Assembly (NCBI GenBank): GCA_025594325.1
Contig: JANHCV010000006.1
Span: forward strand, 372,001-436,000
Length of the DNA stretch: 64,000 nt
Direction: 5' to 3'
Origin: Blastocladiella emersonii ATCC 22665
Lineage: Eukaryota; Fungi; Blastocladiomycota
Shown: piece by piece, positions 1-64,000 of the stretch
How the letters are laid out: each line of letters starts with the position of its first letter
Numbering within the stretch: the first letter of the stretch is position 1
Position numbers and translations under genes: made by a program
The notes under the pieces: generated by a model
What the model saw: the letters and a program-made list of their open reading frames with translations, nothing else
Database searches by the model: none
What the model was told of the DNA's origin: nothing

Positions 1-28
1 TATCGACCCACTCGACACTCGTGACCTC

Positions 29-1114
29 GTGCAACCGCTTGCACCGTCATCCCTCGGCATCCATGCATCTCGCGTCGACGCGTATACGCCCGGGCGCCAC
101 GACAGGCCCGCGCCGCACGGTGGCCCCCACGGTACGCGTCTCTCCGCTTCTTCTCGGCCGCTCTTCCCACGCGACGTGCATCCGGAGTCATGCATCAAGT
201 CCGTCGACACGCCCTGCACACATCGACGGGACTCGCGCCCGCCGCGCTCGATGTTCACGCCGCGTTCCCACGCCTTCCGCGCCGGCTGTCCGTTCGCTCA
301 CTGACCCACCCCACGCCACGACCTCTTTGCCCTGCTTTCTAGCCTTCGACAAGCACCTCAAGCTGTGGCGGCACTCGAGGGGTCCGCGGCAAGGTGCTTA
401 CGTCGATCCTGACCAAGTTCGCGACATGGTACGCGGTGCTTGATTCGGCCTGCTTCTCCCGTGGACCGGGACTAACATGTTTGCGGCCGCAATGAGCGAG
501 TAGGGCACCGAGTACGCCAAGTCGCGGTGACCAGGGTCGCGCCGTCGCCCGTCCCGTCGACTCGCGCACGGCACGCTCAAGTCCACGCGGTACGGTGCTT
601 CTCTTTCGCGTTGTCGGTGCGACTCACGCTGCGTGCGGGCACCGCCGAGCTTCGGGTCCCAAAGCACTTTCGCTCGTGTCGTCGGCCCGGGTCTCGGCGA
701 CGCAGCCCACGCGCTCGCGTCGACTGTACTCTTCGCCTGACCCTCTGCTCACTCGTCTCCGCTACGCGACCCGTAGCCTCGGTCTACCACGACAAGCTGC
801 TGCGGCGCTCGCCCATCAACTGGTCGGCGTTGCTCTCAAGCACGCACCCGACGGCGTACTCGTTCATAATCGAGGTACGCGACTCGTCCTCGCCCATCAC
901 GGTCTCCGACTTACGCAGATGATTCCCTCCTGTCTAGTTCATGGCGAGCAAGCTCACGAACCTGCCGTCGTGGCCAAAGGCGCCAGCTGCTGCGGGTTCG
1001 AGGACGGGTCCAAGGTGCACTCGAGGCGTCACGGTACGCGTTCATTGCCTCGCTGATGACCGACTCTGCGCTCACAATGATCTCTCCTCCGCATCGTAGG
1101 CCATATGCGGTTAG
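29..1114 (+). pseudogene. Multi-exon gene remnant of unknown family, frames not fully reconcilable
   Basis: Five GTACG donors (132, 429, 590, 875, 1034) alternate with YAG acceptors (342, 503, 776, 937, 1099). Exons 777-874, 938-1033 and 1100-1114 splice in frame (..SVYHDKLLRRSPINWSALLSSTHPTAYSFIIE|FMASKLTNLPSW..|AICG*), but exon 504-589 gives a stop or frame conflict. Confidence 0.3.
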
Positions 1115-1277
1115 ATTCCGCTCGCTCGTCATCAAGCTGGCCGCGAGGATCACCGGCACAGGGTTTCCTCTCTCATCCTCCCTCATCCTCTTCCCCGCCG
1201 ATGGTCTACCTGTATCGCACTCGATTCGCGGATAAATCGCGTGGTTTGAAACCTGGAATCATCGATGGGCCGCGACC

Positions 1278-1532
1278 TGGATCCGGATGTATTGAGCCGT
1301 GAGCGACGCCTTGATCCCTGGCGTGATCCACGCTGAGGCGAGGCGAATTCATTGCTGGATCAAGCTCGAGATCCACCTTGACCAAAAGCTGGATCCATCT
1401 GAGAGGTCCGCACGGTTTGCGGGTGGATCCAGCTCGCCCAAGCTGGATCCACGCTTGATCCAGAAAAGTAATATCGGGATCCACATTCCCCCGAGGTCCA
1501 TCATGTCCACGGCTGGATCCAGGGTGGATCCA
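1278..1532. repeat. Dense cluster of TGGATCCA/GATCC palindromic motifs
   Basis: Perfect TGGATCCA at 1390, 1424, 1444, 1514 and 1525, plus about seven degenerate GGATC/GATCC copies within about 255 bp. Confidence 0.8.
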
Positions 1533-2033
1533 CTTCAAATGGCTGGGGCACGGTTCAGTGATGGCGTCTGGCGAAGCGACGATCGGAGTTGAGCAGGAAC
1601 ACGCAGACAGCTTCGCGCCACGATCCCGGCTTGCTTGCAAGGTAGCAGATACTGTACGGAAACAATGTCGGAAGGCACACGGCGGTGAATTGTCTCCTGC
1701 ACTCGCTGGACGGCGAAGGCGAGCGAGTTCAGAACCTGCTGGATACCAAGGCTCGCCATGAGCGGGACCTTGCCCCGCTTGATGGAATTCTCCAGCGACA
1801 GGAAGATCGGGCTGTTCATGTCGCTGAGTTTGCGAAGCACGCCGTTCGACTCGCTCGCCCGAGAGCTAGAAACAGAGTACCGGTGATCGAATTATTGATC
1901 GGGACTCGCCCTGTTTCAGAGTGCGCCACAGTCACTGAAGGGCGCAGCGCGCTCGTCCGTGCGGTCGGCTGGATGTTCAGGCGCGTTCTCAACTTGCAAG
2001 TTAACCTCGTGGAGGCTACTGCGCTCACTCGAG

Positions 2034-2053
2034 TCGACTCGACTCGACTCGAC
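2034..2053. repeat. (TCGAC)4 pentanucleotide repeat
   Basis: TCGAC x4, directly after ACTCGAG. Confidence 0.85.
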
Positions 2054-3618
2054 TAGACGTCGGCGTTCGAGACCTGCGTCGGACGCACGATTGTTAGCGG
2101 GATCATGCCGTCGTCGTCAGGCAGCGCGTTGAGCCGTTTGTAGTTGATGGGGATGTCGGCCTAGGAGGAGTTGCCAGTCCTTGAGCCATTCGATCGCAGC
2201 GATGATATTGCGTCATCAAATTGTGAGTTCGTTGATGATCGTTTGGATGTTGACGTGCGCGGCGTGCCCTGCGCTCCTTGCGACATGGTTTTGTGCTGGG
2301 TACGGCGTAGCGACGGCCGTGTTGACGAGGACGGGCTGCTTGATTGTGGACCGCTGCGCCACAACCTCAGCGATGGCCGACCTGAAACCGGCAGGCGAGA
2401 CGGCGACCTGCTGAGTGAGAACCGGAACCGCGGGGCCCGAGGTGATGCCGACATGCGCAATGAGGTTGCCAGCAAATGCTTGAGGTCGTCACGTATGCAC
2501 TCCCGGTGCAGCCGAGGCAGGAGCTCGTCGCTGGGAAAGTCCGAGTCATCCGAGACCACGATCTCGTCCATGAACCGCGGCCGTGGCGGCGCTGTCAGCG
2601 CAAACGTCAGCCTGGCCCGTGCTCCGCCTGGACGGGGTCGGCAGTCCCGTGTACGCGCGCTACTGCTACTGCCACTGCGCGTGCTGTGCTGCGGTCCCTA
2701 TGACGCGTGACGGAGGCGTCGTTGACAACGGCGTCGTCGTGGTAGTGAGGTGACCTGCGCGCGGTTTGGGTTGCTGGGGCGCCGCCACATGCTGCACTGC
2801 AACACCACTGGGCCGACCGACCTGCAGTTGCTGTCCGGCCACGACGACGTGATCGGTTTATCAACGGCGTCGCGCTGTTGCTGGAATTACCTTTGCTGCG
2901 GGTGCAACAGCGCGGAACCCAACCATGTCGACAATGAAGCGGATTGCTGCTTGATGACTGACACGTTGCCTAACACGTTGCCTGATCATAACGATGAGGA
3001 CGGCTGCTGCTGGATCTGCTCCTGCACCGCCACGCCCTGCGGCCACGCCGACATGAGGGACATATCGCGCTTGAACATCTCGTACGTGTACACGTTGAGC
3101 AGGTCGCACTTGAAAATCTTGAACGTGCACACGTTGAGCTGCTCCATGGCCTGCCGCATGGCGCGGTGCGACTTGACCATGTTTCCGAGCAAGAGCGGCT
3201 GGGCGTGCGGGTCGAGCTGAGCTACATCAGTTGCCGAGACCACAAAGACGGCAGCAGGGCCTCTCTCTCTCTCCGTGCGCGAGCCACGCAGACGAGGCTG
3301 AACGATATGTGGCCACGTACTATAACCGAGATGTTCTTGGCGCGGCCGGTTGCGTAGTTTGGTCAACTCGGCCACCTTGCCCTCGAGCTTGGTGTATTAC
3401 AGGAACTTGGGCTTGGCCAGAATCTCGTACGTTGACACGAGGCGCGACGGGTGCTGCCCAACACGCATCTGCACTTGCGTGACTCCCCCGACCTGCACGG
3501 ACGGCCAGGTATCTGACGGTGTGGCTCGCCGCGTTCTGGACGGGCGCTGTCTCGAAAGCGAGCCGTCAGTACGACAAACAGACCGGTTCCGGTGTGCGTC
3601 AACGGCATTAAGTGCAAC

Positions 3619-3639
3619 AAGAAGAAGAAGAAGAAGAAG
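3619..3639. repeat. (AAG)7 microsatellite
   Basis: Seven AAG units read directly. Confidence 0.9.
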
Positions 3640-4376
3640 TATCAACTCAAAGCCACGCCCGTTGCGCCGGTCGAGCAGGACCCGATTACACCCGCCTTCG
3701 TCATGCGGTGGACAGGGGTCCAAGGCGTTCAAGCACAACATTGTTCTCGCGCGGATCCGCGTCCCGCAGGCACGGAACGGCCTTGTGAGTGACTTACCCT
3801 TGTACGCGACGCTTTCATGGCTCCAACAATGCAAGAACCTGTGGATGCTCCGGTCAATCGCGAAGAGCTTGTTCGAGGCCATGAAGCCCGATCCGCTAGC
3901 AGCGGCCGAGAGCGAGCGACTTAAGGCGCTCGACAACCTGACCAAAACAGGGTGAGTTTAATCACGGAGGCACCTTTGAAGCAGGCGCGCTGCCGCTCTT
4001 CAGACGCTCAAGTGCCCTATGCGGTGCGGGATTTAGCCCTCGATTGAGAATAAAACGCGAAGCGCTCCGGTCGGTGCTTCAAGTGCAATTCGCTCGCGGG
4101 TCGTGCCGGACACGTGCGCTGATGAGATGCGTTGCGCCACACCAGTGAGATGACGAACGACGCGTCCAGCCTTGGCCCTCGATTGTGTCGAGGTGAGATC
4201 CAAGAATGAGACAGCTGGGACAGGCCGGGTCTTGTTCAAGCAAGAATATTGAGTGTATAGTAGCACCGAGTCATCCCTTCCCATCTTTCCCTCCCTCCCT
4301 TCCCTCCAATTCACAAGTCGTGCGTCACGCAGTCGCGGCGACCACGACGACGCTACATCTACGTCGTGGCGCGCGG

Positions 4377-6479
4377 CTACGCTTTTGCTTGGCGGATCAG
4401 CGAGAAGAGCTGCCGGTAGCGTGGCACGTAGTCCAGCCCCTCGCACGAGTAGAAGCGAAGAAAATCACCGATCCCGGCGGTCGCCACCCGCGGCTCGAGC
4501 GCCTGCAGCACGGCCTTGGACGAGTTGAGGGGGGTGATCGTTGAGATCTCGTAGTGCAGGGTCTCGAGAAGCTGGAGCAGCCACTCGCCCCTCGAGTCCA
4601 TGACCTCCTTGTGCGACGGCACGCGTACTCGAAGGTGATTCATGCAGGCAGCGATGCGCGTGGCGAGCTCGCGCGGCGGCAACAGGATCGGGCACGTCGC
4701 GGCGAGGTGCACCTGCGGCTGGTTGGGCCCGCCGTGGTTGGGGTTGGCGTCGGCGAGTGCCGGGCAGAAATTGCACATGTCGCCGTCTGCTGGTGGCGCG
4801 GCGGGGCCTCGGTGGGAGATGGGAAAGCCCCACTTCGGGATGTGCGGCACTGGCGGGTCGCGGCTCACGGGCTGACGGGCGCGGTGCGGCGAGGACGGCG
4901 AGCGCGACGACGAGGCCGCCGCCACCATTGCGAACGTGATGCTCGATGTACGACGACTTGACGACGAGCGTGACGGGGAGCGTGACCGAGCTGCCGCGGT
5001 GCCCAATGTACGACGACTTGACGAGCGCGACGGGGAGCGTGACCGAGCCGCCGCGGTCGGCGACGACGATGACGCCGCGGCGGCGGCGGCGGCGGGAGAC
5101 GCAGGGCCGCGGGAAGCACGGCCACCACGCTTAGCGCTTGGGCGTACGGGGAGGGCCAGGGCCGGAGTAGGGGCCCGAACGGGCGTAGTGGGGGCGGGCG
5201 GCTCGGTGCTTGAGGAACCCGACGGCGGCCGCAACAGCTGGTGCGCCTGGTCGAGCAGGTACTTGAGGTTGGCGACCTGAATGAACGAGGTCATGGGCAG
5301 CCGCGCGAGGGCCTGCAGCGCGACGTGGACCGAAACGTAGTCCGTGTTCTTGGCCGACAGCTCCTCGATGTGCACCGCGACCCGATCCACGTACTCGACG
5401 AGCGGGGTGCGCTCCTTGTGGAACACGGCCTTGGTGATCTGGGTCCCAGCCGCAGTCGCATTCTCGGGGCCGAGGGGACCGCCGAAATGGACGAGGTCAA
5501 CGGCATCGACCCCGCGAAGCTGCTCCAGCCCGCGCGCGACCTGCTCGGCGAGGTAGCCGATCCCGTCCTTTGTGGTGATCAGCAGACACTTGTCCGTCGC
5601 GTGCGGTTCCGCGAAAAACCGCTCCGGGCCACGCGAGCCGACGGTGCAGGCGGTGCAGCGGAGGACGGCGGCGGCTGTGGTGGTGGTACCCTCGGCGGCG
5701 TTGATGGCCGCGGGCTCGGCGTGGTGCGCGATGTGCTGCGTCGAGTGGGCCGAGCCGGCTGCCGGGGAGGAAGGGCGCGGGACGGGATCCGCCGCCGCGG
5801 CCGTCGCCGCCGACAGGGCCGATGGCGGCGCAGGGAGCGCGCTTGCCGAGCCGCTGTTGCTGGTCGGACCGTCGCCCAGCGTGCCCGACACGGGCGGCGC
5901 CGCGGCCGACACGCAGGCCGAGCTGTCGTCGTGGGCGCCCTTGTCCGAGTCCGAGTCCGAGTCCGAGTCTGTCGGGAACATGGGTCGTTTCAGCTTGTTG
6001 GCGGCCGGGCTGCGCGGCGGCGGTGCGGGCCCAAACCCGTGCGCAAACTCGAACCCGACCGCGCCGATGAGCGGCATGGGCGCCGAGTGGCTGCGCGAGC
6101 GCGGCCGGGCATCCTGCAACCCGGCCCCGGCGATGAGGGCGGGCGCGTGCGCTGCGCCGTCCGGGGCTGGGGCCGGGGCCGGGGCCGCGGCGGGCAACGG
6201 CGACGGCGATGGCAAGGGCGGTGGCGACGACTCGTACGCCCAGAGCTCGCGCGAGATCCGGCCGTCCATGTCCTCGAGGCGACGCACTTCGTCGGTCACC
6301 GCCATCAGCCGCTCGAACGCGTCCTTGTTGCACAGGTAGCAGCCGAACTGGACCAGCTGCCAGCCGCGGCGCGTGGTCGGCTTCAGGAGGCCGTCCGAGA
6401 ACGCGCGGAACGCGGCAACGGCCTGGCCAGCGTCAAACTGCGGGGGCGGCGCGGGGGCGCCGATCTCGGCGCGATGCAT
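4377..6479 (-). CDS. Hypothetical 700-aa protein with two extended CCHC zinc-knuckle-like motifs and Pro/Ser/Ala-rich linkers
   Basis: Single ATG-initiated ORF with C/G-ending codon bias. Motifs CTAC-x14-H-x4-C (5586-5657) and CNFC-x18-H-x4-C (4692-4775). Confidence 0.65.
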   Translation of the reverse strand: MHRAEIGAPAPPPQFDAGQAVAAFRAFSDGLLKPTTRRGWQLVQFGCYLCNKDAFERLMAVTDEVRRLEDMDGRISRELWAYESSPPPLPSPSPLPAAAPAPAPAPDGAAHAPALIAGAGLQDARPRSRSHSAPMPLIGAVGFEFAHGFGPAPPPRSPAANKLKRPMFPTDSDSDSDSDKGAHDDSSACVSAAAPPVSGTLGDGPTSNSGSASALPAPPSALSAATAAAADPVPRPSSPAAGSAHSTQHIAHHAEPAAINAAEGTTTTAAAVLRCTACTVGSRGPERFFAEPHATDKCLLITTKDGIGYLAEQVARGLEQLRGVDAVDLVHFGGPLGPENATAAGTQITKAVFHKERTPLVEYVDRVAVHIEELSAKNTDYVSVHVALQALARLPMTSFIQVANLKYLLDQAHQLLRPPSGSSSTEPPAPTTPVRAPTPALALPVRPSAKRGGRASRGPASPAAAAAAASSSSPTAAARSRSPSRSSSRRTLGTAAARSRSPSRSSSSRRTSSITFAMVAAASSSRSPSSPHRARQPVSRDPPVPHIPKWGFPISHRGPAAPPADGDMCNFCPALADANPNHGGPNQPQVHLAATCPILLPPRELATRIAACMNHLRVRVPSHKEVMDSRGEWLLQLLETLHYEISTITPLNSSKAVLQALEPRVATAGIGDFLRFYSCEGLDYVPRYRQLFSLIRQAKA
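4946..5057. repeat. Two-copy ~60-bp intragenic tandem duplication
   Basis: ATGTACGACGACTTGACG... starts at 4946 and 5006; encodes TAAARSRSPSRSSSRRT-like units on the minus strand. Confidence 0.85.
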
Positions 6480-6584
6480 GGTGTGTGCTAGGTGTGCGAG
6501 ATGAGCTGCGGGCTAGCCCCCTCAGGAGTCGGGGCGGGGCGGCCCGTTGGCGCGCGCGCGCGAGCGCACGACGACCATCGCGAC

Positions 6585-6638
6585 GCGCCAGGGGTCGGTG
6601 GGGCGCCAGGGGTCGGTGGGGCGCCAGGGGTCGGTGGG
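6585..6638. repeat. 18-bp tandem repeat x3
   Basis: GCGCCAGGGGTCGGTGGG at 6585, 6603 and 6621, about 100 bp upstream of the 700-aa ORF start. Confidence 0.9.
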
Positions 6639-7053
6639 ACGCGCGCGCGCACGCGTTTCGGCGCCGCCCGATTCAGGGGAAGCGACGCGCTCACGTGGGT
6701 GGCGCGACGCGTCGGATATTGTCTCGCAGGCGCGGTCGCGGCGCCGATAAGCTCGCGTATGACGGCCCCGCGATGATATCCGATAAGGCCGCTTACTCGC
6801 TTACGACGGTATTCGGCACGACTGGCGCGTTTACGCAGAATTCAACCGTATATGGTGTGCGGCGACGGCATGGGCGAGTACACGCGGTACTCGCTGGCAA
6901 AGACACGGTCCGAGTCGTCCGAGATGTCGCTCGGCGCGTGGCCTTACAGGTGCGGCACTTGAATGCTGGTTCGCAGCCGCCGCCGGCCTTGCCGCGCGTG
7001 TCGGTCCCGCGAGTCGCAGTAGTGGTACGAGATCCCGCCGGCCTTGCACGCGC

Positions 7054-8719
7054 TCAGAGCCACGGCGTCCAGCCCTCGAACATGCGCGCGAGCCGGCCCT
7101 CGTCCATGGCCTCGTCAATGAGACGCGAAACCTACATGTTCGCGCCATCGAGTCAGTCGTCGTCGCCCGCATGCACGCGTCGAATCGAAGCGTACCCGAT
7201 CGGCGACACTGGACCCAGCACCCGGACCCTCGTCCGCGGACCCGTCGAGCTTGGCGTACAGGCTGCGCAGGACGCGCACCCCGCGGTCGTGCGGCGCGTC
7301 TGCTGCGGCCGCCGCAATCGGCTTGACGGCGACGCCCGACGGTGTCGGCTGCGTGAGCCGGTCCATGTCGCCGTCCTCGTCCCCGCCCTCCTCGGTACCA
7401 ACCATGGGCGGGTCCTCGCCGTTGACCCCGTCACCGTCGCCCCCGCCGGGCGCCGCCGCACCGGACCCGGCGCCCTTGAGCATCTCCCAGTCGATGCTCG
7501 GGTCGAGGACGAGCGACTTGAGCAGCCGCGCAAAGAGCCCGCGGTACTTGGCGAGCAACCCCAAAACCACCTCGGCCGCCTGCGCAAACGGGCCGCGCAC
7601 GCCGAGCGCCGCGCCGCCCATGGCCTCGACAAAGCTGCGCGTGAGCCGGAACGGGACCACCTCGGGCACGTACAGCGCAAGCCCGCGGTCGAAACAGATG
7701 TTGTAGTCAATGTGCACCACGTGCCCCGTGGCCGGGTCGACCAGCACGTTGTCGAGGTGCCGGTCCCCCAACCCCAAGACGTACCCGACGACCGCCATGG
7801 CCGCCGACGAGTGCGCGAACCGGCGCGCGGCTGCGAGGATGCCCGCCGCGGAGGTCGCTTCCAGAAAAAGCGCGTTGCGCAGCCAGTCGGCGGGCGACCC
7901 GGCCACGAGCCGCGCGTGCACCTCGCGGAGCTGTTCCGCCGAACACGCGCGGCGGACCGACCGCTGCGTCGGCGGTTGTTGGGTAACAGGCCGACCGAGG
8001 ACCGGGTGCGCGGCCGCGTTGAAGGCGACAACGGGCTTTGGCGGGTGCTCGCCGCCGTGCGTCGCCATGTACGCGCGCTTGTACAGCGTGTAGGCCGGGA
8101 CCGCGTCGACCCACTGGATGAACCCGCCGGACCGGCCGAGCGGGACCACGGCGTAGCTACGCGCGAGCCCGCCGCTCCCAACAGCCGCGAGCGCGGCGAC
8201 GCGCGGGTCGCTCCCCCGTGCAGCCGTACCCGCCACGACGGCGTTGGCCGCGTCGAGGAACTGCATCATGGCCTGGTCGAGGTGCAGGTCCTCGAGCCCC
8301 TTGAGCAGGTACGCCGAGTCTTTCCCCGCGGCACCCGTGAACGTGAGCTTCTTGGGTTTCGTCTTGGTCGGCAGCACCGTGAACGCGGCGTGGACGCCCG
8401 CGATGCGCTCGCTGGTGCCCGGCAGGAACGTGGCCGACAGATCGAGGTCGTGCAGCACCTCGACCTCGTGCAGCCGCAGCGTGCGCGCGCGGTTGATGGC
8501 GGACCCGAGCGCCGCCAGCAGCGGGTGCAGCGGCGCCCACAGCTTGCGGACCGCGCGCCGCCACACGGCTGGGTCCTTCTCGGCGTCGGCGTTGGTGTGC
8601 GGCGACCATGCCGCGAACGCGGCCTCGGCCTGCTCGAGCGCCGCGTCAATCTTGGGCCCGAACGCGTCGCGGAACCGGACCTCGCAACACCCGAGATAGT
8701 CGGCGCGGCCGCTGTTGCA
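7054..8719 (-). pseudogene. SMG1: SMG1-type PIKK kinase, C-terminal part only (kinase plus FATC); 5'-truncated gene or mini-kinase
   Basis: SMG1-type motifs VLPTKTKPKKL and YLLKGLEDLHLD; catalytic YVLGLGDRHLDN and HIDYNICF; VPEVVPFRLT. Intron 7132-7195 (GTACGC..TAG) joins to FATC VSRLIDEAMDEGRLARMFEGWTPWL* (exon 7054-7131). The frame is closed upstream by TGA at 8720-8722 with no ATG before the kinase domain. Family is secure; pseudogene status is uncertain. Confidence 0.75.
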
Positions 8720-9021
8720 TCAAGTTCGAAGCGTTACATGAGAGAATATGAGCGAGAATCGATGATGACGGTGAATGACGTCGCGTCGCGTTTCGAATTC
8801 GGCGCTGCATGAGCCGAAGCTTCGGCGGACCCGACGCCACGGACCCGTCAGCGAATCCGGGCCGCTGGTCAACCTCGTGGGTCCGCTCCGCTGGCTCGGG
8901 CCCGAGCATGGCCGATCGGAGCGTCCCCAACTCGCGGACCAGCTTTAGGGCGTGACGAGCACGCACTCCGGCGGCCGGCGAGTCGGGTCCGTCCCCGTTG
9001 CCATGGGGGCTCGGCCCAGGG

Positions 9022-9028
9022 TATAAAA
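9022..9028 (+). promoter_or_regulatory. Candidate TATA box of the first CBA1-like gene
   Basis: TATAAAA in very GC-rich DNA, about 220 bp upstream of the ATG at 9250. Confidence 0.35.
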
Positions 9029-9249
9029 CCGCGCCACCTCCCCGCAGCTGGCTCTCGCTCTCTTGTCGTTGCTTCGTTGCTTCCCTCGTATGTATCATGC
9101 TCCCTCGGTCGGACTGGCGTCTCGGCCCTCGCGGCCTTGCAACAGGTGCCCCCGTCGGCCTGCTGTTGTTGATGCCACGTTGCCGTCTCCGACGCGATCA
9201 ACAAACACCTCACCGACACTCGCCCCCTCCGTCCCCGTAGCGATCCACC

Positions 9250-10684
9250 ATGACCGCCTCCATCAAGCTCCTGTCGCTGCTGCTCCTGGCGCTCGTCGCG
9301 ACGTCGGCCAACGCGCAGTCCCCGCTTGAGGACTGCGTCAAGACGTTTGACGCCAACAAGGACTGCTTCACGGCCAAGTCGACCAACGACGCGGCCAAGT
9401 TCTTCAAGGTCGACTACAAGAACTACTACAAGGTGGTCTCGGTGACGCCCGCGTTCGGCGCTCCCTCGAGCTACGCCCTGGTGATCCGCGGCGCCCCCAA
9501 GGACGCGCTGCCGACCAACGTCAACGCCACCTTCGAGATCCCCGTCAAGTCGGTCGGCGCCTTCGACACCACCTCGGTCCCCTACCTCGAGCTCCTCGGC
9601 AAGCGTGCCGCGATTGCTGCCGCCAGCAACCCCGAGTACGTCTCGTCGGCCTGTACGTGTTCTCGCTTCGCCTTCCGCCCTTCCACTTCGGGACCTCTCG
9701 CTCACCGCAACGTTCTCCCAAACAGGCTTCCAGAAGCTCGTTGCCGCTGGCACCATCAAGAAGGTCGACGAGAAGAACCAGGCGAGCGCGACCTCGACGG
9801 TGGCGCCGCTCGATGCCATCTTCTCGGGCATCGGCGCGACGCCGGGCCTCGCTGACGGCAAGTGGGTGACGCAGTCGGCGTCGAGCGACCCGGGCGCCTT
9901 CAACCGCGCCGAGTGGCTCGAGTACTTTGCCCAGTGGTTCGGTCTCGAGGGCGACGCCCAGAAGACCACCACCGAGATCCTGGCCCGCTACACGGCCGCC
10001 AAGGAGGCCGCCAAGAAGGCCGCCGTCGCGTCGCCCCTCAAGGTCGCCTGGGTCTCGTACTCGGCGCCCGCATCGTTCAACGGCAACAAGGCGTCGTGGT
10101 CCATCTCGGCCGCCGCCTACAAGAAGGACCTCGTCACCGACGCCGGCGCGACCATGGTGACCCCCTCGGTGTCCACCTTCTCGGATGTCGCCGAGTTCCG
10201 CAAGCAGCTGACCGAGGTCGACGTGGTCATCAACGAGTCGTTCAAGTTCAACGAGACGCTGTCGGGCTTCGCGCAGGCGTTCGGCGTCGACGACAACTTC
10301 AAGTTCATGAAGAACAAGCAGGTGTACGGCCTCGACAAGCGCGTCAACCCGTCGTTCCTGCTCGACTGGTTCGAGTCGGCGCTCGTGTTCCCGAACGTGG
10401 TCCTGCTCGACCTCATGTCGATCGTCAACCCCAACGCCGTCAAGGGCGTGACCCGCACCTACCTCCGCAACCTCGACTCGGACAAGATCACCGTCGTCAC
10501 CGCCGACCAGTGCCAGGGCGACGTCGCCGCCCCGCTCTCGGTCCAGGGCCCCGCCGTCCAGCAGATCTCGTCGGGCAACGTCGGCTCGGGCGACGGCGCC
10601 GCGCGCACCTCGGCCGCTCCCGCCACCGTGGCTGCTGCTCCCCTCGCCGTCGCTGCCGCGGCTGCTGCCTTCTTCCTCGCCTAA
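9250..10684 (+). CDS. CBA1: Secreted, probably GPI-anchored substrate-binding-fold protein, CBA1 (cobalamin acquisition protein)-like, paralog 1, 453 aa
   Basis: Exons 9250-9652 and 9726-10684 (intron GTACGT..GCTCAC..AACAG). Signal peptide MTASIKLLSLLLLALVATSANA. Motifs VDYKNYYKVV, VPYLELLG..NPEYVSSACF and RAEWLEYFAQWFGLEGDA resemble my recollection of algal CBA1 and of BtuF/TroA-class binding proteins. Hydrophobic C-terminal tail. Confidence 0.75.
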
Positions 10685-11144
10685 GCGAGCCTGAGTCCCT
10701 CCCCTATCCGTGTGTGTGGTGTACTGCTAGTCTAGATCAATGTACCAACCTGTTTATGTGTTTTCTTCTGTCTGCTACGCCGAGGACGCCGGAAAAAGTC
10801 GGAGGCGGAGCGGGGAGACATCACGCGCCCGCCCACGTGCGCTGCGAGACAAAACGCGTCGACGCGTCGCCGCGCGATCGCGGCCGGCCGAGCGCCTGGC
10901 CGAGCGCCAGGAACGCTCTCCCTTGTCCCGCACCAGCATCCATGAAACAAGCACGCGCAACCGACACCGACGCGGCGGAAACGCGCGCGGACGCGCCGCG
11001 CCCACGCCCCGCCCGCATGCGCCGCCCCGCCTCCGCGCTCTCAAAACCCGGTGCCCACCCATGCCCCTCCCCTCTCTCGCGCACCTGCTGCTGCACCGAG
11101 ACGACGGATACACATAGACGAACCGCACCGCATCCGACACCACC

Positions 11145-12637
11145 ATGGCGCGCACTAGCCTCGCCTCGATCCTCACCGTCCTGGCCCTCGCGGTCCTCGC
11201 GTCCACGACGCTCGTCGCGGCGCAGAGCCCGCTCGAGGAATGCGTCAAGACGTTCGATGCCAACAAGGACTGCTTCACGGCCAAGAGCACCAGTACGTTG
11301 TCTCGCCGTGCGGTCCACCGCGCTCTCGCGCTCACGTCGACTCGCGCGCGCGTGTAGACGAGGCGGCCAAGTACTTCAAGGTCGACTACAAGAACTACTA
11401 CAAGGTGGTCACGGTGAACAACACGTTTGCGCCCATCACCAACTACACGCTGGTGATCCGCGGCGCGCCCAAGACCAACCTCCCGACCAACGTGAACGGC
11501 ACGTTCGAGATCCCCGTGCGCAACGCGACCGTGTTCGACACGACGTCGGTGCCGTACCTCGAGCTGCTCGGCAAGCGCGGGCAGATCCAGTCGGCGGCGT
11601 CGCCTAGCTACGTGACGTCGGCGTGCTTCCAGAAGCTGATCTCGGCGGGGACCATCAAGACGGTCGACGACAAGAACGTGACCAACGCCAACACCACGCT
11701 GGCCACGGCCGACGTGATCTTCTCGGGCGTCGGCCAGACGCTCAACGTGTCGACGGGCAAGTGGGTCACGCAGGCCGCCTCGAGCGACCCGGGCGCCCTC
11801 AACCGCGTCGAGTGGCTCGAGTATTTCGCGCAGTGGTTCGGGCTCGAGGGCGATGCGCAGAAGATCACGACCGAGATCACGGCGCGGTACAACGCGGCCA
11901 AGGCGGCCGCCGCCCGCGCGAAACCCGCGTCCCCGCTCAAGGTCGCGTGGGTCTCGTACTCGGCGCCCGCGTCGTGGAACGGGAACCAGGCGTCGTGGTC
12001 GTTCTCGGCCGCCGCGTACAAGAAGGACCTTGTCACGGACGCCGGCGCCACGTTCGTCACGCCGGCCGTCTCGACGTACACGGACGTGGCCGAGTTCCGC
12101 AAGCAGCTCACCGACGTCGACGTGGCCATCTACGAGTCGTTCTCCAACGACACGCTCGCCACCTTCACGTCCGCGTTCGGCCTCAACTCCGACTTCAAGA
12201 TGGTCAAGAACGCCCAGGTCTACGGCCTCGACAAGCGCGTCAACGGGCTCGGGTTCATGGGTACGCTCGCTCCTCACCTCGCCCCCACTTTCGCAGAAAC
12301 GCTAACACATTTCGATCTCGTAGACTGGTTCGAGTCGGCCCTCGTCTTCCCAAACGTGGTCCTCGTGGACCTCATGACCATCGTGTCGCCGCGCGCCGTG
12401 CCCGCCGGCGTCACGCGCCGGTACCTACGCAAGCTCGACTCGGAGTCCCAGGGCGTCGTGGCCACGGGCGAGTGCTCGGGCGACGCCTCGGCCGCGCAGT
12501 CGGTCCAGGGCCCCGAGTCGGCCAGCTTCTCGTCGCTCCCCACGTCCGCGGCCACGCGCCGCGGCGGCGCCGAGTCGAGCGCGGTCACGGCGGCCGTCGC
12601 GGTCGTCGTCGGGATCGCGGTGAGCATGATCCTGTAA
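11145..12637 (+). CDS. CBA1: CBA1-like secreted, probably GPI-anchored substrate-binding-fold protein, paralog 2, 454 aa
   Basis: Exons 11145-11292, 11358-12260 and 12324-12637 (GTACGT..TAG; GTACGC..GCTAAC..TAG). Collinear and highly similar to paralog 1 (for example WLEYFAQWFGLEGDAQK is identical). Signal peptide and hydrophobic tail AVTAAVAVVVGIAVSMIL*. Confidence 0.75.
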
Positions 12638-12988
12638 GCTGGAAGGAAAGAGAGCGACCTGTTGAGAGACGCGAAAATACACTATACTAGCAGTTCAAAG
12701 GGTTGAAATTCGTGACTGGGAAAATCTCGGCCGCGCAGTAGGTCCAGCGCTCCGATTCGGACAGCTTCTCGTCCCTGCACACGTGCCGTGGCCGCGCCAA
12801 GTTGAGAGCAGCTCGCGGTCATGGTCACGCTCACGGTGACACTCGCGGCGAACATGTTCCTGCAAGGGAGGCGCAAGGAGCAAGGAGCGGCCTGTCGAGA
12901 CTCAGAACTACACAATTCTAGCAGTTTGAAAAAGTCGATATACTCACGTCTGATAAATCCGATAGATGGTCAGGTCACACCGAAGCTT

Positions 12989-14586
12989 CTAGCGCCGCTT
13001 GTCGATGTTGGGCAGCTTCCGCACCGGCGCGAGCCCAGTGTCGTACGAGTCATTGTCGTAAGTGACGATCTCGGTGAGCGTCGGCCAAACCTGTGCTGGG
13101 TCAGAGTCAATCGAGCCGCGGATGGTAAGCTTACGCAGCACTGGGAGCTTAGTGAGGTGCAGGAACCCGTAGACCGAGCTGTCTGCATCAAGCTCGCGTA
13201 GATTGGAAAGAGTGAGAGAGGCGCGCAACGGGTCTGTTGCAACGATTGAGTGCATGGCCAACGGTAAAGCGAGCCGCTCGAGCTTAGGGAGCTTGCGCGC
13301 CGCAAGGATAAGGGCGCTCAGATCACAGCTTAGCGTACTCGTACAGTCGGTCGAGTTGGGTTGGACAATGAACTCGCGAAGGTTGCGCTCCGTGGACCAC
13401 GGAGAGAGCAATCAAGCAGCGTGATTGAGAGCTCAAAGTAGCGCAGACTCGGCATATGTACGGTGAAGGGCGGCCCATCAGTTACAAGCAAGGGCGACGT
13501 GCAAGTCACCCTGAGTTCGTCGCCGGTTGCAAGCAGCGTGAGCCGCTCGAGGTGTGGATGCGTGAGGATCTCGCCAAAGTACCAAAAGTGGCCGTCGGTG
13601 CCGGACAAGGTCAAGGAGCGGACTCGGCGAAACCGCTCTGTCCCGCGGAATCCGAATTCGCGATTGTCAGGCGCATCTTCGTCCACAGGATCGCCGATGA
13701 GAGTGGCGAACCAAGCTTGCTGTAGCTGCTTAACTTCCTCGCTGGGCAGTCGCAGGGCATCAATGGCGGGTGTAAGCTTCTAGTCGAACTCGAGTGCCTC
13801 GTAATCGATGTCTCGCACGCCCAAAGGCAGAACGGCGCTGAGGGAGGAAGAAAAGTGCACAACGCGGCACGCGACCGCATTGGGGAACTTGCGCGAGAGC
13901 AGGGTTAAACATTCCGACGCGTCAACGGCGTTGGAGGCAAATACAAGCGTTCGGACAGCTTGAACATTGAGCCGTTTCAAAAACGGAACGTCATCAAGTC
14001 GATAGCGGCCAATGAATTGTGAGTGGTAGACCCCGCCTGAGAACGGGTTTAGCAGCGTTACACTCGTTACCAGGCTCAGCGGGACGGGGACCAAGACGAG
14101 CCCGTTGTGGATAAGGCATTGGATCTCTCCGAGTGCAGTCGCGTCGAGAAACCTCGACCAAAGCGAGTGTACCGAAAGCTGGACGCGCTCCGCCGTGTCA
14201 ACGGCACGGGCATACGATGCAAAGTACAAATTGCCGCCAGCAATAACAAACGGATACAGTTCGTCATAGCGGGAGTGGCTGCGGATCTGCGCGGGTTTGA
14301 AGGAATGGTAGGTGCGAGGTCGAAGACTGATGAATGGGACGGCAGCTCCGACTATGCCGCCGCACTCAGTCGGAAGCGAGCGGTCCGCTGTGATCGGCAA
14401 AATGAGCTCGCGGAAGAGGATCGGGCGGGTAACGATGTAGGCGGTGCTGCAGACCTGGCCGATGTAGAAAAGGTCCCAGCGCCAATAATCGTTCGGATCG
14501 CTGCAGCGGCGACCGCCGTCCAGGACGTGGTCAACGATGAGCTGCCACAACTCGAGAGGGAGGTCGGGGGCAGGCGACTGGATCAT
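12989..14586 (-). pseudogene. F-box/LRR-like family, disrupted paralog (copy A)
   Basis: N-terminal PDLPLELWQLIVDHVL is collinear with the intact copy at 24336-26198. In-frame TAG at 13780-13782; frameshift or deletion near 13420; C-terminal LERLALP/LRELDADSS/LRKLTIRG match the intact copy. Confidence 0.8.
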
Positions 14587-14836
14587 TTATTTCATTTGCT
14601 TCCATTTGTAGTGCAGGGAGTTTTCGTTGCTGGAAGGAGCGATTTCGCGAAGATGAATTTTGATCGGGCGCTGCACAATATCACGTCTCTCCCACTCTCA
14701 AAAAAGGGAGACTTCAGTCCGCCCGTCCTGTCTCGCACTTGAGTCACGCCTGCCTCCCGCGCGACCGCCGGTGTGGCGCAACGCGTCGCTCAGCCACTCA
14801 CGTGATGTTAAGCCGCACAATGGTGCCCAAGCTTGT

Positions 14837-14911
14837 TCAGCGTTCGGGCTGATGTCTCGTCAGGCGCAAAGCATTTGAAGCGGGACGAAGGTGGCAGTCG
14901 AACGAATCGGC
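14837..14911 (-). pseudogene. 3' remnant of F-box-like copy B, left of the copia insertion
   Basis: With the element removed, the frame reads ..GIDSVA-DSFDCHLRPASNALRLTRHQ.., matching ..EMDYDGGSFDDHLLPAVEALVLSKYQ.. in the intact copy. Confidence 0.75.
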
Positions 14912-15288
14912 GGTTCAAGTACACGTGAACGCGTTGCGCCACAGTCACCGGACGCGTGCGACCCCGCCTGCGTCACGCGCGTCACGCGCACCGCGCCGAT
15001 CTCCTTTGTCATCGCCGCGGACCGCCTCACCTCACCGAGCGACGCGTCGGCCCGCTCACATCGGGCGACGCGCCCCCGCATCCCCTCTCTCTCTTGTTCC
15101 TTTGACCAGTTGCTAGTATTAGCCACCACATACAGCCTGTTGTCCTCTCGTGAACCTCCTCACCGTCTCCTCTTGTGAACCTCTTCACCGTCCCCTCTTG
15201 TGAACCTCTTCACCGCCTCGATCTTCATCTCCGCCAAGATCGCACGTCCATCGTGCCGAGCTTCCTCCCAGTCGAGTACGCTTCAACT
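14912..15288 (+). repeat. 5' LTR (377 bp)
   Basis: GGTTCAAG...CTTCAACT; by eye identical to the 3' LTR except the first base. Contains a 25-bp repeat x~3 at 15151-15215. Confidence 0.95.
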
Positions 15289-15302
15289 GGTTATGAGCCC
15301 TG
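15289..15302 (+). promoter_or_regulatory. Primer-binding site, half-tRNA-iMet (copia/Ty5) type
   Basis: GGTTATGAGCCCTG abuts the LTR and is complementary to the anticodon stem-loop of initiator Met tRNA rather than to the 3' CCA end. Confidence 0.85.
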
Positions 15303-15617
15303 GAAGGCAGCGGCTCGATGTACGTACGATCTCGCTTCGCCCGCGCCGCGACCTCTCGATCCTCGCCGCCGCACTGCGCCCTCGTGCCTGCCGTCGCTCC
15401 CGTGGCACGCAGAATCGAGGCGCACGCGCACCCTTCGCTGTCGCTGCGTCGGCGGGTTGGGTGGACGCGTTCCTGCCCGCTCGCGCGCTCGTCGCGCCGT
15501 GGGAACGCGTACGCGGCCGACATGTGTCCACCTCTTGCTGCGAGTGTCGACAGACCCCCTGTCTGTCACCCAGCTCGCGCTCGCCACACCCTCATCCTAC
15601 CTGTGTGATTCTCCCAG

Positions 15618-16154
15618 CCGTAGTTCGTGCAGCAGCACGGACGCGTGGTCTCCACGCGCGATTCATCCCGCTCTGAATCCGCGGTCACGTCGGTGCCCGC
15701 TCCTGGACGGCGCCGTACGGTCCTACCGTAGTTCGCGCAGCAGCGCGGACGCGTGGTCCCCATGCGCGACTCATTCCGCTCTGAGTCCGCGGCCACGTCG
15801 GTGCCCGCTCCTGGGCGGCGCCGTACGGTCCTGCCGTAGTTCGCGCAGCAGCGCGGACGCGTGGTCTCCATGCGCGACTCGTTCCGCTCCAAGTCCGCGG
15901 CCACGTCGGTGCCCGCTTCCGAGCGGCGCCGTGCGGTCCTGCCGTAGTTCGTGCAGCAGCACGGACGCGTGGTCTCCATGCGCGACTCGTTCCGCTCCGA
16001 GTCCGCGGCCACGTCGGTGCCCGCTCCTGGGCGGCGCCGTGCGGTCCTGCCGTAGTTCGTGCAGCAGCGCTGACGCGTGGTCCCCATGCGCGACTCGTTC
16101 CGCTCCGAGTCCGCGGCCACGTCGGTGCCCGCTCCTGGGCGGCGCCGTGCGGAT
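15618..16154 (+). repeat. 108-bp tandem array x5 in the retrotransposon 5' leader
   Basis: CCGTAGTTCG.. recurs at 15618, 15726, 15834, 15942 and 16050. Confidence 0.93.
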
Positions 16155-16403
16155 CCGGGATGTGTGTGTGTGCCTGGTGTACTTTGGGTCGAAGGAAAAG
16201 GTGGTCGCGATGCGGGGGAGCGGGCGTCGTGCGTGCAGCGAGTCCCTCGGGTGGCGCAACGCGCTCCGGGCCGCCGCCGCCGCAGCTCGCTCACTCACTC
16301 AATCCCCGTCGCCCCCGCCGATCCGACTCCTAGTCTTCACTACCTGCAACACCATCCTCCTCTGCCACTGAGCCGCGTGTCCGCACGACCGGTGGTCTTC
16401 GCC

Positions 16404-18347
16404 ATGTACGGCTCCCGACAACGTAGGGACGCACGGCATGGCCCACTCACACTCTCTCCTATCCTCTCTCGCAGGATCACACATCGCATCCTCGTGCTCT
16501 TTGAGCAGCTCACGGGCATCGCCGACAACGAGTACCTGGCCATCTTCCGCCATGAAGATATTCTCGCTGCCGCCGCGCGCGAGACCAGTACCCCCGTCAA
16601 CCAGATCACCGAGGAGCAGTTCAACGAGGCCCGCACGACCGCTATCACGGACCTCATCGACGAGGTCTCCCGCGACTACGTCATCCTGCGCCACAACTCG
16701 ACCGTCTCCATCTCATCGCGCGACAACATCGAGACGGTGCTCGAGTTCCTCACGCCGCACTGGACCCCTGCCGCCGACACGACGACCGTCGACGCGTACC
16801 TCGCGCACGGCCTCGTCCCGTGCGGCGCCTCGCTCATCATGAACGTCAACCCGACGATCCCGTCGGCCATCGTCAAGCCCGAGCTGCTCATGGCCGTGAC
16901 CGTCTTCCTCGCTGCTCAGCAACCCGATGCCGGTGCTCCTCGCGCCGCACAGCCTGACGCACAGCAACTCACCGAGAAGATTTCCCGTCTCGAGTCCGTC
17001 GCCCAGACGACCGAGAAGACCATCGCCGACCTGCGCGACCAGCTCGCCTCGGCCAACACGTCCATCACCACGGCCAACACGGCCGCCGAGCAGGCCCGCC
17101 ACCGCGCGCAGACCTCGGCCGACGCACTCGCCGTCGCCGACGGTAAGCTCAAGGCGGCCGAGCTCGAGACCACCAACCTCAAGTCCAAGGTGGGTCACCT
17201 CGAGGAGACCATCGTCTCGACGGTCGCCCGCGCTGCCGCGGCGGCCGCCGCCTTCTCGTCTACCTCGCCGGCACCCGTCGTCACGACCGGCATCGATTGG
17301 CGCTACTCCCTGCCCACCGAGCAATCGGACGCCTTCGACTCGATTACGTGGCGCCTGACCAACGGCTGGATCGACTTCCCCGCCGACGAGATCAAGCACC
17401 GTCTACTCTGCAGAAAGCAACTCTGCATCATCAAGAAGGACCCGACCACGCTCAACACGGTCACCTTCGCCGGTAACAACGCCGGTATCATCCTTTTCTC
17501 GAACCTCGACACCATGATCCGCGACAAGCTGCTGTCGCTCATGGGCCACCACTCGTCGAGCGCCGCCTACACGCACTTCCCCCACGCGTGCGACGTGTGG
17601 GCGCACATGATGGACCAGTACCAGAACCTCGACGTACTCGTCGAGCGCCGCGACCGCGCCATGAAGAAGCTCAAGGACCTCCGCCCCGGCGCCTTCCCGT
17701 CCGCCGCGACGTTCGCCTCCGCGTTCCGCGCTGAGATCTCGCTCGTCGACGCGTGCATTCCCGGCACCCACCTGCGCATCGACGAGATCATCTCGCTGTT
17801 CCGAGCCAAGTTCGACGGCCAGAGCGAGACGGTCGCGTCGCACATCTCGCGCGCCTGCAGCAAGACGCCCACCATCGAGGCGCTGTGCGAGAAGCTGCAG
17901 GACGAGTTTGGCGACCACTCGTGGGTCCCGCGGACCTCGTCGGGCGCCGGTAAGCGCAAGCACCACGACGAGTCCAACACGCCGTCGGCATCCTTGTCGT
18001 CGTCCTCTTCCTCTTCATCATCGTCCTCCCGCACCGACCGCGGCTCCAACCACCACGACCACGTCCACGGCAACCCGAAACGCCCGCGCACCGGCGACGG
18101 CCTCCTGCGCAAGTGCAAGTGGTGCATCTACAAGGACAAGAAGAAGGTCACCGGCCACAACGAGATCCGCTGCCCGATCCGGCCGTGGGGTGAGTTCAGC
18201 CCGAACCACGACCCGCGCTACGAGGGCTACGAGTCGGGCCCACCGCCGCGCGGCTTCGAGCCGAGCCAGCGCCAGGGCGAGTGGCACGTGCACAAGTACG
18301 CGCCCGCCAACCGCACAACGTCGGGAAACGGCCGTGGGGAGCAGTAG
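16404..18347 (+). CDS. gag: Copia Gag-like protein (coiled coil, UBN2-like region, extended CCHC knuckle)
   Basis: Open frame from ATG 16404 to TAG 18347; knuckle CKWC-x10-H-x4-C. Possible in-frame 69-nt intron at 16406-16474. Confidence 0.8.
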   Translation: MYGSRQRRDARHGPLTLSPILSRRITHRILVLFEQLTGIADNEYLAIFRHEDILAAAARETSTPVNQITEEQFNEARTTAITDLIDEVSRDYVILRHNSTVSISSRDNIETVLEFLTPHWTPAADTTTVDAYLAHGLVPCGASLIMNVNPTIPSAIVKPELLMAVTVFLAAQQPDAGAPRAAQPDAQQLTEKISRLESVAQTTEKTIADLRDQLASANTSITTANTAAEQARHRAQTSADALAVADGKLKAAELETTNLKSKVGHLEETIVSTVARAAAAAAAFSSTSPAPVVTTGIDWRYSLPTEQSDAFDSITWRLTNGWIDFPADEIKHRLLCRKQLCIIKKDPTTLNTVTFAGNNAGIILFSNLDTMIRDKLLSLMGHHSSSAAYTHFPHACDVWAHMMDQYQNLDVLVERRDRAMKKLKDLRPGAFPSAATFASAFRAEISLVDACIPGTHLRIDEIISLFRAKFDGQSETVASHISRACSKTPTIEALCEKLQDEFGDHSWVPRTSSGAGKRKHHDESNTPSASLSSSSSSSSSSSRTDRGSNHHDHVHGNPKRPRTGDGLLRKCKWCIYKDKKKVTGHNEIRCPIRPWGEFSPNHDPRYEGYESGPPPRGFEPSQRQGEWHVHKYAPANRTTSGNGRGEQ

Positions 18348-18439
18348 ACGTCGCGCCCCGGCCCGTCCCTGCTCCCCTTCCGCCGCCCGCTCCAGATCCT
18401 CGGCACCCGTCGCCACCATCCTCGCGCGTCCACGACGCC

Positions 18440-21400
18440 ATGATCGTTGACGAGCCGCCCATCATCTCGCCCAACGGCAAGCCCACCACCAACTCGGACC
18501 ATCGAAAGTGTCCCACTGACACCCTGCCGGTCGCCTTCACCATCATCGCCTCGCGCCGCGAGAAGGTGAAGCACTACATCAAGCCCCAGTTCCTCAACAA
18601 GGAGCTCGCCAAGCAGGTCGCCCGCTGGCAGACCGCCTTCGTCGGCGACTCGGGCGCGTCGAATACCATGACCAACGTGTTCCGCCACCTGCGCAACGCG
18701 CGCAAGCTGCTCCGGCCCATCAAGATCCAGGCCGCCACGGGCAAGCACATCCTCGCGACCCCGTCTGGATCCTCATGGCCAACACCTTCTTCGTGCCCGA
18801 GCTCATCGTCCCGATCGTGTCGTTCAACGTGCTCGCGGCCAAGGGCAGCGGCTACAAGGTCGAGATGTTTGACGGCGGCGTGAGTATCTGCGCCCGCGAC
18901 CCCGCCGCGACCTCGTGGGACGGCGCCATCACGCACGAGATCAAGCTCGATAACTCGGGCAACGTGCCGCTGCTCAACACGACCATCATCACCGACAAGC
19001 GGGTCTCGCACCCCGCCGTCGCCATGACGGACCCGTCCGTGTTCCTCGACTTCCAGTCGTCGGACAACACCGCCGCCGAGACGCCCGCGCTCGGCCTGAA
19101 CTTCCTCGACATGCTCGACCACGCCATGTACGACGTGTACTCGGCCGGCCACGTCAACGAGCCTGACCACCACTTTGACGGCGACGTCGAGTCGTTTGGC
19201 TCCAACGAGCCCGTCTTGGCCACCGTGCTCGACTCCATACTCGGCGACGCCGCTCTTCTACCCGAGGACCCGCCTGCCGACGTCGGGGGAGCAGGTCCGC
19301 CGCTCACCGACGTCGGGGGAACCGGTCCGCCGCTCACCGACGTCGGGGGAGCCGGCCCGCCGCTCGCCACCACCGACGGGGGAACCAGCTCGCCGCCTGG
19401 AGCAGGGGGAGCTGGTTCACCATCCACGGCTGGGGGAGCCGACCCGCGCGAGCACAACTATCTCGATCGCCTACTACTCGCGTTCGCGAACCTGACCAAG
19501 ATGGGGGAAGCGACCTCGGACACGGCCACGGCGACCGGCACTGCTGCCGCCGCGTCGTCGGCGCCATCATCTTCTTCGGCACCACCACCATCGCCACCAT
19601 CCGGCACGGCCGCCGAGACCTCGCCCTCAACATCCGCCAGCCCTCGATCCTCGCCATCGAGATCCGAGGCCAAGTCGATCATCTCGGCCATTATCACGCA
19701 CCTGCGGTTCGGCCACGCAGGCCGCGAAGCGCTGCACCAGCTGTTCAACCCGCGGTACGGGCTCGTTGAGGAGCACCGCCGCCACCTCGCTGTGGTGGTA
19801 CGCCATCGATCACGCGAACTTTGTGTGGAATCGAACGCCGCGCGTCGCCCTCGACTGGAAGACGCCGTTCGAGATGCTGCACGACCGCGTCCCGAACCTC
19901 GCCAACGTCCGCGCGTGGGGCGTGACCGCGTACGCGCCCGTCATCCACGGCTCGCACATCGGCAAGCTCGAGCCGACGGCTCAGCCGTACATTTTCCTCG
20001 GCCACGGTGACGACGAGGCCAAGAAGCAGATCCTGCTCAACCTGTCCACGCGCAAGATCGCGCGCGTGCGTATCGCCATCTTCGACGAGCGCTCGCTCAT
20101 CAAGCGCGCCACGTCGAGCGTCGAGGCGTTTCGCCGCATGTTCAAGGACCTCGAGACGCACCACGTCACGGACGACAGTGCGCGCTACGATCCCCGCGAT
20201 CCCGACTACGAGGATCTCTCGTCGCGCACCGATTCGCCTGCCGTCAACGACTCGACCCCGTCGTCCTCGACCACCTCGCCGCGTCCCGCGACACCACCGG
20301 TTCCCGAACCGCGTGTACCCGCACCAGCACCGGCGGTCGACCAGGACGACGAGGAGAACGCTGACGAGTTCGACGGTCTCGTCTACAACCCCAACACGGG
20401 CAACTACGAGCTGCCGCGCAAGGCCGTCACCACGCGCGGCGGTCGCACGAGTGCGCGGGCGCAGGCCAACGTGGCAGTGTCCCAGGACGACGAGGACCCG
20501 CTACCCGACAATTACCCACTCGTGACGCTGTTCCGCACGCCGCGCGACTCGACCATCGCCAACCGCGACACGCGCAAGAACAGCGGGCATCACGCCATGT
20601 CCGCGCAGCAGCAGGAGTCCCCGGCTCCAACCTCATCTACGCCATCTCCGCGCGACGAGATCACCGCGGCCGCGAGTACAGCACCACCACACCACCTGCC
20701 GTGGGAGTTTGCTCGTGAGCCAACTCAGTCGGTGGTCCTCACCGTGATCGACGTGCCGCGTAACTTCCGCGACGCGTGCAGGTCGACCGACCGCGAGCGC
20801 TGGGCCAGCGCCCAGATCAAGGAGCTCACGTCGCTGTACAAGAACGGTACCTGGACCGTGATCAAGAAGGCCGACGTCCCCGCCGACGCCCGCATCATCG
20901 GCTCGCAGTGGGTCTACGCGTACAAGGCCGCCAAGGACATCTTCAAGGCGCGCCTCGTCGCCCGAGGAGATCAACAGCGCGCCGGGATCGACGTCGACAA
21001 CTGTTACTCGCCCACGGTCTCGTACGCGTCGATCCGCGCCTTCTTCGCCGTCGCCGCGTCGCGCGATTGGCGAATTCACTCCATGGATGTGTCGTCCGCG
21101 TACGTCCACGCTGTGCTCCCGAAACCCGTGTACATGCGGCCGCCACCCGGTGTCGGCGCCGCCGATGACGACGTGTACCGGCTCAACAAGTCGCTGTACG
21201 GCCTCAAGGACGCAGGCCGTCACTGGTACCTGCTCTTTTCGTCCGAGGTCGAGAAGCTCGGGTTCAAGCACACCTCGGCCGACCCGTGCGTGTTCACGCG
21301 CCTGCTCGACGGCCGCGTCACCAACCTCATCTGCTACGTCGACGACCTCCTGATCGGCGGCGACGATGAGGAGCAGGTCAAGGGTGTCAAGGCCGACCTC

Positions 21401-22426
21401 GCCAAGGTCTTCGACATCAAGGACCTCGGTCTCGCCGACTCGTTCCTCAACATGGAGGTGGTCCAGCACGAGGACTACATCTGGATCGGGCAGACGGGGT
21501 ACGTCAAGGGCCTCGTCAACCACTGGGAGCTCGGCAAGACCAACGCGCCGGTGCCCATCTCGCAGCTGCCCGAGTCCGGTATCACCAACACGATGCTCAG
21601 GTCGCCCAAGACCGCGGGTACCACGCTCGACGCGGGTACCCCCGGCGACGACATGTACGACGCGTCGCAGGTCGACATCACGCACTCGACCACCACGCTC
21701 GACGCGGACCGCACTCGCGCGTACCAGTCGGTCCTCGGCGCGCTACTCCATCTCGCCACCGTGTCGCGCCCCGACATCTCGTTCGCGGTCGGCGTCGCGT
21801 CCCGCCGCGCGGCGTGCCCGACTTTCGCAGATCGCAAGGTGCTCAACCAGATCTGCCACTACGTGTCCAACACGGCCGACCACGGCCTCAAGTTCGTCCG
21901 CAAGGCGCCCATCAACGAGTCGATGCGCTGCTACGCCGACGCCGACTACGCGGGCGACAAGGAGACGTGCCGCTCGACCACGGGCGTCGTCATCTCGATC
22001 GCGGGCGCCGCCGTCGCGTGGATGTCCAAGCGCCAGCCATGGGTCGCGCTGTCCACGGTCGAGTCGGAGCTCAACGCCGCCACCGAGGCGACGCGCGAGG
22101 TCATCTGGATCCGCGACCTGCTCGAGCAGATGACGCACTCCGAGATCAACCCACCCGTCCTGCTCGAGGACAACGAGCCGCTGATCGCCGTGACTCGAAC
22201 CGATGCCGTGTGCCGCTCCGTCAAGCACATCTCGGTCCGCATCGAGTTCCTCCGCGACAAGGTCAAGCGCGGCATCATCTCGCTCCAGAAGGTCGCGTCG
22301 GCGCTCAACCTCGCCGACTTCTTCAACAAGGCCATTGTCGACGGCAAGGCGTTCCAGTGGGCCGTGTCCAGTCTCGGCCTCGTCCCGCGGTCGCTCATCC
22401 ACGAGCACGCCGAGTCCGACGCGTAA
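18440..22426 (+). pseudogene. pol: Copia pol, frameshifted, integrase core deleted; RT-RNase H frame intact
   Basis: Protease FVGDSGASNTM (frame 2); shift near 18760 to frame 1 (NTFFVPELIVPIVS .. HLRFGHAGREAL); shift near 19770 straight to the integrase C-terminus LWWYAIDHANFVWNRTP. RT motifs FKARLVARG, SLYGLKDAGRHW and YVDDLL; RNase H YADADYAGD and EDN; stop at 22426. Confidence 0.92.
19279..19368 (+). repeat. 30-bp tandem repeat x3 (DVGG[A/T]GPPL[T/A]) inside pol
   Basis: GACGTCGGGGGA.. at 19279, 19309 and 19339. Confidence 0.9.
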
Positions 22427-22446
22427 GCTCGACTCGCCCGGCGGTC

Positions 22447-22453
22447 GGGGGAG
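22447..22453 (+). promoter_or_regulatory. Polypurine tract
   Basis: GGGGGAG immediately before the 3' LTR. Confidence 0.75.
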
Positions 22454-22830
22454 AGTTCAAGTACACGTGAACGCGTTGCGCCACAGTCACCGGACGCGTG
22501 CGACCCCGCCTGCGTCACGCGCGTCACGCGCACCGCGCCGATCTCCTTTGTCATCGCCGCGGACCGCCTCACCTCACCGAGCGACGCGTCGGCCCGCTCA
22601 CATCGGGCGACGCGCCCCCGCATCCCCTCTCTCTCTTGTTCCTTTGACCAGTTGCTAGTATTAGCCACCACATACAGCCTGTTGTCCTCTCGTGAACCTC
22701 CTCACCGTCTCCTCTTGTGAACCTCTTCACCGTCCCCTCTTGTGAACCTCTTCACCGCCTCGATCTTCATCTCCGCCAAGATCGCACGTCCATCGTGCCG
22801 AGCTTCCTCCCAGTCGAGTACGCTTCAACT
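22454..22830 (+). repeat. 3' LTR (377 bp)
   Basis: AGTTCAAG...CTTCAACT followed by TSD TCGGC. Confidence 0.95.
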
Positions 22831-23638
22831 TCGGCCACGCTGTCAATGCCGCGCACGCCCAGAGGCGATGCGCCGCCGTAGGTGCCATCCGCCAGGTTTT
22901 GGATGCGACAGGACGAAGCAAAGCGGGAACATGCGCGAAAGTGAGCCGAGATAGAACAAGGCATTCGTAGCGTTGGATGCAAACACGAGGCGACGGATAG
23001 CAAGGGGATCGATGTGACGCAGGAACGGGAGGTGGGCCACTGGCGTCCGCCGCCGATTACAGAGAGCGACTTGCCATGGCAAGAGTGTTGATCGAGGAGC
23101 TGGACGTCCAAAACGAGACTCACGGGGAGCGGGACAAGTATCAAGGATGATCGATCCGTGCCAGTCGCACAGAAGCTTACTAAGCGCGTTTGGGCGGATC
23201 AAGGTTGAGCGGAGCGAGGCAACCAGCGCGCTGGACCCGTTTGACTATATCGCCGTCACGAGCCAGCGACGCAATGTAGAGCGTGCCTTCGAAAACAACG
23301 AGCGGAGATGAACGTTTTAGCTTGACGAGGTTCCAAACGGGTCCGGCCGACAGTTTCTGAGGGTCGACGGCATTGTTATGCAAGAACGGACTGACGACCG
23401 CGGACAGCAGTCCGCGATCGCGCGAGTCAAGTCACTCTGGACCGAAATGGTGAGCTCGCGGTAGAGGTGCGACTGAGTGACGGCGTAAGCATCGCGACAA
23501 AGGCCACCGATAAAGCGCAAGTTCAGACACGAGACCCCGGCGGATCGTCGCACCAAGGGCCGTCAACAAGGACGATCGTATGCCAGAGTTACAGCAGGAA
23601 GTCGGGAGCAAGACCCTCGATACTTCATTGGATTTCAT
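22831..23638 (-). pseudogene. F-box/LRR-like family copy B, 5' part; frameshifted and interrupted by the copia element
   Basis: Starts MKSNE (intact copy: MKTNE). Fragments FIGGLCRDAYAV, PLVVFEGTLYIASLARDGD and LPFLRHIDPLAIRRLVFASNA lie in different frames. Confidence 0.8.
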
Positions 23639-24335
23639 GGGATTTATTAATCTGGTTCATTCGGGGAGTGTGGACCGCTTCGGGCCGGCGGCCTCGACTT
23701 GAACTCGTGCGCGCAGCCCTCCCTTTCTCGCCTTGCTTCCCTCAAGCTGAATGGATTAAAAATAATGTAACGACACTTGCTGCAATGTACTCTGAGATGG
23801 TTTTGCGACCATGCGTCAACTCGTCAGCGGAAATGCGGAGCGAGGCGTGAACGCCCAGGCCGCGTTCGCGACGCTGCCAACGACGGCTCGCTCGGATTTG
23901 TTTCGTGGAGCTGCGAGGATCAAGACCAGTTCTATTACCTTGACTCGCGAACGACGAACATGCTTCTTGGATTTATTAAGACGGGGCTCGTACGTACACA
24001 GGTGAGAGGCCGTTGAGTTGGGAACCCGCCGCCATCATCACGAGCCCGTGTCGCGTCTCTCGGATCGCATGCGCATTGTTGTGTAGACGGCTTGAGGAGT
24101 TACCACGTACTACGCCTTAGCTGAATCTGCATGACCACTCAGAACTGGTCGGTCCTGTCCGCCAGCGCGCGCACGAACCGCGCGCCAGCTACTCGCACCA
24201 CTACTCCATGTGCCTTCTCTCGCGCGGCAGGACCTATCGACCATCGCCGCCAATCGCGTTGAGCCCTTTGCGAGTCCTATTTTTCAAGGGAATCGTTCTA
24301 TTTTCCCGTCTACAGCTCCAGCAGCACTTCCGCCA

Positions 24336-26198
24336 TCAAACGCCCCACGTCCCGAGCTTCTTGAAGTTCTCGAGCTCGGCCAGCAGTCGTTCACCGGCAG
24401 CCTCGCTGTCCTGCTCAGCGCGGTCATGGAGCACGGTCTCAGCGACGTTCGGCCACCGCTCGACGGGGATACGCTCCATCGGCCCGCGCACCGTGACCTT
24501 GCGCAGCGCGGGAAGCTCCGTGTTCGCCAAGCAGCTGCACACGGACGCGTCCGCGTCAAGTTCGCGCAGGTTAGACAGCGCGAGCGGGCCGAGATCGCTA
24601 TGCGGCTCGGGTGCTGATACGATGGGGATGAGCAGCCGCTCGAGCTTGGGGAAGAGCTGCCCGAGACGGCGCAGGTCGTTGACGCTCATCTCCATCTGCG
24701 TGGTGCACTCTGGGTCGTCGGGTTGGACCGCGAACTCGCGGAGGTTGCGAGCCTTGGCGAAAGAGTCCAAGTGGTTGGCGTTGAACTTGGTCATTCCGAG
24801 ACCAAGCGAGTGGATCCCGAGGTTGGACGAGCACTTGCCGTCGTTGACGATGACCAAGGTCTCGAGAAGCGGGAACGCGTCGTCCTTGCACTGCTCAAAG
24901 GGCCGGTGCGACGCGTTCTCGCGCTGCATGCGATAAATCGCATCGAGGCAGATGAACGAGAGCTCGAGGTAACGCAAGCTGGGCATAGACACGACGAGGG
25001 GCGACATGACGTTCACATTGACGTACTTGCCCGTGCCAAGCAACGCGAGCCGCTCGATGTGCGGGTGCATAAAGATATCCTCGAGGCAATCCAAGTCGCC
25101 GTCGATCCCGCGCAGTGTAAAGCTCGTGACGCGGCGGAACGCGCGGAGCCGCGGAGCCTCGGGCCCGAACCGGCGGCGCATGCGCGTGTCGTAGTCGTCG
25201 TCGCTATCACTGCCGGCAAACTCCTCGGCGCTCGCGTCGCTGTCGCGCTCCTCGTCGCTCGGGTAGCGCGCGGTGCCAATTGGATCGCCGATCACACCAT
25301 GCAGCCCGGCGTCGCGCAGGCGCGCGAGCTGGTACTTGGACAGGACGAGGGCTTCGACGGCGGGCAGCAGGTGGTCGTCAAACGAGCCGCCGTCGTAGTC
25401 CATCTCGGTCGCGCCGAGCGGGACCGTGGCGCCGGCGGACTCGTCGGCCAGGTTTTCGATGAAGCAGGATGAGGCACGCGGGAACATGCGCGAGAGCGAG
25501 CCAAGCACGCTCGAGGCGTCGGGGGCGTTGGAGGTGAACACGAGCTTGCGGATAGCGCGCGGATCAAGCTGGCGCACGAAGGGCAAGCGGTTCCAGCGGC
25601 GACCGCCGATGGTCGGCGAGAGCTCGTTGGCGCGCCCCTGCGGGTCGAGGAGCACGACGTACGACACGAGCCTCGTGGGGAAGGGCACGAGTACGAGGCC
25701 GCCGCGGACGAGGCAGAAAAGCTCACTGAGCGCGGCCGGGTGGACAAAGTCGGACCACATGGCGGTGACGGTGCGCTGGACACGCTCCGCCGTGTCGCCG
25801 TCGCGAGCGAGTGAGGCAAAGTAGAGCTTGCCGTCGAGCACGACCAGCGGGTTCAGCTGCTGCACCTTGGTGACGCTCCGGATGCGGCGGAAGAGCGGGT
25901 CGGTCAAGCCGACGGCGTGGAGGCGGGGGAACGGCACGGCGTCGGGGTGCACCGCGCTGCACTCGGGCGGGAAGTCGGCGCTGAAGCTGCCGCGGATCGG
26001 GAGGATGAGTTCGCGGAAGAGAAGCGGGCGCGCCGCGGCGTAGGCGTCGCGGCAGAGGGCGCCGACACGGAACAGGTCCCAGCGCCACGTGTCGCGCGGG
26101 TCGCGGCAGCGGCGGCCGGCGTCGAGGAGGTGGGAGACAAGCCGTTGCCACACGTCGAGCGGCAGCTCAGGGGTTGGCGGTCCTTCATTCGTTTTCAT
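24336..26198 (-). CDS. F-box-like/LRR-like protein, intact copy C, about 620 aa
   Basis: Intronless ORF with strong C/G third-position bias. N-terminal F-box-like PELPLDVWQRLVSHLL; C-terminal LxxLxL units (LRYLELS, LETLVI, LERLLI, LRELDA, LRKVTV). The start MKTNE at 26198 is supported by paralog B. Confidence 0.8.
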   Translation of the reverse strand: MKTNEGPPTPELPLDVWQRLVSHLLDAGRRCRDPRDTWRWDLFRVGALCRDAYAAARPLLFRELILPIRGSFSADFPPECSAVHPDAVPFPRLHAVGLTDPLFRRIRSVTKVQQLNPLVVLDGKLYFASLARDGDTAERVQRTVTAMWSDFVHPAALSELFCLVRGGLVLVPFPTRLVSYVVLLDPQGRANELSPTIGGRRWNRLPFVRQLDPRAIRKLVFTSNAPDASSVLGSLSRMFPRASSCFIENLADESAGATVPLGATEMDYDGGSFDDHLLPAVEALVLSKYQLARLRDAGLHGVIGDPIGTARYPSDEERDSDASAEEFAGSDSDDDYDTRMRRRFGPEAPRLRAFRRVTSFTLRGIDGDLDCLEDIFMHPHIERLALLGTGKYVNVNVMSPLVVSMPSLRYLELSFICLDAIYRMQRENASHRPFEQCKDDAFPLLETLVIVNDGKCSSNLGIHSLGLGMTKFNANHLDSFAKARNLREFAVQPDDPECTTQMEMSVNDLRRLGQLFPKLERLLIPIVSAPEPHSDLGPLALSNLRELDADASVCSCLANTELPALRKVTVRGPMERIPVERWPNVAETVLHDRAEQDSEAAGERLLAELENFKKLGTWGV

Positions 26199-27400
26199 TG
26201 CGGGCGAGGACTGATCGATCATGTTTTCATGGACGGGAGAGAGGGCGGTTTCGGATGGCGGCGGCAAAGTTAACCGTGCCTCCTGCGCCACACCCGCGCC
26301 GCGGCGCCCGTTGCTGAAGTCTCCGGACGCCAAGCGTCTCTCGCGTAAATCTGCTGCCGCGCACTTGGTGCAACGCGTATTGCTTGCGGTTCTTCGTGAA
26401 CTGGCGCTGTTGCAGCGCTCGATCGCGTATTTGAGCGGGCCGGCCGCAACCGTGGGAGCGCTTGACGGCTCCATACGCTCCCGCTAGCGATGGTGAGCAT
26501 CAGTGAAGCCAGATGCGTGAGGACCAGACATGTTCGGAGCTTGAGGAGCGAGACTCGGGGGCGCGGCTTCGTCTGGGTTCGCGAGGCGCCGCTTGACACT
26601 GGAGCGCGCGCGGCGGGCGTGGGCGCGGTGCGCAAAAGGCGGGGGACGGTGGCCGCGATCGCCGTTGGGCGAAAAACACTTAAAACGGGTCACAGGCATC
26701 CGCGGTATTGCCCGCCGGCGGTCTTGGCGTCGGGTCGCGCGCGTGTTGCCCGTTGGCCGTCGCCCCCCTCAAGGCATCTCGAGGCCCGCGCGCGTTGATC
26801 GGGCGCGCCGTCAAGTTTCCGCCTCGACTCGGCGGCGGCCGTGGACTTTTTTTCGCCTCTCTCTCCGTGGTCCCGGCTAGCTTGCTCAGCTGCGTCAACA
26901 CGAGGCTAACGTACGTCGCTTCTCGTCGCGTCGCGTCGCGGCCGTCTCCCTCCGGGTTCCCAGTTCGCACGATCCCGTCGGCTTCTCCTTTCCTTCCACC
27001 ACGCTTGCTGCGCCCGTGCGTCCGGCCACACCGCACGCCGTCCCGCCATCCCGCCCTCCGCCTTCGACCCCCCTTCTCGCCGCCTTCTCGTCGCTTCCAG
27101 AGTCTTCTCGGCGCGACAGGCGTGTGCTGCATGTGTGCGTCCCTCGTGTGCGACTCGTCGACTAACCTGCGGCAGCGGCCCAGCCGCTCCCCGCCGACCC
27201 GCAGTAGGGGCTGCCTCTCCCACGCGGACGCGAACGGGCGTGTGACCTGCCATCATATACTGTAACGGCGGCCGGCCGGCGCCCATCGCAACACCCGGCA
27301 ACGGCACGCCCAGGCTTCCGCAGCTCGCACCACGAGCCGCGCCGCGCTTCTTCTCCCCTTCTCCCACTTTGCTCGCCCACCCGACCGCCGCTGCACTGCC

Positions 27401-29671
27401 ATGGATCATCGCCGCCACCACCACCACGACTACGACGCCGGCCCTCTCCCGCCCGACCGCGGCCCGCACGCGGCTCGTCCGAGCGCGCCGTTGACCGGCA
27501 CCGGCGCAGCCGCCTCGCTGACGCCGCACGAGTGGACCCCGAACGCGAACGCGAACGCGGCCACGGAGCGTGGCGGCAGCGGCGGCGGCAGCGGCAGCGT
27601 GGGAGCGGCCGACCGCGCGCCTCCGTCCGCGCTGCACGCTGCGGAACCGGGCCGGCGCCCTCTCGATCACGGCCGTCGCGCCGATCAGGCGTTTGCGGCG
27701 CGGCACGAGCACGGCGGCGCCGCAGCTTACGGCTCCGCGAACGCGCCCGGACACCACGGTCCTCCCGCCGCCGCCGACGACGACTACTACACGATGCATC
27801 CACCGCGGCCCCCACCGCAACCCGAACTCGACCAGTACGCGCACTCGCACTCGCACTCGCGCGCGGACGCACGCCGGCAGCGGCCCGCAGCGGCGGGTCG
27901 TAGCGTCGATCATCCCGCGATCACGGCGGGCGCGCCCGAGTACGGCTCCCCGCCCGACCTCGCTCCCGCGGGCCCGAATCTGGGCGGCGACGAGTGGCAC
28001 CACGCACATGCGCACGCGCCGCCGCCGCCGCGCTGGGAGCCCGGCTCCGAGTACGACCCGCAGCACCACCACCATCCCGCGCCGCCCGACCAGCGCTCGC
28101 TGCCACGGTCATCGCGCCACCTCGGTGCTACGCTGCCCGACCAGTATCCGCTGCCGCCCCCGCCGCCACGCCGTTCGGCCGCGCCGCGCAGTCACGCGCC
28201 CGGCCACGAGCACGAGCACGCGTCGCACCACTGGGACGCGCCGCCGCACCATGGCGAGGCGCAGCCGTACGGCTACGACGGCGGCGACTACTACCACCTG
28301 CGCCCCGACGCGTCGTCGGCCTTCCCGCCGCACGGTCCACCGCCGCCGCCGCGCCCGCCCCACGGCGACCCCTCTCGCCACCATCACGGCGCGCCGTGGG
28401 ACCACGCCGGTCCGCCGCCCTTCTACCAGCCGGGCTACGCGCCGCCTCCACCGCCGCCGCACCTCGTGCCGTACCACCACCACCACCACCCGCCGCCTCC
28501 ACCGGCGCCGCAGCCGTACCATGGCGCAGCTACGTGGCCGCCTGCACCACCGGCGCTTCCACGCGAGGGCCGCGACCGACCCGGCCGCGCGGACGCGTGG
28601 CGACCCGACTACCACCACCACGCCGCCGCCGACCACCGACGACCGCGGTCGCCGCGATATAGCGGGCACACGCTCGTTCCGCCGCCGCCGCCTCCGCCCG
28701 CGGGCTACGCGTCGTCGCATCGACGGCGTCCGCGCGACGAGGCCGAGCACGAGGTGTCGCCGTATCCGCACGCTGCGCCCGAGTTCGAGTTTGCGTTTGG
28801 CCGAGCAGGTGCTGATCAAAGCGACCGCGTTTCGCATCGCGATTTGCCCGTCGCGGTCGCGGGCCGGCGTGGTGACTCAGCCGGCGCCACTTCTTCGTCG
28901 GCGCCCGCGGCGGCCCCCTTCTCCGCCGGTTCCGCCGGATCTCACCGCGGATCACGCGCCGCCGCCGCTGGTCCCGCGCCCACCCCGACCACCGCCCCCG
29001 CCGCCGTGGCCCCCGCTGCGGACAACGGCGGCGACGAGGACGACGACCAGGCGCCCGGTGCGTCGTCGGCCAGGGTACGCTGCTATGCGTGGCTATCCGG
29101 GGCACCGTCACCCGATCACCGCTGACCGCCCCCCTCCCCCCCTCTCCCGCTGTAGCCGCGCCGCGAGTTCTTCGTGTTCGACCGCGAGCGGTACCGCCTG
29201 ATGGAAGCCTCGCTGCGCACCCCCTCGACCCCCTCCTTCCCCGCGGGCCTGACGCGCAAGCGGTGGCGGCGCATCATGTCGTACCTGGAGCTGCGGCCCG
29301 AGAACCCGCCGCGCCGCACGCTGACGTGGAAGGGGTGCCAGCTGTGGCTCGCGCCCGCCGAGGACTGGCGCGACATCATCGTGCGCGAGTTCCACCTGCC
29401 GCCGGGCGTCGCGGCCGCGGACCCGGCGGGGGCCGACCCGGCGCTGATGCCGCAGCATCGGACGTTCACGCAGACGCTCAAGCTCGTCGCACGCCGGTAC
29501 CAGACGCGCCGCTCGCGCGCGGGGATCCCGCTCGAGTTCGTCGAGCAGGTGTGCCACGAGTGCCCGTGCTACGCGCGGATGATGGCGGCCGAGGCGGCGA
29601 TTGCGGCGGGCGTGGCGGCGGCCGAGGATGAAGAGGACGCGGCGGAGGAAGAGCTGTCGGATGACGAATAG
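27401..29671 (+). CDS. Pro/His-rich low-complexity protein with C-terminal integrase-type H2C2 zinc-binding domain, about 729 aa
   Basis: Exons 27401-29074 and 29156-29671 (intron GTACGC..GCTGAC..TAG, phase 0). C-terminal WRDIIVREFH..QHRTFTQTLKLVARRY..GIPLEFVEQVCHEC, then an acidic tail. Confidence 0.7.
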
Positions 29672-29755
29672 CACTGATGGGAGGTGCAGTTCGCGTCCCT
29701 CCCCTCTTGCACACCCGTGTCGTCGTGGTTGATTCTGAATGTATTCGATCCCCTT

Positions 29756-31686
29756 CTACTCGACCATCCCGAGACTCAACCCCGTCGCGTACACCCACGC
29801 GGCGACGAACCCGGCGCACGAGACCATCTGGTTGAGCAGGACGTACGTGTCGGGGAACCTGGGCGGCGGCGGGACGAGGGCCTCAGCGAGATGAATCGCG
29901 AGACACGCCATCGTCACCGCCAACACCGCGACGCGGTACGCCCACCCGCCGCACCACCTCGGCACGCTCGTCGGCGTGACCGCGAACAACGCGTGCCAGC
30001 CGGCCGTCAGCACCGCGTAGGGAACGAGCAGCCCGTCGCGCCGCAGCAGCGGGTACATGGAAAAAGACGCGAGGTTGGCGAGCGGGACGACCCAGTGCGC
30101 GTGCCGCGCGAAATCGGACGCGAGCAGGAGCAGCGCGGGCGTCAGCGGGAGCAGGATCGACTTCTCGTGCACCTGGAATGCGAACAGGAAGAAGGCCAGG
30201 CTCACGGCCGTCAGCGACGCGAGTAGCCGCGCGGGCGTCGGGTGGCGGAACAGGCCGATGAGCGAGGGCAGCGACGCGAAGAGAGTCGATGCGAGGCTAT
30301 TAACGCGCGCGCGCGCGCGCGGGTTAGCGCAAGAGTGGGGGCGCGAGGAGGTGAGGCAACGACGGACCTGAGCTGCACGAGCTGGTCGAGCGTGAAGAGG
30401 GTGCGCAGCTTGAGGACGGGCGAGATGGCGCACCACACGTTGGCGACCTTGTCCTCGTATAGCCCGCGGGCCACGGGGAACACGCGGTGCGCGACCTGGC
30501 CGAGGTCGTAGCTACACGGTACGGCGGGTGTGAGAGCTCGCTCGCGAGCGGGAGGCGTAGCGGACCGTACCGGAAGGGGAAGAGATTGACGGCAAACGTC
30601 GCGATGACGGTGACGCCGAGCGCGACGAACAGCCGGATCCTAAATTTCGCGCACTGTTAGTCGCGCTTTCAATCCACACAACGCGCCGCACGTACCCGTG
30701 CTTGGCGTCAAAGCACTTGCTGAGCAAGAACACAAAGACGGGGAGGGCAAAGTAGAGGGCCATCTGCTTGAAGAGGAGGGCGAGCGAAAAGGCGACGGCG
30801 GCGCGCAGGTACGCGCCCGAGACCATCCAGCTGACGGCGAACATGGCGAGGCCCAGCATGATGAGGTTGTACTGGAAGTGGCCGTGGTCGATGAGGATCA
30901 GGCCGGGGAAGCCGAGGAGAACGGCGAGGCCGAGGAGCTGAAGACGGGCTGCAGTGAGTTTTGGCGCGGCTGCGCGCGAGGGTGTGACGTACCTTGGCCT
31001 TTTCGCCGGACCGGCGCAGGACCGTGTTGATAAAGTGGACGGCGGCGGGAAAGTAGACGAGCACGTCCGAGAAGAGGACGGTGGCACGCATGAAGGTGAC
31101 GAGGCCGCGCGACTCGTTGCCGCGCGACGCGTCGAGGGCGACCCACGCCGGGTTGATGGCGTGCGCGCTACACACGGTCGTTGGGTAAGTCTGATGCCTG
31201 TCACACATCCCGCGAAAGCGCGTACACAACACCAAACACCCAGCTGACGTAGGCGGTGAGCGGCGGGTAGTCGAGCCCCCAGTACCCGAGGTCGTAGCGG
31301 TACCACGCGGCCGGCGGCAGGTGCAGGGTGATCTCGAGCCAGTGGCGCTGGGCCTCAAAGTCGCCGAACATGGGCGGGGTCGCGCGGCCCGACCACGAGT
31401 GCCGCGCCACGGCCGCGCGCACCAGGAGGGCAGAGAACACGATCGCCCAGAATAGCGCGCGGCGTCCCGACGTGGCGCCCACGAGCAGGTGCGACATGAG
31501 GCACTCGTCGGGATCGTCCTCGTCGTGGTGTGGCGAGAGGGGCGACTTGCGGTCGCGCGCCGACAACGGCGACGCCGCGGGCCGCGAGTCCGAGTCGGAC
31601 GCGAGCGCGGCGAGGTTCAGCGGGCGCACGCCGCTGGGCGCGCCTGCGGCAGGCCGCTTGCGCAACGAGGCTCCATTGGATTGCAT
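29756..31686 (-). CDS. ALG6: Dolichyl-P-Glc:Man9GlcNAc2-PP-dolichol alpha-1,3-glucosyltransferase
   Basis: Exons 31686-31226, 31167-30993, 30937-30696, 30639-30571, 30511-30368 and 30296-29756. Motifs PMFGDFEAQRHWLEIT, YWGLDYPPLTAY, IDHGHFQYN, FKQMALY, RGLYEDKVANVWC and FQVHEKSILLP. Confidence 0.95.
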
Positions 31687-31978
31687 TTTACAATGATGTC
31701 TCTTTGAGAGGCGGGAGAGAGAGAGAGCGAAGGCGGGCGCGGCGCGTCGGGCACCGTGGGCGTCTCGGAGCGACCGCGAAGCCGCAACGTGACGTGGCCG
31801 ACTTTCTTTCGTCGGCCGCCAACCTCTCTCCCTCATCGAATGTAATACGCGACAGGCCAACAACGCCCTGTAACACCATGCAACTTGCGGCCTAGAGCCC
31901 CGCCCACCGACTGCCGACCGCGCCCTCACGCATCTCTTGCAAACCGACGCCGCCCATCTCTCTCCCGCCGCCGCCATC

Positions 31979-34171
31979 ATGGCCGCCTTCCGCGCCCAGG
32001 ACCCGCTCGCCGCCCTGCGCGAGTCGGACGACGGGCTCGCGCACCCGATGCCTGTTCATCGCGCCCTGCTCGATGAGTTTGCCGCGACCACCAATTCGTC
32101 CAGCGACACCGCGGCCCTCGCCAAGCGCGCCGCCGACTCGAGCGCTGCACCGACGCCCGACGCAGATGTCCATCGCGACACGCCACCACTCATCCCCGCT
32201 GCTGCTGCGCCGACGTCCGCGCAGGCCATGACCGCGGCGGACCCGGACACGTCCTACGCCATCGTCCTGGACGCGGGCTCGAGCGGGACGCGGGTGCAAG
32301 TCTACTCGGTCCGCCCGTCGACCACGGGCAGCCGGCTACCGCGCCTCGAACCCGCGCTGCACCCGACGCTGCACGACTGGCAGCTCAAGACGGAGCCGGG
32401 CATCTCGTCGTACGCGACGCACCCGGGCGGCCTGCGCACCGCGCTAATCCCGCTGCTGCAGTTTGCCGCCGAAATCGTGCCCGCGCGGCTTCACGGGACC
32501 ACACCCGTGCGCGTCATGGCGACCGCGGGGATGCGCCTGCTGTCGCTCGCCGACCAGGCGACTGTGATTGACGCCGTGTGCGGCGTGCTCAAAGATTTCG
32601 CGTTTGCCGGCGCGCCGCAGGGGTGCCACGCGACCGTCCGCGTGATTTCGGGGGAAAACGAGGGCATGTTTGGCTGGCTCGCCCTCAACTACCTCGCCGG
32701 CACGCTCGCTGCCCCCGCGGACGCGCCGCCCGCGACGCTCGGGTTCCTCGACATGGGCGGCGCGTCGACCCAGATCGCCTTCGCGCGGCCCATCGCGTCG
32801 CCCGCCGACCTCGACACCACCACGGGGCCCGGCGCCGTGCACCGCCCCGGCGCGCCGTACCGCATCCTGCACCTGCCCGCGCTGTCGCCTGGTGGCGCGC
32901 CGACACCCGTCGCGCTGCACGTCACCACTTTCCTGGGCATGGGCACCAACGAGGCGCGCAAGACGCACGTGCGGCTGCTGACCAACCACCACGCGTCGAC
33001 GACCTCGGTGCCCGACCCGTGCCTGCCGCGCGGGCTCACCGTCACCGCCGAGACCAACGCGTACCACCCGGACGGCCCCGTGTCGCTCGTCGGGCTCGGC
33101 GACTGGGACGCGTGCCGCGCGCTCGCCGAGGGCCAGCTGATCCACGAGCACGGGTGTCCCGGCGGGCCGCCGTGTCTCGTGCGCGGCGGCGAGGGGCCCG
33201 CGGTCGTCGCCAACCAGACCTTCGTCGGCGTCTCCGAGTACTGGTACTCGACGTACGACCTGCTGGGCATGGGCGGCGGGTACGTCCCCGAGGCGCTGCG
33301 CGAGGCGTCGACGGCGTTCTGCGCGATGCCGTGGGCGGGCCCCGAGCACAACGCGGCCGAGCGCGCCGGCGTCACGCGTAACCGCCTGCGCGACCAGTGC
33401 TTCAAGTCGGCGTGGATCGACGCCGTCCTGCACGTCGGGTTCGGCATGCCGAGCCACGCGCTCCCGCCCGCGTTCGACCCCGCCCGCGACGCCGTCTGCC
33501 CCGTCCCCGAAACCGCCGTCCTCGGCGTCGACCATACCCCGAAGCCGCCGCCCGCCCACGTCGCTGCAGGGTGGCACCTCCCCAAGTTCGGCAAGGAGAA
33601 GCCGGCGGCCGCGGCGTGTACCCGCCCAGACATCCGCGTGCTCACGTCGGACCACGTCGGCGACATGCAGATCACATGGACCCTCGGGTCGCTCCTCCTC
33701 GACCACCTGCCGTCGCCGCCCGTCCCGCCACCATCGCCCGCGGCCGTCGGCGGGAGCGGCGGCGCGTGGCGCTCCGACACGCGCTTCACGGGCGCCGACC
33801 CACTCGCGCTCACGTCCGCCCTCCTGCTCCTCGCCCTCGTCCTCGCCGTCGCGTGGACCCACCAGCGCCGGCGAGCGCGGTCGCCCGCCGCCGAGGCCTA
33901 CTACACGCACTACTACGCGGGCGCCGCCGGGCTGTCCCCGCTCGCGCGCGCCCGGTACCTCGTGGCGTGTGTGCGCCAGGCGGTTCACGCGGCGCTCGAG
34001 CGCGTCGGGCTGCATTCCCAGACGCAGCGGAGGGCGCAGAGCCACCCGCTCCTGAGCCCCGAAGGGTCGGGTGCGGGGAGCGAGACGACGGTCGCGGTCG
34101 AGGCATCGTCGTTCCGCATGTTCGACCAGCAGGGCGGCGCCAAGGTCGTCAATTTGCGCGGCATGGTGTAG
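31979..34171 (+). CDS. YND1: GDA1/CD39-family apyrase, YND1-like (single C-terminal TM)
   Basis: Apyrase conserved regions DAGSSGTR, ATAGMRLL, ISGENEG, DMGGASTQ and TWTLG; C-proximal TM LALTSALLLLALVLAVAW. Confidence 0.9.
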   Translation: MAAFRAQDPLAALRESDDGLAHPMPVHRALLDEFAATTNSSSDTAALAKRAADSSAAPTPDADVHRDTPPLIPAAAAPTSAQAMTAADPDTSYAIVLDAGSSGTRVQVYSVRPSTTGSRLPRLEPALHPTLHDWQLKTEPGISSYATHPGGLRTALIPLLQFAAEIVPARLHGTTPVRVMATAGMRLLSLADQATVIDAVCGVLKDFAFAGAPQGCHATVRVISGENEGMFGWLALNYLAGTLAAPADAPPATLGFLDMGGASTQIAFARPIASPADLDTTTGPGAVHRPGAPYRILHLPALSPGGAPTPVALHVTTFLGMGTNEARKTHVRLLTNHHASTTSVPDPCLPRGLTVTAETNAYHPDGPVSLVGLGDWDACRALAEGQLIHEHGCPGGPPCLVRGGEGPAVVANQTFVGVSEYWYSTYDLLGMGGGYVPEALREASTAFCAMPWAGPEHNAAERAGVTRNRLRDQCFKSAWIDAVLHVGFGMPSHALPPAFDPARDAVCPVPETAVLGVDHTPKPPPAHVAAGWHLPKFGKEKPAAAACTRPDIRVLTSDHVGDMQITWTLGSLLLDHLPSPPVPPPSPAAVGGSGGAWRSDTRFTGADPLALTSALLLLALVLAVAWTHQRRRARSPAAEAYYTHYYAGAAGLSPLARARYLVACVRQAVHAALERVGLHSQTQRRAQSHPLLSPEGSGAGSETTVAVEASSFRMFDQQGGAKVVNLRGMV

Positions 34172-34388
34172 TGTAGCCTCGCCGTGTGTAGATTTCGTTG
34201 TGTAGCGGCGGCGGCGGCCTGTGCGGACCCGTCCTCCTCGTTACTGCGAGGGCGGGCCGGCGGGCGCGCGTCTGGCCTTCTGTACCTGTGCATACTCTCC
34301 CTCCCTCTCTTACTGACCGTTCTGTCAACTCTCCTCAACGTGGAACCAACATCACGAAATTCGTTTCAGGCTCGCAGGCGCCCACCCC

Positions 34389-34460
34389 GTTTTGCAGGCA
34401 GCTCCCCACAGCTTTGCAGGCACCCCCGCCGCTTTGCAGGCACCCCCGCCGCTTTGCAGG
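34389..34460. repeat. 20-bp minisatellite, about 3.5 copies
   Basis: GCTTTGCAGGCACCCCCGCC at 34411 and 34431, with degenerate flanking copies. Confidence 0.85.
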
Positions 34461-36624
34461 CCGCCGCGCTCCTTTGAGAGCTTCCCCGCCGCTTCGCAGC
34501 CAAGGACCGCCGGCTGCAGGCCACCTCCCCACCACCCTGCCCCTCGAACCCCTGCTCCCCGATCCCTCCGCATCACACACAGCGCTCTAACGCGAATATA
34601 TCGTCATGTAACCACTGCAACAACTCGAAGCTTTGACTGAGCGCGCTCCAGAGAGGCTCCGACCCGTCACGCCTCGCCTCATCGTGTCGCACTGAGCAGG
34701 ACGGCGGCGGCGTCGAGCCAGGCGCGCGAGACAGCCAACACTGGTCCCGCCCCGCGTCCCGCCCGCGCGCGAGCAGTCCTTCGCGACCCGCTCAGCCGGG
34801 CAGCCCCGCGCGCAGCCCCGCGCGAGATCAACGCCCTGGCCAACGCGGGCGCGGCGTGCGGCGTGCGGCACGGCCTTGAGCACGCTGTTCGCGGCGGCAC
34901 CGCATGCAACGTTGCCGTGGCCCTGGCGGGCGCCGCCAACCTCGCCCCGAACAGCGTCCGATCGCTCACGATCGACGCTCTCGGCCCCGGGCTCCCCGCG
35001 CTCAGCGTGCGAGCCCGACGGTTTGCCCGATCAAAGAGCGGCGCATCGCGGGCCGAGACGGCGCGCAGTTGGGGCGCGGCTGTTCGCGACCCGCGCTCGC
35101 TCGCCACCGCGACGGTGAGCAGCTGAGAGGAGCGCCGGGCGCACGGCTGGAACGTGACGGAGCGGAGGCGGCGCGTAGCGCAGGGCGAGGTCAGCTCGAG
35201 GGGACCGTCACAGAGAGGAGCGGCTGGTCTCGCAGCAGCAGCAGCGAGGGCGCACACTCGCGCCGACGCAAAGTCCCGAAAAGCACAGGGAGCGGGCGTG
35301 CTTGAAGTGACAGGCGCGTCACGTTTTGTGGCCTCCGCCCTTCGGCGATCACCGCGGCCCGGCGGCGGGCAAGCCACCCGGCCGCCAAACAAAGGGCGAG
35401 CGCCGCCGCCCGCCCCCGCTCTCTCCCCCGCCCGCCGCCCCCTCCTCACCACAACCACACGCACCGACACGATGCCCGCCCAAATCAACGCCGTCGCGCG
35501 GTCCGCGCTGCGTGGTCGCGCGTCGTGAGCGTGCCTCTGATCCGCCGCCTCTCGCTCGCCCCACGCTCGCTCCTCCGCTTGCCCCCTTCCGCCATCATGC
35601 TCGCAACCTTCCAGCCGCCGCAGTACCCTCGCTCCCTACACCAAACCGCCGCTTCCCGACTCCTCTCGGCCGTCGCCGTTCCCCTTCGCCGCTCCCCTTC
35701 ACCGCGACACTCTCGCCCCGCGGTACCCGTCCCACTCGTCACGGCTCGATCTCCCTCCACTACGCTGTCTGCGCACCTACTTGGTGCTCCGCTGACGCTG
35801 GTTGATGCCGCCCTCGCCGCCGCCAACTCGCTCGTCGCCCCGTCCCGTCAACCGCCGTGCCGATCCTGACCCGTCTCGTCTCGTCTCGCTGTGTAGTGCC
35901 CGCGCGAACCTCGCTGACCAAGCTCGGCCACCGTCATCGCGCCCACCCGTTGGCCTCCTTCAAGTTGGCTAGCTGGACTCGCACGCGGCCGCCATCCGGT
36001 CCTCCTCGCCGCCGCCGCCCGCCGCCGAGTCCCGGCCCGACCACCGTGTCCGGGATCTCTCTCGCGGCAACGGTCTGCACACCTCTCACCAGGTCTCCCA
36101 CGCGGCTTGTCTCTGACTCGTCGCGCCCCGCCTGCACCGTGTAGTCGGCTTCCGCGTGAACTCGCTCGCGCGCGCAAGGTCAACCGCGACAAGACACACG
36201 TTTTCTAGCAGGCCACGGCCATGGTCACGGTACGCGCCCCGCGGCTTTTGCTCATCCACGAGAGTCACTCACTTGCATCTTCCTCGTAGCGCTGATGATG
36301 CTGTACCCAAGCGCGCATCCCCCAAGCGCTGCAGCTGTACAGTTGGGAATCGACCGCATCGCCACCGTGGCCAAGCCCAAGTACCTCAAGCTCATCCCCA
36401 AGGGTCCCCAAGGTCACGGCCGCGTGCACGCGTCGGCTCGCAGTTCGATGGCGGCCGAGTGCGGTGTGCTTCAGATCCCTCGAATCGGCCGCGACATGAT
36501 GCGGTCGTCGCCCTCCTCCCATCTCCCCCCCTCGATGTGCCTGATGATCAATACATTTTGTTCCTCCCTATATCTTTCTCGTGGACCCTGAGCGAAGCTG
36601 GAGCGTGAGCTGGAGAACCTATAT

Positions 36625-36855
36625 TGAATTTTTCCTGGGCGTTTTGAAGGCGATAACAGCGTTCATAGCCTTTAAAAGCGTGCGCAGCCTTCAAAGGCGG
36701 GGGAGTGCTTTTGAAGGCGGGGGAGTGCTTTTGAAGGCGGGGGAGTGCTTTTGAAAGCTGGTGGGTGCCTTCAACGGCCGGACATGGCTTTTGAAAGCAC
36801 CGCTTGCTTGCGGTGCCTTAATCGCCTTCAAAACGACCAAAAAAAATCGTGATGT
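36625..36855. mobile_element. MITE/foldback-like element with 15-bp perfect inverted repeat and internal 20-bp tandem repeats
   Basis: CGTTTTGAAGGCGAT (36640-36654) and ATCGCCTTCAAAACG (36821-36835); GGCGGGGGAGTGCTTTTGAA x3 (36696-36755); hairpin GCACCGC-ttgctt-GCGGTGC (36797-36816). No TSD identified. Confidence 0.5.
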
Positions 36856-36908
36856 CAACCCCCTCGTCATAACAAAAAAATGTCCGTGATCCAACCCCTC
36901 CCCAAAAA

Positions 36909-38326
36909 CTACCGCCGCGCAACCGCCGCGAGCCGCGCGCGGTACTCCTTGAGCACGTCGAGGTACGCGGCGTGGATCTTGTTGACGCGCTCGGCGGCGT
37001 CGAGCTCGCCGTCGAGCGCGGCGAGGGCGTCGCGGTTGGCCCGGAAGATGCGCGCCTTGACCATGAGCCGGAACTCGCGCGTCGGCCGCCCGCGCAGCGC
37101 GTGCAGCACCGCCATCTCGTACACGCGCTCCGCCTGCCGCCGGTGCAGCTTGAACACGGACGTGAGCGTCGCGAGCGCGGAGAGTTTCGCGGGGAACGCG
37201 CACATCGCCGCGAGCACGTCTCCCTTTTCGGGGGTTAACAGCGCAGGGTCCGTCACGAGCCGCGCGATCGGCGGGTCCGCGGGCGTCCCCTTGGGCGGGG
37301 TCGAGACGAGCTCGGTGATGCGGGAGAACAGGTACGCGAGATCGCCCGCGTCGCGGATCGCGTCCATGGCGTCGCTCGGGTCCTCGATCGTGAACTGGCC
37401 GACCTCGCGGTCGCGCACCATGGCGTCGAGCAGGTACGCGTACAGGTGCTGCGCGTGGCCGCGCCGCTGGAACGGCGGCAGGATCAGCAGCTGCGCGAGC
37501 CGCCGGCGCAGCTGCGACGGGTACAGGAAAAACGTGTACAGCGACGCCATCCCGACAAACTCGTACGGCATCGTGCGCGCGTGGTCGGGCGCGGGCGAGG
37601 AGGAGGCTGGGGTATCGGCGGCGGCAGGGCGCGCCGAGGTTGGCGACGTAGACCGCTTGCGGTACACGAGCACAAAGTCCCACCGCGCGTCGTCGGCGTC
37701 GACGGGCGTCGCGGCCTCGATCAGGAACATGGGGAAGATCTTGAACCGGTCGTACAGCTTCTTGAACCCGGGCGTGGTGAACTTGCACTGGAAGAGCTCG
37801 AACGTCTCGTCGCCCACCTCGTACTGGTGCACCTGGTGGCCGGGCGGCACGAACGCGCGCGCGTCGGCCTCGAGCACCTTGGCGAACTTGGCCTCGTCAA
37901 AGCACTGGTCCTCGTGCGGCGGCAGGTACTCGAGCAGCGGCGTCACCAGGCTGTCGTGGCTCACCTCGCCGCCGCTCTTTTCGTCGTAGCTCGCGACCAG
38001 GTGCAGCGCCAGACTCGCCGCAGAGTACCGCAGCGTCACCCGCGGACGCAGGTAGCCCAGCACCGTCTCGTCGGTCCCGTAGAACGGGTACGTGTACGTC
38101 GGGTGGAACTGCGCCGCGGCGCCCGCGTTCGCCGCATCACCGCCGGTCGCGGGCGAGCGCACCAGCTCCACCGAGACCATGGCGTTGGTGTCGGCCTTCC
38201 ACGTCGACACGGTCGACCGCGCCGTGGTGTCGACGACGGCTCCTACACGCGGAGGAGGGGACGACGCGGTTGGCCGATCGGGGGTTTCGGTTGATGCATG
38301 GTGGGTCGTGACGGACCAGAGCTCAT
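36909..38326 (-). CDS. HAT1: Histone acetyltransferase type B catalytic subunit, about 447 aa
   Basis: Exon 38326-38317 (ATGAGCTCTG), intron 38316-38243, exon 38242-36909. Motifs FHPTYTYPFYG..ETVLGY, FPMFLIEAA, QLLILPPFQRRGHA and FTIEDPSDAM..RD. Confidence 0.92.
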
Positions 38327-38714
38327 GTTGCAGGGAGTTCTCGGTTCGTTGATGAGGACTGGGAGGGGAGGGAGAGCGAAAGACCGCGGCCGAGATGAGG
38401 GACGAACGCGAATCCTGAAACGCGTCACGCGGGATCGGTGTGACCCCGTCGCGTCGACGCGTTTGTCTCACGAGTGTCTCGCAGCTAACGTTGGGGCTGC
38501 TTTTTCTCGCAAGGCTGAATCTCTTAGTTTGAGATCGATGGTTGAGCGGTTGATACGAATAACAGGCCGCTGGGCGCGATAAAGTTGATTTGAGCGCCGC
38601 ACTGAAGAGCGGAGGTGTGTGCTTGCCGATGGTCGGCAGTGCCAACATGTGAGATGAAGTGGACGCATTATCAAGTGTGCTTCGAGATGCCACAGATCAA
38701 CCACAATCTAACGA

Positions 38715-40045
38715 CTAGATGCTGACTCCTGCCAGCAGGTTTCGTGGGTTGAAGAGTTGACGCCAGTTCGCGACGCGTCTCACGTCCGCAACGCGCGCCG
38801 TCGCCCAAAGTTTCGCGCGTGCGCACGTAACCCCCGAAGTATTCGCGGGGAAACCATCAGTGGATCTCACAAGTAAAAGGAAGTAGAGGGGTATTCGCAT
38901 GGAACTCAGGACACGGGGCGAATTGGATGGTCGTGAACAAGTTGGAAAGAGGGTTGACCTAGAACAGCAGCCCACGCACGGGAGGTGATGGCTGGAAGCC
39001 CGATCCACTTGCACCGCTGCCCCGTGCTGTGCAACCAGCTAAAGCTGTCAAACTGCTGTTGCGCCAGAACTTCCGCTGTGTCCTCCCGCACTTGCGCCCC
39101 GACCAGCACAGGCAGCTGCTTGTACACGTTCGCTCAGTTCTTGAGCTCGCGTTCGCGGAACTGGGTGCGGTGAGGTCCGCCGTCGCGACGACCTAGCTGA
39201 GGAGCCGCCGCGGCACTTGAAGGCCAAACACTGAGCGTGTCAGGGGTTCAAGCAAGCGAGAGTTGATGATCGTTGGCTTTATTCACGTCTCGCACGCGGC
39301 GCGTGCTCGTGACACGATCATGCCATTTCGCGACGCGTCTCACGCCCGCGAGGCGCGCCGTCTCCCGCCTCATGTCGACCGCTTGCACACGTAAATGAGA
39401 CGCCGAGTTATAGCCGAAAAGGGGCAAGAAATGTCGCCTACAAAAGGAGTTGAGGAGAATTCTCATCACAGGTTTTTGAGACGGGGCGGGTTGGGTGGTC
39501 GTGGAAGTCGGAAGGAGTTGACCAGCGACATCATGATTGATGGATGTGTTAGTTATCAACCTCAAACGCAAGGTTCGAACTGATGCCTCCGGTGTCTCGC
39601 TCGCGTGGCCCCAAACCCACGAAAGCCCGTCAATTCACTTGCACCGCTGCCCCCAGGTTGTACACTCAACCGGCTCTAGCAAACTGTTGTTGCGTCGAAA
39701 ACTCTGCTGTGTCTTCCTGCTCATACGCGTTGAGGACCTGCGTAAGCAGCTGTTTGTACATGCTCATTCAGTTTTTGAGGCTCGCGGTAGATCGCCAAGG
39801 CGAGGTGACCGGCCGTACATGTCCTGGGCCAGCTGCTTGCTGAAGGCAAGGAAGAGGGCGTGGCCGACGCGCTCATCAAGTGCGAAAGCATGCATTTCGC
39901 GACTGGTGCACATCGTGGCAAGCATGTCGCGGGGCTAGCCGACCTTGGCGAGCTTGACAAGAACGGAGATCCATAGCTCGGACGATAAACGTTCATGCAA
40001 GAGCAGTTGCGCCAAGTCCGTTGTCAATTCGTCCATTCGATCCAT
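38715..40045 (-). pseudogene. Decayed tandem copies of a second F-box-like family
   Basis: From ATG 40045: LSSELWISVLVKL..*PRDMLATMCTSREMH..KQLAQDMYGRSPRLGDLP, with an internal TAG at 39935. Duplicated blocks at 38768/39329 and about 38998/39626; MYKQL.. fragments near 39127 and 39770. Confidence 0.55.
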
Positions 40046-40379
40046 GGTGGTGCGGGTTGAAGCGAGAGAAGAGGCGAGCGGTGGTGCGATCAGCCGTGTG
40101 AACTCACCCGCCACTCCGTCACGCTGTGGCGCATCGCGTGTCCAGCGGCCCGTTTTCGACTGTTCCCTTGCTTTCGTGCGCATCCGTCATAGAAGATTCT
40201 GGCTCTACCCGATTTCACAGACGACACTGGATTCGATCACCAGTTCAAAAACCGTGCAATGTATTCAATACCAAAACTTCCGCTCATTCCCGTCGCGCGT
40301 TGAGCACATACAAGTACTCCCCGCGGAACGCAACAACGCGGTCGTACCGGTCGCCGAGCCACTTCATACCATACGCCGC

Positions 40380-41989
40380 TTACTTGAACATGAACGGGAC
40401 CTCGCTTTCCGCGGGCGCGACAACATCCCCGTCCTCGATATGCTTCACCATCGCCGCGCGCGGGATCTCGCGCCGCGTCACGGTGAGCACTGGGGCGCCG
40501 TCAGCGACGGACGTGAAGCACGGGAACGTCGACGCCTTGCGGTCGAGAAGCAAGCGGTTCGCGCGGTCCGCGCGCGCCTGCTGCTCGGCGGTCCAAGTGG
40601 GCGAAGGGCGGACCGCGGTCGCGAACCGGGCCATGGCGACGCCCGTCACAGGCTCGAGCGCGAGCAGCGGCGGGTGCGTGACGCCGCCCGAGCGGAGGTC
40701 CGTCACGCAGATTTCATACCGAGCGGTCAGCGCGAGGTTGAGGTGGTAGCCGAGCGCGTAGCAGGGGTCCAAGTGCGGGAACGTGCGCGAGTACGGGACG
40801 TGTCCGGGCGAGACAACGCTGTGGTCCGTGATCGAGGCGCGCTGCGGGACGGGTGGCAGCGTGCGCAGGGTCTTTTCGGTCTTGCCCATGTGGATGTGGA
40901 AGCCGATATCCTCCTCGTCCTCTTCTTCGTTAGGCACGCGATCGGGGCTCGTGACGAGAAAGTGGTGCCAGCGCCGCTGGGTAAGCGGGAAGCGCTGCGA
41001 TGAGTTCCGCGTCGCGTCGAGCTCCAAGTGCAGCGACGGGAGGTACCACGGGCGCGGCGCGGCGTCCAAGGCGAGTTTACCGGCCGTGAACTGGATCTCC
41101 TCAACAATCTTACGCTCGGCAATCGAGAAGAAGCCGACCTCGCCCGTAGCGAAACCAAGAGCGATCAGGCCGGGCATGTACGAGTCGAGGTTGCGCTTGA
41201 ACCGGCACTGACGCTCAACGCGCGTGCTCGAGATGACACGAAGGGTGTTCGGGTCCAGCGTCTCGACCACGGGGTAGTTGTAGCCCGCGTCGTGGTAGAC
41301 GAAGACAAGCGTGCCGTCCGCCATGGAGTAGGCCTCGGTGCCTAGTCGAACAACCCGGGTTAGTACCGCGTCCAGGTCGAACGATGCAAACACATCAGCG
41401 GGCATGGCGTACCGTGGATCTCAGGGGAAAACATGCGCGCCTCAACAAGCGCCTTGTTATCGGGCCGGTCTCAGTACCACCACGCGAGCGTCCACGGCAT
41501 CCCAAGCGAGCGGAACCCTGACGCGGTGATCAGGATCCGCGACCGCGGCGAGTCGACGAGCAGAGGGAACAGCGTGAACCGGTTGCCGGGCGGAAGCCCC
41601 GTCTGCTTCAACCCCTCAAACCGCACCGTGGCGACGGGCTCGAGCGACGGCAGCGCAAAGACGTGCGCGCAGTCGTACCGGTCAAACGCGTGCTGGCCGC
41701 TGGTTTCGGGGCCGTGCGGATCCTCGCGGCGGCGCGACGCGAGCGCGACCATGTAGTCCTTGTCGAAGATGACCGAACTGAACGACTCGGTCTTGTCCGT
41801 CGGATCGCTCGGTGCCGCGAAATCGAGCTGCGTGACGGTAAAGTCGCCGCGGGTCCAGGACCGATGGACGCGGGCCTGGTCGCGGAACACGGCCCACCAC
41901 GACAGCGGCAGGTCCGTGAAGCGCGGCGGGAGGCCGTGCATGTCGCGCGCGAGCGCCAAGTCGCTCGTCGAGGCGTTCATTGGCTTCAT
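40380..41989 (-). pseudogene. Long member of the second F-box-like family, with one in-frame TGA; 5' end uncertain
   Basis: LARDMHGLPPRFTDLPLSW matches LAQDMYGRSPRLGDLP in the neighbouring relic. The frame runs through TGA at 41471-41473 to intron 41412-41342 (GTACGC..TACTAAC..TAG), which splices in frame to GTEAYSMADG.. ending at 40380. Confidence 0.55.
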
Positions 41990-42181
41990 GGTTGTCGGGT
42001 CGACTTTTGGAGAAGAGTCGAGGACTCACCACAGCCGGGCTGTGACTCGAAGCTGAGCCGCGTCGACCTGAGTGCCGCGGCCAGCTTCTCCTGGTCGCCT
42101 CGATCCCAGCAGCGTTCGTGCGAGAATGATGAATCATGTAGTGCGTGGGGTATAAAGACTATCAAAACCACTCCGATGACC

Positions 42182-43846
42182 TCACGACCTCGCCGTCACC
42201 GCCTCATCCGTGCCCGCGCGGCGTCCACGACCGGCGCCGTCCCCTGGCCGCTTCCGCGTACTCGGCGGCACGCTAGCCGCGGTCGCGAGCGGCTGCTGCG
42301 CCGCCTGCCCCGCGGCCACCGTCGGTACGGGGTTCAGCCCGACCTTCTCGAGCCTCGCGATCTTACGCTGGTTCTTGCACACGCTCCACGCGAGCTGGCC
42401 GAGCGACCCCGCCCACGCGGCGCCGACACACCCGGCCATCGCAAGGATCCACGTCGCCTGGCCGCACGTCACGCCGACGCGCCGGACCGCGTCCTCGTCG
42501 TGCGCCGACGGCGACGCGGTAGTCGCGCGCCCGTCGCACGCGGCGACGTACATGGCGTAGGCGTCGGGGACGAAAGCCATGACGAGCGCGAGGATGAGCC
42601 AGACGAGAACGAGGGCGATCTCGAGCGGAACCAGGAACATGCGGCGCACGCGGAGCTTCCACCGCTGGCGCATCGCTGACGCGCTCACCTTGCGCGCGCG
42701 CCGGCTGTAGAAACACCCCGAGTACAGGCCCAGAAACGCGAGCGAGTACCCGAGCGACCCGACCATGAGCCACTGGTACGCGAGGAGGAATGGGGCGCGG
42801 GACTCGTCGAGCTCGGCCTCGGCCGGTGGTGGGGCGTTCGGCAGCTTGCGCCCGCCGCGCGCCGTCGCGCGCAGGACGTCCGGGATCGCGACGCGCGCCA
42901 GGATCACGCCGATGAGCGAGCAGACGAGGATCACCAGCTTGATGAGAAACGGGACCGTCCGCCACACGCCGGGCCGCACGGACGGGCGCATCGACAGCGA
43001 GTCCTCGGTGTCGTCGCTGTCGTCGAGCAGCTTCGAGTCGGACCCCGTCCCGCGCGCGAGCGGCGCTGGTACCGATGGCGCGGGCGGCAAGGGCGGCGCA
43101 CTCGCGCGCGGCATGCTCCCGCCGCCCGGCGGGCCGAGCGGGACGAGAACCACGGGCTGCGGCGGGGACGGCGGGTTCACCACACCCACCGCCGCCATTG
43201 GCGCTGGCGGTTCCGCGACGCGCTCCATGACGTAGACGTTGTGCGCGGCCGACGCGACGGGCTCGGCGTACGTGACGACGCGCGGCGCTCCACTTGCCCC
43301 TCCCGCCGCTGACATGACGCTAGCGTGCCGCGGCGGGAGCGGCGGCGTCGGGACGTAGCTGAACCGCGCGTCGCCGGGGTACGCGGGCAGGAGCGGTACA
43401 CCGCCGCCGCCCGTGTCGACATGGTGGTGGGGGTGGTGAAGGCGCGGGTTGATGGGCTCGGGCATCGCGAGGAGCGGGGGCTCCGGCTGCGGCATGGCGA
43501 GCGGGGCGCCGTAGCCCGAAGCAGCCGCGAGCGGGGCGCCGTAGCCCGAGGCGGAAGCGGTGGCCGCCGAGTCGAGCCATGAGACGGACCCGTGCGACGT
43601 TGACAGCGGGAGGCCCGTGTCGGAGTACTCACCGTCGCTGCCGGCAGCAGCGGCGTGCAGGGCCGCGGGCGATGGCGCGATGCCCGCTGCTGCGTGCTGA
43701 TACATTGGCGGCGGAGGGAGGGCCGGTGGGGGCGGTGGAGGGTGTGATGGCGGGAGGAGCGGTTGAGTTGCCCCTGCGGACTGGCTGGCGGTGCGCGGCG
43801 GGAGCGGTGGCCGCGGCGGCGGGCGGGATGGGGGTTGGCGTTCCAT
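42182..43846 (-). CDS. Pro-rich N-terminus plus four-TM (MARVEL-like) membrane protein
   Basis: Likely start MERQPP at 43846; four hydrophobic segments (FLIKLVILVCSLIGVIL, LLAYQWLMVGSLGYSLAFLGLY, FLVPLEIALVLVWLILALVMAF, WILAMAGCVGAAWAG). Confidence 0.7.
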   Translation of the reverse strand: MERQPPSRPPPRPPLPPRTASQSAGATQPLLPPSHPPPPPPALPPPPMYQHAAAGIAPSPAALHAAAAGSDGEYSDTGLPLSTSHGSVSWLDSAATASASGYGAPLAAASGYGAPLAMPQPEPPLLAMPEPINPRLHHPHHHVDTGGGGVPLLPAYPGDARFSYVPTPPLPPRHASVMSAAGGASGAPRVVTYAEPVASAAHNVYVMERVAEPPAPMAAVGVVNPPSPPQPVVLVPLGPPGGGSMPRASAPPLPPAPSVPAPLARGTGSDSKLLDDSDDTEDSLSMRPSVRPGVWRTVPFLIKLVILVCSLIGVILARVAIPDVLRATARGGRKLPNAPPPAEAELDESRAPFLLAYQWLMVGSLGYSLAFLGLYSGCFYSRRARKVSASAMRQRWKLRVRRMFLVPLEIALVLVWLILALVMAFVPDAYAMYVAACDGRATTASPSAHDEDAVRRVGVTCGQATWILAMAGCVGAAWAGSLGQLAWSVCKNQRKIARLEKVGLNPVPTVAAGQAAQQPLATAASVPPSTRKRPGDGAGRGRRAGTDEAVTARS

Positions 43847-44146
43847 CTTTATGGCGTGCAGTGGCGATACATGGAGGCGAGGTGCATAGGATGAGAGAGA
43901 GGGAGGTCTTGGCGGTCGATGGCTGAGCCAGGGCGCAGGCAGGCAGGCAGCTGCGGTGCAAGCCAAGTCGCGACTTTCTGCGACCGCTGACCGACCGACC
44001 AGACCAGGCAGTCTATTTCGCGGCCACGGCGTGCGCGTTAGATTCGCGCCTCCCTATCCCTTCCAGAACGCCTTGCTTATGAGATGATATATTGGACGAC
44101 GACAAGGATGACGGAGAGAAAACAACAAAACAAACCACACGCACAC

Positions 44147-47070
44147 TCAGCGGTGGTACACGCTGCCGGCAGCCGACGGGTCGCGCGACTCGTGGATGCG
44201 GGCCTGGAGCTGCTCGGCCTGGCGCTGGTCGCGTGCGACGCGCTCGACCTGCGAGTACATGTCGGCGGTAGTCGCGTCGATCCACTCGAGCGCGCGGAGG
44301 TGCGCGTTGAGCACCTCGGCCACCTGCGTGAGCGGGTTAGCCGCTGCGGCCGCAGCCGCCGCCGAGACGGAAGACGACGCCGACGACATGTCCATGGCGC
44401 CGAGCGGCCCGCCGAGCCCGTCGGCACCCGCGCCGGTGCGCGCGTTGACCTCGGCGACGAGCTGGTCGAGGTCGTCACCGAGCGAGTCGAGGAGCTCGTT
44501 GACCTCGAGCGCCTTGTTGAACGCGGCCTCGCGGTCCATATCGACCGCAGCCGCCGCGTTCCCGGCGGCAGACCCGGGCGCGCCCTGCGGGAACTTGGCC
44601 TTGACGAGGTCAGCGATGGCGGCCTCGCACGACGTGAGGGCCTCGTCCATATCGTTCTGCGACGCGGCAATCGACTCGAGCGCGTCGTCGACGCGCGCCT
44701 GGGTCTCGGTGAGCGCCTTGGCCTGCGTGTGCAGCGTCGCGAGCTGGTGCGACGCCGACACCATGGCCGCGTCCCACTCCATGACCTTCTTGGCCTGCTG
44801 CTTGAACACCATGGTGTGGTCCGCCAGCTCGCGGTTCCACTTGTTGACCAGGTCCTCGAGCGTCCGGTTCGCCAGCGCGTCCTGCGGCGCCGCGGCGACC
44901 ACGGGGCCCGCGGGCGCCGGGGCCGGCGCAGCGGCGGCCGCCGACGTGGCCGGGGCCGAGACGGCAGGCGCGGCTGCAGCAGCAGTGGACGTGGCAGGGG
45001 CGGGCGCCGCGACCGACGTCGAGATCGGCGGGACCGCGGGCTTACTCGTCGCCGCCGCGCCGCCGAAACCCGCGAGCGGGGCCGTCGTCAGCTTGGACGC
45101 ACCGGGCGCCGCCGGCGCGCCGAACCCGCCGAGCACCGGGGCCGCCGCCGGGGCAGCCGCCGCCGACGATGCAGCGGGCGCCGCGGCCGAGGTAGCGCCG
45201 GGGAACGCGAACGCAGCCGCCTTGGGCTTCTCAGCACCGGCCGCGGCCGCCGACGTGGTGGGCAGGCCGCCGAGCGCGGGCGCGGGCGCACGGCCGAAAG
45301 TGGGCATCGAGGTGGCGGGCGCGGACGGGGCCGAGCCGACCTTGGGCGTGCCGAGCTCGTTCATCGTCATGGGCCCGGGCGTGCCTGGTGGGGCCGCAGC
45401 GGCACCGCCGAGATTGCCGAACAGGGGGGCCGGGGCCGCCGACGTGGCGGGAGCCGCCGAGGTCGTGGGCTTGGAGAAGTTGAAGGCGCCGAGCGCGGGA
45501 GCAACGGGGGCAGCTGCAGCCGAGGTCGCGGGAGCCGCCGAGTTCGCGGGCTTGAGCTGGCCGAGGCTGAAGCCGCCAAGCGCCGGGGCAGCGGCGGGAG
45601 CAGCCGGCGCCGCCGAAGTCGCCGGAGCCGCCGACGTCGTGGGCTGGCCGAAAGCGAAAGTGGTCGGGGCAGCGGGGGCAGCGGCCGAGGTGGCGGGGGC
45701 AGCAGCGGTCGAGGTCGCCCCCAGGCCGAACCCGAAGGCGGGGGCCGGCGTAGCGGCCGTGGTCGCGGGAGCCGCGAGAGACGACGTCGCCGCGGGTTTG
45801 CCGAAAGAAGCACCACCGAACGCGAAGGCGTTGGCCGCCGGGGCCGCGGACGTCGAGGGCGCGGCCGAGGTGGCGGCGTTGGTGCCGAACGTGAAGCCGC
45901 CGGTGGCAGGAGCCGCGGCCGAGGTGGTAGCAGGAGCGGCCATGCCGAAGGTCGGAGCAGCCGAGGTGGCGGGAGCCGACGACGCAGGGGCGCCGAACGT
46001 GGTGCCGCCGGGCGCGGCCGAGGTGGCCGTGTTGAACGAGAAGGCGGACGTCGCCGGGGCGGCCGAGGTCGTGGGCGCCTGGGACGCGGCACCAGCGTTA
46101 CCGAAGGCGGAGGCGCCGAAGCCGGTGGTCGGGGCGGCACTGGTCGTGCCGAACGTGGGCGCAGCGCTCGTAGCGCCGAACGTAGAAGCGGCGCTCGTGG
46201 CACCGAACGCGGGAGCAGCGCTCGCAGGCGCACCGAAACCGCCAGTCGGGGCGGCAGCGGGAGCACCGAAACCAGTCGGCGCAGCGGGAGCAGCAGCGCC
46301 GAAGCCGGTCGGCGCAGCGGGAGCAGCGCCAAAGGCAGGAGCCGCGCTGGTGGCGCCGAAGCCCGAGGGCGCAGCGCTGGTCGCACCGAACGTGGGGGCA
46401 GCGGCGGCGGCAGCACCGAAACCGGTGGTCGGAGCCGCGCTCGTGGCGGCGCCGAACGGCGACGGGGCAGCGGACGCGGCGGGCTGAGTGCCGAAGCCGG
46501 ACGTGAAGCCGCCGAGAGCCGGGGCGGGAGCGCCCGACGACGCGGGCTGGGCCTGCGAGCCGAAGGTACCGAACGAGGGGGTACCGCCAGCAGCCGCGCC
46601 GAACGACGGAGCAGCGCCGGCAGCACCGAACGCCGGGGTAGCGCCAGCGGCCGCGCCGAAGCCGGAAGCGCCCGTGCCAAAGCCCGAGGGCGCGGCACCG
46701 GACGCGGGCGTAGCAGCAGCTCCGAACGCGGGGGCGCCCGTGTTGGCAGCGGCGCCGAAGGCGGAACCGAACGCCGAGGGCGCGTTGCCGCCGGCCGGGG
46801 TGCCGAACGCGCTGCCGCCCGCGGGCGCGCCAAAGGCGGACGGAGCGCCCGACGCGGCAGACTGCGCGCCGAACGTCGTGGCGGCATTGCCGAAGGAGAA
46901 GCCCGTCGAGCCAGCACCGGCCGCGGGAGCGCCGCTGGCGCCGGCGTTCGCACCGAACGCGCCAAAGCCTACGGACACGTGCTGCGGATCAGTGCTCGTT
47001 GATCATGGAGGGCGATAGGAGCAGCAGTTGACGCACCGCCAGTGGGTTTGTTATTACCGCCGCCGAACAT
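44147..47070 (-). CDS. NSP1: FG-repeat nucleoporin Nsp1/Nup62
   Basis: Exon 47070-47037 (MFGGGNNKPTG), intron 47036-46969, exon 46968-44147. Long FG/AFG/FSF repeat region and C-terminal coiled coil TLEDLVNKWNREL..FKQQAKKVMEWD..QVAEVLNAHLRALEWID. Confidence 0.93.
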
Positions 47071-49170
47071 GGTCGATGGAGGGGTGATCACTCGGCTGCA
47101 GACGGGTTGCTGGGGTGGTCGCGAGCGAGTCGGTGGGAGCTCGGACGAGCCGTTGATACGTTGCAGAAAGTGCGGGTTGCAGCAAGTGCAGCGCGAGTCG
47201 CCGGTGATGAGAGCGAGGGGGAGGAGGACGAAGAGCGCGTCGACCAGCCGGTCGCTGCGACCGGGCGAGCGAAAGCGGTTCCCGTCGAGTCAGATGCGGT
47301 CACATGCTCCCTTCGCTATCTGAATAACGCGCTTTGCTATCCGCATGCCGGCGCGCATGACCAGCACGCGACTGCCACACGGCGGAAACGCGAGACATTT
47401 TTTCGTCTCTCTCCTCGCGCACGCGCGCGTCTCCCCAAAGCTCTCCCGGCTCGATCGCGTCGAAGGCGCCGCGGTATTCGGGGAGGTCATGTGGCCGCTT
47501 TGCTTCGTGTGCGGGCCGCTGGCGCCGCCTCGGGCGGTGGTGGGTGGCCCGGTGGATGTTAATTTTCCCCTCAGCGAATCAACTTGCCTGTGTCTCCCTC
47601 CCGCCGTCGCCGACGCCTCCGCCACGCGCCGCCGCCTCCGCCTCCGCCCCGGCCTCGCCTCGCTTCGCTTCCCTCGCTCCGCCTTCTGCTGTCCACACCT
47701 GCAAGCGCCGACCCGTCCGAGCTCGTGCAACCCGCCCGCCACGACCGACCCGACACGACCGGCTCGCCTGCTCCACCGCCACCGACCACTCCCCCACTCC
47801 GCCGGCCCCCCTCGCGCAGCGCGTGCTCCCATCGCACCGATCTCGCACCGCCCCACTCCCCGCAACGCCTCGCCGCGGCCGGATCCAGCGTGATCGCGCC
47901 CGCCTGTCCTCCTCGCCGCCGTGCCACCCCGCAGGTGCGTGCGCCACGCTCACTGCCCGCTGTCGCTCAAGCTGACCCGACGCTCGCGTATCCTCCCTTG
48001 ATCCGTTCGCTCCTCGCGATCCGCACCGACCAACGCGCTCGTCGACAACAGCCAGCTTATACCCGCCTGCGGCCTCGCGCACGCCCCGCCTCGTCTCGCC
48101 CATCGCGCGCACGTCGTCCAACCCATCGCCCACGGTAAGCTCCTCCCCTTTTCTCGCTCGCTGACCCCCCTCCCACCCTATCCACCGATCACGGCGCCGA
48201 AGTGACAAGGGACGCGCCGCCGGCGAACGACACGCGCGCGCGTGATACGCGCTCGGAATGTCTCCCGCCTGCTCCCTCGCGCGCGGTCGCGCTCCCCCAC
48301 CCTCACGCCGCCCGCCGCGCGTCGGGTCCCCCGCCCGCCCACCCTCGCCCGCCCGCCCGCCCCGCCCTCCCACACGTCGCCTGCCCACCCCCGCGCCCGT
48401 GAATTCGACCCTAACTCACACGCATGCCCGCCCGCCCGCTCTCGCAGTAGACTGGACGCATCGTCGCAACGATAGAGCTCCCTCTCGGCGGTGTGTATCT
48501 CTCACCCTCTTGACGACGACGACGACGCGCACACTGCACGACACACACGCGCGCGCGTCTTCATCTCCCCCGCACATCGCTCCCCTCCCTCGCACCCGAC
48601 TCGCACGCGCCTGTGGCTGCCGCGTGAGCCACACTGATCACGGGCTGCGGCCGCGCCGGCGCGCCGGACTCGTTCCTTTCGGCGCCACACACCTTCTCGC
48701 GCGCTCATCTCGCCCCCGCGCAACGCTCGCTCGCCTCGCCCGAACTCTGCCATCGTTGCTCTGCACTGCCTGCACTCCCCTCCCACCGCCCCGCCCTGAC
48801 CCTGCGAGCTGCGCCTCAGCCCGTCCCACGCGCCTTCCTCTTTCGGCCCGCCCTCGCTCACCCGTGCTCCGCTACGCGTCGGGATCGCGATCGTTCCCGA
48901 ATTCTCTCGCCCGTCTCTCCACCCTCGCTCATCCGACCCTCGCGCCAAGTGTCCGTGTGTGTGCCGCGCGTGTGTGCGACGCTTCGTCGTCGTTGCCTTC
49001 ATCGGTCCGGATCCGAACATGAACTAACGCCCTGCCCCTCGCCCTCGCCTTAGCCACCATCCTCGGACGCCACCCGACCAACAACAACCGTAACCCGACG
49101 TCGACGACGACATCCTCGCCGGTCGACCACCACCTCCCCCTCCCCCACAGCCCCCTCGCCAACTGCAACC

Positions 49171-50262
49171 ATGGGTGACATTGCCGAGCGTATCAACGCC
49201 GCGCGCAAGGAGGCCGAGGCCCTCAAGGAGAAGATCAAGCAGAAGAAGGAGGCCCTCGCCGACACGACGCGTACGTTGCCTCCCTCTCGTGTTACTCGAA
49301 CCACGGCTAACCCATCGTGACACGTAGTCAAGGCCGTCGCCGCCGAGCTCGAGCCGCTGCCCCGCATCATGATGCGCGTGCGGCGGACACTCAAGGGCCA
49401 CCTGGCCAAAATCTACGCCATGCACTGGGCCATGGACAAGCGGCACCTCGTGTCGGCGTCGCAGGACGGCAAGCTCATCGTGTGGGACGCGTATACCACC
49501 AACAAGGTGCACGCGATCCCGCTGCGGTCGTCGTGGGTCATGACGTGCGCCTACGCGCCATCGGGCAACCTGGTCGCGTGCGGCGGCCTCGACAACATCT
49601 GCTCCATCTACAACCTGAAAACCAAGGAGGGGTCCGTCAAGGTGGCCCGCGAGCTGTCGGCCCACACGGGCTACCTGTCGTGCTGCCGTTTCCTGTCGGA
49701 CCGCCAGATCATCACCTCGTCGGGCGACATGTCGTGCATGCTGTGGGACATTGACGCCGGCATGAAGACGCTCGAGTTCACGGACCACACGGGCGACGTC
49801 ATGTCCCTGTCGCTGTCGCCCGACAAGAACATTTTCGTGTCGGGCGCGTGCGACGCGTCGGCCAAGGTGTGGGACATCCGCACGGGCCGGTGCGTGCAGA
49901 CCTTCACTGGCCACGAGTCGGACATCAACGCCGTGGCCTTCTTCCCGAACGGCGACGCGTTCGGCACCGGGTCCGACGACGCGTCGTGCCGCCTCTTCGA
50001 CCTGCGCGCCGACCGCGAGCTCAACCAGTACACGCACGACAACATCCTGTGCGGCATCACCTCGGTCGCCTTCTCCATCTCGGGCCGCCTGCTGTTCGCC
50101 GGGTACGACGACTTCAACTGCAACGTCTGGGACACGCTCAAGGGCGAGCGCGTCGGCGTCCTCGCCGCCCACGACAACCGCGTCTCGTGCCTCGGCGTCT
50201 CGTCGGACGGCATGGCCCTGTGCACGGGCTCGTGGGACTCGCTGCTCAAGGTCTGGGCATAA
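49171..50262 (+). CDS. GNB: Heterotrimeric G-protein beta subunit (WD40)
   Basis: Exons 49171-49270 and 49328-50262. [43 protein letters not shown] and [30 protein letters not shown]. Confidence 0.98.
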
Positions 50263-50867
50263 GCCCCCGCCCATCGGTGGTGCGGCGCCGCCGGGTGTCG
50301 GCCGTGGACTCGTTCCTCCTCGCATGTTTCCTCCTCTCGCTCTCTCATGTACCACGTTCGCGTTCTTGTTCCTATCAAGCGTCGGTTACCTCTCCCTCCC
50401 TTCCCTCTTTTGCTCCTCGCCTTTGTCGTCTCGGCGAGGATGAGATCTCCTCCCTGCAGCTCGAAGCCGTTCACCCATCCCCCCCCCCCTTGCTGCACGC
50501 CTCCCTCCCTCCCTCCCTTGCATGCGATCCTCGTCCCTCCTCGTCCACTGCTCCCCGGCCCGTCCCTCCACCTCGACTGCCCTCCCCTCCCCTTGCGCAT
50601 TTGGTCCTCTTTCCCTCTCTCGCTTGATATTTTCGTGCCTCTGTTGTAATACTTTTTATGCCTAGCTGTTGCCGCTCTCGTTGGTCTCTCTCTCGCGAAC
50701 GCGCGGACGCGTCAGTCTCCCACTCCAAAAAATGTCTCGCGCCGCGCAATCATGTGACCGCGCGTTGACGTGCGCGTGACCCGTGTCTCGCACGCCGTTT
50801 TCGGTCCTCGCGGCGATCGACCTTGCGCTCCCTTCTCTCCGCCTTTGAGCGACCACCACTACCTGCA

Positions 50868-53067
50868 ATGTCAACTACCACGGCCGCCACGGCCAAGCCG
50901 GCGTCCATCGGGTTCGAGGCGCTCGCGGCCGACCGCCGCCCGCACGAGGAGCTGATCGTGGCCATGGAGCGCATGGAGTTCACGTTTCTCGTCGCGCCGC
51001 TCGATGGCCGCCGCGCGCCCGGCGAGACGCTGGATCTCGCCAAGGTGTCCCTCGACGAGCTGCGCGAGCCGCTTGAGCATGACGTGTTGCGGGTGCAGTC
51101 GTCGGGTACGTCGGCGGCGAGGTTTCGGGGGACGGTAAGCAGAGGGCTGATTTTGGGAGGTTTTGTAGACTTTGCGGGTGTCACGGTCGGCACCGTCGAG
51201 CACGGGTTCGACGCGGCCGTCGTCAACGACCACGAGATGCGGCTCAAGGCGAACCTGGTCCGATTCCGTCGACGCTAGCCCACACCCGCAGTCACGACTG
51301 ACACCCCGCCCCGCTCGCGTAGCACCTCCGCCGTCTGTTCAACTGGGCGGGCCACGCCGGCGTGTCGGCCGTGCAGTTGCCGCTGCCCACCTCGCCCTCC
51401 GCGATCCCCGAATTCGCCCGCGCCGTGCAATCCGCGTCTTCCCTCATCCCGTTCGCGACCATCTGGGTGCGCGTCTCCGTCTCGGACCCGGCGCACTGGA
51501 CGGCGTGGAACCTGGTCCGCTCGCTGGTCGGGCACAGCGCCAAGTACCACGTGGCACTCGAGGTGGGCGCGTCGCTGCCGGCGCACGGGTGGACGCGGTG
51601 GCACGCGGAACCCGTGGCCGCGCTCGTGCTCCCGACCGACGCGTTCCTGACGAACCGCAAGGGGTGCCCCGTGCTGTCCAAGCGGCACCAGGCGCTCGTG
51701 CGGGAGTTTCTCCCGCGCGAGCCGTACCTGTTCGTCACGCCGACGGTCCCAGTGGGTGCGGCGGCGACGGCGGAGGCGGGCGAGGTGGATCTCACGATGC
51801 ACGGACAGTACCTCGCGTACCTCCACCGCACGCAGCCCGCGCCGAGTGTGCGTGAAAAATTTGCCGACGGGTACGCCGACTATCTCCAGGCGCCGCTGCA
51901 GCCGCTCGCGGACCACCTCGAGGCCCAGACGTACGAGGTGTTTGAGAAGTGTGGGTTCAAGGTACGGCGAGCGCTGTTCTCGCGCACGGTTCTCCGCTCA
52001 CCCGCACGCGTTTCCCTAAATAGTACGCGCAGTACCAGGCCGCGGTCGCGCAGTGCCTCCGCGACCGCACCTCGGGCTCCGCCACCCCCGCCCAACAGAT
52101 CATCATGGTCGTCGGCGCGGGCCCGCGCGGCCCGCTCGTCGACTGTTGCCTGCGGGCGTCGGCGGAAGCCAAGGTGCCCGTGCGCGTGTACGCGGTCGAG
52201 AAGAACCCGAACGCGCTGGTCCCGCTGCGCCACAAGCAGCGCACCGAGTGGGGCAAGGACCGCGTCACGGTCGTGTACGCCGACATGCGCACGTGGCAGG
52301 CGCCCGAAAAGTGCGACATCCTCGTGTCCGAGCTCCTCGGGTCGTTTGCGGACAACGAGCTGTCGCCTGAGTGTCTCGACGGCGTGCAGCATGTGCTCAA
52401 GGGTACGTTATTGGACTTTGGGCGGACTGCGGAACTTCGGGCTGACCTGCAACCGTTTGTAGCCGACGGTGTCAGCATCCCGCAGTCGTACTCGCCGTGG
52501 CTCGCGCCCGTGTCGTCGGCCAAGCTGTACTCGGAGGCGGCCAAGCACAAGACGGTCGCGGCGCTCGAGACGTCATACGTGGTCATGATCCGCAACGCGG
52601 CGCTCGTCGCGCCGCCGCAGCGCGCATGGACCTTTCACCACCCGGCACCCACGATCCTGCTCGACAACGCGCACAACGAGAGGTACGCGAGCCTCGCGTT
52701 CGACGTCCAGGGCGACTCGGCGCTCGTGCACGGGTTCGCGGGGTACTTTGACTGCACCCTGTACAGGGACGTGACGCTGTCGACGCGGCCGGGCGACGAC
52801 CACTCGCCCGACATGACGTCGTGGTTCCCCATCTACTTCCCGATCCGCCACCCCGTGTTCGTCCCGCGCGGCGCCAAGATCGACGTCCACGTCTGGCGCG
52901 TCGCGGGCAACCACAAGGTCTGGTACGAGTGGGCCGTCGTGCCGCGCGTGCCCGCGACGGTGCATGGCGAGGAGGAGGAAAAGGAGCGCGTCGAGCTCGA
53001 AACGGCGGCCGGGTTCGCGAGCCTGATCCACAATGTTGGCGGAAAGAGCCACGCGATCGGGTTGTAA
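50868..53067 (+). CDS. PRMT5: Type II protein arginine methyltransferase (PRMT5/Skb1/Hsl7)
   Basis: Exons 50868-51105, 51169-51257, 51323-51961, 52024-52402 and 52463-53067. QAPLQPLADHLEAQTYEVFE, AVEKNPNA, DMR, VSELLGSFADNELSPECLDG, HGFAGYFD and SWFPIYFP. Confidence 0.95.
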
Positions 53068-54774
53068 GCAAGTGAAGTGAGGTGAGCGGCGCCAATAGAC
53101 GGCATCGAATCTCATCATATCATACCCTGGTGGATGCTTGAACCGAACTTGTCCTGAGTAGCCATCACCCGCACGATCAACTAAGTCCACGTCGAATGTA
53201 TTTCGCAAGCCCGAAACCGGAATCCATCACTTGTCGGACTAACCCGTCCTGATCAACGTGTACAGTGCGTCCCGCTCGCGGCAGAGCTCCTTGACATGCC
53301 GATTCAGCTGACAAACCAGCCCCTCTGCGGTCGCCAGCTTCTTGCCAAACGTCACCCAGGTCCTTTCCATGAAACGCATACGGCCAGTAAGGCATGGATC
53401 GTCACGAAGCCCGTCCAGCTCATCCAGCAGCGTCGCAGCTTCCGTCAGCCGAACGCGCGCGCAAGTAGTCCGGCCCATCAATGAAACCGAGCGGTAACGA
53501 ACATCGTTTCGCTTCCCACGAGGCGAAGCCCTTTAAAGCGGCGCGATAGATTGCGTCGACACTGCGAGACGAGTCGCCAAGGCTGACGTGGACCGGAGCG
53601 TCATCTGCATCGCGCGCAGAGAGTCAAAGCACAAGGAGAAGAGCATTGGGGGAGGGGCAGATGCCGAAAACTTGAGCCGACGTCCGCTACATATGCAACC
53701 GTACAACACTGGTCCGACACGGAGATGTTGGGCCCAGGGTGGATCGTTGCCCGTTCATACCCCGTCTTGAGGCACTCTTGTGCAGTGGAAGGTCGGGCAC
53801 CGAGCATGGCCAAGCCAGCAGTGTCTCTTGATGCGTGCGTATCGGGGTGCGACCGAGGAGGGAGGGAGAGTTCGTGCATGCAGCTGGTCCCGGTCCAAAC
53901 TGCTCTCGCCGCGCCACGAAGGCCGCGCGTGCGGCCAAGTACAGCAATGCAGCTAGCTCAGCTTCGTCTCGTGCTTTCACGCGCGGCTTGAGGTTGACAT
54001 ACATGCATTCAGCGAGGGAGGGGTCAACGCGACGACCCGCCGGTTGTTCGCGCCGACGCGCCGCGTTTCAAGACGCGGCGTGGGGGTGGCACAGCACACG
54101 CGCATGGCGCTATCAGTCCCTCGATCATAAATACAGCAGACTCACAGCATCGCGCACAGCTGCCGCCGCGCCACCTGCCCGCACCGTGCAACCAAGGCCG
54201 TTCGTGGGGCGGTCAACAAGCGATGCAAGAGTAATGTAACGACCGAACGATGCCTTGAGCGACCATGCAACTTCATTTGGTAAGGATTGCGGACGAGATC
54301 CTGGACCGCGGGCGAGACCATGGACCGAGGCCGCGACAGTTTATGAATGCGAGTCGTTCGCGGCCGACGCGTACGGTTGGCGAGAGAGCGTTCAACTCGA
54401 CGGCCGAAAAGGGAGGGTTCTCAGCATTGATACTGCCAACGGCAGATCTCTTCGCACTGGCTCGTCAAGTTCTGCGCAGCAAAGCGGAAGAAGTGATTGA
54501 CGACCGCTTAAACACTGCTGGTGCCGCCGCCGTGACCGTGTGAGGACCCTCGACAAGGACACGTTCCCGGGCACGTTCGCGCACCTCTTCACTGTCAGTC
54601 GCCCCGCGTGGCCCCAAGCACGCGCGCTGGCCGGCGTCCTTGCGAAGTCCCGGTTCTTCGTCGCCACGCGCACGGCTCGACGCGACGTCGCGGCACATCG
54701 TGTTCCATATTATCCTCAAGTCTGCCGCTTCTTGCTTGAACTGAACATGGCGCGAACACGCTTACCGCGTGGCC

Positions 54775-57700
54775 GGCGTGGGAGCCGCGTCGCATCATGT
54801 TCCTCATCATTCGTGGGCGCTCCCCGAAATAAGTGGCCCCGAGCCGAGAGGACGCTCGTTTCAGAGTCCGCATTCATCATCGCATCATGGACGCGCGGCC
54901 TCACGCCGTGCTTGCCCCTGCGTTCCCCGCACGCTGCAACGTAGTCATGCGACGCGTTTCGGGCGTCGTTGTTGTTACTGCGACTCATCCGCCCGCCGCC
55001 CACGCCGCCCACTCGCCCCACGCGGAAGGCGGCTATTCCTGCTCATCCTGCCATTTGATCGAACAAGACGGCGCAGACACGGTGCGATCGAGCGCCCATG
55101 CAAACACCATGGTGCCGCTGCCATGTTCGCGCTTGCGCGTTGGCAAACGGCTTACCCGTTTGAATCACCGTTCATTTCCTCGCCATGTGGACAGGAACGG
55201 CAACAGAGCCGGGGCAGTCGTCTCGCCGCTAATTATGGCGCCGGCACGCGTGTTCATCATCTCGCGGACGCCGTGAGTGGCAGGCTTCGAGGTCGGGTGT
55301 GTGACCGCCAACCCGGGCGTGAGATGCACTTACCGTGTGTGTCGCGAGTCATGGCCCCACATGTACCGCGTCGCCTCACCGAACAAGGGCGCGCTCGTGC
55401 TCGCGATCATGCTCGTCCTCACCGTTTGCTTGCAAGCTCGTCCGCGCGCGCGGCACGCGGGCCCACGATGCGACGCGGACCGCAGATGGCGATCAGGCCT
55501 CGTTATTTGATCGGCTTTCGCCGACGGGTTGATCCGCTCAATGCGGGAACGACTTAAGATCACCAGCGTCGTGAGTGCTACGATCGAGTCTTGCGAACAA
55601 AATCTGTGATCTACCCGTGATCTCCCTATTACTCGCAGATGCCACTGTTTGAGAAACATGTAACGTGGTCTGCTTGACGTAATGCGGCCATTTATTCCCG
55701 TGTTTTGCGTCTTCGTCACGGCGGAGGACGAGAAAAATTGGTAGCAGCGGGAGCGGACGCGCGCGCGCAACGCGTCGCGTGCTGTTCGCGGCGTGGGGGT
55801 GGCGCAGCCCGCGCGCGATGGCGCGATCAGTCCCCGATCACGCCGCCAGCTGATAACATCACTCACCGCCGCCACACTTGCAAACGTTGCACGCGCGCCC
55901 CGCCAACAGCAACCTCGACCGCCACCAACGGAGGAAGGACAATGTCACTGACGAGAAACGCTTCGAGCGGCCATGCAACTTCATGCAGCGCGATGCGCAG
56001 CCGAGATTTTGTGAGTTGGCGGCGTCTAGAGGTCGAAGTCGAGCGGCTCATGTCCGAGAGCAAAAACCTGCCGTGAGGTCTGAGAGCCGCCTCAGTCGGA
56101 GGCGAACGAGGGTTGGCGGCGGCGATCCCGCCAGCGGCGGATCTCCCCGAGCCGCCGCCGCGTCGCCGCCAAGCGCTCTGCGCGGCAGTTCGGGACAAGC
56201 GGCCGGCAGCGCTGCATCACCGCCGCCGCCGCGAGGTGCCCTCCAACGATGCCGTTCCCCAGCACGTTTTGCGTCCGATAATCCCGACGCCGTCTCCGCT
56301 GCCGCCGCCGATGCGCGCTCCGCGTGGCCCCATCGCGAGCGCGTGCGCCCCGGCGCGCGGCTCCATTGTCAGTGCCGAGTGCGTCGGGTACCCGACCGCT
56401 CGGCGCGACACCGCGTCGTGCCACGTCGTGGGGGGGGGGGGTGGCGGCGCGCGATCGCTCCGCTGCCTCGCGCGGGACCGAATTTGGCCGTGCAGCCTTG
56501 ACGCCGGCCCGACTTACTGCCGCCGCCACTCGCGCGGAGTGGGGCCGGCTCATCTGGCCCGCGCTGATCATCTCTCGGGCGAGGAGATGTTGGCGCGCAC
56601 GAGCGGGAGGGAGTGTGGCTCCTGTGCTCGCGCCGTCGCGTGCGGCATGATGACCACGTCGCCAATGATGCCGGGACACCCCAACCGGCGCTATTTCGAG
56701 GTCGTCCGACGTGGCATATCCTCGCACGAGTGCTGAACCGACCGACCCGCACGCGTTGGCCCGCACTTCCGCTGGCGGATGAGCGTGCGGGGACGAGAAC
56801 GCTTGGACGCTGAAACTGCGCCGCCCCCAAGTTCGCCGCGACCTACTCGATCCGGCGAGTATGCGGAGACACGGGCCGCCTCGCCGGCGTGGGAGCCTCG
56901 CCGGCGTGGGAGCCGCGCCGCATCATCTCGTTCATCATCGTTCGCATCATCATCGCAAGGACGGGCCCTGTTCATTGGTTCGCGGCCGTCGCCGCAGCCA
57001 GCGTGGCCCTGACTCCGTTGGGCGCTAATACTTGTTTCAGGCCCGCGTTCATTTCGGAGACGGACGCGGCCCCACGCTGCGCTTGCCCCCTCCCCCGCGA
57101 CCTTCCCCGCGTGCGCGCTGCGGCGACCGCGTGGTCATGAGACGCGTCTTGGGCGTCGCCGCCGCCGCCCAAATGGTCGGCTGCCCGCCCACTCACCCTA
57201 CTCGGCATGGTGGCTATTCCTGCTCCACCATCCGGATCCGATGGCGAGCGGGCGAACGAGCGCGGACACGGTGCGATCGGGCGGCCGTGCAAACATGGAC
57301 ACGGTTTCTTTGCCTTCCCCGCAAAACGCGCGTTGCTGCTGCTCGGCCGCGCGCTCAGAACTCGATCGTCGCCCGCTCACCGACTGCCGCGACTGTGGCC
57401 ATGTCTGCATTCTTGGCGGGGATGCGAGTGAGCGCGTGCGCCGCTAATTATGGCGGCGTTCATCTTCTCGCCACGCGGGGTGCGGGGGTGCGGTCAAGTC
57501 CGGTGCCTCAGCCCGCGATTCTCGCGTCACGGCCGACCAACCAGGCATGCTGGGCCTTGCGCCCCAACTGATCTTATCATCATCCGCAACGCGTGGGAGC
57601 CGCCGCACTTGTCGCGCGGTCGCGGCCATGATGGGCTCGTGCGCGCCGCCGTCCGTGGGAAGCGATGCGGGTCGTGCGATAGGATCGCGAGGGTCACAGG

Positions 57701-58170
57701 CGTGAGAGATGTGCCGACCAACTGCGCGGGCCCACATGTGCCACGCGCGACGGCGGACGCGATGCGCGAATGGAGAGCTCGCGAGCGGGCGGGCGCGTCG
57801 CTGTGCCCACTCACCGCTTGCAAGCTCGTCCCTCAGTAGCGCGAGTGGGCCCATGGTGCGACACGCGACAAGGATGGTGATCAGTCCCGAGTCGATTGAT
57901 CGCCTTTGACCGCCATGTTGATCCGCTCACGGAAGCGGGAGTTGGAGCAGCGGGCAGCGCGAGTGCCGCGATCGAGTCGCACCAACAGAATCCGTGATCT
58001 CGCCGTGATCTCCCTTGTATCCTCGGCCGCGCTTGCATGAGAAGCGTGTCTCATAATTTACTTGACCTGATGCGGCTGGTGATTCCCGCGCCCCGTGCCT
58101 GTATAGCGGTAGAGGGCGAGGAAACTCAGCGGCGGCGACAGCGGGCGCGTGCGTGCAACGCGTCGCGTTT
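54775..58170. repeat. Degenerate direct duplication of a ~1-1.3-kb non-coding block (about 54775-55790 versus 56900-58170)
   Basis: Collinear shared words: GCGTGGGAGCCGCG (54777/56907), GGCTATTCCTGCTC (55031/57212), CTAATTATGGCG (55229/57445), GTTGATCCGCTCA (55528/57918), GTGATCT..CCGTGATCTCCCT (55606/57994) and GCAACGCGTCGCGT (55767/58156). Confidence 0.7.
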
Positions 58171-58944
58171 CAGGTTGCCGTGGCAGGGTGCAGACATGCT
58201 GCGCGGCCTGACTCCCTTGACGTTTTCTCGTGGAGTTCGCAAACAGTATTAACCGAAACGGCGATCGATCAAGTCGCACGACGTGGGCGGTGAGAAGCGG
58301 GGCCATGACGCGTCGCTCTCGCGCTCGCGGGAGTGCGTCACCGCCTCTGACGCACTGACCCTTCCGAACCCTGCGAGCGAAATGAGCCCTTGGCGCTCAA
58401 TCCCGGCACTTGCCCACTCTCGAGCCTCGCTTCCGCGCTTCCGTGCTTCCGCGCAAACGACGGCGCAGCAGCAGCAACGCAACCCCACACGCCGTGGCAG
58501 CAGCGACGAGACGATGGCCGCCACGGCGCCCGCTGCGGGGGCAGGGCTCGAGCCTTGATGATTGGCAGGGCTGCCCCCGCGCCTCTTTCGCGCTGCTGCG
58601 CCGCGCCTCCGCCTCGGCCGCCGTCGCGATGCCCAAACTTAAATTTGTCCGAGGCCGCGCAATCGTGAGGTGTGCTCCGGGACTCGCCGAGGGCCGAGAA
58701 GCGCGAGAAAACGTGTTCGTGCAGCGCAGCTCCGCTCAGCCCGAGTTGAAACGTCCGACGTGAAAGAGAGTGGATGACAGTGGAGAAAACACTTTTAGTA
58801 GGTTTATAGAACACAATCAATTACACGCGGAGGGAGAGCGGGGCGACGCGCGCCCGAAGGAAGGGGAGACGGGAAGATATAGGGGAAACGGTTGAGAGGG
58901 AGGTGGACGTGTCGTCCGTGATGGAGACACTGATCCGCCCAGTG

Positions 58945-60057
58945 CTACCACAGGCCGAGCGAGCGGATCGACGGCAGGACGACCGACGACGGCGCGGCCG
59001 CGACGGGCGCGAGCGGGAGCGCCGACGCCAGGGTGCGCGGTTGCACGCGGGGCGACGCCGACCCGGACGCACACCGCGGGCGCGCGAGCGATGCGAACGC
59101 GGGCGACGCGGCCGGCGACGGGTACTGCCACACCTGCTGCTGCTCTTGCGGAACGGGGACCGTCCACGGCGCGGGCTCGGGCACCTCGGCGTCGGGCGTG
59201 GGCGGGAGGTGCGACTGCGTGGCGGCCATGGCGGCCCACGGCGACGCGACGGGCGCGTTGAGGTTCAGGTTGGCGGTGATGCACTGGACCGTGGCGGGCG
59301 CGACCTTGGGCGAGTAGCAGCCCATGGCGGGCGACATGGGCGACGGCGGCAGCGGGAGCGACAGGGACAGGGCCATGGGGCTGCCGGCGCCCGTGGCGGA
59401 TGAAGCGCGCCGCGCGAGCGCCGAGGCCTTGGTCAGGTGCAGCGTCGGGCTCGCTGACACGGGCCGCGGCGGCGGCACGGCCAGGGTCAGCGGCGACGGC
59501 GAGTGCTTGGAGGAGGTGAGGATGGCGGGCGAGGGCGGCGAGGCCGAGCCGCGCGCCTGCTCGCGGATGCTGAGCAGCAGGTGCGCCGCGTCGAGCGGGC
59601 TGGTCTCGGGGCCGTCGACGGCCATGAGCTCGACCGACTCGGGCTCGGCGGCGGGCGCGACGACGGGCGACTTGGCGGTGGCAGCGGACGCGAGGGCAGC
59701 AGCAGCGGCCTTCTTGGACGGCTTGGCCGAGGATGCGGAGCGCGGCGAGGCCTTGGCGGCGGGGGCAATGGCGACGAGGCCCTTGTGGTGGGCCGGCTTG
59801 CGGCGCGGCTCGCGCGGGGCCTTGCTGTGGACGCGCTCGTGGCGGATCAGCTCGTCGGAGCGGGCGAAGCGGCGCTGGCAGTCGGGGAACCGGCACGCGT
59901 GCGGCTTCTCGCCCGTGTGGACGCGGTGATGGCGCTGCAGGTGCTCGAGCCGCGAGAAGCGCTGCTCGCACTCGGCGCACACGTAGGGGCGCAGCCGGTA
60001 CACCTGGTCGGCCGTCGAGGAGGGGGAATTTGTGGATGAGGTGGTCGGGGAGGACAT
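58945..60057 (-). CDS. creA: C2H2 zinc-finger carbon catabolite repressor, CreA/Mig1 family, 370 aa
   Basis: Two fingers [55 protein letters not shown]; C-terminal LPSIRSL resembles the CreA/Mig1 effector motif. Confidence 0.85.
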
Positions 60058-63000
60058 GGTGGAGATGGTGGTCGGGCGGGGTGGGTGGAGGAGGTCGGTG
60101 ATGGACGGGACGGGATGGGATGGATGAGATGGGACCCGAGCGGGGGCGGGCGGGGGTTTTGAAGCCCCGGGGGGTGCGTGGCCAGGTCGACGAGGGCACC
60201 TCGGGTCGCAGCAGGTCGTCGCGCGCTATCTCGGCTGCTGCCGGCTGGGGGCAGCCACGGCAGGCGGTGAGCCACGCCAGCGTGGGTAGGTGGCTAGCCC
60301 CATATTGCGAATCCGCGCGTTTCAGGTTCTCCGCCGAGGCGCCGCGCGCGATGTCGCATCGTCGGACCGACCCCGGCCTCCCGGGCCCTCGGCAACCGCG
60401 CACCTGCGCCTGGCGCCTGCACCGACGCGCTCACGCGACGAGGCGCACGGTCATGGAAGAGGAGGACGATGCGTACAGCCTCACTCACGCGCTAGCTCGC
60501 GGTGGTCGGAACCGCGGCCTCGACGCGATCTCACGGGAAGCGCGCGCCGTGGTTCGCGCAGGGTGGGGGAAGGGACGAACCCACCACGCGATTTCAGGGG
60601 TCGAGAAGCCCAGGTATTGCCCGCATGAAGATGAAGAGGATCCTTTACGTCACTCGACCGCGAAATGAATGAATTGCCTTGCTCTGCGCGCGCGGGGAAG
60701 GGATAGACGGCGGATGCAGCGCGGCGCAGCGCGTCTCGGATCAAATTTGCGATCAAACGCATACGTTTAAAAACACGCTTGGCACCTCTTCGGGCAGCTT
60801 TCGGGGGACCCCGCTGAGCTGAGCTCCCCGCACTCGCGCCTATTTTTGCTCACACCTACGACGTGGCCAATCATAAGATGATTGTCCTGAATGTTCGGTG
60901 ACCCGGTCCGCTCCGCATGTTGCTGAGGAACATTCTCCTACTCACCTACGCGTCCAGTCGTCGTCGTGTCGGGCTCACTGCGTCCCGCAGGCGGGGATCA
61001 CTTCGACGATCACGTCACGTCTGGAACCGTGCGCCATGCCGCAGCGTGCGTTCCCCTCGAATCCGTCCGACTGCGCCATGTAAAATTACTCGAGCCCCGT
61101 TTACCCTCTGGTGTTGCGCACCGCGGCCTCCCTCTACGCGTGATCCTCGAACCGTCGTCGTCTCAGTGTCACATCGCACGGCTGGTGCACGGCGCCGGGG
61201 GACGGAGATAGCACGCCGTGCAGGCGAATCTGACGAAGCGAACGAGGCGCTGGGTCCCGCGGATCTCGTCCCGAGTTCTCGGCCGCCGCCTCTGCGCCCT
61301 GCGGCTGCGCCGCTTGCAAACCCTCCGTCCGCATGCGGCGCCATCTTTCGATAATCGCGCGGCGGCGCGTTTCGAGTAGCGTAGAAGATGGGCTGGAACG
61401 GCTGCTTCACCTGGCGTCTGGTGCCGCGGAGGCGGAGTCGGCTGCTGCTGCGCCACCACGCGCTCAGCCCCGCGAGCGGCTGAGCGCGCTCCGTCGCACA
61501 CACACGCGCCGCGCGTCGCGCCATATATTCAGTCCGGGCTGTGGAGGGTCACGCGCTCATGTGCCGCCCGCCGTGGCGGAGGCGCGGACGCGGAAGCGGG
61601 CGACCGATGCCGAGCGCAGGGGTCCCCTCCGCAGCGACTCGGGTGGTGGACCCGTTGAATTCGCGTCGCTGTCGTCGTCGGGCGACGTGTGAATTCACAC
61701 CACGTCCAATTTGCGCTCGTGCGCAACCAACGGGTGAATGACACACGACTTGCCCATCCGAGGGACCGGTGACGCATTCGCGGTGTGATTACCCCGCAAT
61801 CTCGCAGCGCACGCGGCCACGACGCGCGGGACCGCGATCGAAGAAGCATGGGTCCGCCTGGTTCACGGCGGCGGCTGTGCGCGAGCGACCCGCATTCAAG
61901 CGTGCACGCTCGCTCGCGCGCGCGCGCGTGAGAAGCACGCAAACGTGGAAGCGTGCGTATGATTTTGGCCGGCCGCGAGCGCTGTTGCGTGTCTGCATCA
62001 ACAAGCGCTCCCGTTGTGAGGCCTCGGACGCACCGCATCCACGGCGACCGCCGCATTTCACGCCTTATTCAGCAGCGGAGGTGCCTCACCGACGACGCGG
62101 ACTGACTGGATCACGACGCGTCGCAGACGCGTGGGCCTCAGACTCCGATCCGGGGGATGCAGACGCGACTTTCACGCGCTGGTTGCCCGTTCGAGCACAC
62201 GCGCGGTGCAAACTCAAGCGCGCCGCACACACAACGTTGCGGGGGAATCGTGCTCGCCCAATACGGCCCGGTTTCTCCGCACCTCGCGTCGCGTCGTTTA
62301 TCGTGCGCGTGCAGGCGTGCGGGGGGAACGCGTGGGCGTCGCTGGTCGACTACGCCACCCCCGACGAGCACCCCCACAATCAGTGAGCTTGCAAGATGGC
62401 GGATCTCGCCGCCGCTGGCGTACGTTGTCCTTCGCGCGCGCGCGCGCGCCAAAGTTCGCGAGAACAAGGCTGGCCGCTTCGCCGCGCTGGTCTCGCCGAA
62501 TGCCCGGCCTCGCTCATTCGCGCACATTGTTCACACACACTGAGTCTGGACCCACGCGCGCGAGCGATAAGCGAGATGTGGGAGTCGAGTGAAGCGGAGG
62601 GCGGTGACGCGGCGGTGACAGGGGCCATCAGTGATTCGATCACGGCGCGTCGCGTCGACTTTTCGCCACTCTTCTGTCGACCGCTTGGTTGACCGCTTAC
62701 ACGCGCGTAATCTGATCTCTGCTCGCTTTTGCACGGTATGGACGATGAACGGCTCGAAAATGCACGCGTTCGAGACCCGCCAGTCCAAGCGACGCGCCGT
62801 GACGCGCCGCGCCGCGCCGCGCGCGTGCGGGGTAAACGACGCGTCATTCTTCCATTCCGGGGCCTCCACCCCGCAGCCTCTCCTCTGCTCTGCTCTGCGG
62901 GGGGCACCAACACGTTTTCGTGCCCGCTGTGGGCGTTGGGGGGACCCAGTCTCAGCATCCTGCAGGGCTCGGCCGACCGAATTCGCGCGCCAGTTGACGT

Positions 63001-63670
63001 CACCTCCTCACCGCTCGCGCTGCGCCTCCTCTTTCTTTCCTCGCGTATTGCCGGCGCCGGCCTGCGGGGGAAGTGTGGCGCCCACCGGACGCGGACGACA
63101 GGGGGCGGCGTGCATGAAGATGCATGGGGCGCGCGTCCGTTGTTCCTCCGAGATGAAACACACGCAACGCTCCGGCTCCGGGATCCCCGCGTCTTTCCCT
63201 TCCCGGCCCTGACAATGACCCGGTGGTGGGCGTGCCACCTCCGCACCCTGCGTCGGCGTGACGTAACCGGCCGTGATGAAAGAGGAGGCCTGGCGCCGAC
63301 CGACGTGTATCACAATGCGGGGGCGCGGGGATGCGTGGCCATCGTCCGGCGAATCGGGAGCGTCGGTGGCTGCGATATGGATCGCGGAGAGCTGCCGACT
63401 GCGCCCTTGTTCGCCCGACCCGACCCACCCGTCCGCGCCTAATCTTTGAGAGGGGGCGCGTCGTGATTCGCCAGGGCTGAGTTTGGCCGCGGCCGACTTG
63501 CATGAAGATCACCGCGTCGCGTCGCGTCGTTGCCGTCAGCGACTTGGTCTGGACCGGATCGCCAAGAATTCGGCCCGGCCCGGCTCACCTCGGCTCGGAA
63601 GACAGAGCATGATCGAGCAACAAAACTAGAGCTGTTGCTGGTCTATTCTCCACACACGCGTCACAGTGCC

Positions 63671-64000
63671 TCACAGGCCCTTGTTGTAGTAGACGTGGGT
63701 GATGGGCTTCCCCTCCTCGTCGCGCAGGCCGTGGAACTTGGGCTCGAGGTCGGCCACGGCCACGCGCGCCTGCTGCGGGAACAGCGCGATCGCGCACGGT
63801 AGCGCCGTCATGAGCGAGCCGGCGACCACAGCTACATGATCGCGAAGGGTAAGATGACGCGCAACACGCCGCGAAGAAAAAAAACCGTACCGAGGTTGAT
63901 CGGGATCAGCATGCGCGGGTTAGCCTTAAAGTACGCGCGGTGCGTGAACTGCGCCATGACGAGGGGCGGAACCACAAGACACGGGAACGACGTGGCGACG
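63671..64000 (-). CDS. FSF1: Sideroflexin-family mitochondrial transporter, 3' end (gene continues beyond the window)
   Basis: Exon 64000-63891, intron 63890-63832 (GTACGG..TAG), exon 63831-63671. LPCAIALFPQ..LEP..YYNKGL* is the sideroflexin C-terminus. Confidence 0.9.

What the first reader, a model, noticed from the sequence alone, without database searches (positions are those of the whole stretch)
9250..12637. Tandem pair of CBA1-like, probably GPI-anchored binding proteins: candidate fungal vitamin B12 capture system
Seen: two collinear ~454-aa proteins with signal peptides, conserved Cys and C-terminal small-residue plus hydrophobic tails. Established: CBA1 is needed for B12 uptake in diatoms and Chlamydomonas and has a periplasmic-binding-protein-like fold; early-diverging fungi retain B12-dependent enzymes, but how they take up B12 is poorly described. 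Inference: these are surface-tethered B12 (or metal/siderophore) receptors, possibly specialised after duplication. Paralog 2 carries many more N-x-S/T sequons (NNT, NYT, NGT, NAT, NVT, NTT, NVS, NDT) than paralog 1. The CBA1 match comes from remembered motifs, not a search.
Basis: partly seen in the sequence, partly recalled or inferred. Interest (0 to 1): 0.8.

Follow-up and report, generated by a model that had tools for sequence, protein, structure and literature searches.

The report
Tandem CBA1-like B12-uptake genes, fungus
The water fungus Blastocladiella emersonii carries two side-by-side copies of a gene from the CBA1 family, which algae need to take up vitamin B12; relatives in early-diverging fungi were already reported, so this is a sound but incremental find.

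Summary
Window 9250-12637 (+) contains two intact, spliced genes of Blastocladiella emersonii ATCC 22665, of 453 and 454 aa. My splice models equal the NCBI models H9P43_005441 and H9P43_005442 exactly. The proteins are 66% identical. Each has an N-terminal signal peptide, four conserved Cys and a charge-free hydrophobic C-terminal end after a small-residue stretch. They carry 3 and 8 N-x-S/T sequons.

The CBA1 reading is supported. Their Allomyces ortholog (54-58% identical) is the sequence Sayer et al. 2023 list as the Allomyces CBA1 hit. A profile built from the fungal proteins also recovers that paper's Heterostelium hit and a Mesostigma sequence. I count 13 of the 16 published conserved residues as kept, including the putative pocket cluster W/W-F-E. 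The AlphaFold model (pLDDT 91.5) has a class III solute-binding-protein fold (Z up to 18.9). Its best structural matches bind siderophores or heme, and BtuF is not among them, so the fold does not name the ligand.

The duplication is specific to the Blastocladiella lineage. GPI anchoring fits the sequence anatomy, but I could test it only heuristically. B12 binding, the direct comparison with algal CBA1, and MetH or MCM in this genome were not tested here.

Verdict: a new member of a known family, of modest interest.

The parts
9250..9652 (+). Gene 1 (H9P43_005441, 453 aa), exon 1. It encodes the signal peptide and the start of the N-lobe.
   Evidence: The spliced translation equals P0002. The exon ends in phase 1 inside the Cys135 codon.
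9653..9725 (+). Gene 1 intron, 73 nt, GTACGT..CAG.
   Evidence: The position matches intron 2 of the Catenaria ortholog.
9726..10684 (+). Gene 1, exon 2, up to and including the TAA stop.
   Evidence: Weak Pfam PF01497 match (13 bits).
9250..9315 (+). Gene 1 predicted signal peptide (residues 1-22, ..TSANA|QSPLE).
   Evidence: Hydrophobic N-terminus, maximum Kyte-Doolittle 2.74 over 12 residues. The cleavage site is inferred from the -3/-1 rule.
10595..10681 (+). Gene 1 GPI-signal-like C-terminus (residues 425-453). Small residues GAA/SAA are followed by an Ala/Val/Leu/Phe tail that runs to the last residue.
   Evidence: the last 25 residues are uncharged, and candidate omega sites lie 23-30 residues from the end. 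Heuristic only.
11145..11292 (+). Gene 2 (H9P43_005442, 454 aa), exon 1.
   Evidence: The spliced translation equals P0001.
11293..11357 (+). Gene 2 intron 1, 65 nt, GT..AG.
   Evidence: The position matches intron 1 of the Catenaria ortholog.
11358..12260 (+). Gene 2, exon 2, which holds most of the binding-protein domain.
   Evidence: Pfam PF01497 E 1.7e-4, 21.5 bits, below the cut-off of 27.5.
12261..12323 (+). Gene 2 intron 2, 63 nt, GT..AG. It lies just before the DWFES motif.
   Evidence: It is absent from gene 1, Catenaria and Allomyces.
12324..12637 (+). Gene 2, exon 3, up to and including the TAA stop.
11145..11219 (+). Gene 2 predicted signal peptide (residues 1-25, ..TLVAA|QSPLE).
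   Evidence: maximum Kyte-Doolittle 2.67. The cleavage site is inferred.
12563..12634 (+). Gene 2 GPI-signal-like C-terminus (residues 431-454). RR-GGA-ESS is followed by a Val/Ala/Ile tail that runs to the last residue.
   Evidence: the last 20 residues are uncharged, Kyte-Doolittle 2.78 over the last 15, and there is an omega candidate at G431. Heuristic only.

Best explanation
These are two tandem paralogs of the eukaryotic CBA1 (cobalamin acquisition protein 1) family. They arose by a duplication within the Blastocladiella lineage.

Shown here: each encodes a secreted-pathway protein with a class III (FhuD/BtuF-type) solute-binding fold.

Inferred: after signal-peptide cleavage, the C-terminal hydrophobic segment either is exchanged for a GPI anchor or stays as a tail anchor. 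Either way, the binding domain sits on the outer face of the plasma or endosomal membrane.

Inferred from algal genetics: the domain captures scarce external cobalamin, or related corrinoids, in the cleft lined by the conserved W247 / W352-F353-E354 cluster. Because it has no transporter domain, it delivers its ligand by endocytosis to the lysosomal export and chaperone route (LMBD1/ABCD4, CblC/CblD). That route supplies MetH and methylmalonyl-CoA mutase.

The copy with eight sequons is probably the more heavily glycosylated one.
For: - Identity of the genes.
- Family membership: P0003 (Allomyces AMAG_15988) is 58% identical to gene 2 over exon 2 and 54% over the full length. Its sequence is the one printed as 'Fungi_EP00129_Allomyces_macrogynus' among the CBA1 HMM hits (threshold 1e-20) of Sayer et al. 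2023.
- A profile of the fungal proteins finds 3371 representatives, 504 of them at or below 1e-30. These include P0025, which is that paper's Heterostelium hit (2.2e-103); P0055, Mesostigma (3.2e-80); and a close relative of the Spizellomyces hit (P0111).
- Thirteen of the 16 residues that paper marks as conserved are present in both paralogs, including the W255 and W394/F395/E396 equivalents and D408.
- Fold: the AlphaFold2 model has pLDDT 91.5 and pTM 0.87. Foldseek E is down to 1e-9 and VIA Z is 15-19 against cluster-A binding proteins.
- PF01497 matches 14 of 87 family members, best E 9e-9.
- CBA1 knock-outs abolish cobalamin and pseudocobalamin uptake in Chlamydomonas and Phaeodactylum.
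- Blastocladiomycota are reported to have all three B12-dependent pathways. Unchecked scan notes list MetH, MetE, MTRR, MMADHC/MMAA, ABCD4-like, LMBRD1-like and cobS genes in this genome.
- All named fungal family members I saw are non-Dikarya, the fungal lineages reported to use B12.
- The duplication is lineage-specific (tree), and the Catenaria and Allomyces loci hold one copy each.
- Anchor anatomy. In the family, 62 of 90 full-length representatives end in a charge-free hydrophobic stretch.
Against: - No binding or uptake data exist for any fungal member.
- I could not obtain CrCBA1 or PtCBA1 as a usable sequence, so the link to the characterised proteins is transitive plus a by-eye residue mapping.
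- The best structural matches bind siderophores, heme or metals. BtuF is not in the top 50 of either list. Sequence searches against solved structures give only a marginal IsdE (heme) hit, E 0.0019.
- About 80% of streptophytes keep CBA1-like genes although most lack METH, so the family is not tied strictly to B12.
- Blastocladiales differ from the family at near-invariant positions: N216 to G, F214 to W, and loss of three family Cys. In B. emersonii, a 94%-conserved Asp is Y308 in gene 2 and N304 in gene 1.
- The window holds no B12-related neighbour.
- Algal CBA1 localises largely to the ER and endomembranes and is described as having a transmembrane helix, not a GPI anchor.
- MetH and MCM in this genome were not verified by me.
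Confidence: 0.6

Rival explanations
1. Same family and fold, but the ligand in Blastocladiella is not cobalamin. The proteins would be surface receptors for heme or another tetrapyrrole, or for an iron-siderophore complex, as FBP1 is in diatoms.
For: The top structural neighbours are siderophore binders (CeuE, YiuA, HtsA, FecB) and heme binders (PhuT, ShuT, HmuT, RhuT), Z 15-19. The only marginal PDB sequence hit is the heme binder IsdE. Streptophyte CBA1-like proteins persist without B12 enzymes, and Sayer et al. suggest another tetrapyrrole for them. Diatom FBP1 shows that a eukaryotic FhuD-like protein can serve siderophore uptake. Blastocladiales changed several near-invariant family residues.
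Against: The putative pocket residues that Sayer et al. place around B12 (W, W-F-E) are kept. Among fungi the family appears in the lineages that use B12. Z-scores among cluster-A binding proteins do not discriminate ligands.
Confidence: 0.22
2. They are CBA1-type B12 proteins but are not GPI-anchored surface receptors. The C-terminal segment would stay as a single-pass tail anchor, and the proteins would work mainly in the ER or endomembranes, as reported for the algal proteins.
For: CrCBA1 is predicted to have a C-terminal transmembrane helix. Tagged CrCBA1 and PtCBA1 localise to the plasma membrane and ER-like membranes. AlphaFold models residues 441-453 of gene 2 as a helix. No dedicated GPI predictor was available.
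Against: The hydrophobic stretch runs to the very last residue with no cytosolic residues. It is only about 15-18 residues long and rich in Ala. A small-residue stretch at the distance expected for an omega site precedes it. The same design recurs in 62 of 90 family representatives. C-terminal tagging in the algal studies would mask a GPI signal (my inference).
Confidence: 0.3
3. One of the two copies is a redundant, decaying duplicate with no distinct role.
For: The crude dN/dS between the copies is 0.49. Both depart from the family at a 94%-conserved Asp: Y308 in gene 2 and N304 in gene 1.
Against: Both reading frames are intact with canonical introns. All other conserved motifs are kept in both, and GC3 of 0.95-0.97 shows that both retain the strong codon bias of this genome. 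That same bias depresses dS and inflates dN/dS.
Confidence: 0.1

Closest known systems
CBA1, cobalamin acquisition protein 1 (Phaeodactylum Phatr3_J48322, Chlamydomonas Cre02.g081050; Bertrand et al. 2012, Sayer et al. 2023, PMC10828217)
   Same: Same homologous family, shown through the Allomyces, Heterostelium and Mesostigma links. About 450 aa with an N-terminal signal peptide, a solute-binding-protein fold and one C-terminal hydrophobic segment. Thirteen of 16 published conserved residues are kept, including the putative B12-pocket cluster. It occurs in an organism whose phylum has B12-dependent enzymes.
   Different: Fungal, untested functionally, and present as a lineage-specific tandem pair. 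N216 is replaced by G, F214 by W, and P251 is shifted by one residue. Three Cys typical of the family are missing, and one Cys (C43) is specific to Blastocladiales. A GPI-type C-terminus is proposed here, whereas the algal papers describe a transmembrane helix.
Allomyces macrogynus AMAG_15988 (CBA1-like hit in the EukProt survey of Sayer et al. 2023)
   Same: Ortholog, 54-58% identical and 453 aa. It has the same four Cys, the same WFGLE variant motif and the same C-terminal design.
   Different: Single copy at its locus and intronless. It keeps the family Asp that both Blastocladiella copies replaced.
BtuF / FhuD / CeuE type bacterial class III (cluster A) periplasmic binding proteins, Pfam PF01497
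   Same: Two Rossmann-like lobes joined by a long rigid helix. Z is 15-19 over about 240-280 aligned residues. There is a weak PF01497 match to the C-lobe.
   Different: Only 10-19% identity, and below the Pfam gathering score. It has extra N-terminal (about residues 26-60) and C-terminal (about 375-425) Cys-containing segments. No ABC-transporter genes were found within about 10 kb on either side, and anchoring is of the eukaryotic secretory-pathway kind.
FBP1 of Phaeodactylum (FhuD/DesE-like siderophore-binding protein, Coale et al. 2019, PMC6876252)
   Same: A eukaryotic cell-surface protein with a bacterial binding-protein fold, used for endocytic nutrient capture.
   Different: Different ligand and family. 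Homology to FBP1 was not tested here.
Mammalian folate receptor alpha (GPI-anchored vitamin receptor; from my own knowledge)
   Same: Working analogy only: a GPI-anchored, glycosylated, disulfide-bonded receptor that captures a scarce vitamin and is internalised.
   Different: Unrelated fold and sequence.

Membership tests
CBA1 (cobalamin acquisition protein 1) | Belongs to the set of sequences that the published CBA1 HMM recovers (full-length E below 1e-20, Sayer et al. 2023). | tested here: met
   Indirect. The ortholog P0003 (54-58% identical) is the printed Allomyces hit. My fungal profile recovers their Heterostelium hit P0025 at 2.2e-103 and Mesostigma P0055 at 3.2e-80.
CBA1 (cobalamin acquisition protein 1) | Direct significant similarity to the characterised CrCBA1 or PtCBA1. 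| not testable with these tools
   Neither algal protein could be obtained as a stored sequence.
CBA1 (cobalamin acquisition protein 1) | The 16 highly conserved residues of Sayer et al. Fig. 8 (K78, P118, L136, E206, F214, F215, N216, E218, P251, V253, W255, G289, W394, F395, E396, D408). | tested here: met
   Thirteen of 16 are identical in both paralogs: K65, P102, L120, E201, F210, E213, V245, W247, G279, W352, F353, E354, D366 in gene 2 numbering. The exceptions are W209 for F214, G211 for N216 and L243 for P251 (the Pro sits one residue earlier). The mapping was done by eye from the CrCBA1 sequence printed, checked against family columns.
CBA1 (cobalamin acquisition protein 1) | Periplasmic-binding-protein-like fold. 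| tested here: met
   The model has pLDDT 91.5. Z is 18.9 to 4hn9, and 15-18 to YiuA, CeuE, PhuT and HmuT.
CBA1 (cobalamin acquisition protein 1) | Signal peptide and at most one C-terminal hydrophobic segment. | tested here: met
   (hydropathy heuristics, not SignalP).
CBA1 (cobalamin acquisition protein 1) | Required for cobalamin uptake, or binds cobalamin. | not testable with these tools
   Needs experiments. No fungal data were found in the paper library.
CBA1 (cobalamin acquisition protein 1) | Co-occurs with B12-dependent enzymes (METH, MCM) in the same genome. | not tested
   Only the literature for the phylum and unchecked first-stage notes for this genome.
Pfam PF01497 Peripla_BP_2 | Score at or above the gathering cut-off (27.5 bits). 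| tested here: not met
   20.2-21.5 bits for gene 2 and 13 bits for gene 1 exon 2. Fourteen of 87 relatives match at E of 0.001 or better, so this is a divergent branch of the superfamily rather than a scoring member.
GPI-anchored proteins | N-terminal signal peptide, plus a C-terminal signal made of a small omega, omega+1 and omega+2, a short polar spacer, and a hydrophobic tail that reaches the last residue. | tested here: inconclusive
   My own heuristic finds all elements in both proteins. No validated predictor and no biochemical test was available.

The most novel reading that the evidence does not exclude
After a Blastocladiella-specific duplication the two CBA1 copies have divided the work. 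One possibility is a heavily N-glycosylated, wall- or surface-exposed form alongside a lightly glycosylated membrane form. Another is receptors tuned to different corrinoids (cobalamin versus pseudocobalamin or incomplete corrinoids) that feed a CobS-based remodelling route. Together they would be the first described GPI-anchored vitamin B12 receptors, and the missing entry step of fungal B12 metabolism.
Probability: 0.12. Interest if true: 0.65.

Novelty: new member of a known kind. Interest (0 to 1): 0.35.

Why it matters
How early-diverging fungi import the B12 that their MetH, MCM and class II RNR enzymes need is unknown. CBA1 is so far the only protein shown to be required for B12 uptake in algae. 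These two genes are concrete candidates for that step in a classic experimental fungus.

The recurring GPI-type C-terminus across the family suggests a testable membrane topology that the algal papers did not consider. However, the central idea, CBA1 homologs in B12-using fungi, is already in print. What is added here is a tandem pair, its evolutionary history, and the anchor hypothesis.

Tried and rejected
- Sequence search of gene 2 exon 2 and of the family profile against all PDB chains gave only chance-level or marginal hits.
- NCBIfam found nothing meaningful.
- Two further word-indexed homolog searches, with the fungal alignment and with the Haplosporangium protein, were meant to fetch Chlamydomonas CBA1.
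- Short CrCBA1, PtCBA1 and Arabidopsis peptides taken from the paper's supplement were not found among the 154 stored proteins.
- Neighbouring genes gave no B12 link. They are a PI3/PI4-kinase-type gene and three ORFs without Pfam domains.
- I do not use dN/dS (0.49) as evidence for relaxed or positive selection. GC3 of 0.95-0.97 limits synonymous change.
- Word searches of the paper library found nothing on CBA1 with GPI, nor on Blastocladiella with B12.
- I considered the pair being an assembly artefact. I rejected this because the copies differ at 27% of nucleotides and have different intron sets.
Full report
**What is there**

The window is from Blastocladiella emersonii ATCC 22665, assembly GCA_025594325.1, contig JANHCV010000006.1. 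It is GC-rich at 60-74%.

I read the DNA and compared the two copies with each other to set the exon boundaries.
- Gene 1 is 9250-9652 + 9726-10684.
- Gene 2 is 11145-11292 + 11358-12260 + 12324-12637.
- All three introns are short (73, 65 and 63 nt), begin GTACG and end AG.

The translations are 453 and 454 aa. They are letter-for-letter the deposited models H9P43_005441 (P0002) and H9P43_005442 (P0001). The finding's coordinates run exactly from the first ATG to the second stop.

The proteins are 65.9% identical, and the coding DNA is 72.8% identical. Both have the following features:
- a hydrophobic N-terminus ending A-N-A or V-A-A before QSPLE;
- four aligned Cys;
- a C-terminus whose last 25 (gene 1) or 20 (gene 2) residues carry no charge, preceded by Gly/Ser/Ala-rich sequence.

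Orthologs in Catenaria, Allomyces and Sorochytrium have 3, 2 and 5. Gene 2 is therefore the sequon-rich outlier within Blastocladiomycota.

**Which family**

Pfam gives only a sub-threshold match to Peripla_BP_2 (PF01497). This is 21.5 bits for gene 2 exon 2 and 20.2 for the full protein, against a cut-off of 27.5. Fourteen of 87 relatives match it at E of 0.001 or better.

The first homolog search found orthologs in Allomyces (P0003, 58% identical over exon 2), Haplosporangium, Scutellospora, Neoconidiobolus and Catenaria.

An exhaustive profile search found 3371 cluster representatives, 504 of them at E of 1e-30 or better. Every named one I looked up is eukaryotic:
- fungi: Mortierellomycotina (often two paralogs per species), Glomeromycotina, Mucoromycotina, Kickxellomycotina, Chytridiomycota and Blastocladiomycota;
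- the amoebozoan Heterostelium;
- the green lineages Mesostigma, Chlorokybus, Pedinophyceae and Prasinoderma;
- the chlorarachniophyte Amorphochlora.

No Dikarya appeared among them.

**Link to CBA1**

Sayer et al. 2023 (PMC10828217) built a CBA1 HMM from diatom, pelagophyte, brown-alga and Chlamydomonas sequences. They searched EukProt at 1e-20 and reported CBA1-like proteins in five METH-containing fungi, Allomyces macrogynus among them.

The Allomyces sequence printed in their supplement matches P0003 over the roughly 400 residues shown there. Their Heterostelium sequence starts like P0025. Their Spizellomyces sequence shares an 18-residue motif with P0111.

I mapped that paper's 16 highly conserved CrCBA1 residues onto the printed CrCBA1 sequence and onto my family alignment. 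Thirteen are identical in both Blastocladiella proteins. These include the cluster the authors place around B12 (W255, W394, F395, E396, which are W247, W352, F353, E354 in gene 2) and D408 (D366).

Three differ: F214 is W, N216 is G, and P251 sits one residue earlier. Allomyces shares all three differences.

I could not obtain CrCBA1 or PtCBA1 as a stored sequence, so no direct score against a characterised CBA1 was computed. That part of the argument is transitive.

**Fold**

I predicted gene 2's protein with AlphaFold2 on an 87-sequence alignment. The result was pLDDT 91.5 and pTM 0.87. Only the signal peptide and residues about 425-440 were of low confidence.

Foldseek (E down to 1e-9) and VIA-align (Z 18.9 to 4hn9; 15-18 to YiuA, CeuE, PhuT, ShuT, HmuT, RhuT, HtsA and BauB) place it firmly among class III / cluster-A solute-binding proteins.

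The nearest solved structures bind siderophores, heme or metal chelates. BtuF is not in the top 50 of either list. With 10-19% identity and closely bunched Z-scores, I read this as showing the fold but not the ligand.

**Evolution of the pair**

A maximum-likelihood tree of 15 family members was built, with the Catenaria protein re-spliced by me to 446 aa. The two Blastocladiella copies are sisters (support 94/91). Catenaria joins next (100/99), then Allomyces, then Sorochytrium.

tblastn finds one copy in the Catenaria locus and one in the Allomyces locus, each with 8 kb of flank on either side. It finds two copies in this 64-kb window. The duplication is therefore specific to the Blastocladiella lineage.

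Intron evidence fits this:
- Catenaria has introns at the positions of gene 2's first intron and of gene 1's only intron (both phase 1), so each paralog lost one ancestral intron.
- Gene 2's second intron is unique to it.
- The Allomyces gene is intronless.

A PI3/PI4-kinase-type gene lies next to the CBA1 gene in both Blastocladiella and Catenaria. Nothing B12-related is nearby.

**Anchor**

Both C-termini have the anatomy of a GPI signal. It consists of small residues at plausible omega positions 23-30 from the end, a short polar spacer, and then 15-18 hydrophobic residues up to the last residue with no cytosolic tail.

The same charge-free hydrophobic end occurs in 62 of 90 full-length single-domain family representatives. 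This comes from a home-made rule, not a validated predictor.

The algal papers speak of a C-terminal transmembrane helix and of plasma-membrane plus ER-like localisation. I found no paper that links CBA1 with GPI.

**Mechanism and confidence**

- Shown: two intact paralogs, family membership (indirectly), the fold, the secretory-pathway design, and the lineage-specific duplication.
- Inferred: cobalamin as ligand, from algal knock-outs for cobalamin and pseudocobalamin. Also from the family's presence in fungal lineages that use B12.
- Inferred: hand-over by endocytosis to LMBD1/ABCD4-type exporters, since a binding protein without a transporter domain cannot move B12 itself.
- Inferred: GPI anchoring.

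Earlier notes of this scan, which I did not check, list MetH, MetE, MTRR, MMADHC/MMAA, ABCD4-like, LMBRD1-like and cobS genes elsewhere in this genome.

My estimates are:
- about 0.9 that these are CBA1-family proteins;
- about 0.6 that they serve corrinoid capture;
- about 0.6 that the anchor is GPI.

**Points against the B12 reading**

- Streptophytes keep CBA1-like genes without B12 enzymes.
- The Blastocladiales proteins changed several near-invariant positions. They lost three family Cys ('YQCG', 'YxC' and one C-terminal) and gained their own (C43).
- In Blastocladiella a 94%-conserved Asp is Y308 in gene 2 and N304 in gene 1. It is Trp in Catenaria.

**Novelty**

The family, its fold, its role in algae and its presence in early-diverging fungi including a blastoclad are all published. 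Sayer et al. explicitly propose testing fungal CBA1 by knock-out.

New here are the Blastocladiella tandem pair and its history, the sequon asymmetry, the divergent residues, and the GPI hypothesis. This makes it a new member of a known kind, of modest interest.

Noticed in passing
L002:8280-9830 (Catenaria anguillulae MCFL01000004.1): The deposited Catenaria model BCR44DRAFT_1219893 (P0007, 318 aa) starts upstream with an unrelated extension and skips most of the binding domain. Re-splicing as 8280-8409 + 8508-8774 + 8872-stop gives a full 446-aa ortholog collinear with the Blastocladiella proteins.
   Followed up: yes
proteins P0008-P0011, P0015, P0021, P0022, P0030, P0041: Many family members are long proteins (800-1700 aa) with two or three tandem CBA1-type domains. 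Examples are Pedinophyceae sp. YPF-701 (1182 aa, 3 domains) and Amorphochlora amoebiformis (1032 aa), plus several metagenome contigs. The CBA1 papers I read did not mention multi-domain forms.
   Followed up: partly
window 7054-8909 (-) and L002:4539-7311: A short PI3/PI4-kinase plus FATC gene (555 aa as called; 900 aa in Catenaria with a faint FRB match) lies next to the CBA1 gene in both species. It is far shorter than usual PIKK kinases such as TOR or SMG1. The gene model may be incomplete, or it may be a truncated kinase.
   Followed up: partly
window 9250-12637; alignment A2 columns: Blastocladiales CBA1-like proteins lack three Cys that 74-88% of the family has ('YQCG', 'YxC' and one about 15 residues after C401). 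They carry their own Cys in 'DCF', where the family has 'DYF'. This suggests a rewired disulfide pattern. I could not measure distances in the model.
   Followed up: no
window 4377-6479 (-), 13780-14586 (-), 16077-18347 (+): Three long ORFs flank the pair. At least two overlap called genes, and none has a Pfam match at E of 0.001 or better.
   Followed up: no
window 9250-12637: GC3 is 0.95-0.97 in both genes. Codon bias this strong makes dN/dS estimates between paralogs in this genome unreliable.
   Followed up: partly
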